Shown piece by piece: positions 1 to 64,000 of a DNA stretch of 64,000 nt (within the stretch, counting starts at the first letter, position 1; each line of letters starts with the position of its first letter). Origin of the DNA: a virus (Duplodnaviria; Heunggongvirae; Uroviricota; Caudoviricetes); IMG/VR virus record IMGVR_UViG_3300036769_000253; one strand, given 5' to 3'. The position numbers and the translations under genes are program-made. Under the pieces are notes generated by a model, which was given only the letters and a program-made list of their open reading frames with translations, had not been told where the DNA came from and made no database searches.

Positions 1-537
1 GAACTTGACCAGGATGAAAAAAATCGTAGCACTTTTGATGTTGATATGTTAATTACTAATGTAGTTAGACTTGATGCAGATGAAGAAAGAAATATTCCAG
101 AGAGATGTGCAGTTAAAGGAGCTATCTTCGATTTTAGAGGATCTCTTCTTCCAGTAGAGTTTAGTGCAGTAAATTCTAACGCGATGGATTATTTTGAAGG
201 ACTTGGCGCTTCTGCTAAAGAGCCGGTATTTACCAAGATTTGGGGTCGTCAGGTATCTGGAACTACAACAAGAACAGTAACTGAAGAGTCTGCATTTGGT
301 GATGACGTTGTACGTGAGATCAAATCTACGAGAAGAGATTTTGTAATCACTGGTGCGGCAAAGACTCCATATTTATGGGATGAAGCTGATACAATTACGG
401 CTGCTGAATTAACAGAAGCTATGGCGAATAGAGAGACAATGCTTGCGGCTTTGAAACAGCGTCAGGAAGAGTATAAAGCTTCTAAGGGTCAGGCAACTGC
501 GCAGACAGCTCCGGCACAGGGTGCTTTTAATTTCTAA
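1..537 (+). CDS. ssb: Single-stranded DNA-binding protein, 5'-truncated by the window edge
   Basis: Frame is open from base 1 (ELDQDEKNRSTFDVDMLIT...). Ends in an A/Q/T-rich linker and an aromatic tail (QGAFNF) and lies directly before a Sak4-like ATPase, the usual phage ssb context. Confidence 0.6.
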   Translation, partial: ELDQDEKNRSTFDVDMLITNVVRLDADEERNIPERCAVKGAIFDFRGSLLPVEFSAVNSNAMDYFEGLGASAKEPVFTKIWGRQVSGTTTRTVTEESAFGDDVVREIKSTRRDFVITGAAKTPYLWDEADTITAAELTEAMANRETMLAALKQRQEEYKASKGQATAQTAPAQGAFNF

Positions 538-545
538 TTATTCAT

Positions 546-565
546 TCTCCCCTATTAAGGGGAGA
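546..565 (+). terminator. Stem-loop after ssb (weak terminator or processing stem)
   Basis: TCTCCCCT-atta-AGGGGAGA perfect 8-bp stem; no real U tract. Confidence 0.35.
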
Positions 566-632
566 TTGACTGACTAATAAAACATTTAATTAAAAAATAA
601 GAGTAAAGATATATTAAAGGAGATTATTTAAC

Positions 633-1625
633 ATGGGAAATTCATTACTAGATATTAAGCCACATCAGGTCAGTCGAGATTTACGTGGATATTCAGTTTT
701 GTTCTATGGAACGCCAAAATCTGGAAAAACCACTATTGCAAGTAAATTCCCTGGCGCACTTGTACTTGCATTTGAAAAAGGATATAGCGCAATTCCTGGC
801 ATCATGGCAAAACCAATGAATAACTGGGGAGATTTTAAGAAAGCTCTTTCTGAATTAAAGGATCCCGCAGTAAAAGAAATTTTTCAAACAGTTGTAATTG
901 ATACTGCTGATATTGCTTATGGATATTGTGAAAAATATATTTGTAGTAGAGAATCTACTGCAAAAGATTCATATGAGAATATTGCAGATATTCCTTATGG
1001 AAAAGGATATAAATTAACTCAGAATGAATTTGATGAATGTATTCGTAGAATCCTTCAAATGGATTACGGTCTAGTTCTTATCAGTCATTCTCAGGATAAG
1101 ACTTTTAAAGATGAAAAAGGTGTTGAGTATAATCAGATTGTTCCAACTCTTGATAATAAAGCAAGAACAATTTGTGAAAGAACATGTGATATTATTGGTT
1201 ATTCTCATTTAGTAGAAGATGAAAATGGCAATTCTACTACAAAACTTTTTATGAGAGGAACTCCAAGATTTGTTGCAGGATCTCGTTTTAAATATACTCC
1301 GCCAGTAATTGATTTTACATATGAAAATCTTGTAAAAGCAATTAGTGATGCGATTGATGAAGAGGAAAAACATCATGGAGCGCAGTTTATTACAGACTCT
1401 AGAGATGAAGCAATTCATTCAGAAGCTCCAGAATATGATTTTCCGGCAATGATGGAAGAATTTCAGACACTTGTTGGTAAGCTTATGGCTGCTAATCAGT
1501 CTAATTCTACAAAGATCACTCAGATTGTAGAAACATATCTGGGAAAAGGTAAGAAAGTTGGAGATTGTACTGCTGAGCAGGCTGCGCAGCTTGATATGAT
1601 TCTCTTTGACCTTAAGAAACTTTGA
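633..1625 (+). CDS. AAA-type ATPase, Sak4-like ssDNA-annealing/recombination protein
   Basis: Walker A GTPKSGKTT, Walker B VVIDT, YGKGY and CDIIGY motifs typical of phage Sak4/AAA_24 proteins; adjacent to ssb. Confidence 0.75.
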   Translation: MGNSLLDIKPHQVSRDLRGYSVLFYGTPKSGKTTIASKFPGALVLAFEKGYSAIPGIMAKPMNNWGDFKKALSELKDPAVKEIFQTVVIDTADIAYGYCEKYICSRESTAKDSYENIADIPYGKGYKLTQNEFDECIRRILQMDYGLVLISHSQDKTFKDEKGVEYNQIVPTLDNKARTICERTCDIIGYSHLVEDENGNSTTKLFMRGTPRFVAGSRFKYTPPVIDFTYENLVKAISDAIDEEEKHHGAQFITDSRDEAIHSEAPEYDFPAMMEEFQTLVGKLMAANQSNSTKITQIVETYLGKGKKVGDCTAEQAAQLDMILFDLKKL

Positions 1626-1627
1626 TT

Positions 1628-1735
1628 AAAGCCTTAGAAGTAGCAATGGCTGTGAGTAGGAGAACCGCTGTGCAAGTATCGTCATTCAGAAGGTCGAGAA
1701 AAGATGTATCCGAAAGCCTAAGGTTCATATAGACT
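1628..1735 (+). ncRNA. Candidate structured non-coding RNA
   Basis: ORF-free; about 45% GC (58/130 counted over 1631-1760) in an AT-rich genome; several complementary segments; followed by a strong terminator. No family recognised. Confidence 0.3.
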
Positions 1736-1762
1736 AGAAGCGGAAGAAATTCCGCTTCTTTT
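1736..1762 (+). terminator. Intrinsic terminator
   Basis: AGAAGCGGAA-gaaa-TTCCGCTTCT perfect 10-bp stem with GNRA loop, followed by a T-rich tract. Confidence 0.85.
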
Positions 1763-1789
1763 GATTTTTATTAAAAAATATGGTATAAT
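1761..1789 (+). promoter_or_regulatory. Sigma-A/70-type promoter with extended -10
   Basis: TTGATT (1761-1766), 17-bp spacer, TG-n-TATAAT (-10 at 1784-1789), just upstream of the RBS of 1821. Confidence 0.8.
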
Positions 1790-1820
1790 ATTTATATAAG
1801 GTAAAGAAAGGAGTGCTTAA

Positions 1821-2339
1821 ATGGCTCATATCGTTACCTGTGTATATTGTAAAAAGAAGTTTGATAGGGATAAATATCCAACTATAAAAGTATCAAATAT
1901 GCGATATGCACATAAAGAATGTGCTGAAACTGAAGGAGAAAAATTAAAGAAAGAAGAAGCTGATAAGCTTGAATTAGAGAATTATATAATGCAGTTATTT
2001 AAAGAAGACTATATAAGTCCTAGGATAAGAAAACAGATTAATACTTTTATTGAAACTTATCATTATTCATATTCAGGTATTAAAAAAGCTTTAATTTATT
2101 TCCATGAGGTAAAAGGCAATTCTATTGAAAAATCAAATGGCGGTATAGGTATTGTTCCTTATGTTTATAAGGATGCTTTCAATTATTATTATTCTATTTG
2201 GGAAGCTCAACAAAAGAATGATAAGATAAAGATAGAGGATTATGTACCTCACGAAAAAGTAATTTCTATTCCCTCACCGCAAAAGAATGTAAAAAAAAGA
2301 AAGTTATTTTCTTTTTTAGATGAGGAGGAAGAAGTTTAA
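1821..2339 (+). CDS. Zn-binding protein, possible helicase loader/accessory factor
   Basis: N-terminal CxxC...HxxC motif; strong RBS; stop overlaps the dnaB start. Function inferred from position only. Confidence 0.4.
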   Translation: MAHIVTCVYCKKKFDRDKYPTIKVSNMRYAHKECAETEGEKLKKEEADKLELENYIMQLFKEDYISPRIRKQINTFIETYHYSYSGIKKALIYFHEVKGNSIEKSNGGIGIVPYVYKDAFNYYYSIWEAQQKNDKIKIEDYVPHEKVISIPSPQKNVKKRKLFSFLDEEEEV

Positions 2340-3868
2340 TGGCATCAAAGTATGTAGATTCTACATCAATTATGCAAGTTATTGGTTGTGTTTTCAATCG
2401 ACCTCAACTTTTAGATTTTACAGATAAATACACAATAGTGGATGAAGATTTTCCAGATGAATTTCATAGATTAGTTTTTGGGGCAATTTATAAGATTCAT
2501 GAATTAGGCGCAAATGAAATCCATCTTGAAACAATTTCAGATTTTTTATCAACAAGACCAAAGAGTTTAGCTTTATATCAGACTCAAAAAGGAGAAGAAT
2601 GGCTATTAAAAGTAGCTGATTCAGCGACTCAAGCAACATTTGATTATTATTATAATCGTTTAAAGAAAATGACTCTGTTAAGAGCATATGATAATTTTGG
2701 CGTTGATGTTTCTGATATATATGATCCAGATAATATTTTGGATGTAAAAAAGAAGCAACTCCAAGAGGATCAATTAGATAATTCTACATTGGAAGAAATA
2801 GCTGATAAAGTTGATAATAAAATTGCTGAAATTAGATTAAAATATGTAGATGATGTTGATGGAGAAGCTGCGCAAGCAGGAGAAGGAATTTTTGATTTAA
2901 TTGCAAAATTTAAAGAGCATCCAGAAGTAGGAGTTCCATTATATGGACCTCTTATTAATACAGTTACTCGTGGCGCAAGATTAAAAAAGTTTTATCTTAG
3001 ATCTGCGGCTACTGGAGTTGGTAAGACTAGATCAATGATTGCGGATGCATGTTATATTGCATGTAATCAGATTTATGATGATAATTTTGGTTGGATTAAA
3101 AATGGAACTTGCGAGCCAGTTTTATTTATTACAACTGAGCAGGAACTTGAAGAAATTCAAACAATGATGTTGGCATTTTTATCGTCAGTTAATGAAGAAC
3201 ATATCCTTAATGGAGAATATGAAGGCGATGAAGAAGATCGCGTAATGAAAGCCGCACAAATTTTAAGTGAAAGTCCTTTATATATTGAAGAACTTCCAGA
3301 TTTTTCTTTAAAAGACGTTGAAGATAAAATTAAGAAAAATTTGCGTGACCATGATGTTAAATATGTTTTTCACGATTATATTCATACTAGTTTGAAGATT
3401 CTTGAAGAAATCACAAGAAGAAGTGGTGGAATCAAATTAAGAGAAGATAATATTTTGTTTATGTTATCAACTCGATTGAAAGATTTATGTAATAAATATG
3501 GCATTTTTATTATGTCAGCAACGCAGTTAAATGGCGACTATCAAGATGCTAAGACTCCAGATCAGAATTTACTTCGAGGCGCAAAAGCTATCGCAGATAA
3601 AGTTGATTATGGTTCAATTCTTTTAAATGTTAAAGATGAAGATCTTGAAGCGCTTGATCCAATATTGTCAACAAACTTATTTGAAAGACCAACAATTAAA
3701 ATGTCTATTTATAAGAACAGACGAGGAAGATATAAAGGAGTTATTTTATGGTGCAAAGCTGATTTAGGCTGTTGCAGAATAATTCCAATGTTTTGTACAA
3801 CATATGCTTATGAAATGGTAAGTATAGATAATGTGAAAATTATTGTTGAAGAGGAATCTGCATTTTAG
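2339..3868 (+). CDS. dnaB: Replicative DnaB-family (SF4) helicase
   Basis: Walker A SAATGVGKT, FHDYIH, ATQLN and LRGAKAIADKVD motifs (SF4 H1-H4). Confidence 0.9.
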   Translation: MASKYVDSTSIMQVIGCVFNRPQLLDFTDKYTIVDEDFPDEFHRLVFGAIYKIHELGANEIHLETISDFLSTRPKSLALYQTQKGEEWLLKVADSATQATFDYYYNRLKKMTLLRAYDNFGVDVSDIYDPDNILDVKKKQLQEDQLDNSTLEEIADKVDNKIAEIRLKYVDDVDGEAAQAGEGIFDLIAKFKEHPEVGVPLYGPLINTVTRGARLKKFYLRSAATGVGKTRSMIADACYIACNQIYDDNFGWIKNGTCEPVLFITTEQELEEIQTMMLAFLSSVNEEHILNGEYEGDEEDRVMKAAQILSESPLYIEELPDFSLKDVEDKIKKNLRDHDVKYVFHDYIHTSLKILEEITRRSGGIKLREDNILFMLSTRLKDLCNKYGIFIMSATQLNGDYQDAKTPDQNLLRGAKAIADKVDYGSILLNVKDEDLEALDPILSTNLFERPTIKMSIYKNRRGRYKGVILWCKADLGCCRIIPMFCTTYAYEMVSIDNVKIIVEEESAF

Positions 3869-3915
3869 ATTTCTTAAATAATTTTAAATAAAAAGATTAA
3901 GAGGAGATAATTATT

Positions 3916-4179
3916 ATGGCAGAGAAAACAACTAAAAAGAAAACAAACAAAGTAAATAAGAAAACTAAAGGTGTAGGTTTCAAACAGGTAGTTACTCCAG
4001 TAGACACTTGTGAAAAGGTTGGCGCTTGTGAGTATAAGATGCCTAAAGCAATCGCAAGAGATTATCTTAAAGGAAGAAAAGGTGCTGAAGAAAGAATGGA
4101 TGCACAGGCTTATCTCTGCTGGATTGTAAATGACCAGTTTGGTCTAAAAGAGAAATGTGTTAAAGTTATCATCGGATAA
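3916..4179 (+). CDS. Hypothetical protein, Lys-rich N-terminus
   Basis: Good RBS (GAGGAG); 87 aa within the replication operon. Confidence 0.7.
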   Translation: MAEKTTKKKTNKVNKKTKGVGFKQVVTPVDTCEKVGACEYKMPKAIARDYLKGRKGAEERMDAQAYLCWIVNDQFGLKEKCVKVIIG

Positions 4180-4207
4180 ATCTTATTAAGAAAGATAGGA
4201 TGAATAA

Positions 4208-4975
4208 ATGATAAATTATGATAAAGCAGAAATTCGAGATAGTTTAGTTATTGAGAATATTTTTGATTTATTACAAGAGTGGGGAGGGGATCCTGAATAT
4301 ACATCATTCGGGATCCTTTCATCTACAATTTGTCATAATCAACCAGGAGAAGGAAGTCGAAAATTGTATTATTATGAAAATAGTGGATTATTTCGATGTT
4401 ATACTGGTTGTGATAGTTATTTTGATATATTTGAATTAACTAGGAAAATAGCAAAGATTCAGCATGAAATTGAATTTGATTTAAACGATGCAGTCAGATG
4501 GATTGCCGGTAAATTCGGAATCATGGGCGAAGTTGTTGATTCAATGAATGACAATGGACTTGCGGATTGGAGCTATTTAGATAATTATAAAAGAATTCAA
4601 GATATTGATTTAAAAAAGAAAGATAATGTTATTCTAAAAGAATACAACAGTGAAATCTTAGATAGATTTAATTATTCTTTAAAAATCGAGCCTTGGTTAA
4701 AAGAAGGAATTTCTCAGGAAGCCATTAACCAAGCTTTAATTGGTTTTTATCCAGGAGGCGATCAAATAACAATTCCTCATTTTGATAAAGATGGAAGATT
4801 TGTAGGATTGCGCGGTCGAACACTTTGTAAGGAAGAAGCTGATATTTTTGGTAAATATCGCCCGTTAAAAGTTAATCGAATTATGTATAATCATCCTCTT
4901 GGAATGAATCTGTATAATTTTAATTTTAGTAAAAATCAAATCAATCAAATTAAAAAAGCTATTATTTTTGAGGGT
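4208..4975 (+). CDS. dnaG: DNA primase, exon 1
   Basis: Zn-finger-like ICHN...CYTGC, RNA-polymerase-domain motifs (ITIPH, GLRGR) and the start of TOPRIM (AIIFEG); the frame is interrupted by a group I intron after GGT at 4975. Confidence 0.85.
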
Positions 4976-6012
4976 AAAAGTTAGTGTTTCGCCCTAGTCT
5001 GCTTTTCCGTTTATCAGCGGGGTATATATACGCCAAAAAAATGGTATATATGCTAACGGGGGAGCCTAAATTGAAAAATAAGGTGGTCCCGTGGGAAAAT
5101 TTGTTTAAACAATAAGGATCTCTTTTCATAGTAAAGATGAAAAAAGGAGGTCTTACTATAAATGATTGACAATGTTATTTATGCCTATAGAAAAAAATCA
5201 AATAATAAAATTGTATATGTTGGTCAAACAGAAAATTTAAAAGAAAGGCATAAAAGACATATACAATATGACCCTTTCGATATTTCACTTAAAGAATATA
5301 ATTATCCTTTAAGCAGAGGAATTAGAAAATATGGAGAAGATGAATACGAATTAATTATTTTAGAAAGAAATCTCTTAAAAGAAGAATTAAATGATAAAGA
5401 AAAATATTGGATTGCATATTATAACACTTATTATGATGGATATAACCAAACAACTGGCGGCGCAAATCCAATTAGGCCAGTATTTACTGAAGATAAAATA
5501 GATATAGTTATTGAAATGTTGAAAGATGAAAGTTATTCTTACAATGATATAATGAATAAAACAGGAATTTCAATGACACATATTTATAATATAAATACTG
5601 GTAAACGAAGGAAAAGAGATAATTTAATTTATCCTATTCGATCTTCAAATATGAAAGGTACAAAAGGATTACGTTTTTCTCAAGAAGAATGTAAAAAAAT
5701 CCATGAGGAAATTTTAAAGAATGATAAAACTTTTATTGAAATTTCTAAGCAATTTAATTGTTCATCTTCAACTATAATGGATATTAATCGTGGAAAAACT
5801 AAAGCCTATAGATTAAAAGGATATATATATCCATTAAGAACAAAATCTCGTTCTATAAGTAAAAGAGTTTATTGGAAAAACAAATAAGCCTGTATCGACT
5901 ATTCCGGTAAAGGAAGTAGAGAATTTATTGATACAATTCTCAAAACGGCAGCAATTATATATTTATAATTGGAAGAGATAGTCAGTACTTGAAGAAATTC
6001 AAGATTCATATG
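4976..6012 (+). mobile_element. Group I intron (1037 nt) carrying a GIY-YIG homing endonuclease
   Basis: P1 AGGGU/GCCCU with U-G at the splice site; P10 GAAA/UUUC; P7 GACUA(5897-5901)/UAGUC(5979-5983); P9 CUUGAA-GAAA-UUCAAG; terminal G at 6012. Splicing restores FEG|EKSTLLY. Confidence 0.9.
5162..5887 (+). CDS. Intron-encoded GIY-YIG homing endonuclease
   Basis: VIYAYR...YVGQT..LKER..RH and E..WI...NT...GYN motifs; two C-terminal HTH-like repeats ending YP(I/L)R. Confidence 0.9.
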   Translation: MIDNVIYAYRKKSNNKIVYVGQTENLKERHKRHIQYDPFDISLKEYNYPLSRGIRKYGEDEYELIILERNLLKEELNDKEKYWIAYYNTYYDGYNQTTGGANPIRPVFTEDKIDIVIEMLKDESYSYNDIMNKTGISMTHIYNINTGKRRKRDNLIYPIRSSNMKGTKGLRFSQEECKKIHEEILKNDKTFIEISKQFNCSSSTIMDINRGKTKAYRLKGYIYPLRTKSRSISKRVYWKNK

Positions 6013-6351
6013 GAAAAAAGTACACTTCTATATAAAAGTTATTTTGGTTTAGAAAATGATATATCTGTAGCATGTTGTGGTTCAAGTGTTTCTTCTTATC
6101 AAATTGAATTATTAATTGGGGCTGGCGCAACTGAAATTATAGTTGCTTTTGATAGGCAGTTTCAAGAGATTGGAGATAAAGAGTTTCAGCATTTAAAAAG
6201 TAATTTGATAAGATTAAGAAATAAATATAAAAATTATGTAACGATTTCTTTTATTTTTGATAAAAATATGATTACTGGATATAAAGACTCTCCAGTTGAT
6301 TGTGGAAAAGAAATATTTTTACAACTATTTAAAGAAAGGATTGTATTATGA
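6013..6351 (+). CDS. dnaG: DNA primase, exon 2 (TOPRIM C-terminal part)
   Basis: EKSTLLY...VACCGS...IIVAFDRQF completes TOPRIM; the spliced product is 368 aa. Confidence 0.85.
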   Translation, partial: EKSTLLYKSYFGLENDISVACCGSSVSSYQIELLIGAGATEIIVAFDRQFQEIGDKEFQHLKSNLIRLRNKYKNYVTISFIFDKNMITGYKDSPVDCGKEIFLQLFKERIVL

Positions 6352-6650
6352 CAAGAGGTGGAATTTGGTGGGATAAAGATCGAGATGCCGCAATAGACTA
6401 TCTTCATTTTATTGAAAGACGATATAATGAAAATAGAATTAAAGTAATTCGTACTAAAATTTCATTATACGACACTTATACGGAATTTGAAAATGGTGAT
6501 ATTTGGAGGGTTATTAAAGCAGTAAATAGTGCAAGGGGATATGCTTATAATCAATCAGCTATTGAACTTAATATGCCAGAAGAATTAATTCATTGTATTA
6601 TTAAACCTTGTACAAAACTTCCCCCATATAAAGTTTATACTTATTTTTAA
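6348..6650 (+). CDS. Hypothetical protein
   Basis: ATGA-type overlap with the primase stop; RBS present. Confidence 0.65.
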   Translation: MTRGGIWWDKDRDAAIDYLHFIERRYNENRIKVIRTKISLYDTYTEFENGDIWRVIKAVNSARGYAYNQSAIELNMPEELIHCIIKPCTKLPPYKVYTYF

Positions 6651-6658
6651 GGAGATAT

Positions 6659-6853
6659 ATGGATACTAATATTTATCAATACAGAAAAAAGCATAAAAGA
6701 TGTAAATTTTGTAAATATTATAATAAATATTTGAGAGATATTGGAATGACTTATTATACTTTTACAAATTGTAAATTAAAAGATAAGCATATTAATGAAA
6801 GCAATATTTTTTCTTCAATATTTTGTAAATATTATGAAGTAAAACAAGATTAA
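6659..6853 (+). CDS. Small Cys-containing hypothetical protein
   Basis: CxxC...C...C pattern; AAGGAG RBS. Confidence 0.6.
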   Translation: MDTNIYQYRKKHKRCKFCKYYNKYLRDIGMTYYTFTNCKLKDKHINESNIFSSIFCKYYEVKQD

Positions 6854-6914
6854 AAAGGAGTGGTTTTATTAAAGATTTAAAGAGGTGTTCGATATGAAAG
6901 GAGGTTGATTTCAT

Positions 6915-8678
6915 TTGGATTATCAACTAATATCACCAGTTCTCCCAGATAAAAATATGACAGTGGTTGAGACGGTGTTTTCAAATAGGGGCATTGATCC
7001 TCAAAATATCGAACATTATTTACATACAACAGATGAAGATATTTGCGATCCAAAATTGATTATGAATATTCAACAAGGCGCGCAAATGTTAGTTAAACAC
7101 ATTTCACAAAAAGATTTAATATTCTTTCAAGTGGATAGCGATTGTGATGGTTTTACTTCATCGGCAATACTAATTAATTATTTAAATTGTTTATTTCCAG
7201 GGTATGCGCAAAATAATATTTTATATCGTATTCATACTGGAAAACAGCATGGTATTATTCCTAATACAATTCCAGAAGGAGTTAAATTAGTAATAGCGCC
7301 AGACTCTTCTTCAAACGATTATGAAGAACATAAACTTTTAAGAGCTAAAGGAATTGACGTTTTAGTTATTGATCATCATGAAGCTGAAAAAATTTCAGAA
7401 AATGCTTGTATTGTTAATAATCAGCTTTGTGATTATCCAACAAAATCATTATCCGGCGCAGGAATGGTTTACAAATTTTGTTCTTATATTGATGAAATAT
7501 TAGGAACTAAAGAAGCTGATAATTTTCTTGATTTGGCTGCTCTTGGAATGATAGCAGATATGATGGATTTAAGAGACTATGAAACTAAACGATTAATTGA
7601 TAAAGGTCTTGCAAGTATAAGAAATCCTTTTTTTAAACAGATGATTCAAGTTCAGAATTTTTCAATTAACAAGCATGGCGGTTTGGATCCATTCGCAATT
7701 AGTTTCTACATTGCTCCACAAGTAAATGGAACTATTAGGATGGGTAATTCTGCTGAAAAAATGACTTTATTTGAATCGATGCTTGATTTTAAAGCATATG
7801 AACAGATTCCATCTACAAAGCGTGGATGTAAAGGGCAAATGGAAACTAGGGTTGAACAAGCTTGTCGAAATTGTGTGAATATTAAAAATCGTCAACAAAA
7901 AGCAAGAGATAATAGTTTAACCGCTCTCGAAAGTATTATTGAAGAAGATAATCTTTTAAATCATAAGTTTTTGATTATAAAAATAAAACCTGAATATCAT
8001 GTTGATAAAAACCTTACAGGTTTAATAGCGAATCAACTTATGGCTAAATACCAAAGACCAGTACTATTATTAAATAAAGTTGTTAATGAAAATGGAGATA
8101 TAACTTGGGAAGGTTCTGGAAGAGGATATGATAAATCTGCTTTTAAGAATTTTAAAGAATATCTAAATCAAACTGGTTTGGTTATGTACGCAGAAGGTCA
8201 TGCTTCTGCTTTTGGAGTTGGAGTTACTAATCAAAATTTTGATAAATTAGTTTATCGTTCTGATTTTGATTTAGATGAATTTGAATTTTCTCCAAGCTAT
8301 AATGTAGATATGATTTATCATGGATCAAATTTTAATGGTAAAGATATTATAGATATAGCTAATTTAAAATCAGTTTGGGGTCAAGGTATTGAAGAGCCTT
8401 TAATTGCTATAACAGGAGTAAATATTACTTCTCAGAATATTATTTTGATGTCTAAAGATAAAAACCCTACATTAAAAATTGTTTTATCTAATGGGGTTGA
8501 ATTAATCAGTTTTAAATCTTCAGAAGAAGAATTTCAAAAACTCTGTCCAGAAGGAAATGGTTGTACTACTATTTCTTTAGTTGGTAAATGCGAACAGAAT
8601 TATTGGGGAGGAAAAACAACTCCGCAAATTCTAATTGAAGAGTATGAAATTGATGGGCAAAGTAAATATTATTTTTAG
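6915..8678 (+). CDS. recJ: RecJ-like ssDNA exonuclease (DHH/DHHA1)
   Basis: DSDCDG, IDHHE, GMIADMMDL, GSGRG and GHASAFG motifs; TTG start after AAAGGAGG. Confidence 0.9.
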   Translation: MDYQLISPVLPDKNMTVVETVFSNRGIDPQNIEHYLHTTDEDICDPKLIMNIQQGAQMLVKHISQKDLIFFQVDSDCDGFTSSAILINYLNCLFPGYAQNNILYRIHTGKQHGIIPNTIPEGVKLVIAPDSSSNDYEEHKLLRAKGIDVLVIDHHEAEKISENACIVNNQLCDYPTKSLSGAGMVYKFCSYIDEILGTKEADNFLDLAALGMIADMMDLRDYETKRLIDKGLASIRNPFFKQMIQVQNFSINKHGGLDPFAISFYIAPQVNGTIRMGNSAEKMTLFESMLDFKAYEQIPSTKRGCKGQMETRVEQACRNCVNIKNRQQKARDNSLTALESIIEEDNLLNHKFLIIKIKPEYHVDKNLTGLIANQLMAKYQRPVLLLNKVVNENGDITWEGSGRGYDKSAFKNFKEYLNQTGLVMYAEGHASAFGVGVTNQNFDKLVYRSDFDLDEFEFSPSYNVDMIYHGSNFNGKDIIDIANLKSVWGQGIEEPLIAITGVNITSQNIILMSKDKNPTLKIVLSNGVELISFKSSEEEFQKLCPEGNGCTTISLVGKCEQNYWGGKTTPQILIEEYEIDGQSKYYF

Positions 8679-8727
8679 TTTATAAAGACTATTTATAGTC
8701 TTTAATAATTATATAAGGAGGAGAATA

Positions 8728-8979
8728 ATGTTATATATTAATTCTCAAAACACCAATTTTGAAGCTGATTCAAGAACTACTGATGGAGTTCAGTTAGCAC
8801 ATTTTTCAGCTAGTATTTCTAAAGCTAATGCATCTTTTTCTTTATTTATTGAAGATGTATCTCATGCTTCAGATAGTCAGATTGATGAAGATTTTATTGA
8901 GTTTAAGAAAGAAGCTTTAGGCTTTTATGCTAAAACTCCAGAAGTAACTATTACGTCTGATGCTTCATCTAATGATTAA
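8728..8979 (+). CDS. Small acidic hypothetical protein
   Basis: Strong RBS AAGGAGGAG; flanked by an upstream palindrome and a downstream hairpin. Confidence 0.7.
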   Translation: MLYINSQNTNFEADSRTTDGVQLAHFSASISKANASFSLFIEDVSHASDSQIDEDFIEFKKEALGFYAKTPEVTITSDASSND

Positions 8980-9002
8980 TTTATTTTAATCCAATATCTA
9001 AA

Positions 9003-9025
9003 GGGCTAGAGAGATTCTCTAGCCT
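9003..9025. terminator. Stem-loop downstream of 8728-8979
   Basis: GGCTAGAGA-gat-TCTCTAGCC 9-bp stem; weak U tract. Confidence 0.45.
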
Positions 9026-9053
9026 AATAGATATATTTAAAGGAGCGATATAT

Positions 9054-9380
9054 ATGAAAGATACTACTGTAGGTGAATTATTAAATTCATATTTAACATG
9101 TGGAATTTCTTTTAATGAAATGATAAATGCTATATCAAGGCTTGCAGATAATGCCATTGCGGCAGAAGCCTTTACAGATACATTATGTAAGACCTTTTCA
9201 AAGATGGGATACTTAGAACAAGAGATCACAGAACAGAACCGGCCGGAGACAAGTGAAAAGACCGAAAACCCAAATCAAAAAATGGATTTAGAAATTTTTG
9301 AACCAAATGTTGGGCATATAGATTTTATAGAATTTGAAGACAATCCATTTTGTGATGGAATTATTTTTACGGAGGAATAA
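9054..9380 (+). CDS. Hypothetical protein
   Basis: RBS AAGGAG; 108 aa; no motif recognised. Confidence 0.6.
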   Translation: MKDTTVGELLNSYLTCGISFNEMINAISRLADNAIAAEAFTDTLCKTFSKMGYLEQEITEQNRPETSEKTENPNQKMDLEIFEPNVGHIDFIEFEDNPFCDGIIFTEE

Positions 9381-9383
9381 AAA

Positions 9384-9911
9384 ATGAGACATGAAGTGAA
9401 AATTCCAGAGTCATATAGAGAGATATTAACTAAAGATGTGAGGTTATTTAAAGATATTCCAAGAGATATTAAAATTGTTCAACATGCTTATGAGCACAGA
9501 GGAGATGAAAAGTATTGGAATTATACTTCATATGATATTTATTTAAGAAATGAGTTAGTGCTTTCTTTTAATAGAAATTATTCTACTTGTCCACCTTTTG
9601 AATATGCAAAAATTAATAATAAAGAATATCTTATTACTTCTGGAGATTATCAATGTATTACAGTCTTAGATTTAACAGAACGAAAAATTTATGATTTTAC
9701 TAATGAGGAAAGGTATAAATTTGGATGCGGTTTTTGTCCAATAGATATTACATATGATGGAGATGATAAAACCCTCTTTGTTGAAGGATGCATTTGGGGC
9801 TGTCCATATGAAACAATAATTTTTAGAGATGTTAATCTTTTAGATATTGATTTTTCAACTGCTGAATATGAAGATGATGAGGATGAATACTGTGACTATG
9901 AGGAGAAGTAA
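9384..9911 (+). CDS. Hypothetical protein, acidic C-terminus
   Basis: RBS GGAGG; 175 aa; tightly packed with neighbours. Confidence 0.7.
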   Translation: MRHEVKIPESYREILTKDVRLFKDIPRDIKIVQHAYEHRGDEKYWNYTSYDIYLRNELVLSFNRNYSTCPPFEYAKINNKEYLITSGDYQCITVLDLTERKIYDFTNEERYKFGCGFCPIDITYDGDDKTLFVEGCIWGCPYETIIFRDVNLLDIDFSTAEYEDDEDEYCDYEEK

Positions 9912-9913
9912 AA

Positions 9914-11098
9914 ATGACTCTTACTGAAAAACAATTAGAAGGACTTAAAATTGCAATAACTAGATATAGAGATCGTGATAAATATACTGTAATATCAGGA
10001 TATGCAGGAACAGGGAAGTCAACATTAGTACGTTTCATTATTGACTTTCTTGATGTAGATCCAGAAGATGTTGCATATGCGTGTTATACAGGGAAGGCTG
10101 CTGAGGTATTAAGAAAAAAAGGTAATAAAAATGCTATGACATTACATAAATTACTATATGATAGTTTTCCGCGTCCAGGTGGAGGATTTTTTCGTAAACC
10201 TAAAAAGTATTTAGATTATGAGATTGTTGTAGTAGATGAAATTTCTATGGCGCCTAAATCTATGATAGAAATGCTTTTAACGCATGATGTATATTGCATT
10301 TTCCTTGGAGATCCATTTCAGCTTCCTCAGATTGATAAAAATGAAGCACATGATTTCTTAGATCATCCACATATTTTTTTAGATGAAGTAATGCGGCAAG
10401 CAACAGAATCAGAGATTATTCAATTAACTATGAAAATTCGCAATGGAGAGGAACTTAAATATTCATCTGGACATGAGGCAATGGTTATTCCTAAAAAAGA
10501 TTTAGTTACTGGTCATATGCTTTGGGCAGATCAAATTATTTGTGCCACAAACGCAACAAGATTATCTTTAAATAAACAAATGAGAGATTTGCTTGGTTAT
10601 AGCGGACTTCCACAAGACGGCGAAAAAATGATCTGTTTAAGAAACTATTGGGAAGATTTTTCAGAGGATGGAAACGCGGTATTAGTGAATGGTACAACTG
10701 GAATTTTACGAAATCCTTTTAAAACGTATATTATGGCTCCAAGATATATCAAAATGAGAAATCATCAGATGGATGTTATTTGCGGAGATTTTATATCTGA
10801 TGAAAATAAAGTATTTAATTCAATAGATATGGATAGAGCAATGATTGAAACTGGTGAACCTTGTTTAGATTGCCGGGAATCTTATGCTCTTGGAAAATTA
10901 AAAAACAAAATTGGAGATATTGTACCTAGACAATTTACGTATGGGTATGCCATAACTGGACATAAATCACAGGGCGGCGAATTTGATAAGGTTCTGGTTA
11001 TAGAAGAAAATTTTCCATTCAATAAGATCGAACACGCTCGATGGTTATATACTTGTTGCACAAGGGCTTCGGAAAAACTTGTATTAGTTAGGGGTTAA
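9914..11098 (+). CDS. RecD/Dda-like SF1B helicase
   Basis: GYAGTGKST, VVDEISM, LGDPFQL and YAITGHKSQGGEFD motifs; YT..TRA at the C-terminus. Confidence 0.9.
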   Translation: MTLTEKQLEGLKIAITRYRDRDKYTVISGYAGTGKSTLVRFIIDFLDVDPEDVAYACYTGKAAEVLRKKGNKNAMTLHKLLYDSFPRPGGGFFRKPKKYLDYEIVVVDEISMAPKSMIEMLLTHDVYCIFLGDPFQLPQIDKNEAHDFLDHPHIFLDEVMRQATESEIIQLTMKIRNGEELKYSSGHEAMVIPKKDLVTGHMLWADQIICATNATRLSLNKQMRDLLGYSGLPQDGEKMICLRNYWEDFSEDGNAVLVNGTTGILRNPFKTYIMAPRYIKMRNHQMDVICGDFISDENKVFNSIDMDRAMIETGEPCLDCRESYALGKLKNKIGDIVPRQFTYGYAITGHKSQGGEFDKVLVIEENFPFNKIEHARWLYTCCTRASEKLVLVRG

Positions 11099-11099
11099 T

Positions 11100-12266
11100 A
11101 TGAAAAATACTTATGTAAAAACGATAGAAGAAGCATATATTCTTTGGAGAAAAAGAGATGTAGGAAAAGCACAAGATTTTACTAATCAAAAAATTAACAA
11201 ATGGACTATTTTATATAGAACAACAGATCCAAGAAGACCAATGTGGATAGGACAATGCGAATGTGGAAATATTGGTAAATTAAGAGCTGGGTCATGGTCT
11301 CAGCAATGTGAAGAATGTCAACATAAACAAATGCAAAAAGATTATACAGGAATGCGTTTCCATAAATTAATTGTTTTAAATGAAAGAAAGCGGAAAAATG
11401 GAAAAACTTATTTAAAATGTAAATGTGATTGTGGGAATGAGACTTGGGTTTCAAATGGAAATTTAACATCAGGAGAAGTTAAATCTTGTGGGTGTTTATC
11501 TCATCAATGTAATCAAGAATTAGAGGATTTAACTGGAAAAATATACAATGATTTAACTGTATTGAATTTAGCTTTTAAAAAAGATGGACATAGATATTGG
11601 CATTGTAAATGTAAATGTGGAAATGAAAAAGACATTAAAACATCAGATTTAACTACAAATAAAGTAAAAAGTTGTGGATGTAGAAAATATCTGCAAATTA
11701 GTCCAGGAGATAAGTTTGGAAAATTAACAGTTATTTCTAAGTTAGACAATAAATATAGTAGTGGAGGATTTCTATATAAATGCAAATGTGAATGCGGAAC
11801 ACAGTCTCATATAGTCGTTGGTTCAAGATTAGTAAATGGAAGTATAAAGAGTTGTGGTTGTGGAAGAAGAATTTCGTATGAAGAAGAAAATATTGCCAAT
11901 TTATTAGAACAATTAAATTTACCTTTTATTAGACAATATAAAGATTTAAGGCTAAATGAACTATATCCCACTCATGGGCGCCCAATGGAATATGATTTTT
12001 ATGTAGATGAAATGTATATAATAGAATATGATGGTTCTCAACATTTTTACTATAAAGGAACTGGATGGGATACAAAAGAACATTTTGAAAGAGTTAGAAA
12101 AAATGATTTGATAAAAAATCAATATTGCTTTAATAATAATATTCCTATTATTCGTATTCCATATGATGCAGATTATACAATAGAAGATTTAAAACTTGAA
12201 ACAACAAGATTTTTATTAACAAAGGATAATGAAAAAAATTATTATAACTCAAGAATAAAAGAATAA
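11100..12266 (+). CDS. Free-standing putative homing endonuclease (Cys-rich repeats plus Vsr/EDxHD-like nuclease domain)
   Basis: Four repeats with CxCxCG...SCGC character, followed by YDFY...IIEYDGSQHF...DxxKNxYC...IRIPY. Confidence 0.75.
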   Translation: MKNTYVKTIEEAYILWRKRDVGKAQDFTNQKINKWTILYRTTDPRRPMWIGQCECGNIGKLRAGSWSQQCEECQHKQMQKDYTGMRFHKLIVLNERKRKNGKTYLKCKCDCGNETWVSNGNLTSGEVKSCGCLSHQCNQELEDLTGKIYNDLTVLNLAFKKDGHRYWHCKCKCGNEKDIKTSDLTTNKVKSCGCRKYLQISPGDKFGKLTVISKLDNKYSSGGFLYKCKCECGTQSHIVVGSRLVNGSIKSCGCGRRISYEEENIANLLEQLNLPFIRQYKDLRLNELYPTHGRPMEYDFYVDEMYIIEYDGSQHFYYKGTGWDTKEHFERVRKNDLIKNQYCFNNNIPIIRIPYDADYTIEDLKLETTRFLLTKDNEKNYYNSRIKE

Positions 12267-12280
12267 AAGGAGAGTATAAT

Positions 12281-13129
12281 ATGGCGTTAGATCTTTGGAA
12301 TCCAATTCATGGCTGTAAAGGAAAAAGTGAAGGTTGTGAACATTGTTATGCAAAAACGATAGATGATAGATATAAAAGAGATTTCTTTGAATGTAAAAAA
12401 TTAACTAGTCAATTTAATTATCCTGTTAAAAAAGATAGACAGGGTAATTATAAAGTGCCTTCTGGAATATGTCTACGAGTATGTATGAATTCAGATTTTT
12501 TCTTTGAAGGATTAGATCAGTTTAGAAATGAATGCTGGGATATAATGTCAAGGCGTCCAGACGTTTTATTCTATTTACTTACTAAAAGGCCAGAACGAGT
12601 TATAGAATGTTTGCCTTCTTGGTGGAATGAGAGACCATTAAATAATGTAATAATGAATGTAACTTGTGAGAACCAGAAAAGAGCTGATGAAAGAATTCCA
12701 ATATTACGAGAACTGCCTTTTCAATTTAAAGGAATTATGTGTGCTCCTTTATTAAGTGAAATTCATATTGAAGATTATCTGGCAGAAGGGTTTATTATGA
12801 ATGTAAATTGCGGCGGCGAAAATTATGGGGGCGCAAGACCTTGTCATTACGAGTGGGTTGCTAGTCTTAGCGAGCAATGTGCGGCTGCGCGCACTAAATT
12901 TACTTTTATAGAAACTGGAAATAATTTTCTTAAAAATGGAATTAAAGTAAATACTGGATCAAGTAAAACCCAACAGGGTATTTATGCTAGATCTCTTGGA
13001 TTAAATATATTAGAAGACGGCGCTTTATATACTCCGATCTTTAAACCTCGATATGGTGATTTATGTAATAAATGTGGAAGTCAACCAATTTGCATGGGTC
13101 TTGAGCCTGGAAAAACAGACTGCTATTAA
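12281..13129 (+). CDS. Radical-SAM-like DUF5131 (phage Gp37/Gp68 family) protein
   Basis: WNPIHGC..SEGCEHCYA, LLTKRP, VTCENQ and GGE motifs; extra C-terminal Cys cluster. Confidence 0.8.
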   Translation: MALDLWNPIHGCKGKSEGCEHCYAKTIDDRYKRDFFECKKLTSQFNYPVKKDRQGNYKVPSGICLRVCMNSDFFFEGLDQFRNECWDIMSRRPDVLFYLLTKRPERVIECLPSWWNERPLNNVIMNVTCENQKRADERIPILRELPFQFKGIMCAPLLSEIHIEDYLAEGFIMNVNCGGENYGGARPCHYEWVASLSEQCAAARTKFTFIETGNNFLKNGIKVNTGSSKTQQGIYARSLGLNILEDGALYTPIFKPRYGDLCNKCGSQPICMGLEPGKTDCY

Positions 13130-13140
13130 AGGAGAATATT

Positions 13141-13770
13141 ATGAAAGTTGTTAGTATTGATTTTGATATTATCATGTCACCATCTATCGAATTTTATAAT
13201 GATTTACTACATGATGAAGATAGCATAGATACTTATCTTAATAAATTTCCTTTTATATCTGGTATTAAAGCAGATTTATATCAGTATGATTGTTTGACTC
13301 AATATCTTTGCCAGATGTTTAAAAAACTAGACAAGGATAAAATTATTTTTATTACATCTCACGAAGAGCTAGTTACGATAACTAAAGATTTTGAGCCGTT
13401 TGATTTAATAAATATAGATCATCATCATGATATTGGATATGAAGGAGAACGATGGAAAGCTCCTAAATACACTAAACCTGATTGCGGTAATTGGGTAAAA
13501 TATTTATGGGATAATAAAAAGATTAATTCATACACATGGATTCGCAATAAAGACTCTAATCCATTAGATGAAGATGCTAATCCAGCCTATATTACAAGAG
13601 ATATTTTATTTGATGATTTTGATTTTCCACTATTGGAAGATGCGGATTATGTAATTCTTTGTAAATCTTTTGAGTGGGTTCCCTTCGATTATCAAATTTT
13701 ATATTATACTTGGGCGAATATTTATGATTCTTTTTATTCTCTTAAAGAAGATTTAATTGATAAATTATAA
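13141..13770 (+). CDS. UPF0489-like putative metallohydrolase
   Basis: SIDFD, NIDHHHD and DCGNW motifs. Confidence 0.55.
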   Translation: MKVVSIDFDIIMSPSIEFYNDLLHDEDSIDTYLNKFPFISGIKADLYQYDCLTQYLCQMFKKLDKDKIIFITSHEELVTITKDFEPFDLINIDHHHDIGYEGERWKAPKYTKPDCGNWVKYLWDNKKINSYTWIRNKDSNPLDEDANPAYITRDILFDDFDFPLLEDADYVILCKSFEWVPFDYQILYYTWANIYDSFYSLKEDLIDKL

Positions 13771-13785
13771 TAAAAATGATATAAT
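13757..13785 (+). promoter_or_regulatory. Sigma-A-type promoter for dnaE
   Basis: TTGATA, 17-bp spacer, TG-n-TATAAT (-10 at 13780-13785). Confidence 0.75.
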
Positions 13786-13819
13786 ATATGTAGAAAATAA
13801 AATATGAAAGGAAATATTA

Positions 13820-15163
13820 ATGAGAAGAAGTTATTTTAATTGTCATTCACATACAATGTATTCTAACATTAGACTTCTTGATTGCATTAATAGACCAGAA
13901 GCCCTAATTGATAAAGCGATTGAATTAGGGCTTTCTGGCATTGCAATTACAGATCATGAATGTTTATCTGCTCATGTTTCCGCTCTGCAACATCTTGAAA
14001 AAATTCAAAACAAAGATTTTAAAGTTGCTTTAGGAAATGAAATCTATCTTGTTGATGAAAGACAAAATGGTCAGAAATATTATCATTTCATTCTTATTGC
14101 AAAAGATGAAATTGGATATAGAGCTTTAAAAGAATTAAGCTCTACAGCTTGGTATTATTCTTACTCTGATAGAGGAATGGAAAGAGTTCCAACTACAAAA
14201 GATGAATTAAGTGATATTATCCAGCAGTATAAAGGTCATGTCATAGCAACCACAGCTTGTATTGGCGGTGAGTTATCAAGCAATACATTATTAGCTGAGG
14301 AATCTAAAAAAGTTAATGATATTAATTCTTATAATTTCTATATGGATAAAGTTCAAGATTTTATTTTATATTGCTTGAACTTATTTGGTGATGATTTTTA
14401 TATTGAGTGCGCGCCTTCAACTGCTGAAGATCAGATGACCGTCAATATGAAATTATACCAAATTGCCCAAATGTTTGGAATTAAAATGGTTGTTGGTACT
14501 GATGCTCATTATCTTACAAAAGAAGATCGAGCTGTACATAAAGGTTATCTTAATTCTAAAAATGGAGAGCGTGAAATTGATTCTTTTTATGAATTTGCAC
14601 ATTTAATGGATTCAGAAGAAATTGAAGAATTATTATCCCCTTGTTTTCCATATGGTTTTGTAGATAAAATTTTAGATAATACTCTTGAAATGCAAGATAA
14701 AATTGAACAGTATTCTCTTTTTCATAAGCAGGATATTCCAAGAGTAGAAGTTAAAAAATATCCTAAAAATATTCCATGGAGTATTGATAGCGAGTCTTGT
14801 CCAAACTTAACTCGATTGGCGCACTCTGATGATGACCAAGATAGATATTGGGTAAATCAGTGTCTTGAATCTTTGGAAGAAAAAAATCTAATTACAGATA
14901 ATAGATATATCACAGAACTTGAAGAAGAAGCTAGAGTTAAAACTGTAATTAGTGAAAAACTTGAAACGAATATGTTTCGTTATCCGAATACTTTACAACA
15001 TTATATTGATATGATTTGGGATTGTGGTTCGATGGTTGGCGCAGGTCGTGGTTCTTCATGTGCCGCATTAAATCATTATCTTATGGGTATTACTCAGCTT
15101 GATCCTATTGAATGGGATCTTCCGTTCTTTCGTTATCTTAATGATGAGAGAGTCGAACTCGGT
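13820..15163 (+). CDS. dnaE: DNA polymerase III alpha (DnaE-type), exon 1
   Basis: PHP motifs HSHT.YS..D, AITDH, GTDAHY; GAGRGSS; ends ERVELG immediately before the catalytic DID. Confidence 0.92.
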
Positions 15164-15500
15164 AGTCTAATATTGATATTGCCGAGTTGTAAATAAAGAA
15201 TGTGAACCTTGCTAAAGGGTGTGTAATTAAAAAAAAATTATGCTAACGGTATCAGCAAAATAAGGTTTATCAAAAAAAATATAAACACGAATCAGCTGAC
15301 TAAGAGAACGAGTGGCCTGAAATATGGTTGGACTTTGCAATACCGTGCTTTAATAAAATTTATTGGAGTGTAGAGACTAAATAAAACTTTTTATAAAAGT
15401 TTTGAGAGGGATGGAGATGCACTGTCCCGTAGCGCATTCTAGCAATAATCGAAGTAATAACTCTCAGTAGATTATTGTGAAAGAGATAGTCCAATAAAAG
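15164..15500 (+). ncRNA. ORF-less group I intron (337 nt) in dnaE
   Basis: 8-bp P1 AACUCGGU/GCCGAGUU with U-G; long P10; P7 GACUA(15375-15379)/UAGUC(15487-15491); terminal G at 15500. Splicing gives ELG|DIDID in frame. Confidence 0.9.
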
Positions 15501-16693
15501 GATATTGATATTGATATATGTCCATCTAAGAGACCTTTAATTCTTCAAAGAATTAGAGAAGAAAGAAGCGCAATGCTTAAAGAAGGAATTGCGGAATGGG
15601 CAAAGAAAGCACTTGGTTGTACTCTTATTGCAACTTTTGGAACAGAAGGAACTAAATCTGCTGTATTAACCGCTTGTCGTGGATATAGATCTGAGGATTA
15701 TCCAGAAGGAATTGATATTGATGAAGCTCAGTATATGTCATCTTTAATTCCAGAAGAGCGTGGATTTTTATGGCCAATTAAAGATGTTGTTAATGGTAAT
15801 CCAGAAAAAAATAGAAGACCAATTTCTGTATTTGTGCGTGAAGTAAATAATTATCCAGGTTTATTGGATATTATTATGTCTATTGAAGGTCTTGTAAATA
15901 AGCGTTCTTCTCATGCTTCTGGAGTTATTCTTTTTGATGGTGACCCATTTGAGCATAGCGCCTTTATGAAAACTCCAAAAGGAGAGGTTATTACTCAGTT
16001 TGATCTTCATAATGCTGAGTATATGGGCTTAACAAAATATGATTTTCTTGTAACTGAGGTTCAGGATAAATTAGTTCAAACAATTCAATTACTTCAGGCT
16101 GATAATTTAATTGATCCAGAGTTAAAATTACGTGAAGTATATGATAAGTATTTTCATCCAAATGTTCTTCCTCTACAGGATCAAAAAATTTGGGATGCTC
16201 TTAGTAATGTATCTGTAATTAATACATTTCAGTTTGATTCACAGGTTGGAGCCCAAGCAGCGAAAATGATTAAACCGCAGAATGTGCTTGAAATGGCAGA
16301 TGCGAATGGTCTTATGCGACTCACTGGAGAAGAAGGTGAGGAACGCCCAATGGTAAAATACTGTAAGTATAAGAAAGATATTAGCTTATGGTATAAAGAA
16401 ATGGATAATTTTGGTCTAACAAAAGAAGAGCAAAAAACTATTGAACCTTATTTTAAACAATCATATGGAGTTCCACCAAGCCAGGAGCAATTAATGAGAA
16501 TGTTAATGGATAAAGATATTTGCGGTTTTTCTCTTGGTGAAGCAAATGCGGCTCGTAAAATTGTTGGTAAGAAGCAGATGTCAAAGATTCCAGAATTGAA
16601 AGCAAAAGTTTTATCTAAGGCGACTTCCAAAAAATTGGGAGAATATATCTGGAAATATGGTGCAGGTCCACAGATGGGTTATTCATTCAGCGT
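15501..16693 (+). CDS. dnaE: DNA polymerase III alpha, exon 2
   Basis: Begins with catalytic DIDID; SSHASGV, TQFD, KYDFL and SYGVPPSQEQLM motifs; ends GYSFS-GT. Confidence 0.9.
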
Positions 16694-17907
16694 TGTGTAA
16701 ATGGCGCTTACACACTTAACCGATTCATCATCGGGGTAATTAATTGAAAATTGATTCTGGTAAAATCAATGATTAATTGCTAACGAGGGTAAAATCTCGT
16801 GACAAATCAGTTTAAAAGAGGTATTAAAATTTTCAAATATCCACAGAGAGGAGGGAGAAATATGTATTATATTTATAAATATACCAATAAGATAAATGGA
16901 AAGATTTATATTGGACAAACAAATGATTTGCAAAAAAGATTTAATGGGCATAAAAGTGAAGCTTTTAATATTAAAAGTAATGGATATTATTTACCTTTTC
17001 ATTGCGCAATTAGGAAATATGGAATGAATAATTTTTCATATGAAGTTTTAGAAGAAATTGCAGATGGAGAATCAAAAGATTTTATAAATGATAGAGAAAT
17101 TTATTTTATTGAACATTTTCACTCTTTAACTACTGAAAATGGATATAACTTAACTAAAGGTGGAGATGGATGTTCAAAACCTCCATTAACTTATTTAGAA
17201 AAATTGCAACGTTCTAAATTATTTACAGGAGAAGAGATTAAAGATATTCAGAGGAGATTAATAAATGATGAAGAATATGATGATATCGAAAAAATTTATT
17301 CTCCAAAATTAAAAAGAACTTTTTTAGTTAATATTAATACAGGAGCTAATTTTTATAATCCTGATTTTAATTATCCATTAAAGAAAAATGCTAAAAGCAG
17401 ATTTTCTCAAAAAGAGATTAGAGAAATTAAAAATAGAATTAAATCAGGGGAAAAATATTCTAGTATACAAAAAGATTTTAATATTAAAAGCGCTGGTTTT
17501 TTATCAATGATAAATACTGGAAAATATTTTTATAGTGAAGAAGATACTTATCCACTTTGTAATAAAGGAAGTAGAAAGGAAAATAATCAAATTTGGGTAA
17601 ATGGAATTATAAAAGATATTTTAGAAACTGATTTATCTCTTAATAAAATTGCTATAAAATGGAATAAAAGTTATTCAACTGTAAAAAATATTAATGCAGG
17701 ACGAGCGCATAAAAAAGAAAATCTTTCTTATCCTTTAAGAAAATAAAAAATAAACCTTTTAAACTTGAAATGTTGTATCGACTATCCTGGATTAGACCGG
17801 GAGTACTGGAACTATTGATACGTTCTGGGAAATAGTGTGCAGTCAAGAAGCCTTACCAACTTCACTACTACGACTGTAAAAAATAGTCAGTTATTTTTAT
17901 AATAATG
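16694..17907 (+). mobile_element. Group I intron (1214 nt) carrying a GIY-YIG endonuclease, in dnaE
   Basis: P1 AGCGU/GCGCU; P10 CAU/AUG; P7 GACUA(17780-17784)/UAGUC(17884-17888); terminal G at 17907. Splicing restores GYSFSVIHALAYS. Confidence 0.88.
16862..17746 (+). CDS. Intron-encoded GIY-YIG homing endonuclease
   Basis: YIYKYTN..NGKIYIGQT..LQKRF..H, E..FI and GYN motifs; ATG at 16862 follows GGAGG; three HTH-like C-terminal repeats. Confidence 0.9.
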   Translation: MYYIYKYTNKINGKIYIGQTNDLQKRFNGHKSEAFNIKSNGYYLPFHCAIRKYGMNNFSYEVLEEIADGESKDFINDREIYFIEHFHSLTTENGYNLTKGGDGCSKPPLTYLEKLQRSKLFTGEEIKDIQRRLINDEEYDDIEKIYSPKLKRTFLVNINTGANFYNPDFNYPLKKNAKSRFSQKEIREIKNRIKSGEKYSSIQKDFNIKSAGFLSMINTGKYFYSEEDTYPLCNKGSRKENNQIWVNGIIKDILETDLSLNKIAIKWNKSYSTVKNINAGRAHKKENLSYPLRK

Positions 17908-19267
17908 CATACACGCATTAGCTTATTCTTTCATCGGTGTTCAGACATTATTTATTGCAACTAACTGGGATCCTATTTATTGGAACACAGCTTGTTTGAT
18001 TGTAAATAGTGGCGCAACTGATCCAGAAAATGCAGGACAAACTGATTATGGTAAAATTGCAAAAGCTATGGGTGAAATTATTAATGCTGGTATTAATCTT
18101 AGTTTAGTAAATATTAATCATTCAGATTTTGGATTTAAGCCAGATGCAGAAAATCATAGGATTCTTTATGGCATGAAAGCTATGTTGAATGTTGGTGATG
18201 ATATAATTGAAGCGACAATTAAGAATAGACCTTATGTTTCTCCTAGAGACTTTTTAAATAAAGTTCATCCCGGAAAGCAAGCAATGATTTCGCTTATTAA
18301 AGGTGGAGCTTTTGATGATATGATGGATCGTCGTCAGTGTATGGGATGGTATATCTGGGAAACATGTGATAAGAAAAAGAGACTTACATTGCAGAATCTT
18401 CCTGGTTTGATTCGACATAATCTTCTTCCAGAAGATACAGATGAAAGAGTTATGGCAAGAAGAATCTATGAATTTAATAGATACTTAAAAGCAATGTGTA
18501 GACCAAATAAAGCTATGACATATTATACACTTGACGATAGAGCCTTTAATTTCTTATCTGAAATAGAAATGAATGACTTAATTACATGTGATGGATTAGG
18601 ATATTATCTTGATGTAAAAGCATGGGATAAATATTATCAGAGTTGGATGGACGTCTTTAGAGTTTGGATTGCCGCAGATAAAGAAGCCATTTTAAATGAG
18701 CTTAATTCTAAAATCTTTATGGATGATTGGCAAAAATATGCCAAAGGAACAATATCTGCATGGGAAATGGAAGCATTATGTTTTTATTATCACGAGCATG
18801 AATTAGCGCATGTAAATAATACTTTATATGGTTTTAGTGATTTCTTTAAGCTTCCAGAAAATCCAGTAGTTGAAAGAACTTTCACCAAAGGTGGAAAGAC
18901 AATTAACATCTTTAAATTAAATAAGATTTGCGGCACATGTATTGCTAAGAATAAAGCAAAGAGTACAGTTACCTTATTAACCACTTCTGGAGTTGTAAAT
19001 GTTAAGTTTAGAAAAGAATATTTTGCTTTATTTGATAAACAAATTTCAATTAAAGGCGATGATGGAGTAAAACATGTGGTTGAAAAATCTTGGTTTAATA
19101 GAGGTAATATGATTGTAGTAATGGGTATTCGCTCTGGAGATGATTTTATTTCTAAGAAATATGCATCTTCTGGTGGTCATCAGTTATACAAAATTGATGA
19201 AATATATGAAGATGGAAGAATCCGATTAAGAGATCATAGATATCAAGGTGATTTGGAAGAGGAGTAA
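17908..19267 (+). CDS. dnaE: DNA polymerase III alpha, exon 3
   Basis: IHALAYS, GMKAMLNVG (HhH), LIKGGAFD and an OB-fold-like C-terminus; the three exons total 3897 nt (1298 aa plus stop). Confidence 0.9.
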
Positions 19268-19289
19268 TCCTCTTCCAAAAGGAGGTATA

Positions 19290-19847
19290 ATGTATAAGAT
19301 TATTGCAATAATTGGCAAAGCGGGGTCTGGTAAAGATACAATTTTGCAAAAGGTATTAGAGAAAGATTGTACTTTGCATGAGATTGTTAGCTGTACTACA
19401 AGACCACCAAGAGAAGGTGAGATAGATGGTATTAATTATTTCTTTTTAGACCCAGAAACTTTTGGAGACAAGGTTCTAAAAGGAGAAATGTTAGAAGCAA
19501 CATGTTTTAATGATTGGTTTTATGGAACAGGTTTTGAATCATTAAGATCAGATATTTGGAATATTGGAGTTTTTAATCCAGCTGGAATAGAGTCTTTATT
19601 ACATAATAAAAATGTTGATGTGCATGTATTTTATGTGCAAGCCTCAGATAAGACGAGACTCTTACGCCAACTCAATAGAGAATCTGATCCAGATGTTAAT
19701 GAAATAATTAGACGTTTTAGAGCTGATATGCTTGACTTTGATGGGGAAGAATTGGATTTTAAATATGAAGATATTATAAATGAAACTGAATCTGATTTAA
19801 GTTTAGGAATTAAAAAGATTCTTGAACTTGCCCATGAGACCGCATAA
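19290..19847 (+). CDS. gmk: Guanylate kinase-like nucleotide kinase
   Basis: GKAGSGKDT, SCTTRPPREGEIDGINYFF and WFYGT motifs; ATG at 19290 after AAGGAGG. Confidence 0.85.
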   Translation: MYKIIAIIGKAGSGKDTILQKVLEKDCTLHEIVSCTTRPPREGEIDGINYFFLDPETFGDKVLKGEMLEATCFNDWFYGTGFESLRSDIWNIGVFNPAGIESLLHNKNVDVHVFYVQASDKTRLLRQLNRESDPDVNEIIRRFRADMLDFDGEELDFKYEDIINETESDLSLGIKKILELAHETA

Positions 19848-19878
19848 AGGACAAAATAAGATAATAAAATAATAACAA

Positions 19879-19925
19879 ACTCTAAATATAGTGTAGGCCC
19901 CTATGGACTATACTATATTTAGACG
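19879..19925 (+). promoter_or_regulatory. Tandem NrdR-box-like operators upstream of nrdD
   Basis: ACTCTAAATATAGTGT (19879-19894) and ATACTATATTTAGACG (19910-19925) match the NrdR consensus acaCwAtATaTwGtgt at 14/16 and 11/16, with a 31-bp start-to-start spacing. Confidence 0.65.
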
Positions 19926-19935
19926 GAGGGATTAA

Positions 19936-22188
19936 ATGTTAAATATTATAAAAAGAGATGGTACTTCAGTACCTTTTGATAAACAAAAAATTATTAATGC
20001 AGTAAATAGTGCTATGATTGAAGTTGATGGAACTTTATATGAGACTGACACTGCTGAAGATATTGCAGAAGATATTCAAATTGCTCTACAAGATATGAGC
20101 AAAATTAAAAAAGATTTAGCCGCTGTTGATGTTGAAAAGATTCAAGATATGGTTGAAGACTTCTTAATGCGCTCTGAGCGTAGAGATGTAGCGAAAGCGT
20201 ATATTCGTTATCGCTATAAGAGAGAAGCCGCAAGAAATCATAATGATGAATTCATTAAAGCTATTAGTGAAAAATTAACCGCAAGTAATGTTCAGAATCA
20301 AAATGCTAATGTTGATGAACATTCTTTTGGAGGTCGTATGGGTGAAGCTAATAGCGTAATGACAAAAGACTATGCGCTAAATTTCATTATCTCTAAAAAA
20401 GCAAGGGAGAATCACTTAAATAATGAAATCTATATACATGATCTTGATAGTTACGCTGTTGGTATGCATAATTGTCTCTCTATACCTTTTGATGATTTGT
20501 TGGCGAATGGGTTTAATACAAGACAGACAGATGTGCGGCCCGCTAATAGTGTTAACACTGCTTTCCAGCTTGTGGCTGTTATTTTCCAATTGCAATCTTT
20601 ACAGCAATTTGGTGGGGTTAGTGCTACTCATCTTGACTGGACTATGGTACCTTACGTAAGAAAGAGCTTCTGGAAACATTTCAAAGACGGTATGACATAT
20701 CTTGAAAATCAGTCTTGGAGTATTATGCCAGATAATAGTAATCGTTCTATTACTGATGAAGTATACTTAAACTGGCCCAAAACCTATAAATATGCCATGG
20801 ATATGACTCTTAAAGAAATTTATCAAGCAGTTGAAGGGATGTATCACAATCTAAATACATTACAATCTCGCTCTGGCAATCAGTTACCTTTTACTTCTAT
20901 TAACTATGGAACTTGTACATTAGAAGAAGGAAGAATTATTACTAAAGCTCTATTGGAAGTATCTATTGAAGGTATTGGTAAACTTCATAAAACTTCAATT
21001 TTCCCATGCGGAATTTTCCAGTGTATGAAAGGTGTTAATAGACAGCCAGGAGATCCAAATTATGACTTATTTCAGTTAGCTTTAAAATCAACAGCGCAGA
21101 GACTTTATCCAAATTATGCAAATGTTGATTGGAGCGGCAATGAAGGATATGATATAAATGATCCATGTACTTATTTCTCAACGATGGGATGCAGAACAGC
21201 CAATGGTTGGGATGTTAATGGTCTGGATCAGAGAAAAGATGGACGTGGAAATATTTGTCCTGTAACAATTATTATGCCCACGTTAGCTATGGAAACAAAA
21301 GAAAAAATAAAAACTTTAAGTAAACTATCTAATGATGAAGAATCTGGATATAATTTAATTGAAGAATTTATGGATTTATTAGATATTAAAATCCATGAAG
21401 CAAAAGATATGCTAATTGAACGTTTTGATTGGATTTGTTCTCAGTCTGCGGATTCTGCTAAGTTTATGTATGAGAATGGAGTAATGGCAGGATATGTTCC
21501 AGAAGAAGGGATTAGATCAGCCCTTAAGCATGGTACTTTAGCTATTGGGCAAATTGGATTAGCTGAAACTCTCCAAATTCTTATCGGTAAAGATCATACT
21601 ACAAAAGAAGGTATGGAGTTAGCTAAACAGATTGAACAATTATTTAAAACTAGATGTGCTGAATTTAAAGAAGAATATAAATTAAATTTTGGAGTTTATT
21701 ATACTCCGGCTGAGAATTTATGTTATACCTCTTTAAAGAAATTCAAAGATAAATATGGAGAAATTCCTAATGTATCAGATAAAGAATTTTTTACAAACTC
21801 AATTCATGTTCCAGTATGGAAAAAAATAAGTCCTTTTGATAAAATTGATATTGAATCACAGCTTACTGGCTACAGTTCTGCGGGATGTATTACTTACGTA
21901 GAGCTTGATTGTGGAATTAAAAATAATCTTGAAGGATTAGAACAAGTAGTTAATTATGCTATGGATCATGATATTCCATACTTTGCGGTCAATGTACCTA
22001 ATGATACTTGCCTTGATTGTGGATACTGCGATGAATTTAATGATACTTGCCCAGTTTGCGGAAGTCATCATATTCAGCAATTACGTCGTGTAACCGGTTA
22101 TTTAACTGGTAATTATACAACAGCTTTTAATTTGGGTAAGCAAGACGAAGTGCATCATAGGGTTAAGCATGGAGGTTACTTAGAATGA
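19936..22188 (+). CDS. nrdD: Anaerobic (class III) ribonucleotide reductase large subunit with ATP cone
   Basis: N-terminal IIKRDG ATP cone; TMGCRT, TPAENLC; C-terminal CxxC/CxxC Zn site and RRVTGYL glycyl-radical loop. Confidence 0.95.
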   Translation: MLNIIKRDGTSVPFDKQKIINAVNSAMIEVDGTLYETDTAEDIAEDIQIALQDMSKIKKDLAAVDVEKIQDMVEDFLMRSERRDVAKAYIRYRYKREAARNHNDEFIKAISEKLTASNVQNQNANVDEHSFGGRMGEANSVMTKDYALNFIISKKARENHLNNEIYIHDLDSYAVGMHNCLSIPFDDLLANGFNTRQTDVRPANSVNTAFQLVAVIFQLQSLQQFGGVSATHLDWTMVPYVRKSFWKHFKDGMTYLENQSWSIMPDNSNRSITDEVYLNWPKTYKYAMDMTLKEIYQAVEGMYHNLNTLQSRSGNQLPFTSINYGTCTLEEGRIITKALLEVSIEGIGKLHKTSIFPCGIFQCMKGVNRQPGDPNYDLFQLALKSTAQRLYPNYANVDWSGNEGYDINDPCTYFSTMGCRTANGWDVNGLDQRKDGRGNICPVTIIMPTLAMETKEKIKTLSKLSNDEESGYNLIEEFMDLLDIKIHEAKDMLIERFDWICSQSADSAKFMYENGVMAGYVPEEGIRSALKHGTLAIGQIGLAETLQILIGKDHTTKEGMELAKQIEQLFKTRCAEFKEEYKLNFGVYYTPAENLCYTSLKKFKDKYGEIPNVSDKEFFTNSIHVPVWKKISPFDKIDIESQLTGYSSAGCITYVELDCGIKNNLEGLEQVVNYAMDHDIPYFAVNVPNDTCLDCGYCDEFNDTCPVCGSHHIQQLRRVTGYLTGNYTTAFNLGKQDEVHHRVKHGGYLE

Positions 22189-22667
22189 ATTATGCAGGCA
22201 TTATAAAAAATGATTTTGCCGCTGCTCCTGGAGTTTCTGTTTCATTCTTTACTCAAGGTTGTCCTCATAGATGTCCGGGGTGTCATAACCCCGAGACATG
22301 GGACTTTGATGGTGGAAAAGAATTTACTCCAGAAACAATTCAAGAGATTGTTAATGCTTTAACGGCAAATGGAATAAAACGGAATTTATGTATTATGGGA
22401 GGAGAGCCTCTCTGTCCAGAAAACCAATTACTGACTTTACTTGTAGTTAATTCTATCAAAGAAAAATTACCAAATGTGAAGATCTACCTATGGACAGGAT
22501 ACACTTTGGAAAATTTAAAAGAAAGTAATTTTCCAAAAGTAAAAAGTATCTTAGATAATATTGATGCTCTAATTGATGGGCCTTATGTTGAATCTTTAAG
22601 AGATACGACTTTATTTTTAAGAGGTTCTAGTAATCAGAACATTTATTATGCACCTTTTGACTTTTAA
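22185..22667 (+). CDS. nrdG: Anaerobic RNR activating enzyme
   Basis: FTQGCPHRCPGCHNP radical-SAM motif, GGEP and WTGY; overlaps the nrdD stop. Confidence 0.95.
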   Translation: MNYAGIIKNDFAAAPGVSVSFFTQGCPHRCPGCHNPETWDFDGGKEFTPETIQEIVNALTANGIKRNLCIMGGEPLCPENQLLTLLVVNSIKEKLPNVKIYLWTGYTLENLKESNFPKVKSILDNIDALIDGPYVESLRDTTLFLRGSSNQNIYYAPFDF

Positions 22668-22685
22668 CATATTTTTTGATATAAT
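22657..22685 (+). promoter_or_regulatory. Sigma-A-type promoter
   Basis: TTGACT, 17-bp spacer, TG-n-TATAAT (-10 at 22680-22685). Confidence 0.8.
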
Positions 22686-22714
22686 ATATTTAAAATAAGA
22701 AAGGAGCATAGTAG

Positions 22715-23221
22715 ATGGTTACTTTTCAAACTAGAAAAGAGTTAGATAATCCTCTTTTATATTTTGAGCCTGGCGAAATTGCTTGGATTGAAGATGAAAA
22801 AGAATTTTATGTGTGGAATAAAGGCTGGAAAGCAATGAATATTAAATCTGATGGTTTAGAATTAAATCTATACGATATGAATAAACAAATCATTTCTCAG
22901 CTACCAATATATAATCAAGAACAAATTAAAGATATGATAGATTCTATCAACAAGATGGCAGAATCCTCAGATAATAAATATTTTATGCTTTATGGAAAAG
23001 AGATTAGTTATTTTACGTTATTCTCAAGGACTGGCGATAATCTTGAATATGATAATTTAGGATTAGCAGTAGTTGATTGCTTACAAAGTGTAGGAGAGTT
23101 AGTCTCATTGTCTGAAAATCAAGTTGATAATGCACTTGAAATTTGGGTAAAACAAAAAGAAAATGTAACTTGTTTATATTTGTTTGAGTATGATAAAGGA
23201 GTTGTTACTTTCCGTGGATAA
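22715..23221 (+). CDS. Hypothetical protein
   Basis: RBS GAAAGGAG right after the promoter; 168 aa. Confidence 0.7.
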   Translation: MVTFQTRKELDNPLLYFEPGEIAWIEDEKEFYVWNKGWKAMNIKSDGLELNLYDMNKQIISQLPIYNQEQIKDMIDSINKMAESSDNKYFMLYGKEISYFTLFSRTGDNLEYDNLGLAVVDCLQSVGELVSLSENQVDNALEIWVKQKENVTCLYLFEYDKGVVTFRG

Positions 23222-23471
23222 TAAACTTGTATGTACAGTAGATTATTTTGTGATAGATCAAACTATTTTTATTGTACAAGATGATAAAATTATAGAAACA
23301 GCAAAATCTCCATTATGGGAATTAGTAGATAATTTAAATGATTTAAGTTATGCTTTAAATATTCCACATATAATACTTGAAGGAGATAAAGAATATTTAA
23401 GCGACATAGTAGAAAATCTTTATAAAACAACACAATTTTCAAATAATGAATTAAAAGTAGAGGTATTTTAA
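23214..23471 (+). CDS. Hypothetical protein
   Basis: Likely GTG start at 23214 after AAAGGAG, overlapping the previous stop. Confidence 0.55.
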   Translation: MDNKLVCTVDYFVIDQTIFIVQDDKIIETAKSPLWELVDNLNDLSYALNIPHIILEGDKEYLSDIVENLYKTTQFSNNELKVEVF

Positions 23472-23473
23472 TT

Positions 23474-23722
23474 ATGGATAAATATTTAATTAATAGTGTA
23501 AATACTTACAGAGTTCCAACAGTAGAAGACGCTCTGGCATTAAGAAAAGAACTTGAACAGATTGATTGCGGCGAGCTTACTAGCTTTAGTTATACAACGA
23601 AATATATTAAAGCTAAAGGCGAAATTATCGAAGAGTATCAGGTGGTTAAAGCAAAAATTACTTTTAACGAAGAGAAAGATCCAGAAGAGCATATTGATGT
23701 TCAGTATGGAAGTGGGTTTTAA
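23474..23722 (+). CDS. Hypothetical protein
   Basis: RBS GAGGT; 82 aa; tightly packed. Confidence 0.65.
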   Translation: MDKYLINSVNTYRVPTVEDALALRKELEQIDCGELTSFSYTTKYIKAKGEIIEEYQVVKAKITFNEEKDPEEHIDVQYGSGF

Positions 23723-23724
23723 AT

Positions 23725-24300
23725 ATGGCGAAATTTGAAGTAGTTAGTAAATATGCGGATGCTGATATTCAGCTTCCTGTAAGAAAAACTAAGGAAGCCG
23801 CAGGTTATGATTTTACGGTTGCCGCAGATACAGTTATTATGCCATATGAAACTTTATATGATACTCTAAGAATCGCGGACAGACTTCCAATTAGTGAAGA
23901 AAAAATTAAAACTATTGATGAAGTTGCAACATTGACTAAGAAATATAAAGCAAAACCGACTTTAGTTCCAACAGGAATTAAATGCAAGCTTGAGCCGGGC
24001 ACTTATCTTGAACTTAGTGTGCGCAGTTCTTCTCCTTTAAAATATTGGCTTCTTTTGGCTAATGGAGTTGGAATCATTGATGGTGATTACTATAATAATC
24101 AAGATAATGAAGGAGAAATTTTCTTTCAGTTGATTAACCTTTCCCCTTATCCAATTTTATTGAAGAAAGGTGACGCTATTGGTCAAGGTATTATTAAGCC
24201 TTATCTGAAAACAGAAGATGATGTTGAAGGTGGGCTTAGGGTTGGTGGCTTTGGATCCACCTCATACGCAGATCAAGATGTGTTACAGTCAGCTACATGA
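23725..24300 (+). CDS. dut: Trimeric dUTPase
   Basis: AAGYDF, RSS, GIIDGDYY, IGQGI and RVGGFGST motifs. Confidence 0.93.
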   Translation: MAKFEVVSKYADADIQLPVRKTKEAAGYDFTVAADTVIMPYETLYDTLRIADRLPISEEKIKTIDEVATLTKKYKAKPTLVPTGIKCKLEPGTYLELSVRSSSPLKYWLLLANGVGIIDGDYYNNQDNEGEIFFQLINLSPYPILLKKGDAIGQGIIKPYLKTEDDVEGGLRVGGFGSTSYADQDVLQSAT

Positions 24301-24815
24301 GATTGTTAGCTTTAGATCAAGCAAGTAAAGTTTCTGGATATGCGGTTTTTATTGATGGAAAATTAGAGACTTTTGGAAAATTAAGTTTTAATAATGAAAG
24401 TCTTGGGGAAAGATTATTTAGAATACGTGAAGCTGTTGCTAAATTAATTGCTGACTATGGTATTGAAGAAGTTATTTTTGAAGATATCCAACTTCAATCT
24501 AATGTTGGCAATAATGTTCAGACTTTTAAAGCTTTAGCAGAGGTTTATGGAATTATTTATGAATTGGTAACTGAATTGGATTTACCTAATACATCTGTAT
24601 TAGCTAGCTCTTGGAAATCTGCACTTGGAATAAAAGGGAGAACTCGCCAAGAGCAGAAGCGAAACGCGCAAGCTTATGTTACTAATGTATATGGAATAAA
24701 AGCAACGCAAGATGAATCAGATGCGATTTGTATTGGTTCTTATCTTCTAAATAAAAAAGATAAAGTAGATACTTTAATGAAAGAATCTGAAAAAGGATTT
24801 GATTGGTCAGATTAA
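24297..24815 (+). CDS. ruvC: RuvC-like Holliday junction resolvase
   Basis: LLALDQAS..GYA, VIFED and DESDAICIG catalytic acidic pattern. Confidence 0.8.
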   Translation: MRLLALDQASKVSGYAVFIDGKLETFGKLSFNNESLGERLFRIREAVAKLIADYGIEEVIFEDIQLQSNVGNNVQTFKALAEVYGIIYELVTELDLPNTSVLASSWKSALGIKGRTRQEQKRNAQAYVTNVYGIKATQDESDAICIGSYLLNKKDKVDTLMKESEKGFDWSD

Positions 24816-24888
24816 TTTAAAATTCGCTTTCTATTTTTTATATTCTATGAGGACATAAAAAGGCTAGGAGGCGAATTTTTTTTTATTT

Positions 24889-25350
24889 ATGTTAGAATTT
24901 ATTGTGAAATATTGGATTGAGTTTTTGTTTGGACTTATCGTTACGGGTGGAGGAATCTTCTTAAAACGATATGCGGAGTTAGTAAAAAAAGAACAAAAAG
25001 CTCAACAAAATGAATTCTATAGTAAACTGAAAGCCGAGATATCAGATAGTTATCAACAGTCTCAATATGACGATAAGGTTCTCCAGGGAGAGATTGATGA
25101 CTTAAAAGACGAATTGAATTGTTTAAAGAAGGGAATTTTGTCTCTTCAAGGGCGTCAATTCAAACAAGCATGTATTATGTTACTTAATGAAAATCATGAC
25201 ATTTCTTTAGAAGAGTATCAAGAAATTGATAATGATCATGATGCTTATAATGGGTTAGGTGGTAATCACAATGGAGATCGTTTATTTAATTTAGTCAAAA
25301 AGAAGGCTGAAAGGACTTTAACAGTTACTACAGATGAAGCTGATGAATAA
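24889..25350 (+). CDS. Holin-like/lysis-associated membrane protein
   Basis: N-terminal hydrophobic helix, coiled coil and a Y..LGGN motif often seen in Firmicutes phage lysis regions. Confidence 0.5.
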   Translation: MLEFIVKYWIEFLFGLIVTGGGIFLKRYAELVKKEQKAQQNEFYSKLKAEISDSYQQSQYDDKVLQGEIDDLKDELNCLKKGILSLQGRQFKQACIMLLNENHDISLEEYQEIDNDHDAYNGLGGNHNGDRLFNLVKKKAERTLTVTTDEADE

Positions 25351-25352
25351 AC

Positions 25353-25395
25353 AAAAAAATGGGAAGAACTATAAAAGTTCTTCCCTTATTTTTTT
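25353..25395. terminator. Bidirectional intrinsic terminator at the strand switch
   Basis: GGGAAGAACT-ataaa-AGTTCTTCCC flanked by an A tract and a T tract between convergent genes. Confidence 0.9.
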
Positions 25396-25819
25396 ATGCT
25401 AATTTAGAAGCAAGTACAGCTATCTTCTTTTGTAGCAGTTGTTTTTCTTCTGGAGATGCAGTGGATGCCATTTCCATTACATCTTTTTGAAGCTCATTGA
25501 TATAGCCTTCAAGGTGTTGCATTGAAAGAATTGGGTCATTACTCATTTTTTTAACTTCTTTATATTCGTGATAATGTTTTTCAATAGGTCTATCTTCTTT
25601 CATTGTGTGCGGTTGATAGGCATCATGATGCGTCATAATTTCTTCTGAATCTGATTCTTCCATTGCTTTTACAATGCTGCAATAATACATTGTTTCAGCA
25701 ATATCTTTAATCATATCTACAACTTCGCCTAATTCTTTAGTATCTGCGCACTGTGGATTTTCTAATTCCATTTCCACTTGTTCCATAAGCATTTTTTTCA
25801 TTCTTTTAAGATCTTTCAT
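25394..25819 (-). CDS. Cassette gene 5: helical protein with His-rich centre, unknown function
   Basis: Start abuts the upstream stop (TAAATG); predicted all-alpha. Confidence 0.75.
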   Translation of the reverse strand: MKDLKRMKKMLMEQVEMELENPQCADTKELGEVVDMIKDIAETMYYCSIVKAMEESDSEEIMTHHDAYQPHTMKEDRPIEKHYHEYKEVKKMSNDPILSMQHLEGYINELQKDVMEMASTASPEEKQLLQKKIAVLASKLA

Positions 25820-26239
25820 TTACGCCACCCTTTCAACAATTAAATTAGCATTTTGAACTAAGATAGATTGTGTTGAAGTATTTTTAATACTAACTTGAGA
25901 GCAGCATCCTTTTGGGACATCAATAAAAATTGCGCCAGATACTGAATTATAATCATCAACTGCTCCAGGAGTAGAAATCATCATTGAAGAAGCAATAGGT
26001 TCTCCATCAATAGTAATTGCTACCGAGATTGAATCAGCTGTGCCACCTGTTGGAACTGCTATATTACATCCAAAAGTGACTCTGTAACGAGCTCTGCATT
26101 GTTGCGTTAGACCGCGCAAATTAACAAGCCCGCTTCCACTTCTATGGAGAATACTGCAGTTACCTTCAACCGCAGTATTCGTAAATAATATATCTTGATT
26201 AGCTGCTACTGTTTGAGCTGTTGTCGCAGTAATTTCCAT
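25820..26239 (-). CDS. Cassette gene 4: beta-sandwich protein, possibly BclA-CTD/C1q-like
   Basis: Alternating beta-strand pattern, 5 Cys, QNANLIVERVA ending; fold assignment is tentative. Confidence 0.6.
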   Translation of the reverse strand: MEITATTAQTVAANQDILFTNTAVEGNCSILHRSGSGLVNLRGLTQQCRARYRVTFGCNIAVPTGGTADSISVAITIDGEPIASSMMISTPGAVDDYNSVSGAIFIDVPKGCCSQVSIKNTSTQSILVQNANLIVERVA

Positions 26240-26266
26240 AAATACAAATCTCCTTTACTTATTTAC

Positions 26267-26983
26267 TTAACAACTACATCCATTAGAATAAGCTGCATAT
26301 GGACTACCCGTCAAATATGCAGGAATTGGACATGGACGAAGTTCATTTACTAAGTAAGCGTTCTGAGCGCATTGAGATAACTGGAAGTTAGCTGACTGTA
26401 GCTCATTATTCTTAGCTTCTAATCTATCACGTAACTCTTGCATTGTGTTAGCATTAATTAAAGCTCTTGTTTGTTCAGCTTCTTCTCTAATTGCTTGAGT
26501 TATTTCACAAGTATTTCGAGAATTATCATATCTAACTGCATCTATATTGCGGTTTGTATCACAGCAACAAGACTGCATTGCATAACGATTATCAGCTAAG
26601 TTAGCGTTTACTGTATTAAAACCTTGTGCAACAGAACTAAATCCTGTACACAAATCACGTTGCACGTTACCAAAATTGGTCAATAGAGTTGTGTTGTTAG
26701 TATAGAATCCATCACAAAGTCCTTGCTGAACTCCTCTAACACCATTTTCTACATTCTGGAAGTTTAAGTCTTGACTTAAATCTGCTCTAGTTAAGGCGCC
26801 CTGAGTTGCAGCTGAATTAGCTCCATTACCCCAGTTGCCTCCCCAACCTCCGCCCATAAAGACGAATAAGAATAGGATTATAATCCACCAAGCTCCCATG
26901 CCATCTGTCCAGCCAGCTTCTCCACGATTTCCAGAAGCAGCTGCAATATCTGATAATGAATATCCTGAACCTTGATTAAACAT
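26267..26983 (-). CDS. Cassette gene 3: membrane-anchored Cys-rich coiled-coil protein
   Basis: WWIIILFLFVFM hydrophobic segment, Gly/Trp linker, long N/Q-rich heptad region, 10 Cys including CCC and terminal GCSC; RBS AGGAGG. Confidence 0.8.
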   Translation of the reverse strand: MFNQGSGYSLSDIAAASGNRGEAGWTDGMGAWWIIILFLFVFMGGGWGGNWGNGANSAATQGALTRADLSQDLNFQNVENGVRGVQQGLCDGFYTNNTTLLTNFGNVQRDLCTGFSSVAQGFNTVNANLADNRYAMQSCCCDTNRNIDAVRYDNSRNTCEITQAIREEAEQTRALINANTMQELRDRLEAKNNELQSANFQLSQCAQNAYLVNELRPCPIPAYLTGSPYAAYSNGCSC

Positions 26984-27003
26984 ATTGGTTCCTCCTTTTA
27001 AAA

Positions 27004-27243
27004 TTATCTGAGGCCAAGCATTTGTTTAAAATTACTAAATTCTTGGTCAAAATCTACACCTCTCTGTTGGCATAAATTTCTAGCTAATTGTTCAATACCT
27101 TTTGTATCATTAGCTTGCGCCATACTTAAGAGGTTGTTACCCATAGGAGTTCCCTGCATTTGGCTTAAAAGATTCATCATTAATTGTTGTGGGTTTCCGC
27201 CATTTCTAATTAATTGAATAAACTGCATAGGATTAATATTCAT
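27004..27243 (-). CDS. Cassette gene 2: small Met/Gln-rich helical protein
   Basis: 79 aa with 8 Met and 12 Gln, NP-x-Q motifs; RBS AGGAGG. Confidence 0.75.
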   Translation of the reverse strand: MNINPMQFIQLIRNGGNPQQLMMNLLSQMQGTPMGNNLLSMAQANDTKGIEQLARNLCQQRGVDFDQEFSNFKQMLGLR

Positions 27244-27255
27244 TATATTACCTCC

Positions 27256-27714
27256 TTAAAAGTTTAAGTTTAATGGCTCTTTTGATTTTTCTTGTTCAGC
27301 TTTTTGCGGTTGCGGCTCGCTCATCGGGGTCGTCGATGCCGTAGAAGGTTGACTTAAAAAACTTTTTAATTGAGTCATAGCTATCTCAAATTCTTCTCGT
27401 GTTACATAAGCAGAACTATTCAACGGTGGTTCAACAGGCATTTCTTTCAATTCGTACATGTTTAGTGTGGCTGTGCCATCCATATTTATCTGCTTTGTGT
27501 AAATTTTTTTATTTGCCAAATCTGGGAAATAAAAAATCGAACCATCAAAATCTATTGTAGCAGCTCTCGCTTCTTCAATAGATGATACAGGTCTACCTTT
27601 TACAGTCGCCATCATCTGAGGACGCATCATTGAAGAAGGACTCTGCATCTGATTTTGATAGTATTGAGTTTGAGGTTGCATTTGGTTATAATAGCTATTA
27701 TTTGTAGGATACAT
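27256..27714 (-). CDS. Cassette gene 1: Q/Y/P-rich N-terminus, small beta domain, YVTREEF helix
   Basis: RBS GAAAGGA; low-complexity ends around a compact core. Confidence 0.75.
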   Translation of the reverse strand: MYPTNNSYYNQMQPQTQYYQNQMQSPSSMMRPQMMATVKGRPVSSIEEARAATIDFDGSIFYFPDLANKKIYTKQINMDGTATLNMYELKEMPVEPPLNSSAYVTREEFEIAMTQLKSFLSQPSTASTTPMSEPQPQKAEQEKSKEPLNLNF

Positions 27715-27840
27715 AAAAAGTATACTTCCTTTCTGTAAGAAAATTTTTCTCTCTTTCTTACATTATATATTGATTTTTGAATGGGCAAAATTTTAAAATA
27801 AAACCCTGAAATGTTGCATAAACTTTTCTCAAAAATTTTA

Positions 27841-27951
27841 AATACTTTTATAAAATTTATACAAAAGTATTAAACCGATCGGTTTAACACGCTATATGTT
27901 TTGTATACTTTGAACAAAAATATATTATAGATTTTTGTTAAAAATGAACAA
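27841..27951. promoter_or_regulatory. Palindrome-rich control region with candidate minus-strand promoter
   Basis: Perfect 18-bp palindrome TTAAACCGATCGGTTTAA (27870-27887); imperfect inverted repeat 27841-27871; minus-strand TTGTTC-16-TATAAT (27951-27924). Confidence 0.45.
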
Positions 27952-27957
27952 AAAAAT

Positions 27958-27985
27958 AAGGGAACCTCAATTAAGAGGTTCCCTT
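27958..27985 (-). terminator. Intrinsic terminator at the end of the tail/holin transcript
   Basis: AAGGGAACCTC-aattaa-GAGGTTCCCTT 11-bp stem overlapping the holin stop; T tract on the minus strand. Confidence 0.85.
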
Positions 27986-28381
27986 TTTAGTTTTTTGTTC
28001 ATTTACTGTTGCTTCAATCATATTAATGATATAAGCATCTAAATCGCCATATGCTTCTTTTAAATAAGTTTTAGCATCATCATTTAAAATTTTTAAAACT
28101 TCAGTTAAGGTTTCTTGAAAAGCTGCTTCTTGCGCAGTCTTATCAAATGAGCCTTGCTGTTTTAAAGTTTCTACATAAGTTTGATTCGTTGCAATTACAC
28201 AAGTAGTAATTGTATCTGTTAGCATATCTGTGTACTTTTTAGCTAATGCAGAATCTGACTCTGCATTAAAAGCTTCATTCTTTGCTTGGATATATTTAAC
28301 TAAATATGTAGTTAAAATACCAAGTAAAGGAATAATACACACTTCAAAAATATCTGTTAATATTTGTAAAAAAGTTTCCAT
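27971..28381 (-). CDS. Holin, LL-H-like
   Basis: Single N-terminal TM (CIIPLLGILTTYLV), V.A.NQ and IEA.V motifs; follows the tail fibre genes. Confidence 0.65.
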   Translation of the reverse strand: METFLQILTDIFEVCIIPLLGILTTYLVKYIQAKNEAFNAESDSALAKKYTDMLTDTITTCVIATNQTYVETLKQQGSFDKTAQEAAFQETLTEVLKILNDDAKTYLKEAYGDLDAYIINMIEATVNEQKTKKGTS

Positions 28382-28396
28382 ATTTTTTCCTCCTTA

Positions 28397-28969
28397 TCAC
28401 CAAGAACTTGTTGATGTCGATAACCCTGCATTATTTGCATGACTCGTTGTTGTAAAGGTTGGTTTCCAAGCACCATTAATATAAACATACGGAAAAGCTT
28501 GACGCCATCCATTAATATAAACATAAGGAATTCCGGATTTCCATCCACCATTATATATATTATTATTATATGTATAAGTATCATAAGCTTTAACTGCTTT
28601 AAAAGTTGCTGTTAAATATGATCTATAAACAGTTCCTGACTTACCAGTATATCCAGCTTTTACTCTAATTTTAATATTTTCCCCATAAGAAGCTGTTTGA
28701 GTTTTTTCGTCACTTACACAATATAATCCAGTGCTATCTAATGTTGATCCAGACGGACTCCATCCAACACTTGTCCAACCGTCATCATTATTATTATATT
28801 GTGCACCACTATATTGAATAAAGCTTCCTTGAAAATTGCCTTCTGTAACGCTTATTCCAACTTTATACTTAATTGTCCAGGTACTAGTTCCATATGAAAT
28901 AGAATAGTAAAGGCCCACTTTAAATTTTGAATTCTCTGTTCCAGTCTCGCTTCCTAAAACTGTTGCCAT
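28397..28969 (-). CDS. Small tail-fibre-associated protein
   Basis: Beta-rich; tandem PYVYINGW motifs; position after a large fibre gene. Confidence 0.5.
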   Translation of the reverse strand: MATVLGSETGTENSKFKVGLYYSISYGTSTWTIKYKVGISVTEGNFQGSFIQYSGAQYNNNDDGWTSVGWSPSGSTLDSTGLYCVSDEKTQTASYGENIKIRVKAGYTGKSGTVYRSYLTATFKAVKAYDTYTYNNNIYNGGWKSGIPYVYINGWRQAFPYVYINGAWKPTFTTTSHANNAGLSTSTSSW

Positions 28970-29010
28970 TTTTACCTCCTTTTTTATAGTAATATATAAG
29001 ATTATATATT

Positions 29011-32000
29011 TTAATATTTAAAAAATATTTGTCCATTTACTCCACTTGATGGAAGTGAAGTTCCACGATTTTTAGTTGTAAGAATAACACCATAATCGCT
29101 ACGTAAATATAATAAATAATCCCAAGAATCAGATCCTACACGAGTCCTGAATCCAAGAGATCCATCTTCATATCCTTGAACATACATACCTCCAGAGGTA
29201 TTTGTATCTGTACGTGTAAGGGTTAAATTAGCTTCTCCGTCTACGCTAACAGTGATATTTCCGCTAATATCAGCGGTGCCATTAAAAGAATTACCCCATA
29301 AACGTCTCGCAGTAGCAAGTTGAGTTGCTTTAGCAGCAGTTCCTGAGATACTAATACCCCAAGTTCCAGAAGCTCCAGAACCAGTTTGAGTTACAGTATA
29401 ATTAGTATAATTATTATTATCAAGAACAAGATATTTACCTTCATTTTGATAAATAAAACCATCTATTTGAAGATAAAGAGCTTTATTTTTTTCAGCAAAA
29501 GCAATACTTGAACCATTAGATGTTTTCCAATTTGTTATTTGAGTATAGTCATTATCAGTCGTAAGGGTTCCCCATGTCCAAGATGATTCTCTACTATCAA
29601 ATCCAAGCGGATAAGAAGAAGTTGTTGCATCTCCTAATAAGCTGGCAGTAATAGTTCCTGCACTAAAATTACCACTTGAATCACGCTTTACTACTGTACT
29701 TGCAGTATTAGAGTTAGTTGCTTGAATCCATGAAGGAGCCGCTGAACCATTCCCTTGAAGCAAATATCCAGAAGTTCCTGCACTGGTACTAGTAAGACTC
29801 ACTGCAGTAGAATAATAAGCAACGCCATATTCAGTGCCACTAAAGACTGCTGCATTTAAGCTATAAGTGCAAGCAGCTGGGACACCAGCATTCCAATAAA
29901 TAGGTTTTGTAGAACTTCCATAAGAATCTGCTGTTCCAACATATAATTTACTCCATTTATAATCAGAAGATCCAAGCGAAAGGCTATCTGTTAAAGGATC
30001 TATATTTCCTGCTGAAGTAATTTGTCCATTAAAAAAACTTGTTCCATTTACATATAGGTTATAACCAGGAGTAACTCCATCTGAAAGTAATTTATTAATA
30101 TAAACACAATTCTTTTTTATCTGTAATGCTGGATTATCAGATCGTCCATTACCATCACTATCAAGAAACCATTGACTACTGCCTTCAACTCTATTCCCAG
30201 TCCAAAAAATAAATGATGTAAGAGATTGATTATTTACAAAGTTTAAAGCTTCATTACCAGCAGTTCCAAAATAAATATATGAATTATATATACTTCCAGA
30301 AGGTCTAAATTCAATAGCTCTCATATCAGCTGCATATATAGCTGTATTTGTATAATATGAGTATCCGTTAACTTGCAGAGAAGGGGTTACTGTAGTTTGA
30401 GTGTTTGAAGAAGTTGTAATCAAATATGGCGAACTTAATGAAGTTGTATTAATACCAATTTGACTACTTGTCATATAAATTGAACCTGCCGCAGATACTG
30501 TATTTGATTCATTAAAATAAGTAGCTCGATTTGCAGTTCCACTCTTTACATTTGCCCCTAATGAATAAAGACATTTTGTAATAGTGCCAGAATTTAAATA
30601 TACTGGATCAGTACTAGACCCAACTGTTGAACTACTTTCTGTTGGAACTCCAGCATTTAAATACCATAATTTAATTCCACTACCTTTAGGAGATGTATAA
30701 GAACTAATTTCATTTGTTCCAGAATAATAAGCTAATGTATTAGAAGTGCCACTACTATTTACTTTTGAATTTAAACTATATGTACAAGCTGTTGGAACTC
30801 CATTATTCCAGTAGATCGGAATTGTTGAATCACCATAAGAATCATCAGAGCCCACATATAGTTTACTCCATCCATTCCCACTTACACCAAGACTTTGAGC
30901 ATTTGCATTCGTTTCTTCAGCTTTTATAGGAACTATATTACCAGATGTAGTTATTTGAGCACCAATTCTATTGGCAGTACTATTTGCATTTGCTTCTAAA
31001 TTAATCGCAGCATCAGATAATAAATATAGTGTTTCAGCGTATGGGCTAACTAAACTTTCCATATTACTAGCACTCTCGCCTGCTCCAACTAAAACCACAC
31101 CACCACCGCCAATAGAAATTCCATTTCCATAAACATTAGAAGTGTTATCAATAAAACGAATCATACTCCAAGTTTTCTGAGAGCCTGCATAATTAATATT
31201 TATTCCAGAAGTGGTTATATTTCCGCCTAAATAACTTGATCCATTAACATAAAAATTATAAGATGGTTCTGATGTACTATTAATAGCTATCTTAGAACTA
31301 TTTATATAATGAGAAGATGCGCTTAATGCAGATGTTGAACTCGGATAATAAATTCTATTAGCTGTAAAACTAGTTAAGCCAGTACCTCCATAAGCAGTTC
31401 CAATAGTTGTAGCGTTCCAAGTTCCACCCTTAACTATTCCTAGATAAGCAAGATTAGAAGATGTGCCAGAATAAGCACCATTCCAATAAGCCAATGTATT
31501 AGCTGTAATTAAATTCGTATTAGCAGTAACTGCGCTGATCGAAGCATTATTAGTAATAGCTCTTGTTGCAATCGCACTAGTACCATTACCAATTAAAGCA
31601 TAGCCAAGAGTAAATGTAGTTGCGCCAGTGCCTCCATGACCAACTGCTAAAGTACCTGTTATACCAGGGGTTATACTAACAGAACCATCAAAAGAAGCAG
31701 CTGAGGTAGAAGAGAGATCAGTTTGGATAGTTATAGGTGTAGCCAATTTAGTAGCACTATCTGCATTACCTTCTAAAGTTGCTTTGATAGTAGATGGTAA
31801 TTTTAAAATTACCTCGGAAGCACTACCATTTACTCCAACACCAGAACCTTGATGGCCATCATCATCTTGAATATAAAATAAGCTACTTGTAGCCCATGCA
31901 CTTGCGGTTGATGCATTTCCAGATAAAACACCCGCAAAAGTAGTTGCGGTAAGTTTTCCAGTACTTGGATTAAAAGTTAAATTACTATTTTTTCTAGCGC

Positions 32001-33234
32001 CTTCAGTTCTAGTAGTATTATCTGCTGTATTAGAAAATAGCACCTCGTAATTAGCATTTGTAGAAGTCGCAGTTTGTGTAACATTTTGATCTTGAGTAGT
32101 TAAAGTAGATTTATTATTGTCTCCTTTTATAACCGTTAAAGTTTGTCCACTAAGAGATAATTCGCTGATATATTTCTCTCTGATGGGTGTAGTATCGCCA
32201 GAAGCGTATTGAGCGTATTGAGCAGTTCTTGCTAAATTAGCAACTTGTCCAATAACCCCATTAGCATTCGCATAAACAGGATTTTCTGGTAATAAATAAA
32301 CACCAGTAGTGCTATAAGCTACACCAAGCAAAATATAATATCCATCATCACCAACAGTTTGAACTAATGGTGTTGTACTAATTGGCGTAAAAGTCGTTCC
32401 ATTTAAAGTACCCTTAATATAAACTGGCTGATATGCAGTTAATGTAATACTTTGAGTTGTTGTAATTGTAAATGGAATAGTTAAATAATTGTCTGTTCCT
32501 GTGCTAGAAGCAGAAATATTTGAAATTGCATACATAATTGGATATGTAATATCAAAATCATTTCCACTGTTTAAATGAAAATAACCTCCATCTTTTCCAA
32601 CAATAATATTTTTGCCAGTGATTGCAGTACTCGCTTTAATCGCTTGTGAATATCTTAATCTATCATAAGTATTGGAATCATATTGGGCAGTTACCCACCA
32701 TCCCTCATAAGTAGTTCCATTAATACTTACTCCAGAACGATAAACCATTCTTAAAATATTTCCAACTGCATAATGAGTTCCTAACCTAGTAGTTCCTCCA
32801 TAATAAACATTCTTAGCTCCAGTTTCTTGTCCATTTGTTAAAGCTAAATTTAAAGTTGTATAAGGACTAGAGCTTTTTCCGGCAATATTTGTCCAATAAT
32901 CAATAATTAAACCATCATATAAAGCAGAAATTCCTGTTCCATCGAGAGAACCAGTCCATGTTCCTGCGGTTGCTCCTGTGCCGATTACGAAGGTATTTGA
33001 TTTCAAAGTAATAGTAGGGTTAGAAGAATTATCTAAACTAGCAGTACCTTTTTCAACACCATTAATCGTAAGTGATCTTGCGGCAGTTGTCATTTTAACT
33101 CTAGTATTACTATCTTTATCAAAGTAAATAGAGCCTTCATTATTATCATTAACGGCAAAGTAAACTTTACCGGCTTCTTTGGTACTTGGTAAATTAGATT
33201 CTAAACCTGTAGTAAATTTTACATTATTAGCCAT
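29011..33234 (-). CDS. Tail fibre / receptor-binding protein (1407 aa)
   Basis: S/T/G-rich, GGTG.T repeats, GNA.TAT.L motifs, internal GS..PIYWN.GVP repeats. Confidence 0.8.
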   Translation of the reverse strand: MANNVKFTTGLESNLPSTKEAGKVYFAVNDNNEGSIYFDKDSNTRVKMTTAARSLTINGVEKGTASLDNSSNPTITLKSNTFVIGTGATAGTWTGSLDGTGISALYDGLIIDYWTNIAGKSSSPYTTLNLALTNGQETGAKNVYYGGTTRLGTHYAVGNILRMVYRSGVSINGTTYEGWWVTAQYDSNTYDRLRYSQAIKASTAITGKNIIVGKDGGYFHLNSGNDFDITYPIMYAISNISASSTGTDNYLTIPFTITTTQSITLTAYQPVYIKGTLNGTTFTPISTTPLVQTVGDDGYYILLGVAYSTTGVYLLPENPVYANANGVIGQVANLARTAQYAQYASGDTTPIREKYISELSLSGQTLTVIKGDNNKSTLTTQDQNVTQTATSTNANYEVLFSNTADNTTRTEGARKNSNLTFNPSTGKLTATTFAGVLSGNASTASAWATSSLFYIQDDDGHQGSGVGVNGSASEVILKLPSTIKATLEGNADSATKLATPITIQTDLSSTSAASFDGSVSITPGITGTLAVGHGGTGATTFTLGYALIGNGTSAIATRAITNNASISAVTANTNLITANTLAYWNGAYSGTSSNLAYLGIVKGGTWNATTIGTAYGGTGLTSFTANRIYYPSSTSALSASSHYINSSKIAINSTSEPSYNFYVNGSSYLGGNITTSGININYAGSQKTWSMIRFIDNTSNVYGNGISIGGGGVVLVGAGESASNMESLVSPYAETLYLLSDAAINLEANANSTANRIGAQITTSGNIVPIKAEETNANAQSLGVSGNGWSKLYVGSDDSYGDSTIPIYWNNGVPTACTYSLNSKVNSSGTSNTLAYYSGTNEISSYTSPKGSGIKLWYLNAGVPTESSSTVGSSTDPVYLNSGTITKCLYSLGANVKSGTANRATYFNESNTVSAAGSIYMTSSQIGINTTSLSSPYLITTSSNTQTTVTPSLQVNGYSYYTNTAIYAADMRAIEFRPSGSIYNSYIYFGTAGNEALNFVNNQSLTSFIFWTGNRVEGSSQWFLDSDGNGRSDNPALQIKKNCVYINKLLSDGVTPGYNLYVNGTSFFNGQITSAGNIDPLTDSLSLGSSDYKWSKLYVGTADSYGSSTKPIYWNAGVPAACTYSLNAAVFSGTEYGVAYYSTAVSLTSTSAGTSGYLLQGNGSAAPSWIQATNSNTASTVVKRDSSGNFSAGTITASLLGDATTSSYPLGFDSRESSWTWGTLTTDNDYTQITNWKTSNGSSIAFAEKNKALYLQIDGFIYQNEGKYLVLDNNNYTNYTVTQTGSGASGTWGISISGTAAKATQLATARRLWGNSFNGTADISGNITVSVDGEANLTLTRTDTNTSGGMYVQGYEDGSLGFRTRVGSDSWDYLLYLRSDYGVILTTKNRGTSLPSSGVNGQIFFKY

Positions 33235-33334
33235 TACTTACTAAGCTACCTCCTTTTCACATTTTATTTTCTTTGTCTATAAGATATAAAATTTTAATAA
33301 TATTTATTTATGCCTTTTGACCAAAACAAAAAAT

Positions 33335-33366
33335 AGGGGAGAGTATAGTTTCCTATACTCTCCCCT
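33335..33366 (-). terminator. Intrinsic terminator
   Basis: Perfect 14-bp stem AGGGGAGAGTATAG with a GAAA loop on the minus strand, then a T tract. Confidence 0.9.
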
Positions 33367-33371
33367 TTATA

Positions 33372-33959
33372 TTATAACGTTATCCAATAAACGTCATCTT
33401 TAGAGATTGCATCAATTCGAGCAAAAATTTCTGCGCTTATAGAAGCTAAATGATCTTCTTGCTCATCAAATTCAGTGTCTTGGTCAATGCCATGTAATAC
33501 TTTACTTACAGAAGTAAGAGTCCCCAAGCTATATTCAAATTTTCTACCGGAACTGTTTAAACGATAAAATTCAATAGAATATTGAACGTCTCCAGAAGCC
33601 TTAGTTACGTCTCCATCAATTACCCAAGGAATAATCATTTTATTCTCATCAGATAATGTATCCACATCATAGTATGGAACCGCAAAAATTCGACCTTCAC
33701 CTTTTGCATTAATATATTTAATAATGCAAGTAGTGGTAGTTAAATCTACATGATCAAAATATCTATTTACTTTAAAGAAAATAGTTTCTGCGCGATGGTC
33801 CTTTTCAACGCTTAAAAACTCAGGCGCTGCAATCGTACGAGTATTTAAATCAATATCATAGATTGTTTCAGTGCTAGGAAGTAAAACGGCTATGCTTGGA
33901 GCATTTTCATCTTGAATTCTATAAAGTAGATCATAGTATTCTTTAGATGTTGTAATCAT
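33372..33959 (-). CDS. BppU-N-like baseplate protein
   Basis: D..AETI.F...RYFD..DL...W.I...VT...G.VQ.SI.F pattern, paralogous to the N-terminus of 33994-35925. Confidence 0.6.
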   Translation of the reverse strand: MITTSKEYYDLLYRIQDENAPSIAVLLPSTETIYDIDLNTRTIAAPEFLSVEKDHRAETIFFKVNRYFDHVDLTTTTCIIKYINAKGEGRIFAVPYYDVDTLSDENKMIIPWVIDGDVTKASGDVQYSIEFYRLNSSGRKFEYSLGTLTSVSKVLHGIDQDTEFDEQEDHLASISAEIFARIDAISKDDVYWITL

Positions 33960-33993
33960 TAGCCTATCCTCCTTTTAAAATATCAAGCTTTTA

Positions 33994-35925
33994 TTAAACG
34001 TCAGCGATACCAAAGAATGGAGAACATCTCTTGGCCTGAGTGTTATTATAAGTATTAGTTACTTCACAGAAATAATAACCTTGTGCATCTGGAATGAAGG
34101 ATTTTTCAGTTGCGCCCTCAATCTTAGAGTCACCATGGAAATAGTATTCTCCTTCATTAGACTTCTGGAGATCCTCTTCAAATACATTTCCATCAGTAAC
34201 ATATTTATACCATTGATAAGTTACAGAATCTTCATCCTGTCTCTGAATAACTTCTCCGCTTCCTTCTGGCCAGCTAGCTACAATAACGCAACCATTACTT
34301 TTCTGAACTTCGCTTAATGAGAAGTACTGTTTAGAAAGTGCAGAATTAATTTGAACATTTAACTGAGTTGCAGGATGAGTTACACGACAAACTCCGCTAT
34401 CAGTAGAATCAATTTCTTTATTCAAATTATTAGTTACAATAACTTTATAGAATCCATCACCTTCGCCACCAGTTTCTTCGCTTTCATTTGCAGAACCCTG
34501 GATGATATAAGTCGCTTCAGTTGCGCCTTCAATCTCCTCGAATTCATCTGTGCCGGGAGCTTTGTATAACCATTGATAAGTAATTTTTCCTTCATCCTCA
34601 ACGCTAGCTGATACACTTAATACTGCTTCATAATCATCTGGTGAGAGATAATCTCTTTCATTAAGATCTTTATTGATATTAACTTTTGATGGACGAGGTA
34701 CAATACAAACTTCACTTTCTGTCTCAGCTGTGCTTTGACGTACACGGTTTTTAGCTACAACAACATATTTACCAACAGAATTTAAAGTACCAGTAGAGAA
34801 TTTCTCATAAATGTCAAGTGTCGGATCTTCTGAAGGGATATCACCTGTATAAAGCTGATAAGATGGATTCACGCCATCAGAACCACTTACTAGAGTATAA
34901 TAAAGTTTTCCTTTTACCCTTGTTTCATCAGCTGAAATCTTAGACATTGTTATTTCATAAGGCATTGCACCTTCTTCAAGAATTCTATCATTGGTATCAA
35001 TATCATATTTCTTCCAAATGTAAGTTAATTGGCCTGCATCTGGTGCATAAGCTTGAACACTATAAACTTTAAGTCCATTGTCATCAAGAATAAGTCTCTT
35101 AACAAGATTCTTAATAAATTCCGGTTTTTCAGCCTGAACAGCTCCAGAAGCAAGTTGAGAATCAACAAGTCTATCATGTAATAGAGTTGTAGAATCATCA
35201 ATTTGAGTTCCATCAAGAATAATTCCTGGAATATCAAAATCTAAGCCTGGCTTAATAGTTGCTGAACAAGTCAATGTTGATAAACTATAATTAAGAGTAT
35301 CAGTATCTTTATCATAGTTATAAAAACGAACAGCGAATTGAATTGTACCTGCGGCTTTGGTAATTTTAGAAGATAAAGGCCAACCGAAAATAATGTAGCC
35401 AGGATCACTTTCAATATCCTTTACCCAAGGAACAGAAACACCTTCAATAAAATTACCATCTTCGTCCTGTGCGGCAGATTTCCACTGAATATAGATATCT
35501 TTTGTATCTAAGTCAGTAGAGTCGTAGAATCTAGCAATACGGAAATAAATGATTTCAGAAACTTCATCTCCTTGTACACTAATACCATTTTTCTTAAAAG
35601 AAGCTGGTACTGTAATACTTCTATCATTTGCGTTAATTTCAAAAACATCTTCGTCTAATGGAAGAATAGTATATCTACGACTAATGTTGTTTAATTCAAC
35701 GATATAAGAAAAGTATTCATCAAGAGAGCTAAGAGATTGCATTTTAATTTCTTGGCCATCTTCATCAAAGACTCCAGTTCCGATCGCACTATCAGGAATT
35801 ACTGCTGAAGAACTACCTTTTTCAACTTCTTTACCTGATGCATCATGCGTCTGCAAATCATTAAAAGCTTTTTCAAATATAGCAGAATACTTATCTGAAT
35901 TTGCTGCATTAACATATGTAATCAT
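33994..35925 (-). CDS. BppU-N-like domain plus Ig-like domains
   Basis: BppU-N-like N-terminus; TYQW...IEGAT...Y...G.Y.V.VTN pattern repeated. Confidence 0.65.
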   Translation of the reverse strand: MITYVNAANSDKYSAIFEKAFNDLQTHDASGKEVEKGSSSAVIPDSAIGTGVFDEDGQEIKMQSLSSLDEYFSYIVELNNISRRYTILPLDEDVFEINANDRSITVPASFKKNGISVQGDEVSEIIYFRIARFYDSTDLDTKDIYIQWKSAAQDEDGNFIEGVSVPWVKDIESDPGYIIFGWPLSSKITKAAGTIQFAVRFYNYDKDTDTLNYSLSTLTCSATIKPGLDFDIPGIILDGTQIDDSTTLLHDRLVDSQLASGAVQAEKPEFIKNLVKRLILDDNGLKVYSVQAYAPDAGQLTYIWKKYDIDTNDRILEEGAMPYEITMSKISADETRVKGKLYYTLVSGSDGVNPSYQLYTGDIPSEDPTLDIYEKFSTGTLNSVGKYVVVAKNRVRQSTAETESEVCIVPRPSKVNINKDLNERDYLSPDDYEAVLSVSASVEDEGKITYQWLYKAPGTDEFEEIEGATEATYIIQGSANESEETGGEGDGFYKVIVTNNLNKEIDSTDSGVCRVTHPATQLNVQINSALSKQYFSLSEVQKSNGCVIVASWPEGSGEVIQRQDEDSVTYQWYKYVTDGNVFEEDLQKSNEGEYYFHGDSKIEGATEKSFIPDAQGYYFCEVTNTYNNTQAKRCSPFFGIADV

Positions 35926-36022
35926 TAATATAGTCCAATCCTTTCTATAATATTTTCGAGGGTGACATTTGCCACCCTCTCATTCTTTCAAAATATTTTG
36001 AAAGTATTATTATTTATAATAA

Positions 36023-36244
36023 TCATTTTTGACCAGTAAGAGGGTCTTTAACCTCTTTCCACTGGTCAACTTCATCTTCTGGAACCATAACTGTTGCGAA
36101 GAAATTCTCTCCATCTTTTGTTAAAGTTTTTCCCACATCAGCTCTTAAAGAATATTTACGAGTGTAATAAATATCTTCAAGATGAACGGGACTAGTAATA
36201 GTCCCGTTTGTTCCAAGATATGTATAATATACAGTCTTAGTCAT
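36023..36244 (-). CDS. Small tail-associated hypothetical protein
   Basis: RBS GGAGG; 73 aa directly after the giant gene. Confidence 0.6.
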   Translation of the reverse strand: MTKTVYYTYLGTNGTITSPVHLEDIYYTRKYSLRADVGKTLTKDGENFFATVMVPEDEVDQWKEVKDPLTGQK

Positions 36245-36255
36245 CTTGTCCCTCC

Positions 36256-39200
36256 TTAAGCCATAACTACGCTAATAGTTCCTTCATACTCAACACCCTT
36301 ATTGATCAAGCTCATTAAATTATCAGAAATAGTTCCATCAGATGTATAAACTACAACGTTCTCAATTTTAGCTCCGCTATTTTGAATAAAAGCTTTAGAG
36401 TTACCACCAATAGCAGTAATTTGAGTTGGATCTCCAGGTCCTCCGAACTGAAGAGTTGCAATACCTCTCATATTATCATTGTAAGCAAAAGCATAGTTAC
36501 CAATTTCTCTTACTGTACCTGGAATTCTAAGTTTTTCAGTTTTTGTAGAAGAGTTAAATGTCATATTGAAAGCAAGTTCACCAATATAACATAAAATATT
36601 TCCAAAATCAAATAATTTTAACTGATTGCACCCTACGAATGCAGAACCAGTAATAAATCTGACTGTCCCTGGGAACTGGAAATAAACTAATTTTTTACAG
36701 CCATTAAATGCGTTACTACCTATAGATACTACCTGTGGAGTTCCATACCAATAAACATGAGTAATATCCATTGAGCCAAATCCTCCAACACTAATGATTG
36801 GTTGACCATCATATTCAGTTGGCAAAGTAATTTTACCAGATAATGAATATCCATCAGCTGGTCTTACCATGTATCCAGTCGCACTATAAGAGCTATCATA
36901 TGGATCTGTATAGGATGTTTTTGAGAACTTTAAGTATTTAAAATCTGTAGTAGAAGTAAATACTGATTCTTGAGTAAATACTGCATAAAAATCTGTATCC
37001 TGTGTTGAAAGCATATTAGTTACAGATGTTAATTTAGCTGTATCTGCGCTTGCCGCAATTACATTTGCTAAATTCTGAGTATAACCTAAGAACTTATATC
37101 TTTGATCATCAGGTAATGCACTTTCATCCAATGTAGCCAATACACTTGGAGTATAAAGAACATCTCCATGAGGAACTTGATATTCAGCAATTAATGTTAA
37201 ATTATCAGTTTTTGTACCAGATAAGAATCTAATATTCCATTTATGAATAGTAAACACTGCATAGAATGTATAATCATATACATCGTTGTCTAATGTTAAC
37301 TCATCCCAAGCAGCTTGCTGTTCTTCCGCAGTAGCATCTGCACTTGAAATTAAACCTGTTGTATCATTAGTTGTTGACCAACCATGGAAATCGTAGTTAT
37401 CTTTTACTGGATTGTACATCTTATATGGATTTGTAAAGAATTCTCCAGAAGAAACCTTCTGAACACTCTTCTCAGTTACTTTCGTATCTGCATGATCTAC
37501 ATAAGTGTAAGTTCCATCATCCTCTTGGATAATGAATTTAGCGGAGTAAGCTTTATTTACATTCTTAAAGAAGAATGTTAAACTCGGGAATGCTTTTACA
37601 AGAGTATCTTTAATAAAGAGCTCTCCTAAAGCGGTATCATTATTAACATAAATAATACCTGTCAAGTTCGGAATTGTACTTCCTTCTGCGGTTCCAGTAT
37701 ATAATCCATTATCAATAAATGTTCTTAACATCTCAACATCAGCGATTTGATTAATATCTTCTTCTGGAATTGAAGAATCAAGCTTATAAAGTTCTCCATT
37801 CAAAACTTGAGTCTGGAATGTTGCTGCATTATAAGTGTATTTATCAAATCCGTAATGACCATTATCAATATAATAAGCGTCAGAATTAGAAATATCATAA
37901 GAATCTCCTTCAACTAACTGCTTATATGGACACCAATCAACATTAGTCATTGCAATTTTACTAATAGAAGCTGTCTGTCTTCGTCGAAGCTCGAAGTATT
38001 TTGCAAGTAATTTATAACTATCGTATCCAAGATTTCCACCAAGTAAACTTAAATTATCAATTACTGTATCTCCTTGACCCTCAAACATTCCTTGTATATA
38101 TAAACCTTTTTCAGCTACTAAATTACCATTATCATCTCTCTGTGGAACTTGATAATCGGTAATTAAATTAGTTAACAAGTTTGCTTCAGTTAAGCTTAAA
38201 GTAGTAATTGAACTTGGTAAATATAATGTATGTAAAGCTACGCCCTCAGCAAATTTAATCTCTGTGAAGTTTGATCCAGTAGCACGGAAGTTCTGCATTT
38301 TTTCACAACTTGTAAAATCAAGGACTGGAGATTGACCATTTACTGAAATATTACTAAAGTTAGCTTCTTTCAATAATGGCATTCCAGAAGAGGATTTACT
38401 AGAAGGAATACTGAACTGGTTAACATTATTATTTTTCCATTTATTTCCGCTTTCATCTACTCCATCATATCCTAGTAAAAGTCTAGTTAATTTAGAAGCA
38501 TTTCCGGAAATTTCAAACTCTTGCCAATATAGGTTACTCATGTCACCTAAATCAGCCATCTGATTTAATCCGTAAATATATAACAACTGCTCTGGGTAGT
38601 TGGCGCTCTTACGAACACCTTGCTCAATAGCATCAATGTTAAATTTGACTGGATTGACACCATCATACTTCTGAGAAGGATAAGCTTCATTATCATCACT
38701 TACTGTTACATAAGAAGAACGAATTGGTGTTAAATTCAACCAATACTCAGCATCGAATAAATTAGACTTCGTTCCATCTTCTTTGTAGTATGGCTCTTTA
38801 TCTGTTTCAACCCAAATATCAGAAGTTTTATTCGAATTATTTGCGGCCACACGTCCGCGGACACGGTTCGCGCCTCCACGTTGATAGTTACCTTGATTCA
38901 ACCAAGAATCAATATATTCCAAACGATTTGTTAAGAACTGCTGTCTACTTAAAGAACGATCTCCTTGTAATGCGTAGAAGTAAGTTCCATTCGCATCGTA
39001 TGTATAATCCCCAGCCGTGCCAATATGACCTGTAACTCCATTCTGATAACTAGAACTGTTACAAATTGTAATATACTTATAATATTCATCTAAATTAACA
39101 GCAATTAAAGGTCTTTCTCCTAATTTAGCAAAACTTTGAACTTTCTTAGCATTGTTATTAGTTGTCATAACTTCTTCACTACAATAAGGATTAGTTGTAT

Positions 39201-42200
39201 ACCAATTCTCAATTCTATCTACGCTATAGAATGGTGCGTGCTCAAGCTTTGTCCAAGAAACTCCATCTGTAACACCTTTAAGATGTTTATATTTCATAAC
39301 GATATAAGAATCTTTGAAATATTTATAGAAGTTATTCCAAAGGACACTATCTGATGTAGAGAAGTTTCCATCTTCTGTTGCATCCACGTTATATTCAAAT
39401 GAAGGAATACCAGTATTGTTAATACCTAACTGAGTATCAAGATCATAGAAAATTGGATACCAGATGTAATCTCCACCGTCTTTTTGCGGGCCCCAAGAAG
39501 CCATCATACAGTTCTTTCCACGAGAGTCATAACATTCCATAACCTCAGTAGCTACGAAATAAGTTGCTACATATTCAATATCAAAGTGAGAAGATAATTC
39601 ATAAACGAATTTATCTGCACGATATTCTTTTGTATCAAACTTATAAACATGTTTACCATAAGTAACGTCTTTTCCGATATAATACTTACCAGGCTCATAA
39701 GTGTCTTCTGTTACTTTAACTACCTTAGTAGCTAAGTCAGAACCAGTTACAGAACCATCATAGGCATAATATGTTTGGCTTGGATCAAATATTTCATCAT
39801 TGCAAACTTCAACAAGTCTATCTGCTATTTTAGCTAATTCTTCATCACTGAAGTCAATTAACTTGTAATATGTTTCAGATTCATCAAATTCACTAGTTTC
39901 ACCAGATAATACGTATTCACCATTAACGATTGTATAGAATGTACTTACTTTGAATAAATTCTCTGATGAACAAGCATACGCGTTTACATAAGATCCATCT
40001 TTAGCTTGTGAATAATATGTTAAAGAATCATCACATTCTTTTGCAGTTGAAAGAACGTAATCGTTTTCTGTCTCATCATAGATATAGAATTCATTAGGCT
40101 GATAGAGCTGTTTTCCTACGTTAGTTTCAACATAATTGCCTTGGCTTTTTACATTTTCAGTACAGGTTGACCATACCCATTTAACAGCTTTTTCCCAGTT
40201 GCTGTATAAGTCTAATAGTAATTCTTGTCCATCTGTTGGATCCTGTTTAATGTAATAATCTGGGAAGCTCTCATTAACAGTTTTTTCGTCTTCATCAGAT
40301 GCAGAACTTAAAGCAACGAGAATGTCAAGAATGTCATCATTTGCATTATAACGATACTCAAAACTATCAGCAACTACTGGCGCATTAGCTGAGGTGAAAC
40401 CACTACTTCCTGCGCTTTCTGGAGCTTTGAAGGATAATTCTCTTCTTCCCCAAGGATCTCTAAATGAACAAAATCCACGAGCGTTATTTTCAAATTCCCA
40501 ACATTCAGCTTTCTTACTAATTGCTTTATTCTTTAAGAATTTCTGTGTAAGAGTTTTATCTGGTTTAAATCCATAAACTTCATCAGATCCTTTATCCAGA
40601 AGCATGTTATACATACCAATGTACTGATAAGTTCCATCTGATTTCTTATGGAAAGCTAAAACTCTATAACCTGTAATACAGGTTCTATAGTCATCAAGGT
40701 CTTTAAATGTATAATCCTCATATTTTGGATTAGATACATAATAGTCAGTAACATTATTTGCATCTACTGTATCTTTTGTCTTAGAATACTTATTAGAAGA
40801 TGCATCATACTGATAATATGTTTCACCCTCTTTAAAGCTTGTAGCTTTATCATAATTTTCAACTTGCTTCTGGAATGCTCCCGCATCGTTGTAATCTTTT
40901 AAAGGATGTTTAGAATAACCATTATGAATTAAGCTTGTAAAGCCCATATTATAAGTTCCAGAAGACTCCATGTAGTCAATCTTCATAGTGAACTTAGTTG
41001 TACCATTTGTATAGTTATCCATGTAGAAGAATTTCTGACGAGTATTTTCTGAATCCTCTGCATAATCTGCAGCGAATGGACCTTTATGTAAGAAGATATG
41101 AATTCTATCTACACCATCTTTATCTGTATTCTTAGTCTTTAATTTATAGTTACGTCTTGGATAGAACTCTGAAGATGTTCCTTGAACAGCCATGCTGATA
41201 TTATCGCCAATAAAGCTTGGGCAATGATGCTGATAATATTTCTTAACAGCTGCTTCTTTTTCTTCTGCGCTAGAATTAGCGGTACATAAACCATCTTCAA
41301 TAGCATATTTCTCTAACTCGCCATTAGCATATGCTCTATCAAGACCGGTATTAATGAATTCAACACCAATATTAATTTTAGTTTTCTTAGAATAAGAAAG
41401 CTTATCATTATTTCCAGTTGCACTTGTATCAAAAATGATATAAGGCATTAAAGGAGCACTTGGATGTTCATCATTATACTTAATCATGTTATCATATTTA
41501 AACTGATATTCATGAATTGCAGTATTTTCTTCTGCAAGTTTATTTTGATCGTAAATAGTTACATTTTTTAAATCTACTGAGTAGTTAGTAACAATATCAT
41601 TTACATTTAAGTCTGTATTATAAACTCTAATTTTGTATAAGTCAATATCGCAATAATTAGAATTAAATACAATCTTATTTGAGTTAATTGTGAATAGACC
41701 GATTGTTGATTTAATAACACCAGTTAAAACACCATTAATATAAATATACATCATCTGGTCGCTACCATGAGAGTATACCATAGAAATATTGATTAACTGA
41801 TCCTCAACATAACTTACGTTTACAGTATTTGTTCCATTAGAAAAGAATGCATCTTGCGGTCCAAGACAGATTCCTACAGCTCCACTTTCGTCACCTGAGT
41901 AATAACTACAAGCAACTCGATTTAAGCTAATCTCTTTCTGAACTCTACTAAACTCAAGATCATCATAATCTACCTGTTGATCTTCACTTACAGTTGCATT
42001 GTAAAGAGGAAGGTAATAATGAAGGAATGAATCGTAGTTAGTATAGTAAGACTGCGCTTTAAATGCTGTATAGAATTTATCATCACCATTGTAACGTGTT
42101 ACGTTATGAATCAAGCTTGAGTAATCCTGTACATTACGAACTCTGAATTGAATTTCAATAGAGTTAGACTGTTTAGAAATATCAGTTGAACCATAAGTTA

Positions 42201-43770
42201 ATGTTCCAATAGGAATAGAAAATTCTGCTCCATTACTAATACGTAAACAAGTATTATTGTCATCATCAAGAACCCAACCATTATTATACCAGTTGAAATC
42301 CTTAAATGTAGCTTTAATAGAACCATCATCAGTAGTCCATGTTTCACGATTAACTGCGGATTCACTATTTGAACGACCCTTTGCGTCAAAGTTCAATTTC
42401 AAGGACTCTTGTTTAACAACTTCCATTGTTCTGTTCGGGTCTTGAACTACAGTAAAGGTAATATCTCTTGTTATGTCGCCGCAAGAAATAGAATATCTAT
42501 TTACCATATCCAAATCTGCATCTGCAATTTCAAAGATATTCCAAGAACTCATTGTAGTAGTATCAATATCACGAGGAGAACTTGCGATTTCCTTACCATT
42601 TTTTCTTAATACGATGTGCGCAGAGGCTGTGCTTGAAGGATCGTATACCAAGAATGGAATTTGAATTGTATCATAATTATAATACTCTTCATTATAAGTT
42701 CCCAACCAAATTACCGGATCTGTATTACCTGTTGCGAATACACCAATTTCAAATTCTATTGGATCTACCATCAATCCTCTAGACCATGTATTACTTACGA
42801 CAATAGCTTGATATAATTCAATACGAACTGAATGATAACCATGTGTTGCATAACTAGAACTTACAGTATAGCTCTGGAAGTTTTCAGATGAAGAAGTTAA
42901 TTTTTTAGATTCAACTAAAGTTCCATCAAAATAGAAATCAAGAATTTTATTCATACTTCCGATTGCATTACACTGTAACTTAACATTATCTGGTGTATAA
43001 CGTGCGGTTGCTGAGAAATTTTGAGACTGAGTTAATGATAACTGTCCAGTAACAACATCAACGCTCTTAGAAGCACTCTCACCACTATTAATACCACTAG
43101 CATACATAGTTAAACGAGATGATGTTGATTCTCTTAATTTTTCGCCTAACTCAAATTCTGTTAATTCACCAGAGTTAACATCCATTTGGCCTTCACTATA
43201 TTTAATATAAGTTGAATCAACTTTTTCATATAGAGTCCAATGAACTATTAATTTATCATCCATAACAGAGCCATCATAATCAACTCCAGAATTTGCAGTA
43301 AAGTATACTCCAAAAGACTGACCATTGATTAGATTACTTGTTGACAATGGCTGAATGGTAATACCAATTTTCTTAGATAAACTAGATGTACCACCGCCAC
43401 CTGATCCACCACTTCCGCTTACTGCGAGAATTGCGCAAAGCATAGAGCGTGAATCAGAATCCGCTTCCATAACTCGATAGAAGATTCCATCTTTATTTAA
43501 AATAAGATCTCCTTCTTTTGGAGTTACATCATCCTCAAGATCATCAAAACTCAAAGTGTAAAAACCTTGTTCATCTGGACTGATGGTATCAGCTTTACCA
43601 TATAATAAAGCAACACCACTACCGCCCATAGAAATACGAGTATTTTGATCTAAGTCTAAATAAATTCTTCCGGTATCAGTTGCAAAATAAACATATCCTG
43701 GCGTTTTAGAAGCGCTTAAGATTTGCTCTTCTGTACCATTGACCGGTCTAAATTTAGTCTTATCTGTCAT
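36256..43770 (-). CDS. Giant multidomain protein (~2500 aa): fibre-type N-terminus, LamG-like, CotH-like kinase, LRRs, B-repeat-like, BspA-type LRRs
   Basis: Likely start at 43770 after GAAAGGAG. QGTSS..YPRRNYK, DSRGKN and YDLD motifs; IYINGVL/LYKIRVYN; YDFHGWST; IGSNAF.GC..L repeats. Confidence 0.75.
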   Translation of the reverse strand: MTDKTKFRPVNGTEEQILSASKTPGYVYFATDTGRIYLDLDQNTRISMGGSGVALLYGKADTISPDEQGFYTLSFDDLEDDVTPKEGDLILNKDGIFYRVMEADSDSRSMLCAILAVSGSGGSGGGGTSSLSKKIGITIQPLSTSNLINGQSFGVYFTANSGVDYDGSVMDDKLIVHWTLYEKVDSTYIKYSEGQMDVNSGELTEFELGEKLRESTSSRLTMYASGINSGESASKSVDVVTGQLSLTQSQNFSATARYTPDNVKLQCNAIGSMNKILDFYFDGTLVESKKLTSSSENFQSYTVSSSYATHGYHSVRIELYQAIVVSNTWSRGLMVDPIEFEIGVFATGNTDPVIWLGTYNEEYYNYDTIQIPFLVYDPSSTASAHIVLRKNGKEIASSPRDIDTTTMSSWNIFEIADADLDMVNRYSISCGDITRDITFTVVQDPNRTMEVVKQESLKLNFDAKGRSNSESAVNRETWTTDDGSIKATFKDFNWYNNGWVLDDDNNTCLRISNGAEFSIPIGTLTYGSTDISKQSNSIEIQFRVRNVQDYSSLIHNVTRYNGDDKFYTAFKAQSYYTNYDSFLHYYLPLYNATVSEDQQVDYDDLEFSRVQKEISLNRVACSYYSGDESGAVGICLGPQDAFFSNGTNTVNVSYVEDQLINISMVYSHGSDQMMYIYINGVLTGVIKSTIGLFTINSNKIVFNSNYCDIDLYKIRVYNTDLNVNDIVTNYSVDLKNVTIYDQNKLAEENTAIHEYQFKYDNMIKYNDEHPSAPLMPYIIFDTSATGNNDKLSYSKKTKINIGVEFINTGLDRAYANGELEKYAIEDGLCTANSSAEEKEAAVKKYYQHHCPSFIGDNISMAVQGTSSEFYPRRNYKLKTKNTDKDGVDRIHIFLHKGPFAADYAEDSENTRQKFFYMDNYTNGTTKFTMKIDYMESSGTYNMGFTSLIHNGYSKHPLKDYNDAGAFQKQVENYDKATSFKEGETYYQYDASSNKYSKTKDTVDANNVTDYYVSNPKYEDYTFKDLDDYRTCITGYRVLAFHKKSDGTYQYIGMYNMLLDKGSDEVYGFKPDKTLTQKFLKNKAISKKAECWEFENNARGFCSFRDPWGRRELSFKAPESAGSSGFTSANAPVVADSFEYRYNANDDILDILVALSSASDEDEKTVNESFPDYYIKQDPTDGQELLLDLYSNWEKAVKWVWSTCTENVKSQGNYVETNVGKQLYQPNEFYIYDETENDYVLSTAKECDDSLTYYSQAKDGSYVNAYACSSENLFKVSTFYTIVNGEYVLSGETSEFDESETYYKLIDFSDEELAKIADRLVEVCNDEIFDPSQTYYAYDGSVTGSDLATKVVKVTEDTYEPGKYYIGKDVTYGKHVYKFDTKEYRADKFVYELSSHFDIEYVATYFVATEVMECYDSRGKNCMMASWGPQKDGGDYIWYPIFYDLDTQLGINNTGIPSFEYNVDATEDGNFSTSDSVLWNNFYKYFKDSYIVMKYKHLKGVTDGVSWTKLEHAPFYSVDRIENWYTTNPYCSEEVMTTNNNAKKVQSFAKLGERPLIAVNLDEYYKYITICNSSSYQNGVTGHIGTAGDYTYDANGTYFYALQGDRSLSRQQFLTNRLEYIDSWLNQGNYQRGGANRVRGRVAANNSNKTSDIWVETDKEPYYKEDGTKSNLFDAEYWLNLTPIRSSYVTVSDDNEAYPSQKYDGVNPVKFNIDAIEQGVRKSANYPEQLLYIYGLNQMADLGDMSNLYWQEFEISGNASKLTRLLLGYDGVDESGNKWKNNNVNQFSIPSSKSSSGMPLLKEANFSNISVNGQSPVLDFTSCEKMQNFRATGSNFTEIKFAEGVALHTLYLPSSITTLSLTEANLLTNLITDYQVPQRDDNGNLVAEKGLYIQGMFEGQGDTVIDNLSLLGGNLGYDSYKLLAKYFELRRRQTASISKIAMTNVDWCPYKQLVEGDSYDISNSDAYYIDNGHYGFDKYTYNAATFQTQVLNGELYKLDSSIPEEDINQIADVEMLRTFIDNGLYTGTAEGSTIPNLTGIIYVNNDTALGELFIKDTLVKAFPSLTFFFKNVNKAYSAKFIIQEDDGTYTYVDHADTKVTEKSVQKVSSGEFFTNPYKMYNPVKDNYDFHGWSTTNDTTGLISSADATAEEQQAAWDELTLDNDVYDYTFYAVFTIHKWNIRFLSGTKTDNLTLIAEYQVPHGDVLYTPSVLATLDESALPDDQRYKFLGYTQNLANVIAASADTAKLTSVTNMLSTQDTDFYAVFTQESVFTSTTDFKYLKFSKTSYTDPYDSSYSATGYMVRPADGYSLSGKITLPTEYDGQPIISVGGFGSMDITHVYWYGTPQVVSIGSNAFNGCKKLVYFQFPGTVRFITGSAFVGCNQLKLFDFGNILCYIGELAFNMTFNSSTKTEKLRIPGTVREIGNYAFAYNDNMRGIATLQFGGPGDPTQITAIGGNSKAFIQNSGAKIENVVVYTSDGTISDNLMSLINKGVEYEGTISVVMA

Positions 43771-43818
43771 ACGGATTTTATTCTCCTTTCTATCATTATA
43801 TATCATATATAAAAAGAA

Positions 43819-43847
43819 AAAGCCGAAGAGAGATAATCTCTTCGGCT
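43819..43847 (-). terminator. Intrinsic terminator
   Basis: 12-bp stem AAGCCGAAGAGA/TCTCTTCGGCTT, then a T tract on the minus strand. Confidence 0.85.
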
Positions 43848-43887
43848 TCTCACCTCTCTAATTGATCTAAAAATTAAAAATTATAGA

Positions 43888-45585
43888 TTATTCGAAACTG
43901 CCCCAAACCATATCAATTTGTAGACCTTGTCTTGTTGTAGTACTCGATGAATTCTCACCAATAGTGTCATTATCAGTGATAGATAAACTACTACTAGCAA
44001 TATTTACATAAGCTGTTCCAGTAGATATTTCATTGTTAAGCGTGTTTCTTAATGCAATTTTAGTCTTAATATTACCAACATTTGTTCCACTTTTTGTGAA
44101 AGCTGTAGTTGTAACTTCTGGAGTACTCAAAGATGCATTAGTATCTGTTAATGTATATTTTGTTGTTTCAACTCCGGTTATATGTCCAGCGCTATCAGAT
44201 GTTACTCCTGTAACAGCTTGAATAATAAGTGATTCTGCCGGTATTTGACCTTCTGCTGTAATAGCAGATTCAGTACGAGTTGTATTTGCGTGAGCTACTG
44301 TGATAGTCTGAGTAAGTGGATCATCGTTGCTATTTTTTCCACTTACTGTCATATTAGCTCCAGGAACTACTTGAATAGTACCAACTGCTGCATTCATACT
44401 ATTTGTTAAGGCAAATCCTGCACCATTAGCTACAGTTGAATTAAGTAAACGATAAGTTGTATCAGTATCATTTGTCGATTCAACAATATCATAGGTTAAT
44501 TTTGAAGCATCAATATAACCGTTACTACCTTCTGTACCATCTGAACTACGCGCAATTAACAAAGTACCTTTAGTTAAGTTAACACTTCCGTATTTTAAAT
44601 CACCACAAAGTAAGAAAGTATCTCCAATAGATACGCCAGAGGCTGGAATAGTTGTACCTGCACTACCTTCTGTACCATCAGAATTAGTACCTATAGTACC
44701 TTTATATGTCATTGCATTAAGGGCTTTCATTGTATCATCAATTTCACCCTTAGTATAAACGTCTAAAGTAGCTGTACCATTTTCAAATTCAACTGTGACT
44801 GGCGTTTTACCATATTTGATAACTGGAGAAAATGTTCCACTAACAGTTTTTCCAAAAGAATCTGCTACAGCAACTGTAAATCCTTTAGTGGTGACATCCT
44901 TAATACCATTCTCAACTGTTAAAGATGCGTTCGTAGAATCTTTTGCGGCAATAGTTACAGTTTTATTTGTAGAATCATTTGTTAAAGTAACATTATTACC
45001 TTGTTTTAAAGTTACTTTAGTGTCATTACTAGTATTAGCTGAATCAAGTTTAATGTCAACTTCACCAGTATTTGTACCTGCGGCATTTGATAAAGTATAT
45101 TTATCTCCTGTGATAGTTAACGCAGACCCGGTCCCAGTGATTTTAATTCCATCTTTTCCTGTTACTGTAAAACTAGCTGATTGACTAGCATTATTATTAC
45201 TCGTAACAGTATGTGTAACTGTACCAACATCATTTGAAGCACTTACAGCAGCCGTGTGTTTGGTTATATATGTATTTGAGTTAATTTGAACCCATTCGTT
45301 TCCGTTGTATACGCATAAAATATTATCCGTAGAAACATAGTAAAATCTACCCGCATTTGCAGTTTTTTCTTCTCTATCTTTAAAAATTGGTAAATCATCA
45401 ATTGTTGCAACAGTTATGACACCCTCGTTCACAGGAGCAAGGGAAGTGTCCTGTTTACCAATATATAGACGGTTAGTATCTGAGGTTAAATAAAAAGTAC
45501 CTTCTATGGCACCCGCACTGGTACCAGCAGCAATAAGTTCATCAACCTTAGATTGTGGACCAAGTGTAAAACCTACATTAGCCAT
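43888..45585 (-). CDS. Tail fibre-like protein (565 aa)
   Basis: Fibre-type N-terminus (GTFYLTSDTNRLYIG); T/S/G-rich beta strands; DSAGHI motif. Confidence 0.7.
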   Translation of the reverse strand: MANVGFTLGPQSKVDELIAAGTSAGAIEGTFYLTSDTNRLYIGKQDTSLAPVNEGVITVATIDDLPIFKDREEKTANAGRFYYVSTDNILCVYNGNEWVQINSNTYITKHTAAVSASNDVGTVTHTVTSNNNASQSASFTVTGKDGIKITGTGSALTITGDKYTLSNAAGTNTGEVDIKLDSANTSNDTKVTLKQGNNVTLTNDSTNKTVTIAAKDSTNASLTVENGIKDVTTKGFTVAVADSFGKTVSGTFSPVIKYGKTPVTVEFENGTATLDVYTKGEIDDTMKALNAMTYKGTIGTNSDGTEGSAGTTIPASGVSIGDTFLLCGDLKYGSVNLTKGTLLIARSSDGTEGSNGYIDASKLTYDIVESTNDTDTTYRLLNSTVANGAGFALTNSMNAAVGTIQVVPGANMTVSGKNSNDDPLTQTITVAHANTTRTESAITAEGQIPAESLIIQAVTGVTSDSAGHITGVETTKYTLTDTNASLSTPEVTTTAFTKSGTNVGNIKTKIALRNTLNNEISTGTAYVNIASSSLSITDNDTIGENSSSTTTRQGLQIDMVWGSFE

Positions 45586-45608
45586 ATATTTTTACTCCTC
45601 TCTTTTTT

Positions 45609-46595
45609 TTAATCTTCTTCAACTAAGTCTTGCCATTTCAATCTTTCATCAATAGCATCGACTCGTTTATCTAAGTCTTTCATTTCGGTGCTTAGATCAC
45701 CAACAGTGGCTTGCAATATACTAAAGTTAGCAATCAGACCTGGATTTTCATCTGTGCCATCACCATACAATTCCACTTTCAAATTAGATGTAGTAGCAAT
45801 CAGACCAATTTTATCATCAGTGCCATCTCCATATAATTCTGTTTTTAAATCAGAAGTAACAGCAACTAAGCCAGGCTTATCATCAGTGCCATCTCCATAT
45901 AATTCTGTTTTTAAATCAGAAGTAACAGCAACTAAGCCTTGAGTCTCATCATTTCCATTAACAATTAAATCTAAACTATCAACTTTTTTAAGGATATTAG
46001 ATAAATCACTAACTTCTTCATGCTCTGCGATCCAATCCGAAATTTCTTTTAAAGTGTCAAAATCTTCTGGCGCATTTGCTACGATTTTGGCAACTTCAGA
46101 AGCAGCTATATCTCGAATTGTTTTACCAGTATCGCTACCAATTAATCCATTTATAGTTGCGGTCAATGTTGATGTAGGATCAGCCCATTCTCCATTTCCT
46201 TGTAAGAATAATGTTTCTTGACCGGCTTTAGGAGTAGGAACTAATCCAGATCGGCCATCTGTCGTAGAAGTGGCTCCTTGCATTACTGAAACTATATCAT
46301 AAAGAATAGAAGTTAATGGTTTATTTTCCCATTTACCAGTAGTATCATTATAAACAATAACTGAGTTTCCAGGAATCGTTGTAGCAAGTGCTACATCTGA
46401 TAGATCTTTTAAAGAAGAAGAACCAGAAATAGCTCCACTAATTAACTTTTCTCCAAGGTATAATTTTCCAGTAGTAGCATCTGTCTCAGAAATAAAATAA
46501 AGAGTATCTTTATCTTTCTCAGCCAGGCTATTCCAAGCGTCAGGAGTTCCACGTAAAAATTTTACATATCCAGTATATTTAGATACATATGCCAA
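45609..46595 (-). CDS. Tail fibre-like protein with tandem repeats (328 aa)
   Basis: VKFLRGT...DTLYFI...GKLYLG N-terminus; APEDFDTLKEISDWI motif; 22-aa repeats. Confidence 0.7.
   Translation of the reverse strand: MAYVSKYTGYVKFLRGTPDAWNSLAEKDKDTLYFISETDATTGKLYLGEKLISGAISGSSSLKDLSDVALATTIPGNSVIVYNDTTGKWENKPLTSILYDIVSVMQGATSTTDGRSGLVPTPKAGQETLFLQGNGEWADPTSTLTATINGLIGSDTGKTIRDIAASEVAKIVANAPEDFDTLKEISDWIAEHEEVSDLSNILKKVDSLDLIVNGNDETQGLVAVTSDLKTELYGDGTDDKPGLVAVTSDLKTELYGDGTDDKIGLIATTSNLKVELYGDGTDENPGLIANFSILQATVGDLSTEMKDLDKRVDAIDERLKWQDLVEED
45745..45938. repeat. In-frame 66-bp tandem repeat (about 3 copies)
   Basis: Identical 62-bp blocks at 45811-45872 and 45877-45938 plus a diverged copy at 45745-45810; encodes DLK.ELYGDGTD..PGL. 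Confidence 0.9.
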
Positions 46596-46657
46596 AATAT
46601 TTTCCTCCTTTACTGCTCTCTCCTAATATTTATTAAAACTAAAACTTATAAATTAAT

Positions 46658-46684
46658 AAAGCCTGGCCAATGAGACCAGGCTTT
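46658..46684 (-). terminator. Stem-loop terminator after the 1814-aa gene
   Basis: AAAGCCTGG-(9 nt)-CCAGGCTTT with AT-rich flanks. Confidence 0.6.
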
Positions 46685-46693
46685 TATTAAATA

Positions 46694-49600
46694 TTATACT
46701 TTTGCAAGTTGTAATTCATTAATGATTTTTTCTAATTGAGCAACCTTCTGGAAGAGCCATTCAATTGTTGTATCTCTATCATCAAATTTATCATCAGGAT
46801 CAGATTCATCTTCAGTCGGAGCTTCATAGGTGAATTGTGTATTTGACGTAATATACGTTTTTTCAATAGTTTCTTTAGTTAAATAATCATTTGCGTTTTC
46901 TGCCGCCATCGACCCCGCATCACTAATTTTAGTTAATGTAAGTGTTGGAATATCATCAGCAGTTAAAGCTCTAACCGATGCACTTACTTTACCATCTTCT
47001 TGAGATACTTTTTCTATTATCTGACCTGTTTCGGCTGAAATCTCTGTCATATCAAGATCTTGTATTGCCGTTTCTCTAGAATTAATTTCTTCTAAAATAG
47101 CTTTTTCTAAAGCAGCTAGTGCAGTATTTAATGAATCTGTATTAGATAATAAAGTTGCTCCAGAATAACTATGTGTAAATCCTGTAATTGATAAACTTCC
47201 AATATAATTTTTAGATTCTGTAAAAGCTCCAGCAGAAGCATTTAAAGTTAAATCAGTTACTACATTACCTTCATCTTCATCAGTTAAACTAGGAAGCGGA
47301 ATTGTAACTGTATGAGATGCTAAATCTGTTACGTGACCTGCTTTATCAACTTTAACAGAAAGAGCTCTAAATGTTTTTCCAAAAGCTGGGTATTGATCAG
47401 TCGTTTCCCCTCTTGACTCATCTTCTGTTCTAAGCTCCATATGTTTAATAACTAACTTATGATCATCTTTAGAATCTACATCTAAAGTAATCCATTTGTT
47501 ATTTGGTTGAATAGAAAGTGTATCTAAAATTCCACTAGCAATAATCTCTTTAATATCATCTGATGAAGTAGTATCATACTCTTTATAAATTTTAAAAGTT
47601 TTAAAACTATTTGGCAGAGTATAAGTACAAGTTGCTTTTGAGGTTATATGTCCTGCCTCATCATAAGATAAAGTAGGAATTGAAAAAGTATTTCCACTTT
47701 CATTAAAGTCTACTGTTGAAGTACTTGTGGTAATGGTATGAATATCATGTGAGAATGTTAATGAATTTGTTGTTTCATCAACACTATCAATTCTAATCCA
47801 TTTATTACCAGAATTTAATACCAGTGTATCTTGAGTATTATCTGCTTCAACTGTTGTAATTGTTGGCGTATCTGTTGCATTTTCTATAGTACTAGAGCCA
47901 CGTCCATTAGTTTTAATATATTTAAACCCATAAGGAAGTATATATTCATGTGGCTGATTAGCTTTTATATGACCAGCTTCATCAAAGGTAATATCTTTAA
48001 GAGTAATAGCATCTTCTTTAGAACTATTTAAATTAGTTTCATTTTTTTCTGTTTTTTCATCTATGCTATGAACCTCATGTGCAATTATCACAATATCATT
48101 TTCTGCATCATTGGCAATTTTAATCCAATTATTACCTGGGTTTATTGTCAATTCATCTTGAGTATTATCTGCGACTATAGGTTTTTTTTGATCATCTTTT
48201 ATCTCTATATCTTTAACACTTGAATTTGTTCCATCAGTCTTAATCGTTTTAAAACCATAAGGTAAAGTATAAGTATGCTTTTGGTTAGTTTGTACATGTC
48301 CAGTTGTATCAAACGTAATGTCTTGAATAGTTATCGTATCTTCTTTAGGATCATTTAAATCCGTTCCTGACTTAGCTGTTTCATCTACCGTTTTTGGACG
48401 ATGATTTAAGGTAATTTTTGGTTCATTAACATTAGAATCTACTGTTATTTTTAACCAATCATCTCCTTCATGTTGTGCACTATGAAGTCTTCCATAATCA
48501 TCTACAATCATAATTTGACCAGGAACCATTTTATGGAATCTTGCAATAATATCTTGTAAATAGTTAATACATCCATTTACAGTTCTAGTATCACGAGTTA
48601 AATCATCATCATATTCAAGCACTTGATTTGTCTTTAAAATTAATCCATTTTGAGTATTAAGATTTTTTGCATAATCTTTTAATTTTACCATATCCCAAGC
48701 ATTAGTTCTTTTTCCAAGAACTAATGTAGCTGGCACTTTTTTAGCCTCAAAGTTCCAAATAGCTCCCTTGTTATAAGTTCCAGTTTCATCTTCCATAACA
48801 TAAAGAGAATCTCGCTTATAAAGAGTTTTTTGATCTGAAATCGTATCATCCTTAACTAAAGTATAATTATCTTCTCCATTTATCGTTTCTTTTTCATAAT
48901 ATTCATAAGGTTCATAAACATTTTCTAATGTTACCTCTTTAACATCTGTTAAAGTAAAATATGGAGCTTTATCTTCCATATAAGATTTATTTGTTGCTAA
49001 AAGATAACTTCCGTCACTTTCATAATGATAAACTCCAGATTGATAAAATTCATTCTGTTGAGTAAAAGCTTTATCACTTTCTTTTAAATCTTCTTGTTTA
49101 ATACTACCAGTTTCTTTATTGTACCCTAATACATAATAAGTAGTATCTTTTTTTGGATCAATATCTGTTTTTCTTACCACATCAAAGCTTTGTGATCCTG
49201 TAGATAATTCGCTTGAATATGTATAAAAAAGACCATCTACAAAAGAAATTAAGCTAAAAGGTTTTCCTAAATCTAATACAATAGAGTTTGTTACTGGTTC
49301 TAATTTTTCAGTTTGTCGGTAATATTCCTTTGATGCATCATAAGGATCTGAAGATAATTTATATATATCATTATCATAAATATAATATAATCCACTTATA
49401 TAATTTGTTTCATCAACATTAATTTTTTCATATACAGTTATAACTTGATATTTGTTACCATCCTCAACGATCTGACTTGCTATTGAATAATAAACAGTTT
49501 TTGGTTGAGCTGTTTCATTTTTATCTAAGATATAAGATACTGTAGCAATACTGTATGATGGATTATTATAAGCTTCCTCTAAAACTGATTCTGCGGTAAA

Positions 49601-52138
49601 TTCTGAACCATCTTCTCTTGTTCCGCCTTCAATCTCAAACCAAGAAGGAGATCCACTGGATTTCTGATAATATTTTACTCCATTAGCAAGATTTCTTTTA
49701 AGATCACTTAATTCCATATTTTTATCAACTACATTATATTGCGCATAGTAATAAACCCCGGGGATATAAATCCCATTATAATTATGTTCTGGAATCTTTG
49801 TTATTTCTATTGCATTTTCTTGATGAAAAATTAAATAAGTTCTATTTTTGGTAATAGATAAAGAGTTATCTATCGTATATCCCTCTTTAGATGTCTGTTG
49901 TTCATCTTCCCACTCATCTTCTTTTTTATACCAATAAGTTTTTGGTGTATATTCGGCAGATAAACTAACGGGATCACTTATAGTAACATTATAATAAGTT
50001 TTTCCACTATAATATTTTGTATCATAAATATAATCAGAATGCAGTTTTATATATTCTGCTTTTGCAGCTTCTCGACCTGCATCTTCTTTGATACCTTCAT
50101 AAATACTATCCGGAATATCTATATTTCCAGTATAATCTCTATATCTGCATATTATTTCTTGTCCATTACTATCTTGTAATGTTGGTGGAAAAGGATTAAG
50201 ATTAACTTCAGAGTATTCATTCTCTACATTAAGATATCTTTCATAATATGGACCTTTACTTTCCTTTTCTGCTTGAACATATGTATTATCATCTTTTTTA
50301 ATAAAATATTCTAAAATATTTGCATTACTTGGTAAAGAAGATATTTCTTTATATTCATAATTCTCTTTTGAAAGTTCTGTATATTCATAAGTTTTATGTT
50401 TTCTATAATATTCCCCAGTAGACTTAACACAATAAATTCTATCTTCATTAAAAGCACCTATAGAATTATTTGTATTTTCTGGATCAATAGAATCACTATC
50501 ATTCACAGAAGCAATGATCATACCCATTAAATCATGTGCTGTATTAATGGATCCCGCTAATGTATTAACCTCAGCTTTATTATATATGTTAGTACCATGC
50601 CCAACTAATCGCAGCCCTTGACGATTTAGAGTATTTTTTGCGTCTTCCCAAGAAATATCAGTATTTCTTTTACTAGTTTTACCAATTTCACTATTGGTTG
50701 TTCTACCACCATAAATAAGATCCCAAACATGCGCTATAGTATCTCCAACGCCTGGAAGCATAATAGAAAGCTCTTGAATGTCTTCCATTGGTTTTAAATC
50801 TATATAGCCATCATGCGGATTATATACTGTTCCACTTAATCCAGTAGGTAATAAAGAAATATTATCTTTTTGATCCCAGTTTACTTTTGGATTATAATTG
50901 TTTCTTCCTAATACAGATAAATCTTCACTATAACTAATAATATCAGAATCAAAGCCATCTTTATTAAAATAAATTGCCGCATCTATAAAATTTTTATCAG
51001 TTCCCCATGATGAATTTTCTTCATCATAATAAGTTTCTATTTTTTTATTTTCTAAACTAGAATAATAATCTCTTTTCCAATAAGTTTTTTGATCTGATGG
51101 ATAAAAAGTTTCATCAGAAGTTAATGAAATTGAAGTATTTGGTATCCAATCACCATTTTGCGCAAGCTGCTTTCCTTTTAAACTGCTATTTGCAGATTTA
51201 ATTCTTACGCCCCATTGAGGTTGCCAATGAACTTTATAATAAACATTTGTGCTATCTGTATCGAAATGAGGAACGATTGGTAACATTGTTGGTGCATCTG
51301 CTGATATTGCAAATGTTGGCACAACAGTATTTAATTCTGCAACCATTACATATTTTTCAGATCCACTAGAATAAACTTTTTGCCAAACAGTTGAATCAAA
51401 TCCTCTACTATCTCCATACCAAGCAATATCTATAGAATGATTCTTAACATAAGTTGTATCACTAGCACTTAATTCTTTCCATGTAACTGGATATTGATTA
51501 TTTGAATTTACTGTTTCTTCAACAGTGGCAATCCAGAATGATTCCGTTGTATTCGTTGTATAAGATTTTCCAGCCTCAACAGGAAGAATATTTCCTATTT
51601 GATTATAATCTTGTGATAAAATTTGTAAAATACCATTAACAATATAGGTTTTATTCGTAGTTAAACTCTCTGGATCATAAGAAGATCCTTTTTCACTTTT
51701 ATATTTTTTATAATCTTCTTCAGTAACCTCTAAATACTTTCCAGAACCAAGATTTTTTACATATATTGTATCTTTATTAGCATTAAAACGTCGTTTGTAT
51801 GGACCCACTCGAACAATAGTTTTATTTGCAACAATATTATTTTGCGTTACTGTTCCACCAAAAACCTTATTATTTTCTTTGAATTCTGTAATTATAATAA
51901 GATTTGAATCAAGTAAAGACTGTTTCGTATCAGCGGCAGTATACATATCTAATCCATCGTAATAGAAGTCTTTGAATGAATCTTCCTGTATTTCACTATC
52001 ATATTCAACTAATACAAATCTACCTGCATAAACTCCATCAAGTCCGCAATTTAAATCCATTGTATATCTATTTGAATATATTTTATCGAACTGAAATTGA
52101 GTTCTTGATGTATTTGTTATATTACCATAAAATCCCAT
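46694..52138 (-). CDS. Large tail/fibre protein (1814 aa)
   Basis: Tyr-rich central region and four ~100-aa C-terminal repeats with W(I/L).I, H and D..GH motifs. Confidence 0.7.
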   Translation of the reverse strand: MGFYGNITNTSRTQFQFDKIYSNRYTMDLNCGLDGVYAGRFVLVEYDSEIQEDSFKDFYYDGLDMYTAADTKQSLLDSNLIIITEFKENNKVFGGTVTQNNIVANKTIVRVGPYKRRFNANKDTIYVKNLGSGKYLEVTEEDYKKYKSEKGSSYDPESLTTNKTYIVNGILQILSQDYNQIGNILPVEAGKSYTTNTTESFWIATVEETVNSNNQYPVTWKELSASDTTYVKNHSIDIAWYGDSRGFDSTVWQKVYSSGSEKYVMVAELNTVVPTFAISADAPTMLPIVPHFDTDSTNVYYKVHWQPQWGVRIKSANSSLKGKQLAQNGDWIPNTSISLTSDETFYPSDQKTYWKRDYYSSLENKKIETYYDEENSSWGTDKNFIDAAIYFNKDGFDSDIISYSEDLSVLGRNNYNPKVNWDQKDNISLLPTGLSGTVYNPHDGYIDLKPMEDIQELSIMLPGVGDTIAHVWDLIYGGRTTNSEIGKTSKRNTDISWEDAKNTLNRQGLRLVGHGTNIYNKAEVNTLAGSINTAHDLMGMIIASVNDSDSIDPENTNNSIGAFNEDRIYCVKSTGEYYRKHKTYEYTELSKENYEYKEISSLPSNANILEYFIKKDDNTYVQAEKESKGPYYERYLNVENEYSEVNLNPFPPTLQDSNGQEIICRYRDYTGNIDIPDSIYEGIKEDAGREAAKAEYIKLHSDYIYDTKYYSGKTYYNVTISDPVSLSAEYTPKTYWYKKEDEWEDEQQTSKEGYTIDNSLSITKNRTYLIFHQENAIEITKIPEHNYNGIYIPGVYYYAQYNVVDKNMELSDLKRNLANGVKYYQKSSGSPSWFEIEGGTREDGSEFTAESVLEEAYNNPSYSIATVSYILDKNETAQPKTVYYSIASQIVEDGNKYQVITVYEKINVDETNYISGLYYIYDNDIYKLSSDPYDASKEYYRQTEKLEPVTNSIVLDLGKPFSLISFVDGLFYTYSSELSTGSQSFDVVRKTDIDPKKDTTYYVLGYNKETGSIKQEDLKESDKAFTQQNEFYQSGVYHYESDGSYLLATNKSYMEDKAPYFTLTDVKEVTLENVYEPYEYYEKETINGEDNYTLVKDDTISDQKTLYKRDSLYVMEDETGTYNKGAIWNFEAKKVPATLVLGKRTNAWDMVKLKDYAKNLNTQNGLILKTNQVLEYDDDLTRDTRTVNGCINYLQDIIARFHKMVPGQIMIVDDYGRLHSAQHEGDDWLKITVDSNVNEPKITLNHRPKTVDETAKSGTDLNDPKEDTITIQDITFDTTGHVQTNQKHTYTLPYGFKTIKTDGTNSSVKDIEIKDDQKKPIVADNTQDELTINPGNNWIKIANDAENDIVIIAHEVHSIDEKTEKNETNLNSSKEDAITLKDITFDEAGHIKANQPHEYILPYGFKYIKTNGRGSSTIENATDTPTITTVEADNTQDTLVLNSGNKWIRIDSVDETTNSLTFSHDIHTITTSTSTVDFNESGNTFSIPTLSYDEAGHITSKATCTYTLPNSFKTFKIYKEYDTTSSDDIKEIIASGILDTLSIQPNNKWITLDVDSKDDHKLVIKHMELRTEDESRGETTDQYPAFGKTFRALSVKVDKAGHVTDLASHTVTIPLPSLTDEDEGNVVTDLTLNASAGAFTESKNYIGSLSITGFTHSYSGATLLSNTDSLNTALAALEKAILEEINSRETAIQDLDMTEISAETGQIIEKVSQEDGKVSASVRALTADDIPTLTLTKISDAGSMAAENANDYLTKETIEKTYITSNTQFTYEAPTEDESDPDDKFDDRDTTIEWLFQKVAQLEKIINELQLAKV

Positions 52139-52142
52139 TCAA

Positions 52143-52493
52143 TCAATCCTCCCCATTATCATAAATAATATCCACTATTAAATAAGCGTTATTATTTTCT
52201 GAAATTAATTTCATTGAATCTGCATCAAAAGAAATTGCGCTAATTTCAGTCTCTTCACTTAAATCTAATTCATAAATTCCTGTACTACCAATAATGATGG
52301 GGTCAACCCCATCATTAAGGTAGAATTTAGTTCCAGGAAGAGCTTGAATACCTAGCTGAAGAACTGGGAAGTTATCTCCAAAAACAGAACCAGAAACAAA
52401 ATCTGAACGTTTTGAACTGGTCGGCTGATTTTTAGTTATACCTGCGGCTGATGGCTCATTATAGTAACGATATTGTTTTACTTTTTTTGCCAT
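52143..52493 (-). CDS. Small baseplate-region protein
   Basis: PGTKFYLN..IIIGSTGIY resembles PGAMIYIDG..IKIGATGSY in 55412-57988. Confidence 0.55.
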   Translation of the reverse strand: MAKKVKQYRYYNEPSAAGITKNQPTSSKRSDFVSGSVFGDNFPVLQLGIQALPGTKFYLNDGVDPIIIGSTGIYELDLSEETEISAISFDADSMKLISENNNAYLIVDIIYDNGED

Positions 52494-52508
52494 ATTCTCC
52501 TTATCCTC

Positions 52509-55415
52509 CTAATATATTCTATCTACAGCTTTTGTCGCTGTAATTGACATTGTTCCATTATAATTTAATGGTAACGTAATTCTTGTAACGATATATTCAC
52601 CATTAATACCACTATTATCATCTCTTACAAATATTCTAGTATTTGGTTGAAGATAATATACTGGTAGTGCATTAATAGTAATTGTCTCTGTGCAATAAGA
52701 ATATTGATAGAGAAAATCATCTAATGCATCTTGCGCAGATTTTCCTTGAGAGCTAATAGTAAATAAATTCTCTAAATAACTTTGTAATTTAAAGAAAGTA
52801 TAACCTGGCTTCAAGTCTTTCTGCTTGTCTATTTCTTCCTGTATCTTCTTTTGCAGTTGATCTTCTGTTAAAGGCCCTAAAGTATTATCCTTAGCCATTT
52901 CAACTTCCCAAGCTTCTCTAATATCATCTTCAATCTGCGCGGGATCCAAAAAAATAACAGTCGGTGTATCTCTAAAATAAATGGCTTTTACATCAGAATC
53001 ATTAACAGATTTGGGCCTATCTCCAACATTACGAACTGAGTATTGAGAAAGGTCACCACCATCGTTATCTAAAAAATCAAACCAAAAATTTAAACTTTCT
53101 GGTGATTCTGAAATTGTCTTACTCCAATGGGATTCTGAATCAAATTCATCTTCTACTTTACAATAATAGATTCTATCAACTTCAAAAGTATCTTTAGACG
53201 TACCTTGCTTTAAATAATAAAAACTTGTTTTATCTTTATTAAAAGTTTCTTCTGTAATTTTTCTAACTGTATATGTACCATATAAAGTCAAAGAATAATA
53301 TTGCGTTTTTGAATCATACTCATCTGAACTTGTACACTGTTCATACCAATAATAGTCTTCTGGCTTCGCTTCATATGCAGATTTATAACATCCAGATATT
53401 GAATAAGTATAAGTATAATCTGGGTTATATAAATCTCTCCAAAAGGAATATAAATCTGTGTAATACATTTCATATCCAGTATATCCGCTAGAATAAAAGT
53501 TTGGATTATTTGTAGCTACCTGAGAAACAAAATCATCTTCTTTATGATGCTGAATATAATCAACTGCCATTTGGTAAATTATCTCTCTCCAATCACAGAT
53601 AGTTGCTTCCATATTTGCTACTTTATCTTTAATTTCATCAGTAAGCGTAAATTCTGGAATTTGCGGTTTATAAATATAAGAAGTCCAGCCTTTCTCATAT
53701 TTACAGTTTAATAAATAAGTATAAGTATGCTCGCAAGTTTTATGATTAACATTTGGATCAGCTGTCAGCGAAGATGGATTATGGCCTATATAAGCTAAAT
53801 CTCCATTAGAATCAACATCAAATAAAAATAATAATTTTGAAGCATTCCATCTAACATCGTTACCTATTCCAAAGTATTGCTCCAAATCAATTTTTGTATA
53901 TTCAGTCCAATAGTTACTTAATTTTTGGTCTGGAAGTGCACCAGTTAAATATTCATAATATTTTGCCCAGTCTTCAATTTCCCACCAATTATCATCTAAT
54001 CCTTCGGGCATTGTGTGAGTCCTAAAAGAATCTTTTGTAACTATAGATGATCCAAAAGAGCCAAGATTTTCTATATTATCATAATACTCTTGAGTCATAT
54101 ATAAATGACCACCTAAAGTTTGATAAATATATGGCTTTTTATCTATCGCATATCTTAAATGAACTGGTAATTCTGAACCACTAACTGATGTGCGCGTGCC
54201 CCATATAGAAAAATCATTTTTTAAATTAGCTAAATCTGGAGAGTTTGAAAATGAAGTAATTAAATTACTATCATCAAATGAATAATCATCCGCAGATAAG
54301 TATGCTGAATTATCTACATATGTTTCATCATCTGTTGTTGTAATATTATTCCAAGATACATTTGTATAAGTCTTTTTTCTTTGAAAGATAAATCTGCCAT
54401 CAAGATCATAAAAATATTCAAAATCTCCCAACATATTTTTAATCTTATCAAGACAGGAAGAAGTTAATGACTCTCCTACATTTCCAATTAAATCTCCTGC
54501 ATATGTTAATGAAGTTTCTCTATATCCAACAACATCTCCATAAGTGACTCTAATTACTGTATATGGCGTTTTTGTTGTATCTGATTTAACATATATATAA
54601 GTTGGGTCTGCCGCATTTGTATTTAATGAAATTCGATGATCATATCTCCCTTTGATAGCATCTGACTCAAGATTCCCTAAAGTTATATTATCTTTAAACA
54701 CTCCATCTATATTATAACCATAATATCCGCCTTGATTTTCATTAAAAGACATTCCAGTTACTTCATTTGAGTTTTGGTTGACTATAAGAAACATGTCAGT
54801 TGAACCTCGGTATTCCAAAAGCTCAACACCGCAATCTTCCAAATCATTGATTACAATATTATGATAAGGCTCTTGCGCAAACTCATGTACTATTTCTCGA
54901 ATAATATCTTTAATTTCAATGGATTCATTAATAGTATCACCTTCCGCAGTGATATAATCCATTGTACCAAAATCATATGTTAATGAGTATATAGAACCTC
55001 CAATATCTCCATTTAATAAACACATCTTATCTTTTCCAGAAATTGAAATTGTATAAGAAGATGTTCCTTGAGATGTGCTGAATGAAGTAATTAAATAAAT
55101 ACCTTGCGGAAACCAAATAATATCTGGATATTTACTATTTATTTTATTCTTCATTCCAACAGCAAGTTTGAATTTTGTATTCATGCCCCAATAATATTCA
55201 TGAATATTCATTTCTTGTGCGACCATGGATAAAGAACATGTGCGGCGGACCGCAGAGGTCCCATCAATACTGACAGAACCTTGCGTTACTCTACCTGACA
55301 CTTCTTCTACTGGATTTTCATTTAAATCTAAGGCGATAATTTTGGTATATATTTCACGTTCTTTTTGATTATCCAATTCTTTTAAAAAATCTTTATCATA
55401 TAACGGATTTCTCAT
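52509..55415 (-). CDS. Baseplate hub/Tal-like protein with insertion
   Basis: N-terminal GSVSIDGTSAVRRTCSL, FYDLDGRFIFQ and C-terminal LP.YYL.PN..I.V......G.Y....I.....GTMSITA hub-like pattern. Confidence 0.6.
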   Translation of the reverse strand: MRNPLYDKDFLKELDNQKEREIYTKIIALDLNENPVEEVSGRVTQGSVSIDGTSAVRRTCSLSMVAQEMNIHEYYWGMNTKFKLAVGMKNKINSKYPDIIWFPQGIYLITSFSTSQGTSSYTISISGKDKMCLLNGDIGGSIYSLTYDFGTMDYITAEGDTINESIEIKDIIREIVHEFAQEPYHNIVINDLEDCGVELLEYRGSTDMFLIVNQNSNEVTGMSFNENQGGYYGYNIDGVFKDNITLGNLESDAIKGRYDHRISLNTNAADPTYIYVKSDTTKTPYTVIRVTYGDVVGYRETSLTYAGDLIGNVGESLTSSCLDKIKNMLGDFEYFYDLDGRFIFQRKKTYTNVSWNNITTTDDETYVDNSAYLSADDYSFDDSNLITSFSNSPDLANLKNDFSIWGTRTSVSGSELPVHLRYAIDKKPYIYQTLGGHLYMTQEYYDNIENLGSFGSSIVTKDSFRTHTMPEGLDDNWWEIEDWAKYYEYLTGALPDQKLSNYWTEYTKIDLEQYFGIGNDVRWNASKLLFLFDVDSNGDLAYIGHNPSSLTADPNVNHKTCEHTYTYLLNCKYEKGWTSYIYKPQIPEFTLTDEIKDKVANMEATICDWREIIYQMAVDYIQHHKEDDFVSQVATNNPNFYSSGYTGYEMYYTDLYSFWRDLYNPDYTYTYSISGCYKSAYEAKPEDYYWYEQCTSSDEYDSKTQYYSLTLYGTYTVRKITEETFNKDKTSFYYLKQGTSKDTFEVDRIYYCKVEDEFDSESHWSKTISESPESLNFWFDFLDNDGGDLSQYSVRNVGDRPKSVNDSDVKAIYFRDTPTVIFLDPAQIEDDIREAWEVEMAKDNTLGPLTEDQLQKKIQEEIDKQKDLKPGYTFFKLQSYLENLFTISSQGKSAQDALDDFLYQYSYCTETITINALPVYYLQPNTRIFVRDDNSGINGEYIVTRITLPLNYNGTMSITATKAVDRIY

Positions 55416-57988
55416 TCTATACCATTCGCCTCCTTATAATCTTTTATAGCCGTATCTAGCTCGCTAATAAAAATTTTATATTTCTCTTTTACATCTTCTC
55501 TTTTTCTATCTACATCATCAGTGCTACTATTTTCATTTGTTTTAACTGTCTCATAGTTTGATAATGCTGCTACATAATCTGCTTTTGCTTTTATTACCTC
55601 TGAGTCTCCACCTTCATCTTCTTCAAAGGAGTATACCGCAATTTGTTTTGAATAGCCAACCTCAGTGATAACTCCATTACTTGGGATAATAATTTTAACT
55701 TCATCAGTTGAAGCTATTTTATATTTTTCAGTTTCTGTAATGTCAATAATTTCACCATCAATAGAAATCTGAAATAAGTCATCTGTTATTTCCTGTGGAG
55801 TTTGATTTAAAGGTTTTGTTCCATCAAGATAATAATCTAAGTAAGGTGCAAATATATCAAAATTAGCATCAACATATACTCCTTCGCCAGGAATTTCTTT
55901 TCCGGCAGATCTTTTACATCTGATTTGATATAGTTTTAAAGTGTCTAATGATGTAATCTCATTCTGACACATAGCATCAGTATAATAAGTATAAGAATTA
56001 TATGGATTGAAATCACTTGCTTTCTCAACATTACAGAAAACATATTCAACATCTCTTTTAATAAATCTCGCCATAGATAATTTTAGAACACTAGTTCTAG
56101 TATCTTGAATATATGAATATACATCTGTATCTATCTTACCAATAATCTGTTGGCAAGGAACATCTTCAATATTAATCTGTTGAATGTTACCAAATATACT
56201 AACAGCTTTAGTTTGATAACTATAAGTCAATAATCCATAAGATAAAGAATCTACTGCAACTTCAATCTTATTAAATGGAGTTGTTGTAGCTTGCGCGGAA
56301 TATGATCCAGTAGCACCAATCTTAATAGATTCTCCATCTATATAAATCATTGCGCCAGGCATCATATCGACAAAGAATACTGAATAAGCCACTTTATCAT
56401 TTACTTGGATTTTCTCTCTTTTATCATCTTCACTTAATGTTTTCTTTATTGCAAGCAAATCAACTGTTGTCCATCTAGTCATTGTTTTAAGATTCTCTGT
56501 TGGATCAATAAGTCCGTAGTATTCTAGGTTATCTGTGGTATAATCCGCAATTTCGTATGCTGTACAAGTAAATGTGTGGAGCATGCGGCCGACCGTATCA
56601 TTTGGACTCAAAGATACATTCATTAATCGAACAATAAAGTTACCTTCTGTTGGAGACCTAAATATCTTTGCATTACCATCTGTAAGCCATTCTAAAACAG
56701 CTGTCTTAAAGATTCTTTCAGCCGTAATATTTTCACCAGTCAAATCTGTAATGTTTGAGGAAATCCCCAACTCTTCCTTAGTCATGAACAATTCTGCTTC
56801 GTCCATTTGATAAGAAATTAGTCCAGAAAGAGCTAACTCAACATAGTTAACGTTGCCATTTCTTGTTATAAAAGGATGCTTACTTCCCATTGTTTCTGTC
56901 TTAGTTTCGAGAATATCATTCTTAAAAGTTGAAACTTTAGGATTGAAACGAATTTTTAATTGGCGTTCGCCATCATATAAAAAGGCATCCTCAAAGTCCG
57001 CAAAAATATCTTTAGAACATAATCTATCTGAGTAAATTCCATTTTCATTATATTGTTGTAATGAATATCTATATGTTGCTCCTTGTTCAATCGTGCAATC
57101 AAGAAGACTCCATTGATCTGGAATCATTGACTGAAGATCAAATCGTCTAAACTCTTCCCAAGCGTATCCATTTAAACTACTTGCACGAGAGATTAAGAAA
57201 GTTCCAGAAACAACACTATCAATAGTATCATTCATTGTTAATAGAATATTTCCATTATCTTGGTCTAATGTAGCAACCAATTCTGCATTAATTTCTGGAC
57301 TAATTGATCTACGTTGCATTATTCTATATCTATTAGAACTTTTTTCTAATCCATTAGTGGATGTAATAGAAAATTGAATATAATAAGATTTATCAAGAGA
57401 TAAGTCTATTGATAGTAAAAATTCTTCTTGAGATTCATCTGGGGTTATATCATTATTAATATTATGAATAATTTCACCAGAATCTTTTATTAAAACATCA
57501 TTACTATCATATACTTTAAATCTTGATGAGTACATTTTTTCAGTTGAATCTTGATTATCTCCAGCCTGACTATAAACTCCAACATATCTATAATTGTGCA
57601 TATTAACAGAACCAAAAGTCAATCCACTAATTACTACAGAAGGCTCTGTTGTATATTTAATGACTCCAACAGTAGAATAGTAACCAACTACGCCACCTTT
57701 ACTCACATAAGCTAATTGAATTTTATAATATTGCCCAATATTTAATTGACTTTTAATTGAGGTGACATCAAATTGAACATACATATCTGATTGCATATCA
57801 TAGTCTGTGGAATTTGATGTTTTTAAAACAGCGATTTGATTGCCACTTACAGTCTTTATTTTTAATCTAAATCCGGCTACTTCTATTCTTGACACTGCTC
57901 TATTCATAGAAAACGGGACCACTAAGGTGGTCCCGCAGAAAGCCGGAATTGTGCCTCCTATGCTAGGCGGGTACAATTTTGTAGCCAT
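55412..57988 (-). CDS. Tail/baseplate protein with Fn3/Dit-like segments
   Basis: Beta-rich; ETMGSKHPF..RNG, WLTDG.AKIFRSPTEGN pattern; position in the baseplate block. Confidence 0.5.
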   Translation of the reverse strand: MATKLYPPSIGGTIPAFCGTTLVVPFSMNRAVSRIEVAGFRLKIKTVSGNQIAVLKTSNSTDYDMQSDMYVQFDVTSIKSQLNIGQYYKIQLAYVSKGGVVGYYSTVGVIKYTTEPSVVISGLTFGSVNMHNYRYVGVYSQAGDNQDSTEKMYSSRFKVYDSNDVLIKDSGEIIHNINNDITPDESQEEFLLSIDLSLDKSYYIQFSITSTNGLEKSSNRYRIMQRRSISPEINAELVATLDQDNGNILLTMNDTIDSVVSGTFLISRASSLNGYAWEEFRRFDLQSMIPDQWSLLDCTIEQGATYRYSLQQYNENGIYSDRLCSKDIFADFEDAFLYDGERQLKIRFNPKVSTFKNDILETKTETMGSKHPFITRNGNVNYVELALSGLISYQMDEAELFMTKEELGISSNITDLTGENITAERIFKTAVLEWLTDGNAKIFRSPTEGNFIVRLMNVSLSPNDTVGRMLHTFTCTAYEIADYTTDNLEYYGLIDPTENLKTMTRWTTVDLLAIKKTLSEDDKREKIQVNDKVAYSVFFVDMMPGAMIYIDGESIKIGATGSYSAQATTTPFNKIEVAVDSLSYGLLTYSYQTKAVSIFGNIQQINIEDVPCQQIIGKIDTDVYSYIQDTRTSVLKLSMARFIKRDVEYVFCNVEKASDFNPYNSYTYYTDAMCQNEITSLDTLKLYQIRCKRSAGKEIPGEGVYVDANFDIFAPYLDYYLDGTKPLNQTPQEITDDLFQISIDGEIIDITETEKYKIASTDEVKIIIPSNGVITEVGYSKQIAVYSFEEDEGGDSEVIKAKADYVAALSNYETVKTNENSSTDDVDRKREDVKEKYKIFISELDTAIKDYKEANGIE

Positions 57989-57994
57989 ATTCTT

Positions 57995-58198
57995 TTACTC
58001 CTCTTTTTCTGTTTCAGTTTCCTCTTCTGCAATCGGAACTTCTTCAAGCTCTACTCCGAGAGATTTTGCGGTTTCAGAAATAATTCCTTGTAAAGCTTCA
58101 AGGCATTTAGCCATCATAAGAGTATCTTTTCCTTTTGTTGAAATTAACAAAAGAGTATTATATGTTTTAATAAGTTCTGAAATCTGTTCTGTAGTCAT
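57995..58198 (-). CDS. Small acidic hypothetical protein
   Basis: Likely ATG at 58198 after GGAGGAG. Confidence 0.6.
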   Translation of the reverse strand: MTTEQISELIKTYNTLLLISTKGKDTLMMAKCLEALQGIISETAKSLGVELEEVPIAEEETETEKEE

Positions 58199-58202
58199 TA
58201 TA

Positions 58203-58589
58203 TTACTCCTCCTCTGGATCTTCAATCATAAATAAAATAGCTTGCATCTGTTTAGTTGAAATCTGAGTATCATCAAAAGTATCAAGTTTAATTGTATAAA
58301 TTTTTACTTCCTGTTCAAGATTGAAAAGATCTTCAAGTTCTTTACTAGCCTGCTCAATGTTTTCTGGTGGAATCTGAAATCCTTGTCCATCTTCATTCAT
58401 TTTTCCATAATGCTGAGCAATTTTCATACGAGAATCCTCAATAGATTTTGCTAATTCAGTAATAGCAGTAATATTTTTTTGTAAATAGAAATTTATCTTA
58501 ACTGGAAGATAAAGTTCGCTATTGTTAAAAGCATCTCCTAAAAGAGTTGCATAATTATAAATTTCATTGTTTGTAAAAGTTTTTGTCAT
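58203..58589 (-). CDS. DUF1617-like tail-associated small protein
   Basis: LP.K..F.L.KN...YG...KEL..L...E pattern; follows a large tail gene. Confidence 0.5.
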   Translation of the reverse strand: MTKTFTNNEIYNYATLLGDAFNNSELYLPVKINFYLQKNITAITELAKSIEDSRMKIAQHYGKMNEDGQGFQIPPENIEQASKELEDLFNLEQEVKIYTIKLDTFDDTQISTKQMQAILFMIEDPEEE

Positions 58590-58627
58590 ATCCTTTTTCT
58601 CCTTTTTATTATTTATAGAATTAACTT

Positions 58628-61600
58628 TTAAGATTCAGTTTCTGTTCCTGCACTTGTAGCCGCTAAAACCGTAAGTTTTTTAAAAGTATTTTTTAAATGA
58701 GTTGTACATTGTGAAGTTTGTTTATCCAATGATGCTTGTTTATATGTTAAAGAATTACTAGTTGTACAACTTACCGCAGAGGAATTAAAAGATTTTTTTA
58801 AGGAGACACTTACTGTTACAGGGTAAGTTTTATCTCCTATAGTAACACTTCCACTAGCACTGTCGACAGCTACTGAAGTAAGAAAACTAGATGATGGAAC
58901 TGATACAGAAATACTACCACTCACAGAGGTATCTGTCTGTGTAAGAGATGTAGAATCATTTAGGACTGTTGCTCGATCACTTAACCCAGAAGTCATAGAT
59001 AAAACTTTTTCAGTCGCTATTTCAACTGTAGTTCCTCCTAGCGTAAAAGTTCCTCCTATGTTACAATCTGTTATTTCTGCGCTAGTAATGGTTCCATAAG
59101 ATATGTTTGCGTTCTCAATGCTTCCGTAAGATATTGCTGCTCCTCCAATGGTTCCTTTAGAAATTGTTGCTCCCCCAATAGTAGCCCCAGAAATATCGGC
59201 TCCATTGCAATAAATATTTCCACTGCTTGATACTGCAAAATTGTTACCTATAACCAGTCTTAATTTGTCTCTATCTGACCCATTTATCTTTTTAGTAAAA
59301 TCTGTAGAACTTAATATAAAACTACTTGAAATTTCCTCTTGATCTTCTGTATAAAGTGTATAATTACTATAAAGTCTATCTTTATCTATGCTCCAACCTC
59401 CAATGGAACCTTCATCAGCATTAATTTTTCCGCTAAATTCTCCATCAGTAGCATAAATTTTTCCACTCCATTTTACTTTAAAATAAGGTCCAATTTTTAG
59501 AGGATATTCACTTGCGCCACTGTCGATTATCAAATAACCTTCTTTGGTTGTTGTTACATTATTTTCTTTAACTGTAAAAGTTCTTCCAGAAGCATCAATC
59601 TTAAAATCATAAGATCTAAGAACTCCTGTATTCATATTTAAACAAGTTCCAGTTTTATTTGTTGTATCCCAATTTTGAGATCTTAAAACAAAATTATTCT
59701 TAGTAATATCTACTAAATGTACTGTAGCGGGATCAGACTTCGTTTGTTTAATATAATAAGCAGTTCCAGCAGCTTCTTTTCCATTTGCCTCTGTAAATTC
59801 TCCCTCGTCAGTCATACAATAATAATCTTTTCCTTCTTCCCATTCTGAAGATGCCCATTTATAATAAGATTGTCCACTATTTTGATAATAGATTCTAAAA
59901 AATGGACTTCCACTGCTATCTATTTGAATATAAGATCCATTATAAGTTTCATCATTAGCTATAGCTTTAATAGAAAAATTATAAGCAGTTAATTTAGGAT
60001 TATCTCCTGCTAAGTTTAATTGAACTCCTGTTTGAGCATCATTATTCCAATTTTGACTTTGAATAATAAAGTTTTTTTTCCCAATATACATTAATTTAAG
60101 ATCTCTTAAAACCTTATTATCTTCAGTATATTTTTGATAAACTTCTAAATAAGGATTTCCATCACTAGCGATTTTTACGTATGAACCAGCATATTCGCCT
60201 TCGGTTTCTTTGGTAAAAAATTCAAAATTATAACCAGTTAATTTACTTCTACTTAAATCAAATCTAACTCCTGCTTCAGAACCAGATGTTGAACAAAAAT
60301 CATCTGTTTGAATATACATATTTGTAGAAGATATATTAATCAACTTATTTCCATTACAACTTTGAACTAGAAAATATGGATTACCATAGGTATTATCATT
60401 CTCATCTGCGCTTGGAGTTGGATCTATTTTAATCATTGCTTGACTAGTTTTTTCAATCTCTTTTCCAGACTCCTCATCCCAACTGGAGCTTATTGTTTCA
60501 GAAAATTTTGGTCCTTTAGAAATAAGAATTCCAGTATTAAGATCAATTTTCATTCCTTCAGAATTACTTTCATAATTCTGACTTTGAATAACTCCTGTAT
60601 CGCCATCAAAAAGAATTCTTCCATGTCCTGCTTTTCCTAAAAAAGCAGTTCCATCTATTAAAAATCCAAATGATTGCGCGCCTTTATTATATCCATAAAG
60701 TCCAATTTGTTTTGCGGTTTCATCTGCTTTTGAAGCTTTTCCCATAAGAACGCCATTGAATTGATTATCTTCATTTTTTTCTCCGGCTCCTATCATCGCT
60801 GATAATATTGTACCATTTTCTTCATCATAAGTCAAACTACCGTCCCAAGAGTTCAGCATTAAAGAAGAATAAGTGTTTTGATGAATATAAATTGGTTGTG
60901 TCCAAAAGATAGGTTCTTCATCTTCACTACCATTATTAACTGCCTCAATAGCAAATTTGGTACTATTTCCTTGAATATACATTGAAGGAACTGTAATGAT
61001 TCCATCAGTTGACACTTGTGGATAATATCTTGCATCAAATTTAGGATCTCCACTAGATATATACCAAGATACACTATTTTTATCATTAAAAGCAACTGAA
61101 TGGCCATCTTTATATTTATATAGTTGATATTTATTTTTATAATAACTAGGATTTACTCCAGAAGCATCATAAGCAATTTCTGTCGTTCCATCAAAAGTTA
61201 CAAAATCATCAGAACTTCTTACTGCGATTGGAAGTATTGTGCTTAAATAAACGTTAAAAGAAGATGTAGTTGTTTGCGTATTATCTTCTCCATCTACTTT
61301 CGTTTCAGTTGCAGTAACATTATTCTGAACCGCCTGTTTAGTTTTTGCTTTTAAAATATAATAACGACAATCTAAAATACTTTTTCCAGTTTCTTCAACG
61401 GTATTAATAGTGCAAGTATTTCCACTCTCATTTGCCATCTCTAAACCGCCATCACCCTCAGAATACCAACTAAAATCAAATCCATCGGTGAAGGTTGAAG
61501 TAATGTCATTATTTTCATTATCATAAACTTTTGGAACTACTGTTACACTCTTTCCATAGGTAAGAGCTAAACTATTATCTTCAAATTCAAGCGTAAAAGT

Positions 61601-64000
61601 ATAATCAGTTCCATTTATTCCATGAGGTCCAAAAGTCAAACTAACCTCTGCGGAATAAGTCATATTATTTTTTACAACTTCGCATCTAATTGTATTATTA
61701 ATTGCGCTTTGAGTATATTGAGACTTAATTCTAAATAATTGCTCAGTAGAATCTGCTTCTTCAAGACCAGGCTCTTTTCCGACCTTTTCAGTGCCTCTTC
61801 TTGTAATTACAAAATAACCATCTTCCACCTTAGTTGATAAATCTTTTTCAGTAATTTTAATATAATAATTAGTTAATGAGGAATATGTATCTTGTGTAGT
61901 TACTTTATTATATCCATTATCACTTAAATAAACACCATTAATTGTTTTAGTATATATTTGCCCTATATAAGATTTAAATTCTGCTTCATCCGCAATACTG
62001 ATCATCTTATAATCATCATATTCATACCCTTTTGTAGGATAATAAATCATGGTATTTTCAATAGGGATATACCAAGAAATTTGTTCTGCGGTATCTAATT
62101 CATCCTCGCCAGAAACTAAAGAAGTATAAGTTGCAGTTAAAGTTCTTAATTTACTACCTTCTGATGATGACATAATCTTTCCTGTATCATCATAGATTTT
62201 ATAATTACCATTATATCCTGCGGTATCACATTCAATAGATAGTCCCTTAATCAAATCTATAGTTGCTTTATCAGCAACTTTTTGCTCATTAGAAAGTATT
62301 AAAACCTCAGATTCATAATAATTAACGGAACCATCAAGTTCAGCTTCTCGACTCTCATACTCGGTAACCGCATTAGTCATTTCATCTTCTGTATAAGGTT
62401 TTCCATTAAAATATAAATCAACACCAAAATAATATTTCAAAGAAGTGCTTAAAGAATCAATATAACTTTGAGCAAGTTCTTTTTCACTACTATGTTGCGT
62501 TTCTAATTCACCTTTCGCATCTACTGAACTTCCAATATTTTTATAATAAGCATTTAATTCTTCTACTTCATTTTTTTGCTGTTCAACAAGAGTATTACCA
62601 CTTGCAATAACATCACCTTTACTAGCTAAAACAGCTGCATTTGATTCATCAAAGTTTCCAAAACCTAAGTTCTTTAATAAATTAGTTGCATCATTTTCTG
62701 TTTTACAAACTTGATTCATAACAGTTGTAAAAGTTTTAAGACCTTCAAGTCCTAGCTCAAGGATCCTTTGTCCTTCAGATAATTTATTAATTGCGGTTAA
62801 AAGATTTGTAACATTTGTTTTTAAAGCTTCATCCTTTATGTCATCTACGCTAGTTGCGCCTTCTTGACAGAGATTATATAAAAACCTCTCATTGCCCTTA
62901 ATAGTATCCTTATAACGAATTAATGTTGTATCATCTTTTTTAACTTTTTCAATATATTCTCTTGAAGGATATTCTAAAATAGCTTTTACTCTTTCAGTTT
63001 GTTCTGTAATATCTGGATCAAACTCTATAGAAAATTTATCTTTAGAATCTTGCATTTCTTCATAGAATGCTCCTGCTAATTCATCCTCAACGCCATTAGC
63101 AAGCTTATAACGATACCAATGGATTATTCCTTTTTGTCCATAGGTTTCGTCTTTTGGAAGGGTCTCTAAAGATTTAAAATTTTCTGTGCTTTCATCTAAA
63201 TGAATCCATCTTAACTGTAAATTTTTTCTATTCACGCACTCAGTTAGATATGTATTTACAGCATTTACATCATTTAAATCTAATTCTAAAAATTTTCGTT
63301 CAGAATCTGTTAAATCTGCGTCATCCACAGTTTTATCTTTTAATCTATCTTTTAATATATTCAAATCAGTTCCATAAGTTTCAGAATCTAAAGTAAATAA
63401 CATTAAAGTATCTTCGGTAAAGTCGCTTAAATTATATCCAACACTTATATAAGCGTCTTGAATAAAAAGATTATCTGGTAAATCCATTTTTAAATCACTA
63501 TCATAATTTGGAATTAATTCTTTATCACCATTGTAAAAATCACTATTTTGATAAAAAACAACTCGCATTGTATCAATAGTACCTAATCCAGATATATCAA
63601 CAACTTTTTCTTGACTATAAAAAGTTTCAAAATTATATGGACTTCCATACATGTCAGCTTCTGAATCAAGATTAAAAGAATAATATTTATATTTATTTGT
63701 TTCTTGCGTTGTATTATTTTCAACAACTCTTATATCAACTCGTAATCCATAAGAGCCAGAAATGCAATTCATAGAATTTAACCAAGCTTTAAAACTCGCT
63801 TGGATTCCTAATCGGTCATAACCTTTTAAGTTTAAATTCTTTGCACTCCAAATTGTTACTCCTGCGCGATTCCCATTTGCTAATAAACTAGCCTCTGGAG
63901 ATCCTTCATCAATTAGATTGTGAGTTATATCTATATATGTCTCCATAGGCGGGACATATGTAAAATATTCTGTATCATCGCTGGTGCATTTACCAACAAT
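58628..64000 (-). CDS. Large tail/host-recognition protein, 5'-truncated by the window edge
   Basis: Frame is open to base 64000 (IVGKCTSDD...PPMETY); GSIGGWSI motif and 5-residue IxxxT beta-helix-like repeats near the C-terminus. Confidence 0.7.
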   Translation of the reverse strand: MVGKCTSDDTEYFTYVPPMETYIDITHNLIDEGSPEASLLANGNRAGVTIWSAKNLNLKGYDRLGIQASFKAWLNSMNCISGSYGLRVDIRVVENNTTQETNKYKYYSFNLDSEADMYGSPYNFETFYSQEKVVDISGLGTIDTMRVVFYQNSDFYNGDKELIPNYDSDLKMDLPDNLFIQDAYISVGYNLSDFTEDTLMLFTLDSETYGTDLNILKDRLKDKTVDDADLTDSERKFLELDLNDVNAVNTYLTECVNRKNLQLRWIHLDESTENFKSLETLPKDETYGQKGIIHWYRYKLANGVEDELAGAFYEEMQDSKDKFSIEFDPDITEQTERVKAILEYPSREYIEKVKKDDTTLIRYKDTIKGNERFLYNLCQEGATSVDDIKDEALKTNVTNLLTAINKLSEGQRILELGLEGLKTFTTVMNQVCKTENDATNLLKNLGFGNFDESNAAVLASKGDVIASGNTLVEQQKNEVEELNAYYKNIGSSVDAKGELETQHSSEKELAQSYIDSLSTSLKYYFGVDLYFNGKPYTEDEMTNAVTEYESREAELDGSVNYYESEVLILSNEQKVADKATIDLIKGLSIECDTAGYNGNYKIYDDTGKIMSSSEGSKLRTLTATYTSLVSGEDELDTAEQISWYIPIENTMIYYPTKGYEYDDYKMISIADEAEFKSYIGQIYTKTINGVYLSDNGYNKVTTQDTYSSLTNYYIKITEKDLSTKVEDGYFVITRRGTEKVGKEPGLEEADSTEQLFRIKSQYTQSAINNTIRCEVVKNNMTYSAEVSLTFGPHGINGTDYTFTLEFEDNSLALTYGKSVTVVPKVYDNENNDITSTFTDGFDFSWYSEGDGGLEMANESGNTCTINTVEETGKSILDCRYYILKAKTKQAVQNNVTATETKVDGEDNTQTTTSSFNVYLSTILPIAVRSSDDFVTFDGTTEIAYDASGVNPSYYKNKYQLYKYKDGHSVAFNDKNSVSWYISSGDPKFDARYYPQVSTDGIITVPSMYIQGNSTKFAIEAVNNGSEDEEPIFWTQPIYIHQNTYSSLMLNSWDGSLTYDEENGTILSAMIGAGEKNEDNQFNGVLMGKASKADETAKQIGLYGYNKGAQSFGFLIDGTAFLGKAGHGRILFDGDTGVIQSQNYESNSEGMKIDLNTGILISKGPKFSETISSSWDEESGKEIEKTSQAMIKIDPTPSADENDNTYGNPYFLVQSCNGNKLINISSTNMYIQTDDFCSTSGSEAGVRFDLSRSKLTGYNFEFFTKETEGEYAGSYVKIASDGNPYLEVYQKYTEDNKVLRDLKLMYIGKKNFIIQSQNWNNDAQTGVQLNLAGDNPKLTAYNFSIKAIANDETYNGSYIQIDSSGSPFFRIYYQNSGQSYYKWASSEWEEGKDYYCMTDEGEFTEANGKEAAGTAYYIKQTKSDPATVHLVDITKNNFVLRSQNWDTTNKTGTCLNMNTGVLRSYDFKIDASGRTFTVKENNVTTTKEGYLIIDSGASEYPLKIGPYFKVKWSGKIYATDGEFSGKINADEGSIGGWSIDKDRLYSNYTLYTEDQEEISSSFILSSTDFTKKINGSDRDKLRLVIGNNFAVSSSGNIYCNGADISGATIGGATISKGTIGGAAISYGSIENANISYGTITSAEITDCNIGGTFTLGGTTVEIATEKVLSMTSGLSDRATVLNDSTSLTQTDTSVSGSISVSVPSSSFLTSVAVDSASGSVTIGDKTYPVTVSVSLKKSFNSSAVSCTTSNSLTYKQASLDKQTSQCTTHLKNTFKKLTVLAATSAGTETES

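Follow-up and report, generated by a model that had tools for sequence, protein, structure and literature searches.

The locus and its signals

The locus described here lies in a window of 64,000 nucleotides, the whole stretch of DNA that was analysed, and its carrier is a complete 175.6-kb phage whose tail, tail-fibre and holin genes are as expected for a tailed phage. Five coupled genes of the minus strand, g1 to g5, occupy positions 25394-27714, where the structural arm ends, past the tail fibre genes. We refer to these five genes as the cassette; they and the signals that surround them are the following.

27958-27985, minus strand: upstream boundary, an intrinsic-terminator-like hairpin with an 11-bp stem and a T run
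27715-27957, minus strand: regulatory spacer, rich in AT, with ten inverted repeats
27748-27767, minus strand: promoter-like box, TATAAT at 27767-27762, then GTAAGAAAG
27256-27714, minus strand: g1, 152 aa
27004-27243, minus strand: g2, 79 aa
26267-26983, minus strand: g3, 238 aa
25820-26239, minus strand: g4, 139 aa
25394-25819, minus strand: g5, 141 aa
25361-25385, both strands: downstream boundary, a bidirectional terminator-like hairpin common to the cassette and the convergent plus-strand arm

The genes are separated by 12, 20, 27 and 0 nt; each of the five is preceded, 5-12 nt upstream, by a purine-rich Shine-Dalgarno sequence and ends with a TAA stop codon. To judge from the thousands of homologues of g4 (at least 4027 clusters at 90% identity), of g3 (at least 7007 clusters at 90% identity) and of the g1 core (2282 representatives at 50% identity), g1 to g5 are real genes and not chance open reading frames. 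The upstream hairpin overlaps the holin gene (phrog_13712; PHROGs match, E 6e-30) at its 3' end. An initial annotation of this DNA had described five tight minus-strand genes, each with an RBS, a palindrome-rich upstream region of their own and terminators at both ends: the coordinates, gaps and RBS were all reproduced, the ten inverted repeats lie in the spacer, and both terminator-like hairpins were recovered, 2.2 being expected per region. The annotation had also called the operon self-contained, and we concur: on these sequence features the cassette is a self-contained transcription unit, separate from the neighbouring operons, since it is flanked on both sides by terminators and preceded by a conserved promoter-like box of its own.

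This box, whose consensus in relatives is TTTCATATAnTAATGAAAGG, is kept in about 26 distinct loci, where it lies 50-57 nt ahead of the g1 start codon. Its -10 part (CATATAAT / CATATACT) is loosely similar to the sigma E/K box that has been reported for the mother cell of C. difficile (PMC3789822). The reading of the box as a sigma K/E promoter was nevertheless rejected as too weak: the C of the box occurs in only about 10 of the 26 distinct instances, no AC or ATA -35 element is conserved, and the same type of box is found elsewhere in related loci, which suggests a general class of phage promoters.

Contigs assembled from four gut metatranscriptome RNA libraries cover positions 25420-27749; in three runs their end, at 27749, falls in the promoter-like box. 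The depth values of 13-31 for the cassette and 0-13 for its flanks, coming from assembled contigs, are unfit for ranking expression. These contigs, bounded at 27749 and about 25420 and drawn from libraries that may contain DNA, are a weak hint that the cassette is transcribed. TAG recoding proved unusable as a mark of late expression, the density of TAG per 1000 codons in the cassette (10.8) being near that of the tail/holin arm (11.0; opposite arm, 7.1).

Predicted character of the five products

Scans with Pfam, NCBIfam and PADLOC gave no match for any of the five proteins, the PADLOC-DB defence models remained silent at E<=0.01, and the PHROGs matches were to families of unknown function only; the replication and enzyme motifs that the initial annotation had found missing are missing here too, as is any defence signature.

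The best-conserved of the five proteins is g4 (phrog_20016), an all-beta sandwich with five cysteines, an invariant CC at 112-113 and a conserved C-terminal end. Its AF2 model (pLDDT 89.5) is, with high confidence, that of a stand-alone TNF/C1q-type jelly roll, similar to the C-terminal domain (CTD) of BclA and to ExsFA. Foldseek against the PDB returned 109 matches at E<=1e-3, headed by the F-BclA CTD (9h38, TM 0.78), ExsFA/BxpB (7r1m/8d02/9h3d, TM 0.74-0.76) and BclA (1wck, TM 0.70), each at probability 1.0, together with EDA/TNF ligands, and the Atlas model agrees (TM 0.88 to BclA_C/collagen proteins). The identity is about 14% for BclA/ExsFA and about 11-12% for ExsFA/BxpB, the likeness being in fold only. 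The kinship of g4 with the TNF/C1q proteins is one of fold only, because no match to Pfam, BclA_C (PF18573) included, was found even at E<=1 and no BclA, ExsF or C1q chain was found by the g4 profile among the PDB sequences. From its fold, g4 would be a homotrimer. Its 139 aa contain no GXY repeats, and a search for fused or longer relatives of 245-2000 aa, which is weak evidence, found none. Gut-virome proteins of the fold and size of g4 are sometimes automatically named 'BclA protein'.

The second protein with a recognisable architecture, g3 (phrog_16490), begins with a conserved N-terminal peptide followed by a hydrophobic anchor at 28-46 with a G/W/N-rich flank, which is the only strongly hydrophobic stretch of the cassette (Kyte-Doolittle 1.87). 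It continues as a coiled coil whose length varies between phages, both ends being conserved together with an invariant CCC at 139-141 (10 cysteines in all), and it closes on a conserved, Pro-rich, Cys-ended tail with no second hydrophobic segment. The charges of g3 give no reading of its topology. Relatives occur in Crassvirales, whose members of the family are annotated as 'spike protein/glycoprotein', and also in phages of Clostridium perfringens. A profile built from diverse g3 sequences gives a marginal match to influenza HA2 (E 3e-4) over the hydrophobic, GW-rich segment and the long helix. This match disappears with a narrower profile and may be one of composition alone.

The three other proteins matched no known family or fold, and profile searches of solved structures gave nothing meaningful for them. 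In g1 (phrog_21718), a disordered Q/P/Y-rich N-terminus precedes a conserved three-strand beta meander at about residues 60-88, a helix at 106-121 and a variable tail whose last residue is F; nothing rose above noise for its fold in Foldseek searches against the PDB and AFDB clusters or with a wide VIA alignment. A GerQ-like reading of g1 found no support in these fold searches. The exhaustive profile search with the g1 core returned stand-alone proteins of the same kind only, with no clue from a domain fusion. The small g2 (79 aa) is helical and rich in Q, N and M, its C-terminal half being conserved, and in g5 conserved N-terminal and C-terminal helices flank a variable low-complexity middle, which is Y/R/G/S-rich in relatives. 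No signal peptide was detected in g1, g2, g4 or g5, and the maximal KD19 outside g3 does not exceed 1.12, which leaves these four proteins without a hydrophobic N-terminus.

The initial annotation had anticipated most of these traits. Its Q/Y/P-rich protein with a small beta core, its Met/Gln-rich helical protein and its Cys-containing beta-sandwich correspond to g1, g2 and g4, the Foldseek comparison with BclA-CTD and C1q that it proposed led to the BclA, ExsFA/BxpB and TNF-type structures listed above, and its membrane-anchored Cys-rich coiled coil agrees with the predicted anchor and the conserved cysteines of g3. Its 'His-rich helical' protein is helical in g5 and is not His-rich, the six histidines among 141 residues being unconserved.

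Distribution among gut phages

Among 80 viral contigs found through g4, all five genes are present in the same order in 66, 54 of which have the holin just upstream (54/80 loci); partial sets comprise g2-g5 in seven loci, g3-g5 in four and g3-g4 in two. An independent search through the holin found the cassette in 53 of 72 loci and its clean absence in 15, in which the holin abuts the convergent replication arm with the same flanks. In three loci (L197, L170 and L207) the convergent membrane-protein/RuvC/dUTPase arm comes directly after the holin, the cassette being missing and the arrangement otherwise that of the window. Because of this presence and absence among syntenic relatives, the cassette is clearly accessory and dispensable.

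The order and the tight coupling of the genes are kept down to about 30% sequence identity, and the same order recurs in unrelated phage backbones, in cultured phages of other types: Butyrivibrio phage Ceridwen, the Dulem viruses and the C. perfringens phages CPD1 and XP41-N3, whose sets contain g1-like, g2-like and g3-like proteins, a small protein of beta type and, in those that have it, a g5-like protein. These sets lie past the lysis genes or next to an integrase; the position after the lysis genes is found in Ceridwen, Dulem virus 33 and the Crassvirales cr115_1 and cr116_1. Altogether the cassette spans sipho-, myo- and podo-type genomes and also occupies early or integrase-proximal regions. 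The conservation of gene order, which the initial annotation had put forward as a check on its proposal, is borne out by this co-occurrence in a fixed order. The distribution indicates that the cassette is mobile among gut phages, its usual landing site being just after the lysis genes. The probable hosts, from MAG labels, are monoderm Clostridia. In profile comparisons, the small protein after g3 in CPD1 and cr116_1 had no similarity to g4, nor did g1 to a protein of cr116_1.

In two cultured phages, homing endonucleases are inserted within the cassette, and because of these insertions, read as a hint, the cassette would matter to the phage.

A possible assembly at the cell envelope

The model that we tentatively favour, while giving it somewhat less than an even chance, is that of an accessory assembly, made of a stalk and a knob and placed at the infected cell's envelope. 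The cassette would be a moron-like operon, expressed from its own promoter-like box, with transcription ending at the bidirectional terminator. The g3 protein would form a hydrophobically anchored, probably trimeric coiled-coil stalk with conserved cysteine clusters, and g4, a TNF/C1q-type trimer of the ExsFA/BclA-CTD kind, would cap this stalk or dock to it, while g1, g2 and g5, with their low-complexity segments, would act as assembly or scaffolding helpers. The assembly would take place at the cytoplasmic membrane or envelope and be active during infection, where it could mask the surface, exclude other phages or remodel the envelope around lysis. The binding of the proteins to one another, their trimeric state, their location and their biological role are what we infer here. 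A precedent for the docking may be seen in the ExsF trimer, which binds the Pro-rich leader peptide of fibre proteins (PMC12357932); the conserved tail of g3 is also Pro-rich. The four proteins other than g3 lack signal peptides, and an assembly at the surface would therefore need a stalk facing the cytoplasm or a release via the holin or at lysis. The stalk-and-knob reading has its counterpoint in the C. perfringens phages and Crassvirales, where the protein after g3 is without profile similarity to g4. Moreover, known exclusion and masking functions are typically those of single proteins, next to which a structural set of five genes is unusually elaborate.

The same two proteins could be carried by the virion, g3 and g4 forming a dispensable fibre and knob of the whisker, head-fibre or neck-fibre type and g1, g2 and g5 serving as its chaperones, which we hold to be unlikely, though the least unlikely of the alternatives. 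TNF/C1q knobs on trimeric stalks are indeed frequent in phage fibres, the Foldseek matches of g4 extend to tail proteins of the cyanophages A-1(L) and A4, BFVD contains collagen-C1q phage proteins, and the Atlas features place g4 near the tail-needle knob of Sf6. The cassette follows the tail fibre genes and closes the structural arm, its operon is covered by the RNA-library contigs, and its polymorphism of presence and absence fits that of Hoc, fibritin and the phi29 head fibres, which are dispensable decorations. Against a virion component speak the strong terminator and the promoter box that set the cassette apart from the structural transcript, the membrane-type hydrophobic segment of g3, and the range of sipho-, myo- and podo-type genomes and of early or integrase-proximal sites, hard to fit to one capsid or tail; fusions of a fibre with g4 were not found either, which is weak evidence. 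A literature search on the virion proteomics of carrier phages yielded nothing usable. Next, and rather unlikely in our opinion, comes an accessory of lysis or egress, in which g3 and its partners would act after the holin, disrupting or fusing an outer envelope layer in the manner of spanins or class I fusion proteins, or tuning the timing of lysis. The anchor, coiled coil and cysteines of g3 are typical of an i-spanin, and the HA2 match and the 'spike' names in Crassvirales point the same way, as does the position directly downstream of the holin or after other lysis genes; adjacency is nevertheless weak evidence, the region past the lysis cassette being a classic cargo site in Firmicutes phages. 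In addition, monoderm Clostridia need no spanin, g1, g2, g4 and g5 include no lipoprotein partner, as none has a hydrophobic N-terminus, a muralytic domain is absent, and close relatives without the cassette still lyse. A search of the genome found no Amidase_2/3, GH25, CHAP, M23 or SLT domain; a probable lysin, an NlpC/P60 open frame of 456 aa, lies elsewhere in it, and the idea that the cassette replaces a missing endolysin was rejected because of this frame. The HA2 similarity may be read further, as a phage-encoded HA-like spike made of a trimeric coiled-coil g3 stalk, with a fusion-peptide-like hydrophobic/GW-rich segment, and a g4 jelly-roll head that caps it and is possibly disulfide-linked to it. 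We regard this as quite improbable. The match is lost with the narrower profile, and g3, which ends in its Pro/Cys-rich tail, is devoid of the C-terminal transmembrane anchor of class I fusion proteins. If true, it would be a membrane-active machine deployed from inside the infected cell by phages of monoderm and diderm gut bacteria, and would define an apparatus of a new class, for envelope remodelling or exclusion, with no relation to holins, endolysins or spanins.

Do the five proteins act together at all? Small proteins of separate function, such as individual host-takeover or anti-defence factors, that are transferred together and have only the operon in common would account for four of the five proteins being without a recognisable fold or family and for the existence of partial sets. 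The fixed order and tight coupling despite divergence, their recurrence across unrelated backbones and the structural character of the products (coiled coil, jelly roll, low-complexity tails) argue otherwise and make such independence improbable, less so than the HA-like spike, more so than the lysis accessory. The least probable of all the readings has the proteins built into, or imitating, the coat or exosporium of a Clostridia host that forms spores. It has in its favour the nearest solved folds of g4, all of them exosporium or endospore-appendage proteins, the cysteine-rich partners, which recall lattices of the ExsY/CotY/CsxA type, the MAG labels and the resemblance of the -10 part of the box. 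It conflicts with the poor conservation of that box and its presence elsewhere, with the absence of an integrase from the 175.6-kb genome searched, with the lack of sequence-level kin among coat and exosporium families, and with the occurrence of g3 relatives in Crassvirales, whose hosts are non-sporulating Bacteroidota. The spore-surface role suggested by the initial annotation thus found no link in our data.

The thousands of g3 and g4 clusters place the cassette among the commonest multi-gene units without known function in gut phages. No description of it was found in the literature searched. Solving it would give a function to a large block of viral 'dark matter', explain why phages recruited an exosporium-type fold and possibly reveal a new way of altering the envelope in Clostridia and other gut anaerobes. 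The available cultured carriers, Butyrivibrio phage Ceridwen and several C. perfringens phages, make it directly testable.

Among known systems, i-spanins of the lambda Rz type and HA2 resemble g3 in the succession of a hydrophobic segment and a long coiled coil with conserved cysteines; g3 is also encoded near holin genes. Unlike the i-spanins, g3 has no lipoprotein partner and a diderm host is not indicated for the phage of the window; unlike HA2, g3 is without a C-terminal membrane anchor, and the similarity is absent with the second profile. The CTD of BclA and F-BclA is the best structural match to g4 (TM 0.70-0.78), but g4 carries neither a collagen-like stalk nor an exosporium leader and is below detection for PF18573. 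Closer in organization is ExsFA/BxpB of the Bacillus cereus group, a stand-alone jelly roll of about 140-170 aa that, like g4, has no collagen stalk; the ExsF trimer docks the Pro-rich terminal peptide of a fibre protein, as g4 adjoins the fibre-like g3 with its Pro-rich end. In contrast to ExsFA/BxpB, g4 is phage-encoded, outside any sporulation context and without a match at the Pfam/HMM level, and its putative partner is an anchored coiled coil instead of a collagen-like protein with an exosporium leader. With phage morons and the lysogenic-conversion cargo found behind the lysis cassette it has in common its own promoter-like box, its flanking terminators, its position after lysis genes or beside an integrase and its presence or absence among relatives, but the cassette is a five-gene, order-conserved and structural-looking set instead of one gene. 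Its carrier here is moreover an apparently virulent 175-kb phage, and the benefit of the cassette must therefore lie in the lytic cycle.

Layout, order and spread of the cassette

The window corresponds to bases 74358-138357 of a complete virus record of 175,638 bp in which direct terminal repeats are present, and the cassette lies between a holin and the point at which coding switches strand:

up to 25350, plus strand: replication arm (ORF calls)
25394-25819, minus strand: g5
25820-26239, minus strand: g4
26267-26983, minus strand: g3
27004-27243, minus strand: g2
27256-27714, minus strand: g1
27748-27790, minus strand: degenerate copy of a two-block upstream element, with TATAAT at 27767-27762
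upstream neighbour of the cassette, minus strand: holin (phrog_13712, E 6e-30)
tail-module arm, minus strand: giant proteins, a 1407-aa fibre, a 190-aa protein and the holin (ORF calls, PHROGs)

The initial annotation had described five coupled genes, and both their coordinates and their gaps of 12, 20, 27 and 0 nt are matched exactly. Each ORF is preceded by a Shine-Dalgarno sequence, as had been claimed, and all five end in TAA. The two proposed terminators correspond to terminator-like hairpins at 27958-27985 and 25361-25385 that flank the cassette, and the upstream region said to be rich in palindromes holds ten inverted repeats in a 240-nt spacer. The sole observation to be corrected is that of a His-rich g5, which has just 6 His in 141 residues, unconserved.

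Conservation of gene order was examined by two retrievals, one of 80 IMG/VR loci through g4 and one of 72 loci through the holin. All five genes occur in the same order in 66 of the 80 loci (tblastn), with the holin just 5' of the cassette in 54 of these 66. The independent, holin-anchored retrieval gave the full cassette in 53 loci of 72 and no cassette gene in 15. In the cassette-free loci the holin directly abuts the convergent arm encoding a membrane protein, RuvC and dUTPase, which is the layout of the window minus 2.3 kb; the cassette is therefore a discrete and dispensable insertion. The convergent arm ends with a gene (24889-25350, plus strand) whose 153-aa product has a membrane segment at its N-terminus and a coiled coil; this gene still adjoins the holin in three cassette-free relatives (L197, L170 and L207).

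The order g1-like, g2-like, g3-like, small beta protein and, where present, g5-like is repeated on unrelated backbones. The cassette follows the lysin, on the side of the regulatory or integrase region, in Butyrivibrio phage Ceridwen and in Dulem virus 33; it adjoins the integrase in Dulem virus 39 and is found among early genes, a few kb past the amidase and the holin, in CPD1 and XP41-N3, two C. perfringens phages. Related homing-endonuclease-like ORFs (about 205-265 aa, with a Cys-rich N-terminus) split the cassette: in Ceridwen (L001, 5476-6270) such an ORF separates g4 from the g5-like gene, and in CPD1 (L085, 5424-6047) it separates the g2-like gene from the g3-like one. Their insertion at differing points in two phages suggests that homing elements target the cassette. 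At least 4027 clusters homologous to g4 and at least 7007 homologous to g3 were found, and none of those listed has an informative name or a Pfam domain. For the g1 core there are 2282 representatives at 50% identity, and the best 150, those listed, are all small stand-alone proteins. We regard it as firm that this is a real and autonomous cassette, mobile, dispensable and very widespread. No published description of it was found in the literature searched.

Other small genes accompany the cassette elsewhere. A small HExxH protein follows g5 in many relatives (L054, 6939-7325) and stands directly after the holin in the cassette-free locus L219 (5488-5817). Ceridwen (L001, 3032-3409) and Dulem virus 33 (L002, 2337-2717) encode before g1 a conserved 125-aa protein whose Cys and His residues appear papain-like by eye. 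The window cassette has neither of these two proteins. In some relatives the holin and g1 are separated by a putative 235-aa response regulator encoded on the other strand (L054, 3653-4360, minus strand).

An exosporium-type fold beside a probable anchored stalk

The predicted structure of g4 is a TNF/C1q jelly roll (pLDDT 89.5). Among solved structures a Foldseek search, the kind of check proposed in the initial annotation, places it closest to the F-BclA head 9h38 (TM 0.78), followed by ExsFA/BxpB 7r1m, 8d02 and 9h3d (TM 0.74-0.76) and the BclA C-terminal domain 1wck (0.70); the TNF ligands come next. BFVD and the Atlas model concur, with the same stand-alone fold of 130-145 aa in gut phages of sipho, myo and podo type, and no longer, fused forms were found. 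The sequences show no relation, with about 14% identity, no Pfam match and no PDB profile match. It is the most conserved protein of the cassette, at 58-76% identity where g3 and g5 fall to 30-40%.

In g3, a conserved N-terminal peptide is followed by a single hydrophobic segment with Trp/Gly flanks, by a helical region whose length differs between relatives through large insertions, by an invariant CCC and by a conserved Pro-rich tail ending in Cys-x-Cys. A diverse g3 profile matches influenza HA2 (E 3e-4) over the hydrophobic/GW segment and the long helix, and a narrower profile gives no HA2 match; we read this signal as a resemblance of architecture and do not treat it as homology. It probably explains the label of several Crassvirales proteins, annotated "spike protein/glycoprotein" and again directly past the lysis genes, that match the C-terminal half of g3. 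The first 50 kb of phiCrAss001, lysis and capsid genes included, hold no g3 match. In Crassvirales and in C. perfringens phages the g3 relative is followed by a gene (L085, 4338-4715, minus strand; L088, 4313-4723) for a beta-rich protein of 125-136 aa that contains Cys residues, which has no detectable similarity to g4 and may be its structural analogue; in CPD1 its N-terminal Cys cluster recalls endospore-appendage connectors.

As for the other products, g1 has a disordered head rich in Q, P and Y, followed by a meander of three strands and by a helix, and its fold search gave nothing above noise; g2 and g5 are helical with low-complexity parts, and no family or fold matches were found for them. 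The defence-system models match none of the five proteins.

Upstream box, RNA coverage and carriers

In about 26 distinct relatives a 20-nt box, consensus TTTCATATAnTAATGAAAGG, lies 50-57 nt 5' of the g1 start codon, with a second conserved box, TTGGCAAA, about 30 nt further upstream; the two blocks together occupy about 50-90 nt 5' of g1, for example in L026 and L079, and the second box of L019 is an inverted repeat. Since similar boxes occur at 11 other places within related loci, it is probably one class of phage promoter. Its -10 part resembles CATATAAT, the mother-cell sigma E/K box of C. difficile (PMC3789822), a resemblance on which we do not build because the leading C is unconserved and a matching -35 element is absent.

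The cassette stretch is present in 13 animal-gut metatranscriptomic runs. In the four runs examined, contigs span 25420/25463 to 27749, ending at 27749, just 3' of the box, in three, and none of the pieces listed bridges either flank. This is a weak hint of a separate cassette transcript, since these are assembled contigs and the libraries may contain DNA. In all four runs the contigs break in the 5' part of g3 (26709-26740; region 26690-26893), where loose contig ends carry alternative sequence; this points to several g3 variants side by side in the animals sampled.

In-frame TAG occurs in the cassette and holin of 59 of 83 related loci (L009-L083; for example L054, 3226-7325), mostly aligned with Gln of the window proteins; it follows that many relatives decode TAG as Gln, the window phage using the standard code. 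TAG density does not set the cassette apart from other regions. The 68 matches in species-representative genomes, all on MAG contigs labelled mostly Clostridia (Oscillospiraceae, Acutalibacteraceae, Ruminococcus, Lachnospiraceae), hint at Clostridia as the carriers' host range. The carrier looks virulent, as no tyrosine or serine integrase was found in its genome.

The only peptidoglycan-hydrolase family found in that genome is NlpC/P60 (Amidase_2/3, GH25, CHAP, M23 and SLT are absent), in a 456-aa open frame outside the window (domain at bases 29844-30116 of the whole genome), about 70 kb from the holin. This protein is the probable endolysin, encoded far from the holin. That the cassette stands in for a missing endolysin is ruled out by the existence of this ORF at genome position 29.8 kb.

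A proposed envelope-associated assembly and its alternatives

The cassette encodes a protein of exosporium-type fold, g4, next to a cysteine-rich stalk with a hydrophobic anchor, g3, and we hold this firmly. We tentatively prefer to read the products as a structural assembly that is associated with the envelope and acts in the infected cell, its likeliest roles being surface masking or exclusion, or else remodelling of the envelope at lysis. Export signals are missing from four of the five proteins, so the assembly would be built in the cytoplasm or at the inner membrane face, and would get outside only via the holin lesion or at lysis.

Four alternatives were weighed, each unlikely. The one we would consider before the others is that the proteins are an optional decoration of the virion; an accessory to lysis or egress comes after it, and we have greater doubts that the five are unrelated proteins transferred together. 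Manipulation of the spore surface, raised in the initial annotation along with a structure on the host membrane, is the most improbable of all.

Returning to the envelope-associated assembly, a precedent is ExsF, a stand-alone TNF-like protein whose trimer docks a fibre by its Pro-rich end (PMC12357932). This docking makes a stalk-and-knob pairing of g3 and g4 attractive by analogy, and the co-conservation of the g3 tail with g4 fits such a putative pairing. In addition, g4 shares the stand-alone TNF-like fold of ExsF, and the tail of g3 is Pro-rich like the fibre end that ExsF docks.

Follow-up and report, generated by a model that had tools for sequence, protein, structure and literature searches.

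The minus-strand gene described here encodes a giant protein of a phage tail module, the core of which takes a complete two-lobed CotH-type protein-kinase-like fold (predicted) that is closest to solved CotH. The core is embedded in a defined order of lectin, Ig-like and leucine-rich repeat domains, the gene lies in the tail module of the genome, and the Asp/Asn and DxD residues of the core are absolutely conserved. As a whole, we lean towards the explanation that this is a distal tail protein (fibre or adhesin type), built around a CotH-type core and belonging to a long-tailed 176-kb phage of an animal-gut microbe. The window (the whole stretch of 64,000 nt that was analysed) comes from a virus record of 175,638 bp, complete and with direct terminal repeats. 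Features are collected in Table 1, where residues follow the numbering of the longest translation (P0001), which is counted from the ATG at 43806, such that a P0001 number equals the true residue number plus 12.

Table 1. Position of the features of the giant-protein gene and of its product (residues in P0001 numbering).
Feature	Position	Strand	Residues	Remarks
Intrinsic terminator	43817..43851	(-)		between upstream 565-aa gene and giant-protein gene
Ribosome-binding site AAGGAG	43783..43788	(-)		12 nt ahead of ATG 43770
Giant-protein CDS	36256..43770	(-)		2,504 aa counted from ATG 43770
N-terminal beta domain	43417..43770	(-)	13-130	~120 aa; AF2 pLDDT 65-80
Ig-like beta sandwich array (PKD-like, Fn3-like)	42442..43380	(-)	143-455
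ConA/LamG-type lectin jelly roll	41557..42429	(-)	460-750
Predicted CotH-type protein-kinase-like fold, both lobes	38893..41223	(-)	862-1638	including insertions
N-lobe motif QGTSSEFYPRRNYKLK	41137..41184	(-)	875-890	aligns with bacterial CotH 'RGntS..KKsFki'
First variable N-lobe insertion	40720..40869	(-)	980-1029	two Tyr-rich hairpin units
Main inter-lobe insertion	39640..40140	(-)	1223-1389	six Tyr-rich beta-hairpin units
Catalytic-loop motif YDSRGKN	39511..39531	(-)	D1427, K1431, N1432	aligns with 'wDny..knN' (23 bacterial CotH domains)
Metal-binding-type motif WYPIFYDLDTQLG	39424..39462	(-)	D1455, D1457	aligns with 'ipyDyDntlG' of bacterial CotH
CBM-like beta sandwich after kinase fold	38512..38889	(-)	1640-1765	no Pfam match at E up to 10
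LRR-like region	37627..38469	(-)	~1780-2060	by eye; no Pfam match at E up to 10
Listeria-Bacteroides repeat (Flg_new)-like segment	37345..37467	(-)	2114-2154	E 1.2e-3, below Pfam cut-off
BspA-type leucine-rich repeats	36466..36726	(-)	2361-2447	Pfam LRR_5, E 4e-13

The core of the protein is predicted to adopt a CotH-type fold

An earlier note on this DNA had claimed a kinase fold marked by five motifs, all of which were found where it had placed them. Besides the N-lobe motif, these are KIDYMESSG (residues 942-950), YIGMYN (1062-1067), DSRGKN (1427-1432, at 39511-39528 with the Asp codon at 39526-39528) and WYPIFYDLDT (1449-1458, with DLD at 39436-39444). None of the residues in the five motifs varies among 40 aligned homologues (46-60% identity). 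In a set of 289 homologues gathered from two database searches, D1427, R1429, K1431, N1432, W1449, Y1454, D1455, D1457 and G1461 of the C-lobe are likewise invariant (289/289). Thus, the motifs cannot be attributed to chance. Two tests of the claim had been set beforehand, and on both it held: the predicted CotH-type fold spans both lobes, and the motifs are conserved in homologues (40 of 40, and 289 of 289 for the C-lobe residues). Within the N-lobe motif, R884, R885, K888 and K890 are invariant. A full-length alignment places the best conserved stretch of the 2,516 residues at 1401-1500 (0.78-0.89 identity to the present sequence) and the least conserved in the last 350 residues (2150-2516; 0.25-0.37).

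The Pfam CotH family (PF08757) matches the giant protein at 20.8 bits (E 3e-4) and 21.6 bits (E 8.7e-6), just below the gathering cut-off of 23.8 bits, with the domain split by insertions. The same family is matched by 7 of the 40 close homologues at E ≤ 0.01, no other family recurs, and several homologue fragments carry precomputed PF08757 matches. A bridge of homology is provided by gp353 of Bacillus phage G. This protein matches Pfam CotH with 60 bits, can be aligned both to the C-lobe (E 9e-18) and to the LamG region plus N-lobe (E 2e-4), and is joined to the giant-protein family by hhalign at 98.9%. An HMM of bacterial CotH, built from 23 domains above the Pfam cut-off (most scoring 220-255 bits), aligns its 'ipyDyDntlG' with IFYDLDTQLG and its 'wDny..knN' with YDSRGKN; by hhalign, the match to these 23 domains is weak (C-lobe E 7.5e-5, probability 62%; N-lobe E 0.008). 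PDB sequence searches with the region, two family profiles and gp353 gave no CotH match.

Mutation of either D228 or D251 inactivates the CotH enzyme (PMC7821199). By position, we take the Asp of YDSRGKN and the DLD motif to be the likely counterparts of these two residues in B. subtilis CotH. The catalytic-loop Asp and its downstream Asn are present as D1427 and N1432, aligned with 'wDn..knN' of bacterial CotH, and for the metal-binding Asp, D1455-L-D1457 aligns with 'yDyD', both Asp being kept in 289 of 289 homologues. On the strength of these invariant Asp, Asn and DxD residues, the CotH domain is probably an active Mg/Mn-dependent phosphotransferase.

The number of Tyr-rich hairpins tracks the distance between the lobes

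The two lobes had been described as separated by about 500 aa of partly Tyr-rich repeats; the Tyr-rich repeats are there, whereas the gap is ~360 aa (1067 to 1427). Nine Tyr-rich units of the pattern T-[FY]-Y-x(3-5)-[DGN]-x-x-Y are found here, two at 980-1029, one at 1184 and six at 1240-1380. The first N-lobe insertion has a column conservation of about 0.2 with 55% gaps, and the inter-lobe insertion is also of low conservation, with its beta strands predicted at a pLDDT of 78-94. From the QGTSS motif to the catalytic Asp, the distance is 552 aa in the present protein compared with 234 in gp353 and ~190 in bacterial CotH. Across 215 full-length family members this spacing ranges from 249 to 814 aa (median 551) and correlates with the count of [FY]Y units, which goes up from 2 to ~9.5 (r 0.84). 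As the spacing grows by the addition of Tyr-rich hairpin units, a detail that may itself prove useful, the loop region is probably the variable, target-facing surface of the putative enzyme. The hairpin arrays match no Pfam family at E up to 10, and the inter-lobe insert gave no usable match in the ESM Atlas. A resemblance of the hairpins to choline-binding or CROP-type cell-wall repeats is offered as a lead only.

Domains flanking the core

An AF2 model of residues 13-845 (pLDDT 84.7) resolves the part of the protein that precedes the kinase fold, in which the N-terminal beta domain is followed by a Gly-rich linker (131-142). This beta domain, presumed to be the virion anchor, has no Pfam match at E up to 10. 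The earlier description of a 'fibre-type' N-terminus and of mid-protein LRRs thus finds no Pfam support. The gp353 protein of phage G carries an LRR_EndoS domain past its CotH domain (1231-1317), which does not align significantly with the LRR-like region here. B-repeat-like segments had also been proposed, and a weak Flg_new match (E about 1e-3) points the same way but falls below the Pfam cut-off. The BspA-type LRRs, by contrast, are borne out by Pfam LRR_5, and sit within the most variable, distal part of the protein.

Gene, start site and genome context

The giant-protein gene is a single minus-strand ORF that extends from 36256 to 43806 at its fullest. The true start is likely the ATG at 43770 rather than that at 43806, since an AAGGAG box (43788-43783) precedes it and the N-termini of homologues begin at the equivalent Met (consensus MxxxxxFxPVxGTE); the ATG at 43806 is disfavoured because it falls within the U-tail of the terminator and is without a ribosome-binding site. 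The end coordinate given in the earlier note, 43770, agrees with this choice. That a strong terminator lies directly upstream is also correct (43851-43817; 15-bp stem, -26 kcal/mol, z -7.1, then a U-run), and the giant-protein gene may, judging by this terminator, be expressed separately.

Contigs from RNA libraries of four animal-gut studies contain the gene with zero differences. DNA carry-over is possible in these libraries, and the contigs, which break in both flanking intergenic regions (35926-36255 and 43851-43973), cannot show transcription or transcript ends; two of them stop at 43844 and 43850, in the terminator stem. No ORF is present in the 330-nt spacer that follows the gene. In one contig of low depth (3, with a 21-nt side), 86 nt of the gene are missing at 38983-39070 with GT..GT ends; this gap would put the gene out of frame and probably arose in assembly.

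The location of the gene in a tail module, as claimed earlier, is upheld by the gene order of the late minus-strand operon. This operon starts with a sigma factor, a terminase-like protein, the portal and virion proteins, which are followed by a tape measure of 3,386 aa (phrog_4211, E 5e-66), by proteins of 1,877, 858 and 968 aa (the last being phrog_1887, 'tail protein') and by proteins of 116, 1,814, 328 and 565 aa. After the 565-aa gene come the terminator and the giant-protein gene, and downstream of the latter are proteins of 643 (Ig-like), 195, 1,407 and 190 aa and then the holin. Distal tail and fibre genes usually occupy the stretch between tape measure and holin. From this synteny and from the relatives of the protein, we infer that it is present in the virion. 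The genes neighbouring it have no Pfam match. Of the link to the Cys-rich cassette (25394-27714) that the earlier note had considered possible, no sign was seen.

The tape measure, at genome positions 138728-148888 (-) just past the right end of the window, has a length that implies a very long tail. The sigma factor heading the operon (genome ~164381-165391, (-); phrog_5767, E 1.5e-49) also gives weak HNH/endonuclease VII-type matches at its C-terminal end. The holin (27971-28381, (-); phrog_13712, E 6e-30) ends the late structural operon, and directly precedes a terminator that the earlier note had placed at 27958-27985.

Related contigs carry the MAG labels Clostridium, Mollicutes, Erysipelotrichaceae and Lachnospiraceae, labels that may reflect only binning by composition; the host is likely not a Bacteroides. 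Contigs of 164-175 kb binned as 'Clostridium sp.' and 'uncultured Mollicutes' MAGs have C-lobes 53% identical to the present one and look like mis-binned relatives of the phage.

Relatives of the giant protein

The gene had been presented as unusual, a view that does not survive comparison. A C-lobe profile search returned at least 1,884 clusters at 50% identity, and among the best 150 clusters most are proteins of 2,000-2,900 aa; relatives in BFVD, some of them from crAss-like phages, are annotated 'Spore coat protein H kinase fold'. Targets of diversity-generating retroelements (DGRs) of ~2,000 aa with CotH and Laminin_G_3 motifs were described by Wu et al. 2018 (category f1; PMC5758913), and a 2,284-aa viral target with a CotH-like kinase was modelled by Roux et al. 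(PC_00012; bioRxiv 10.1101/2020.04.01.020958). Such phage proteins were called 'currently unstudied' by Benler et al. 2021 (PMC8008677), and Macadangdang et al. 2024 (domain group 3) reported variable proteins of >2,000 aa with CotH, carbohydrate-binding motifs and LRRs. Giant tail proteins with a CotH core have thus been in the literature since 2018, though without any biochemistry; the find, while real, has precedents. The present protein conforms to their LamG-CotH layout (>2,000 aa, a lectin upstream of the CotH-like core, a place among phage structural genes); it introduces no new principle, and is a clean, complete, non-DGR example.

The Hankyphage protein (Bacteroides phage p00 / BX-TP1 gp40) is treated as a DGR-diversified tail fibre (PMC12135933). 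Like the giant protein, it has a LamG domain and a C-lobe match (24% identity, E 2e-8), and the two share the D..KN and YDxDTQ motifs. The Hankyphage tip, however, is a DGR-diversified C-type lectin, whereas here the tip is of BspA-type LRRs, and the kinase lobes lie ~300 aa further apart here. As no RVT_1 match was found in the complete 175,638-bp genome, that is, no reverse transcriptase or DGR, the giant protein is a non-DGR relative and not a DGR target.

Phage G gp353 (2,055 aa), which also carries Laminin_G_3, has its LamG, CotH and LRR order in common with the giant protein. Of the proteins above the Pfam CotH cut-off, it gives the best pairwise link, and it also gives a structural match to the N-terminal half of the giant protein (BFVD E 4.6e-28), although its CotH domain is compact (234 aa from QGTSS to Asp, against 552 aa). 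In phage G, gp353 adjoins the metallophosphoesterase gp352, which is without a counterpart in the present genome: gp352 had no BLAST match among all ORFs, GNH[DE] is absent from every large ORF, and Metallophos matches are confined to two small plus-strand genes about 56-64 kb away. The spore-coat Ser/Thr kinase CotH of Bacillus (PF08757; PDB 5JD9/5JDA) consists of one domain in ~360 aa and works on the spore coat as it forms, whereas the CotH-type fold here measures 777 aa, is split by hairpins, is embedded in a tail protein of 2,504 aa and has ~12% identity to the Bacillus enzyme.

Proposed function and alternative explanations

From N- to C-terminus, the protein is built of a presumed anchor, a Gly linker, Ig-like spacers, a ConA/LamG lectin and the CotH-type kinase-fold domain, a putative enzyme. 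A CBM-like sandwich and LRR-like repeats come next, and the protein ends in a BspA-LRR tip that evolves fast. Lectin and variable tip would bind the host envelope, and the CotH domain may transfer phosphate to a hydroxyl group of some target where phage and host meet, a site of action suggested by the flanking lectin, CBM-like and LRR domains. The Tyr-rich hairpin array, which lies just before the active-site motifs in sequence, could act as a target-docking surface. A host envelope protein or glycopolymer reached on adsorption is a tentative candidate for the target; virion proteins that would be modified inside the cell while the particle is assembled are slightly less likely. The favoured explanation, of a tail protein with an enzymatic core, has against it that a kinase displayed outside the cell has no obvious ATP supply.

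This difficulty disappears if the kinase acts only inside the infected cell, with its ample ATP, and the particle is patterned or stabilised by phosphorylation of the kinase itself or of further proteins of the tail or virion. The proposal is suggested both by that supply and by the only known chemistry of CotH, whose sole characterised activity is phosphorylation of the coat proteins CotB and CotG together with autophosphorylation, an activity required for spore coat assembly (PMC7821199). Consistent with it, the gene sits in the late operon and is co-expressed with structural genes, and the Tyr/Ser-rich hairpin array adjoins the active-site motifs. A search of the genome for a CotB/CotG-like Ser/Lys/Arg repeat substrate found none, the only trace being a short RRSSGSRGSRGSGSRGS patch (17 aa, SR/G) in the tape measure. 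Moreover, the lectin, CBM-like and LRR flanks point outward to the host surface, and phosphorylation during assembly gives no reason for the fusion of the domain to a receptor-binding fibre in lineages as distant as phage G, Hankyphage and crAss-like phages; we regard this alternative as doubtful. Near residue 2300, the tape measure carries the RRSSGSRGSRGSGSRGS patch once; that it loosely recalls the Ser/Arg/Lys repeats phosphorylated by Bacillus CotH is pure speculation and has no value as evidence.

A module that only binds and an effector ejected into the host are both less likely. The fold could serve, without transferring anything, as a rigid scaffold, or its pocket could hold a ligand that resembles a phosphate or nucleotide (e.g. 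teichoic acid phosphate). This would be in keeping with the frequency of pseudokinases in the kinase superfamily, the lack of an evident phosphate donor outside the cell and an N-lobe lysine for ATP that the alignment does not single out among the invariant R884, R885, K888 and K890; fungal CotH proteins, moreover, act as host-binding invasins (PMC9973265). The Asp, the Asn and both Asp of DxD, however, are invariant in 289 of 289 homologues within the best conserved stretch of the protein, a pattern expected of chemistry and not of scaffolding; this alternative is improbable. Entry of the protein, or of a fragment, into the host together with the DNA, to phosphorylate host proteins of signalling, division or sporulation, was speculated upon by Roux et al. 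for DGR-linked relatives (bioRxiv 10.1101/2020.04.01.020958) and would find cytoplasmic ATP at hand. Yet a 2,500-aa protein made of lectin, Ig, LRR and adhesin modules, the distal tip of which evolves fast, has the look of an external fibre. No signal for cleavage or translocation is seen, and the relative in Hankyphage is regarded as a tail fibre (PMC12135933); an ejected effector seems very improbable indeed.

In its boldest form, the favoured tail-protein explanation would have a virion-displayed phosphotransferase act outside the cell on a polymer of the host envelope, with the hairpin array as a polymer-docking platform, an idea we consider unlikely as it stands. Candidate polymers would be wall teichoic acid, capsule or an S-layer glycoprotein. 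If true, the phage tail would carry an enzyme that modifies the receptor by addition of a group rather than by cutting, with a donor possibly other than cytoplasmic ATP.

Few large genes of gut phages are as widespread as those for giant tail proteins with a CotH core, which form at least 1,884 clusters at 50% identity. The family spans phage G, Hankyphage and crAss-like phages, with its catalytic residues kept without exception. Their substrate, phosphate donor and site of action form a puzzle that they have in common with extracellular bacterial CotH proteins. The latter are cellular and not of the virion, and their fold is found outside the cell or beside polysaccharide genes: cellulosomes have extracellular components that are homologues of CotH (PMC12774918), and genes like cotH occur in Gram-positive pel polysaccharide loci beside a polyphosphate polymerase and DUF4956 (PMC7112168). 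These pel-locus partners have no counterpart in the present phage genome, in which neither a VTC polyphosphate polymerase nor DUF4956 was found. As a side observation, CotH matches occur in four of 14 control genomes (B. subtilis, B. thetaiotaomicron, C. glutamicum and M. acetivorans), and VTC and DUF4956 matches in exactly the last three; this co-occurrence fits the pel-locus gene set (PMC7112168) and may point to a connection of CotH with polyphosphate.
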